The notes under the pieces were generated by a model. That model ran no database searches. It was not told the origin of the DNA and worked only from the letters and a program-made list of their open reading frames with translations. From Plasmodiophora brassicae (taxonomy: Eukaryota), in the NCBI GenBank assembly GCA_036867785.1, contig CP145409.1:1488001-1552000 (forward strand): a DNA stretch of 64,000 bases. Reading direction: 5' to 3'. Each line of letters starts with the position of its first letter. The first letter of the stretch is position 1. Below, piece after piece: positions 1 through 64,000 of this stretch. Made by a program: the position numbers and the translations under genes.

Positions 1-22128: not shown

Positions 22129-24235
22129 AAGGCATCACCAGGTACTCGAACAGGCCGTATGGCGTGCGGAACGCGGTTTTCCATTCGTCACCGTCACGGA
22201 TACGGATCTGGTTGTAAGCGCCACGAAGGTCAATCTTCGTGAACACGCACGCCGCGCTCAGCTGCGCCTGGATCTGGTCGATGAGAGGTATCGGGTAGCG
22301 GTTCTTCACGGTAGCCGCATTCAGGCCCCGATAGTCGACACAGAGGCGGAGAGAGCCATCCTTCTTTTTTGCGAAGAGGATCGGTGCCCCCGCTGACGAC
22401 TTCGATGGACGAATGAACCCCGATTCCAAGTTTGCCTTCAGGTACTGTTTGAGTGCAACTTGTTCCCTCGGAGATAGCCCGTACAAGCGACCAAACGGGG
22501 GTTCCATGCCCGGTTTCAGGTCGATACAACAGTCGTATGGGCGATGAGCAGGTAAGGACGTGGCCCCGGTTTCGTCGAAGACATCCGTAAACTCAGCGTA
22601 CTTGTCTGGAAGCTGGGGCGAGTCGTCTGGTTCTTCGAGCGGTGTCCACATCGTGTGGACCGCGTAACACGCCGAACCGTCCTCCGCAGCCGCATCCAGG
22701 AATGCATCGATATCGAGCGCGCAAACGTCGATGCATGCGGGGTCGTGCGGCGCGGCTGCAGCACCAACGACTTCGTCGTCGTCGGCGTCGGAATCCACCC
22801 CGGTCGCGGACGCAGGTTCGTCGAAAGGCGGCCAAGGTGTCCGGTCACAAGGTGAAGTGTCCAGCCAGGCCTCAAAGGCAGCGTCTCGCCTGGTTTCCCA
22901 TGCGCGCAGGAGGGCTGCCGAGGCGAGGATCTGAGTAGCCGCTTGCCGTTCGGAAAGTTGCTGGCGAGCATCGCGAAGCATACCCCATAAGACGACACCG
23001 CGCCGAACCCATAACGCATCGGGAGATGTAGTCGGGGTTGCGGCCTCGGTGGTAACGGGTGCCATGCTGCGCCGGCTAAGGGGTGGGCGGCGACACCCAC
23101 CACGCCATTCGGCTGGCCGGCGATGGCACGAATGACCGGATCGAACTGGAGATAGACTCGCGGCAGAAGTCGACGACGTGGCCACCTTTGCAGACGCGGG
23201 GCCCTCGGTCGCGGCTGGGTTGACAGCCCCATCGCGGACGGTGGGCCGGCAACCGTTCAGGGGTGCGGACAAGGAAATCCAGGCGAAACAAGCGCCGAAA
23301 CCGCATCCCAGTAGCGCGAGCCGAAAGATCCAGGCGACAAGGGCGCCGGAGCAGAGACAGACAAGCAGTGGCAGTAGCGCTATGCAAACCAGCCACAAGC
23401 CCACAAAACATAATCGAAGGCAAGATGTGACCCACGATTCAGCCGCCACAGAGGCTGGGGTGTGGTACACGGCGGACAAGACGGGACCGCCATCAGTTCG
23501 CTGTTAACGCGGAGAGCAGGCATCGGAGCGCTGGTCCAAGGTGAACGCAGGAGGATCCGACGGGCGAGAAGCTCCCTCAGCGATTCGGCTCTCGCCTACC
23601 GGAATCATGGGGTCCACCTTGTCTAGCGTCGATACTGTAAGAGGTGAGCGGCGTGGCGGAGCCGGTGTCGATGTTGGGGGCGCCGAGTCACGGCGGGCAG
23701 CAGATCGCTGACGCCAGTCGATCACCGGATTATGGTGTTCGAGCCACGGCATCCCGAGAATGATGGGATGGTTGGGAGCGCGGATCACATTCAAAATCAA
23801 GTTGCTGTCCTGGAACTGACCGTCGACCCTCACAGTCATGGGTAGCGTCTCCTGCGACACCGGCGGTAGGGCCCTGCCATCAACCACTTTGACAGCAATC
23901 GCCTGCTGCTTCGCAACGCAGGGAATGTCGTTCGACCGAGCGAAGGACCAGTCGACGAACGAAGACGTAGCGCCACAATCGATAAGGGCCTTAGTCGAGA
24001 TGACACGTGATGCGATAAATAGCTGAATGGGGACAGTGACAGACGGGACGAATCGTACGCTGGAATAAATAGAAGAGATAAAGAGGCAATCGGGTTCAAG
24101 AATGTCGTCATGTAGTGGGCGATCCGCGAACCCGGCTCGGATCACCCGCGAACATTTCCCGGCTGGGACCGGGGGCACTGGTTCGCCATGTGTCCCAGTA
24201 AGCGACAGCGAAAACAGCGGCCTTCGCGGCGACAA
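22129..24235 (-). pseudogene. Gypsy B pol, 5' part (protease, long spacer, RT N-half) with an in-frame TAA at 23504-23506
   Basis: [57 protein letters not shown]. Confidence 0.92.
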
Positions 24236-25080
24236 CGGTCTCGCTCCTCGTCGGTCAGCGGCTGCAGCGCGCTTGTGGCCACGTTCAAAATCGCAGTCGA
24301 CGGCACCGGGAACAGCGGCGCCAGATGGACCGCCTTATCCACCATGGCGGAGAAGCTGCGCAGCTGCCACTTGTACAGCTCCTCGGCCAGCGCAGGGGTC
24401 AGCGATGTGCGCAGCTTCTCGGCCAGCGAGGAGTCGCTTAGACGGCAGTCCGGGTCGCGGGCGACAGCGACAAAGTAGCGGCGGCGAAACTCCACGAGAT
24501 GCCCGGCAAACGGGCCCGTCTTGCGCAGGGAGTCGAATTCAGCCTTGGCGCGCGCGGCAGTGATCTCCGGAAAGTTCTCCAGGAGCATTGTCTTGATGGC
24601 CTGCGGGGACGATGACTTGATAGCCACGTACAGCTTCAGCGCCACGCTGTCCAGGCTCGACGCCAACAGGCTCCTCCTGGCCGCATTCGACAGCGGTGCC
24701 TTTGACGTCGGATCCGCGTCAGCGAAGCGGCAAAACTCGTCGAACCACGTCGTCGCAGACATCGGATCGACCGAGTCATCGCACGTGAACGTGTGCAGCC
24801 GGACGGGTGTCGAGTACGATATGGTCGACAAGGGCGCCGGCGGTCGATCAGGATCAATGGTTTCGGTCTTGGGGACGATGGGCGGGCTGGCGGCGACCTG
24901 CGCCAAGATCTCAGCGCGCTGCTGCCGGAGCATGGCGTCGATGTCGGCGCGCTGTGGCTGGAGCGCCTCCGCTACGATCGCCGCGATCGTGCTGGTCAGC
25001 GCCGATACGGATGTGTTCAATGGCTCCTCTTGGTCGGGGTCCTGGTGATCGCGGTTGCGTTGGGTTCCACGAGTGTCCAT
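24142..25080 (-). CDS. Gypsy B Gag with CCHC knuckle
   Basis: CFRCRLLGHMANQC; GGGAAAT slippery site (24154-24160, minus strand); homologous to Gypsy A gag. Confidence 0.9.
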   Translation of the reverse strand: MDTRGTQRNRDHQDPDQEEPLNTSVSALTSTIAAIVAEALQPQRADIDAMLRQQRAEILAQVAASPPIVPKTETIDPDRPPAPLSTISYSTPVRLHTFTCDDSVDPMSATTWFDEFCRFADADPTSKAPLSNAARRSLLASSLDSVALKLYVAIKSSSPQAIKTMLLENFPEITAARAKAEFDSLRKTGPFAGHLVEFRRRYFVAVARDPDCRLSDSSLAEKLRTSLTPALAEELYKWQLRSFSAMVDKAVHLAPLFPVPSTAILNVATSALQPLTDEERDRCRREGRCFRCRLLGHMANQCPRSQPGNVRG

Positions 25081-25098
25081 GGCGAAGGTCGGTCAAAC

Positions 25099-25133
25099 TG
25101 TCACGACTATACGACGACGCGTTGACTGACTGC
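25099..25133 (-). repeat. Remnant (3' end) of the Gypsy B 5' LTR, cut by Copia
   Basis: Minus strand reads ...gtcgtcgtatagtcgtgaca, resembling the Gypsy A LTR end, 18 nt before the gag ATG. Confidence 0.6.
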
Positions 25134-25323
25134 TGTCGAACTCCATATCCAGCAGCACACTCGTGCAGCACACCGACGCTGCCACGCACTCCGCAAGTCC
25201 GGTGTCAGCGCCGCCCGCGATGATGTAACGTGCACCGCGTCTCACGTCTACGACGTTGCCCGTCACACCCAATATCTTCGCTCTATATCCATCAATATAT
25301 ATCACTCTGATTTCGTCGTTTCA

Positions 25324-25337
25324 GATTAACAGTCGTA
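25324..25337 (+). promoter_or_regulatory. Primer-binding site complementary to the tRNA-Asn(GUU) anticodon arm
   Basis: Revcomp TACGA-CTGTTAA-TC fits a 5-nt stem, a 7-nt loop with GTT anticodon and 2 nt of 3' stem. Same sequence follows the TRIM LTR. Confidence 0.8.
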
Positions 25338-25372
25338 ACCGCGCTCTGGGCGTCTCGCTCGCGTCCAACGTC

Positions 25373-28300
25373 ATGGCCGATCGCGGTCGAACGGCGGAGT
25401 CAGATGTCCAAGATCTCGACGCGCAGCTCGCTGAGGCCGAGCGACAGGAGAAGATCGCGCGCATCGCATTCCTGCGACAGCAAACCGCATCGTACTCCTG
25501 CATCGCCACGACGCCGACGACGCAGCCTCGCCCAACCATTGTGGACGGCGTAGTGCGTCCAGGTACAGATCGCGTGCCTCCGCCTCGGTTCGACGGCAAG
25601 CACGAATCGTTTGCCGCTTGGGCGCCCGCCGCCGCGTCTTGGTTTACCAACCGTGGATTCGCGGGAATTGTCGGCATCGACCTGGACGGATCGCCGACTC
25701 CGAGTATCCCCGACAATGTGGACGCGGATCTGGAGGCAACTGCTCGGGAGATACTCTTGTTTCAGATGGTCGACAAGACCGTTCTGATCGGCTACAACTT
25801 GCTGTACGCCGGTACATCGGCGCAATGCTGGCGCGCTCTCTTCCGCATGCTGCGATCCTGCACGTTTTCGTCTGTCATTCGTGCTTCTAAAGATTTGTTC
25901 AGTGTTCGACAGCAAGCCGGTGAATCGGTCGCCTTGTACGCGGCTCGTCTGCAAGCCGTTGCCCAACGTTTCCGTACAACAGTCCCGAACGACATGCTTC
26001 ACATGACGGATTCCTTCCTGGCTGTCCTGATGGCTGGCAACGCCTCGTCAGAATTGGACACGGCCGCATCCAACCTGCACAGTCGTGGACTCGAACCGCG
26101 GCCTACCGTCACTGAGGTCGTGTCCACGCTCACATCAGAAGAGCAGCGCATTCAAGAGGCTCATGCTGACCGGGAGATATCGTTCGCAACGGCGAACCGT
26201 GCAAGCGCCACCGCACACCCGATCAAGGCTCCCGAACGCGATGGACTGTGCGTCCTACATACGACCTCGAGGAAGCCGCACACGAATGGCAACTGTTTCC
26301 TACAGCGCTCGTTGTGGCGGACGACATCGAATACATCGTCGCAACCTGATCAGTACGTCCCGGTTCGCGCCATGTCTGCACGTCACCCCGCCGTAGACAA
26401 CAGTTTCGTCGGCCTGCTCGATTCTGGATGTTCCACCACAATGACGCCCCTGCGTGAGCATCTCGGCGCTTACCGACATGTCGCCGGACCGACGGTTGAA
26501 CTTGCAGACCTGTCTCATACGACCACTTCCGGATGTGGCGTGACGTCATTGGGCGCTGATCAGTCCCAAATGGCGCCTATCGATTCGCTGCACGTCCCAC
26601 GACTCGGCCAAGCGCTCGTCTCCGTTGGACAGATCACCCGATCCGGGCACAAGATCGTCTTCGATGGGCCCAACGCGACCATCTATTCCAAGGACCACTG
26701 GACGTCCCCTGTCGGGACCCCGCTAGCGGTCAGCACGCGAGCAGCCAATAATCTCTACAGGATCGCCCTGCGTGCTCCCGCTGCCCCATCGTTAACTGAA
26801 ATTTATTCATCGGCTGCGCCCAGCGTGTCCTGCCGCGCCGCCACAGTCGCCTCCGCATCGCCCGCCCTTTGGCACGCGCGCGTTGGACATCTCGGCTACG
26901 TCAATCTGCGTCTCCTGCAGCGCCGCTGTCGGGGAATGGCCGTCGATCAGCCCATTCCCAAGCTTCAGGATCGATGTCCATTGGAGGCCTGTCTTCTCAC
27001 CAAAGGCAAGCGCTCATCATTCCCTCCCAGTACGTCCCGAGCACGTCGCGTTGGCGATCTCGTCCATAGTGACCTCTCCGGGCGGTGGCCTGTCGTCGGT
27101 ATTGGCGGTTTCGAGTATTACCAGACCATGCTGGATGATTCAACGCGCTACCTGACCGTCTACCTGCTCCGTCGGAAATCGGACGCCCTCGATGTCATCA
27201 AGCACTACGATGCACGTCTCCGCAACCAGGAGGGACGTGGCATTTCCGACTTCCAAACAGACGGCGGGGGCGAGTTTAATTCCAAGGCATGCGTTACGTT
27301 CTACAATGAGTCCGGCATCCTTCATCGCAAGTCGGTTCCGTATACGCCCGAGCAGAACGGCCGAGCCGAAATTGTCAACTACAGCCTGTGCTGTATCGAA
27401 GGCGCTATCCGGTGTCACGCGCGTATGCCCGATTTCACCTGGCCCTGGTCGCTCTCGTATTCTGCCGTCCTCTACAATGTCCATCCTCGATCCGTCCTTC
27501 CGGGACGTCGCTCATCGTTCCAGGCGGCTCGCTTCGCTAAACGTGATGTATCTTCCCTGCGCGTCTACGGCTGCGACGCGTACGCCATGCGCCCTCACCC
27601 CTCTTCGAAGAAGCCGACCAAACTGGATCATCGTCGCGTTCGCGCTGTATTCATCGGCTTTACGCCAGGGATGAAGGCATGGCGCTTCTATGACGTCGAA
27701 CGAGGTGACACATTCGAGAGCACGACGGCCGAATTCCTGGAAACGTCGTTCACCTTCGGCTTCGGGCGGTCGAACTCTGGTCTCGAGTCTTCACAGGCCG
27801 CGCCCGTACTCGCCGCCAGTTCCCCGTCCACCGTTGCCGTTCTTACATCATCACCCGCTGCTGCCGACGCCGTTATCCCACCGCTACCATCAGCATCCCC
27901 CGTTCCGGTGTCATCCATTGTCGTGTCGTCTCCGTCATCTGATCGTCTTCAACCATCTGCGCATACCCATCATGCTCCCCTGCCTGATCTCGCCGGCCAC
28001 GTCGGTCATTCTAATAACGACGCTGCTGTCGACGCTGATAACCACGACGGCAACCGCGCATCCAGCATCGTTGATGCCGACGTTAAGGACCATCAGGAGG
28101 CCGGCAACGACGCTGGTGCTGATTCCCCTGCTGACATGGATATTGACGCCGCTCAGCCGTCCGCCAACGATGGTGTTGATTCTCCTGCTGACATGGATGT
28201 TGCGGCTGATGCCGCCAACGATGGTGATGACTCTCCTGCTGACATGGATATTGCGGCTGATGTCGTCGCCGACGACGATGTTCTGGACATGCCGCATCCT

Positions 28301-28669
28301 CGTCGATCTACACGTCATCGTCAACCACCGGGCGAATGGTGGAAGGGTCCCGCGAAGGCAAACCGGTCCTCCACCCGGTGGGCGTCAACGGTGGACGCCT
28401 GGTTCCAGCACCCAGTGCTGACAGCCCCAATTCAACGTCCGCCACGCCCATCGCGCCGCCAGATTCACCACTGGCTACAGGTCGAAGAACGCCGGCTCAT
28501 CCGCGAGGCCATCCGCTCCCATCGACCGGCCGCTCGTCGTGGCATTGTCTCCGCCTGCCGCGTTAAGATACAGGCGCCAATCGACCCAGCAGCTCTACCA
28601 CGACCCGATCTCTCGAGTCTGAAAGCGATCGATGTTCCTGTTCCTAATACGATGGCCGAGGCCCTCTGA
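25373..28669 (+). CDS. Copia Gag-protease-integrase, ending at an in-frame TGA
   Basis: LLDSGCS, LWHARVGH, VHSDL, QTDGGGEF, PEQNGRAE, LRVYGC. Confidence 0.93.
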   Translation: MADRGRTAESDVQDLDAQLAEAERQEKIARIAFLRQQTASYSCIATTPTTQPRPTIVDGVVRPGTDRVPPPRFDGKHESFAAWAPAAASWFTNRGFAGIVGIDLDGSPTPSIPDNVDADLEATAREILLFQMVDKTVLIGYNLLYAGTSAQCWRALFRMLRSCTFSSVIRASKDLFSVRQQAGESVALYAARLQAVAQRFRTTVPNDMLHMTDSFLAVLMAGNASSELDTAASNLHSRGLEPRPTVTEVVSTLTSEEQRIQEAHADREISFATANRASATAHPIKAPERDGLCVLHTTSRKPHTNGNCFLQRSLWRTTSNTSSQPDQYVPVRAMSARHPAVDNSFVGLLDSGCSTTMTPLREHLGAYRHVAGPTVELADLSHTTTSGCGVTSLGADQSQMAPIDSLHVPRLGQALVSVGQITRSGHKIVFDGPNATIYSKDHWTSPVGTPLAVSTRAANNLYRIALRAPAAPSLTEIYSSAAPSVSCRAATVASASPALWHARVGHLGYVNLRLLQRRCRGMAVDQPIPKLQDRCPLEACLLTKGKRSSFPPSTSRARRVGDLVHSDLSGRWPVVGIGGFEYYQTMLDDSTRYLTVYLLRRKSDALDVIKHYDARLRNQEGRGISDFQTDGGGEFNSKACVTFYNESGILHRKSVPYTPEQNGRAEIVNYSLCCIEGAIRCHARMPDFTWPWSLSYSAVLYNVHPRSVLPGRRSSFQAARFAKRDVSSLRVYGCDAYAMRPHPSSKKPTKLDHRRVRAVFIGFTPGMKAWRFYDVERGDTFESTTAEFLETSFTFGFGRSNSGLESSQAAPVLAASSPSTVAVLTSSPAAADAVIPPLPSASPVPVSSIVVSSPSSDRLQPSAHTHHAPLPDLAGHVGHSNNDAAVDADNHDGNRASSIVDADVKDHQEAGNDAGADSPADMDIDAAQPSANDGVDSPADMDVAADAANDGDDSPADMDIAADVVADDDVLDMPHPRRSTRHRQPPGEWWKGPAKANRSSTRWASTVDAWFQHPVLTAPIQRPPRPSRRQIHHWLQVEERRLIREAIRSHRPAARRGIVSACRVKIQAPIDPAALPRPDLSSLKAIDVPVPNTMAEAL

Positions 28670-30346
28670 TCGTCGTTCGCCGGCCACTGGTGGGACGCTG
28701 CCCTCACCCAGATGGCAACGCTGGACTCCAAGGACACGTTCGGCCCGCTCATCGACCTGCCGAAAGGTAAGATCGCTGTTGGCGCCAAGTGGGTGTTCCG
28801 GGTCAAGTCTTCGCTCAGTGGCGACGGTGGCATCCGTAAGTTCAGCGCTCGTCTCTGCGCTCAAGGGTTCAGACAGCGCCCCGGCATCGACTTCGACGAC
28901 ACCTTCGCGCCGACCGCCCGTGCCACCGCGTTCCTCGTGATTCTAGCGCTCGAAGCTCAGCACAACCTGCATCTTCGACAGGTCGACTGGGTAGCCGCAT
29001 ATCTGAACGCCGACATGCTCCACGATGTCTACATCCGCCAGCCGGACGGCTTTACTGACCACCATGTCCCGTATCGAGTTCGTCAACTCAAGAAGGCTCT
29101 TTATGGTACAAAACAAGGCGCCGAACGTTGGTACAAGACGCTCCGCGATATGCTGCTCTCGCTCGGTTTCGAAACGATCATCACGGACCCGTGCGTCTTC
29201 AGGTACAACCGCGATGGCAAGTTCATTGTCATGTCTGTGCACACCGACGACGGCCTGCTGGCGTACAACGACGTCGTGTTCGCAGAATCGCTTCTCGTCC
29301 AGCTCTCTGCCATGGCCGAGATCACTGATCAAGGTGAACCATCGACATTACTCGGCATGCGGATCCGACGCGACCCTGGCACAGGCGCCATCACACTCGA
29401 TCAAGCTGAGTACATTGAGAAGGTACTCGACGACTTCAACATGTCCAATTGTCATCCGGTCGACACGCCGCACCAACCCGGCGTTCATCTGACCAAGTCG
29501 ATGAGTCCCCAATCGGACATCGAACGGGACGAAATGACGAACAAACCATACCTGAAGCTCATCGGATGTCTGACATGGCTCGCCCATCGCTGCCGTCCCG
29601 ACATCGCGTACATAACGAACGTGCTCGCCCAGTTCTCGTCAAACCCCGGCATCTCTCACTGGCGCGCGGGCCAACGTGTTCTGAAGTACCTCGCGGGTAC
29701 GACGACGCGCGGCATTCGTTACGAGCGTAAACCGCAGGATCTCTTGCTCGCATACGCCGATGCTGACTGGGCCTCCGATCCGGATACACGCCGGTCCCGT
29801 TCCGGCCATGTCATTCTGATGGCCGGCGGCCCCGTTCATTGGCAGTCACGACGCCAGGACCTAGGCGCCGTTAAGGTCAGTTTATCATCAACGCATGCCG
29901 AGATTAAATCGTTGTGCGCCGTTTCCCGGCAGCTTGCCTGGATCCGAACGTTCCTGGACGAGATAGGCTTCCCGCGTCCCGGTCCGACGATCGTGTACGA
30001 GGATAACCAAGGCGAGAAGGCCTGGTCCGGATATCGTCGGATGGACGATCGCACGAAAGATATCGAGGTGCAGTTTCATTACACCCGCGAGGCTGTCGAG
30101 GCCGGTCTGGTTGTGGTTCATAAGTGCCCGTCCGCCGAGATGGCCGCCGATTACCTGACGAAGCCCGCTCTCAGCACTTCGTTTCACGCGAACCTTATCC
30201 TGGCGGACATCACCGACACCAGTCCCAGGACGTGTGCTGCTGGAGGGGGCGTGTCGAACTCCATATCCAGCAGCACACTCGTGCAGCACACCGACGCTGC
30301 CACGCACTCCGCAAGTCTGGTGTCAGCGCCGCCCGCGATGATGTAA
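28670..30346 (+). CDS. Copia RT-RNase H, in frame after the TGA; runs into the 3' LTR
   Basis: KWVFRVK, ARLCAQGF, LKKALYGTKQ, VHTDD, YADADWA, YEDNQ, ADYLTK. Confidence 0.93.
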   Translation, partial: SSFAGHWWDAALTQMATLDSKDTFGPLIDLPKGKIAVGAKWVFRVKSSLSGDGGIRKFSARLCAQGFRQRPGIDFDDTFAPTARATAFLVILALEAQHNLHLRQVDWVAAYLNADMLHDVYIRQPDGFTDHHVPYRVRQLKKALYGTKQGAERWYKTLRDMLLSLGFETIITDPCVFRYNRDGKFIVMSVHTDDGLLAYNDVVFAESLLVQLSAMAEITDQGEPSTLLGMRIRRDPGTGAITLDQAEYIEKVLDDFNMSNCHPVDTPHQPGVHLTKSMSPQSDIERDEMTNKPYLKLIGCLTWLAHRCRPDIAYITNVLAQFSSNPGISHWRAGQRVLKYLAGTTTRGIRYERKPQDLLLAYADADWASDPDTRRSRSGHVILMAGGPVHWQSRRQDLGAVKVSLSSTHAEIKSLCAVSRQLAWIRTFLDEIGFPRPGPTIVYEDNQGEKAWSGYRRMDDRTKDIEVQFHYTREAVEAGLVVVHKCPSAEMAADYLTKPALSTSFHANLILADITDTSPRTCAAGGGVSNSISSSTLVQHTDAATHSASLVSAPPAMM

Positions 30347-30640
30347 CGTGCACCGCGTCTCACGTCTACGACGTTGCCCGTCACACCCAATATCTTCGCT
30401 CTATATCCATCAATATATATCACTCTGATTTCGTCGTTTCATCCCGTAGCTGGCCGCGTTCTGACTCCACTTTCTGCCTCTTGGAGTTGCCGAGGTACGG
30501 CACTAGCAGCGTTGGTTCACGAGGAACGGGGTCTTTGCGTCTGAAACACTCGACGGTTGCACCATCTTTCCGGGTATAGGCGTGGCCACTCCATCGCGAT
30601 CCCTGGCCTGAGACGGATTCATCTAGGGGAGTCTCACTGT

Positions 30641-30702
30641 CTCCTAATTCCAAGTACGGGCCACGGCCACCGTTAACGGTGGCCCGTCCTTGGAATTAGG
30701 AG
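30641..30702. repeat. Near-perfect 62-bp palindrome (also at 40624-40685 and 50607-50668)
   Basis: ctcctaattccaag...ggccaccgttaacggtggcc...cttggaattaggag; one mismatch and a 6-nt ggccac duplication. Confidence 0.9.
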
Positions 30703-31034
30703 GTTGCCATTCACTTCAAGCTGGCGGTCCGGTACAGGCTCGATGGCGGTTTCACGATCGGCAGGGCCGTGGATGGACGACGGTTGCGCGTCAGCGGCGC
30801 CATGTCACTTGGGTGATTTGGACTGAGCACCCCACCAAGTCCCCGCAATTCGTGGCGGACTCCGCTCGGCTTTACTCTAGGGCCTGCTTCATATAAGGCG
30901 GGGTGATGAGGTTTTTGGCCGCCTCAGGTCGACCGGTTAAAAATGACGATTCTCCAGTGTGCCTTGTGCGGCCACCGGATCCGTCGTCGTCATTGGGCAC
31001 GCGATGACTTCGGTGAGTCACGGCTCTATGGCTT

Positions 31035-64000: not shown

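What the first reader, a model, noticed from the sequence alone, without database searches (positions are those of the whole stretch)
25324..25337. Copia primer-binding site points to priming by a half tRNA-Asn(GUU)
Seen: the 5' LTR is followed directly by GATTAACAGTCGTA, with no TGG (the complement of tRNA CCA). Its reverse complement, TACGA CTGTTAA TC, has the geometry of tRNA positions ~27-40 with a GTT (Asn) anticodon. Known: Drosophila copia and yeast Ty5 prime from an internal tRNA-iMet fragment, and Candida Tca2 from a tRNA-Arg fragment, in this same register. Inference: this lineage uses a cleaved 5' half of tRNA-Asn, a primer choice I do not know to be described.
Basis: partly seen in the sequence, partly recalled or inferred. 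Interest (0 to 1): 0.8.

Follow-up and report, generated by a model that had tools for sequence, protein, structure and literature searches.

The report
Copia primer site matching tRNA-Asn
A Copia retrotransposon and a small non-coding partner element in a clubroot-pathogen-like genome share a 14-base primer site that is the exact complement of the anticodon arm of asparagine tRNA, so they most likely start reverse transcription from a cut tRNA-Asn, a new example of a mechanism already known with other tRNAs.

Summary
A 190-bp TG..CA LTR ends at 25323 and is followed directly by GATTAACAGTCGTA, with no TGG. Its complement has anticodon-arm geometry with anticodon GTT.

The strongest new evidence is a second, unrelated element, a 949-bp TRIM-like non-autonomous LTR element at 32438-33386 with a 5-bp TSD. 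It carries the identical 14-mer directly after its own LTR and the identical polypurine tract. Elsewhere it resembles the Copia only at the LTR tips.

The 14-mer is exactly complementary to positions 27-40 of real tRNA-Asn(GTT) genes, including three on eukaryotic nuclear metagenome contigs. Against those genes the TRIM site pairs over 18 contiguous bases (23-40). The Copia site pairs over 14 bases, a 2-nt bulge, then 6 bases (21-26). Self-priming is not supported.

The host's own tRNA-Asn could not be read letter by letter. Runs holding the element contain Asn-like tRNA contigs, one with the matching GCGC D-stem strand and G73, but their inner letters were not shown.

Anticodon-arm priming is in print for iMet, Ile, Arg, Lys, Tyr and Asp, and one 2024 paper names tRNA-Asn-GTT in rust-fungus elements. 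This is a well-supported new member of a known kind. Interest is moderate to low.

The parts
25134..25323 (+). Copia 5' LTR (190 bp, TG..CA), copy 1
   Evidence: Alignment of the LTR copies; 1 of 190 mismatches to the 3' LTR.
25324..25337 (+). Copia primer-binding site core, GATTAACAGTCGTA, complementary to tRNA-Asn(GUU) positions 27-40
   Evidence: The same 14-mer stands at 35307, 45290 and 55273 in the tandem copies.
25340..25345 (+). Second block CGCGCT, after a 2-nt spacer (AC). It is complementary to positions 21-26 (AGCGCG) of tRNA-Asn genes with a GCGC D stem
   Evidence: 6 contiguous matches after a 2-nt bulge to L064, L065, L067 and L069. Function as a second primer contact is inferred.
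25373..30346 (+). Copia gag-pol frame with one in-frame TGA at 28667-28669. Order is beta-barrel/protease region, integrase, RVT_2 reverse transcriptase
   Evidence: Translation, Pfam, stop codon. Best protein hit is a Plasmodiophora brassicae protein at 96% identity.
30242..30251 (+). Copia polypurine tract GGAGGGGGCG, directly before the 3' LTR
   Evidence: identical to the TRIM tract.
30252..30441 (+). Copia 3' LTR
32438..32632 (+). 5' LTR (195 bp) of a TRIM-like non-autonomous element, preceded by TSD TGCAC (32433-32437)
32633..32650 (+). TRIM primer-binding site GATTAACAGTCGTACGCG. The first 14 nt are identical to the Copia site. All 18 nt are contiguously complementary to positions 23-40 of GCGC-type tRNA-Asn genes
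   Evidence: Copies at 42616 and 52599.
33182..33191 (+). TRIM polypurine tract GGAGGGGGCG
33192..33386 (+). TRIM 3' LTR, followed by TSD TGCAC (33387-33391)
   Evidence: 1 mismatch between the two LTRs; the TSD is printed on both sides.
58070..58264 (+). Solo LTR of the TRIM family (about 89% identical), flanked by TSD AGCAG

Best explanation
The 14 bases directly after the 5' LTR are the primer-binding site of a Ty1/copia element in a Plasmodiophora brassicae-like genome. The site is complementary to positions 27-40 of tRNA-Asn(GUU): the whole 5' strand of the anticodon stem, the loop, and the first two bases of the 3' strand. Minus-strand DNA synthesis would therefore start from a tRNA-Asn cut after position 40, with its 5' part used as primer, as in copia, Ty5 and Tca2. 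A 949-bp non-coding TRIM-like element uses the same primer site and the same polypurine tract, and is presumably copied in trans by the Copia proteins. Extra pairing to the 3' strand of the D stem (positions 21-26) lengthens the duplex. It is contiguous in the TRIM and lies behind a 2-nt bulge in the Copia. Shown: the sequence anatomy, the sharing between two element families, and the complementarity to real tRNA-Asn genes. Inferred: that the host tRNA-Asn has this arm, the cleavage, the priming and the trans-mobilisation.
For: (1) Position and anatomy: TG..CA LTRs, the site abutting the LTR, no TGG, and a purine tract abutting the 3' LTR. (2) Anticodon-arm geometry is met by only 0.73% of the window's 14-mers. 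(3) Conservation under divergence: by blastn, TRIM and Copia are alike only at the LTR end plus primer site (79% over 52 nt) and at the purine tract plus LTR start (82% over 38 nt). Yet the 14-mer and the 10-nt purine tract are identical in both. The window holds 7 exact copies against 0.28 expected. The TRIM (TSD TGCAC) and a solo LTR (TSD AGCAG) are real insertions. (4) The predicted closed arm TACGA-CTGTTAA-TCGTA stands in 63 viral contigs. ARAGORN calls tRNA-Asn(gtt) over it in 50 of the 60 loci scanned. (5) With a GCGC D stem required, 6 metagenome contigs hold the arm, and 5 of 6 are called tRNA-Asn(gtt); the sixth is cut by its contig end. L065, L067 and L069 carry no encoded CCA and have T runs downstream. 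L065 and L069 encode ERO1, a protein kinase, SH3 and a SUMO-like domain, so they are eukaryotic nuclear DNA. (6) Against these genes the TRIM site pairs over 18 contiguous nt, and the Copia site over 14 nt, a 2-nt bulge, then 6 nt. (7) All 4 runs that hold the element contain a 74-75-nt high-depth contig within 7 of 47 letters of a tRNA-Asn reference across the anticodon arm. Its loose ends give a 5' D-stem strand GCGC and a G discriminator. None of 143 non-Asn tRNAs in the held loci comes closer than 12 of 47. (8) Self-priming: the longest complementary word to the LTR is 6 nt, reached in 287 of 500 shuffles.
Against: No genome is held for the window, so the host's tRNA-Asn was never read. 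Read laying reported the number of differing letters but not which ones (table 3 empty). Up to two base pairs of the candidate's anticodon stem could differ from the predicted arm. Whether that contig belongs to the parasite and not to the plant or other DNA in the runs rests only on depth ratios. A scan for the candidate's 5' end combined with an Asn loop found nothing in metagenome contigs. 10 of the 60 viral loci hold the 17-mer outside a called tRNA-Asn. The tRNA genes were retrieved with patterns derived from the site, so their core match is by construction; only the extensions (positions 21-26) are independent. The Copia has no matching TSD (ACTGC against TCCCG), carries an in-frame TGA, and sits in a tandem array, so its current activity is unproven. 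No primer, cleavage or strong-stop data exist. The 14-mer may be shared partly by descent.
Confidence: 0.75

Rival explanations
1. The site does bind tRNA-Asn, but the host's own tRNA-Asn matches it imperfectly. This could happen if the element arrived by horizontal transfer from, or was shaped in, another host, so that priming is weak or lost and the copies are relics.
For: The host tRNA was not read. The candidate contig differs from the reference at 7 of 47 unknown positions. The Copia has an in-frame TGA and no TSD.
Against: The LTR pairs are nearly identical: 1 of 190 for the Copia and 1 of 195 for the TRIM. The TRIM family has at least two separate insertions with intact TSDs, which points to recent activity in this genome with this site. 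Both extensions fit a GCGC D stem, which the candidate contig has.
Confidence: 0.12
2. The primer is another RNA that carries the same stretch, not a cut tRNA-Asn. Candidates are a tRNA-Asn-derived repeat transcript or a pre-tRNA.
For: Nothing direct. The tRNA-like contigs in the runs have high depth, which would also fit a tRNA-derived repeat.
Against: The candidate contig's length and its loose ends (acceptor-stem pairing, G73) fit a standard tRNA. The register, with the primer end in the 3' strand of the anticodon stem, is that of the described truncated-tRNA primers (passage).
Confidence: 0.06
3. Self-priming as in Tf1: the site pairs with the 5' end of the element's own transcript.
For: None found.
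Against: The longest complementary word between the site region and the LTR is 6 nt, and 287 of 500 shuffles reach that length or more.
Confidence: 0.03
4. Chance resemblance: the 14-mer is not a primer site, and a conventional tRNA 3'-end site lies elsewhere, for example at the TGG 22 nt downstream.
For: A TGG exists at 25346.
Against: The TRIM shares the 14-mer but not that downstream stretch. The geometry has p about 0.007. The 14-mer matches real tRNA-Asn arms exactly. A 22-nt gap is unusual; gaps of 2-10 bp are cited in the passage.
Confidence: 0.02

Closest known systems
Drosophila copia and yeast Ty5 (primer from the anticodon stem-loop region of initiator tRNA-Met)
   Same: Ty1/copia superfamily. 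The primer site abuts the LTR, has no TGG, and is complementary to the anticodon arm with the primer end in the 3' strand of the anticodon stem. This priming mode is cited in the PMC10886601 passage; the details of the cleavage position are recalled.
   Different: The tRNA species is Asn(GUU), not iMet. The host is a rhizarian parasite. There is extra pairing into the D stem.
[quoted passage not shown]
   Same: An internal tRNA region other than iMet serves as primer-site partner, shared by several LTR families of one genome (PMC4139406 passage).
   Different: Arg, not Asn; a yeast host.
Fungal FunCo1 Copia elements (site ATTAAGAGTCT, internal region of tRNA-Lys)
   Same: An almost identical site layout. 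The printed FunCo1 site differs from bases 2-12 of this one at 2 of 11 positions, one of which is the anticodon's first base (PMC5445492 passage).
   Different: Lys(CUU), not Asn(GUU). 11 nt are reported there, against 14-18 nt here.
Plant Osser, Bryco and Gymco-II (1/2 tRNA-Met) and Bianca (1/2 tRNA-Ile)
   Same: Half-molecule tRNA primers restricted to Copia lineages and typical of a lineage (PMC6317226 passages).
   Different: Other tRNAs. In that survey tRNA-Asn is listed only among 3'-end primers (2% of elements).
Rust-fungus Helenus TRIMs and Puccinia hordei Copia families (Kojima 2024)
   Same: Non-autonomous TRIMs share anticodon-loop primer sites with Copia partners. [quoted passage not shown]
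   Different: The hosts are fungi. Helenus LTRs carry a tRNA-like sequence, whereas none is called here. That paper's text names Asp in one place and Asn-GTT in another, and I could not see its Figure 3 or supplements, so whether an identical Asn site is printed is unknown.

Membership tests
Ty1/copia LTR retrotransposon | Pol domain order protease - integrase - reverse transcriptase (RVT_2) | tested here: met
   Pfam: Pol_BBD at residues 348-425, gag_pre-integrs 479-520, rve 561-659 and SH3_retrovirus 723-794, then RVT_2 (E 2.7e-50) downstream.
Ty1/copia LTR retrotransposon | Direct LTRs with TG..CA ends and a purine tract before the 3' LTR | tested here: met
   190-bp LTRs with 1 mismatch; GGAGGGGGCG at 30242-30251.
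Ty1/copia LTR retrotransposon | 5-bp target-site duplication | tested here: not met
   The Copia flanks are ACTGC and TCCCG. The element lies in a tandem array, so recombination may have separated the original flanks. The partner TRIM (TGCAC) and the solo LTR (AGCAG) do have 5-bp TSDs.
Truncated (half) tRNA-primed Copia elements | The site abuts the LTR, lacks TGG, and is complementary to a tRNA anticodon arm, ending in the 3' strand of the anticodon stem | tested here: met
   14 of 14 nt complementary to positions 27-40 of called tRNA-Asn(gtt) genes; geometry test.
Truncated (half) tRNA-primed Copia elements | The host's own tRNA carries the complementary stretch | tested here: inconclusive
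   Runs holding the element contain Asn-like tRNA contigs with 7 of 47 and 6 of 41 differing letters, but the letters were not shown. No genome is held.
Truncated (half) tRNA-primed Copia elements | The cleaved tRNA fragment is found attached to minus-strand strong-stop DNA | not testable with these tools
   Needs wet-lab or VLP nucleic-acid sequencing.
TRIM (terminal-repeat retrotransposon in miniature) | Under 1 kb, two LTRs, primer site and purine tract at the ends of a non-coding interior, and a TSD | tested here: met
   949 bp, 195-bp LTRs, primer site at 32633, purine tract at 33182, TSD TGCAC. The only long ORF over it (32421-33227) has no Pfam hit.
Helenus (TRIM with a tRNA-like sequence in the LTR) | A tRNA-derived sequence inside the LTR | tested here: not met
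   ARAGORN finds 0 tRNAs in the window and Rfam gives 0 matches.

The most novel reading that the evidence does not exclude
A rhizarian Copia/TRIM pair recruited tRNA-Asn(GUU) independently as a truncated primer and binds it through a two-part site. One part is 14 nt against the anticodon arm. The other pairs with the 3' strand of the D stem (positions 21-26), contiguous in the TRIM and behind a 2-nt bulge in the Copia. If so, the primer is held unfolded from the D stem to the cut at position 40. This would be the first such primer choice outside fungi, and a natural pair for studying how truncated-tRNA primers are made.
Probability: 0.4. Interest if true: 0.45.

Novelty: new member of a known kind. 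Interest (0 to 1): 0.35.

Why it matters
It adds a clean, internally controlled case to the short list of retrotransposons that prime from the anticodon arm of a tRNA, not from its 3' end. Two unrelated element families share only their cis-acting signals. It extends this mode to Rhizaria and to tRNA-Asn, and it supports the view that Copia lineages switch primer tRNA repeatedly. The enzyme that cuts the tRNA in such systems is still unknown. An autonomous/non-autonomous pair with a defined 14-18-nt site gives a simple readout to search for in small-RNA data: a 40-nt 5' tRNA-Asn fragment. For annotation, it shows that LTR-finders which only test tRNA 3' ends will miss the primer sites of these families in this genome.

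Tried and rejected
- Whole genome: none is held, so the host tRNAs could not be scanned.
- Earlier notes of this scan: three look-ups returned nothing.
- Related Copia elements in viral contigs: none.
- Primer-site survey of related Copia elements: not done. Both metagenome scans went to tRNA patterns. The closest JGI relatives of the RT (P0004-P0007, 37-45% identity) lie on contigs of 2.1-4.6 kb, too short to reach a 5' LTR.
- Metagenome scan for the candidate host tRNA (5' loose end plus an Asn loop at standard spacing): 0 hits.
- The look-up of sequencing runs: no RNA holder listed.
A 42-nt unitig with 6 differing letters probably belongs to the plant host's tRNA-Asn. That rests on recall and was not tested.
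- Self-priming: rejected.
- A 3'-end site at the TGG 22 nt downstream: rejected, because the TRIM does not share it.
- Literature: searches found no paper on primer sites of Plasmodiophora retrotransposons. Only PMC10886601 names tRNA-Asn-GTT as an anticodon-loop primer.

Full report
**What is there**

The finding lies at the inner edge of the 5' LTR of a Ty1/copia retrotransposon.
- Alignment of the repeated copies defines 190-bp LTRs with TG..CA ends at 25134-25323 and 30252-30441. They differ at 1 of 190 positions.
- One reading frame (25373-30346) carries a Pol beta-barrel/protease region, integrase and an RVT_2 reverse transcriptase, in the Copia order. A single in-frame TGA interrupts it at 28667-28669.
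- A purine tract GGAGGGGGCG abuts the 3' LTR.
- The best protein match to the RT part is a Plasmodiophora brassicae protein at 96% identity over 92% of the query. The next hits are at 56% or lower. The window therefore most likely comes from that clubroot protist or a very close relative.

**Is it more than chance?**

The complement TACGA-CTGTTAA-TC meets the rules of an anticodon arm in the register of a primer ending at position 40: Y32, U33, R37, and pairs 31-39 and 30-40. Only 940 of 127,974 14-mers of the window (0.73%) meet them.

A search of the window for the 14-mer was more telling. It found 7 exact copies against 0.28 expected at up to 2 mismatches. Four follow the Copia 5' LTR in a tandemly repeated block. 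Three follow a different LTR.

**A second element with the same signals**

At 32438-33386 lies a 949-bp element with the following features:
- 195-bp LTRs with 1 mismatch between them.
- A 5-bp target-site duplication (TGCAC on both sides).
- No protein-family match.
- The same 14-mer directly after its 5' LTR.
- The same 10-nt purine tract directly before its 3' LTR.

By blastn it resembles the Copia in only two places. One is the LTR end plus primer site (79% over 52 nt). The other is the purine tract plus LTR start (82% over 38 nt). This is the pattern of a non-autonomous TRIM-like element that borrows the Copia's machinery.

A solo LTR of the same family, about 89% identical and with its own TSD (AGCAG), lies at 58070-58264. 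That family has therefore inserted at least twice.

The two families diverge immediately after base 14. The Copia continues ACCGCGCT and the TRIM continues CGCGTTCT. This delimits the shared core and shows selective retention of exactly these cis-acting signals.

**Which RNA does it fit?**

*Viral contigs.* The arm predicted by closing the stem (TACGA-CTGTTAA-TCGTA) occurs in 63 viral contigs. In 50 of the 60 I scanned, ARAGORN calls a tRNA-Asn(gtt) across it. The other 10 hold it in other contexts.

*Metagenome contigs.* A scan that additionally required a GCGC D-stem strand returned 6 contigs. Five are called tRNA-Asn(gtt), and the sixth is cut by its contig end. Three of them (L065, L067, L069) carry the same gene with no encoded CCA and T runs downstream. 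L065 and L069 encode ERO1, a protein kinase, SH3 and a SUMO-like domain, so they are eukaryotic nuclear DNA.

*Independent part of the test.* The core match to all these genes follows from the search patterns. The flanks do not.
- The TRIM's next four bases extend the duplex to 18 contiguous pairs (positions 23-40) against the GCGC-type genes. Against the viral GAGC-type genes, which were retrieved without any constraint on those positions, the duplex reaches 17 pairs.
- After a 2-nt bulge, the Copia's next six bases pair with positions 21-26 of the GCGC-type genes.
It corresponds to the TRIM's site, not to the Copia's.

**The host's own tRNA**

No genome is held and no tRNA lies in the window.

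I found 20 runs that hold the element and laid the contigs of four of them on a giant-virus tRNA-Asn that carries the predicted arm. All four runs contain two short, high-depth contigs that align across the anticodon arm.
- The first is 74-75 nt, with 7 differing letters in 47. Its loose ends, read on the tRNA strand, give an acceptor stem, T8, G9, a D-stem strand GCGC and a G discriminator.
- The second is 73-74 nt, with 6 differing letters in 41. It has a GCTC D-stem strand and an A discriminator.

As a control, none of 143 non-Asn tRNAs in all held loci comes closer than 12 of 47 (or 11 of 41) to the same reference segments. Of 61 Asn genes, 24 fall within 7 of 47 and 28 within 6 of 41. Both contigs are therefore Asn-like.

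The first contig has the D-stem type that both primer-site extensions call for. The depth ratio of the two contigs is near 1 in all four runs. Their ratio to a third, probably plant, unitig varies fourfold. That hints they belong to the parasite, but this is weak inference.

The tool did not list which letters differ. Up to two base pairs of the anticodon stem could differ in that contig. A metagenome scan for its 5' end joined to an Asn loop found nothing. This point stays open.

**Rivals**

- Self-priming is not supported. The longest word of the site region complementary to the LTR is 6 nt, and 287 of 500 shuffles reach that length.
- A conventional 3'-end site would need the TGG 22 nt downstream, which the TRIM does not share.
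- A chance match is very unlikely, given the sharing between families and the exact fit to real tRNA-Asn arms.
- What remains is mostly a matter of degree: whether the host tRNA fits perfectly, and whether the primer is the mature tRNA cut after position 40. That is inferred from copia-type systems and is not shown here.

**Comparison with the literature**

For every paper below I saw passages only, in find mode.
- Neumann et al. 2019 (PMC6317226) describe three primer types. One is a half-molecule tRNA cut in the anticodon stem, found only in some Copia lineages (1/2 tRNA-Met, 1/2 tRNA-Ile).
- C. albicans families use internal regions of tRNA-Arg(UCU) and iMet (PMC4139406).
- Fungal FunCo1 elements use an internal region of tRNA-Lys. 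Their printed site differs from bases 2-12 of the present one at 2 of 11 positions, one of them at the anticodon's first base (PMC5445492).
- Kojima 2024 (PMC10886601) reports rust-fungus TRIMs (Helenus) and Copia families that share anticodon-loop primer sites for Tyr, Ile, Asp and iMet. [quoted passage not shown] The text uses Asp in one place and Asn-GTT in another. I could not see the figure or the supplements.

The original copia, Ty5 and Tca2 papers are recalled, not read. No paper in searches 26 and 48 deals with primer sites of Plasmodiophora elements.

**Verdict**

The site is real, functional-looking and tRNA-Asn-directed. The mechanism is the known truncated-tRNA priming. The tRNA species has at most one brief precedent in print, and the host lineage and the Copia/TRIM pairing are new. 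I rate it a new member of a known kind. Confidence in the primer assignment is 0.75 and interest is 0.35.

Noticed in passing
window 25134-56491: The Copia (5,308 bp) plus a 4,675-bp spacer forms a tandem array with a 9,983-bp period. There are three full units that differ at only 1-3 bases, and a fourth Copia copy cut off after 1,409 bp at 56491. This could be real unequal crossing-over between LTR elements or an assembly artefact.
   Followed up: partly
window 28667-28669 (also in the two other full copies): A single in-frame TGA between the integrase and reverse-transcriptase parts of the Copia polyprotein. It is either a nonsense change or a read-through site.
   Followed up: no
window 25129-25133 and 30442-30446: The Copia copy has no matching target-site duplication (ACTGC against TCCCG), unlike the TRIM and the solo LTR. 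This suggests recombination between copies.
   Followed up: partly
window 3-1598, 4785-9316, 9106-11322 (-), 16075-21171, 21923-23479 (-): Several Ty3/gypsy chromovirus-type ORFs (RVT_1, RNase H, integrase, chromodomain). The window is a nest of LTR retrotransposons. Their primer sites were not examined.
   Followed up: no
window 58030-58310: The solo TRIM LTR sits between two copies of a roughly 35-bp direct repeat (AAGACAGC.TTCTAAGAAGATTCTGGCGTAGCCG).
   Followed up: no
window 19348-19525: Two 88-nt tandem copies (83% identical) inside the 1,698-aa gypsy-type ORF.
   Followed up: no
window 1224-2150 and 58544-59426: Two stretches 89% identical and 57 kb apart. The left-hand stretch begins inside the integrase/chromodomain ORF at 3-1598, so these may be remnants of one gypsy family flanking the whole block.
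   Followed up: no
L001, L005, L008, L020, L022, L027, L031, L051, L058 (viral contigs): The 17-nt Asn-type arm also occurs in a conserved non-Asn context: after GGTAGACACG and followed by an AT-rich insert. ARAGORN calls nothing there, or an intron-bearing tRNA-Ile(aat).
   Followed up: no
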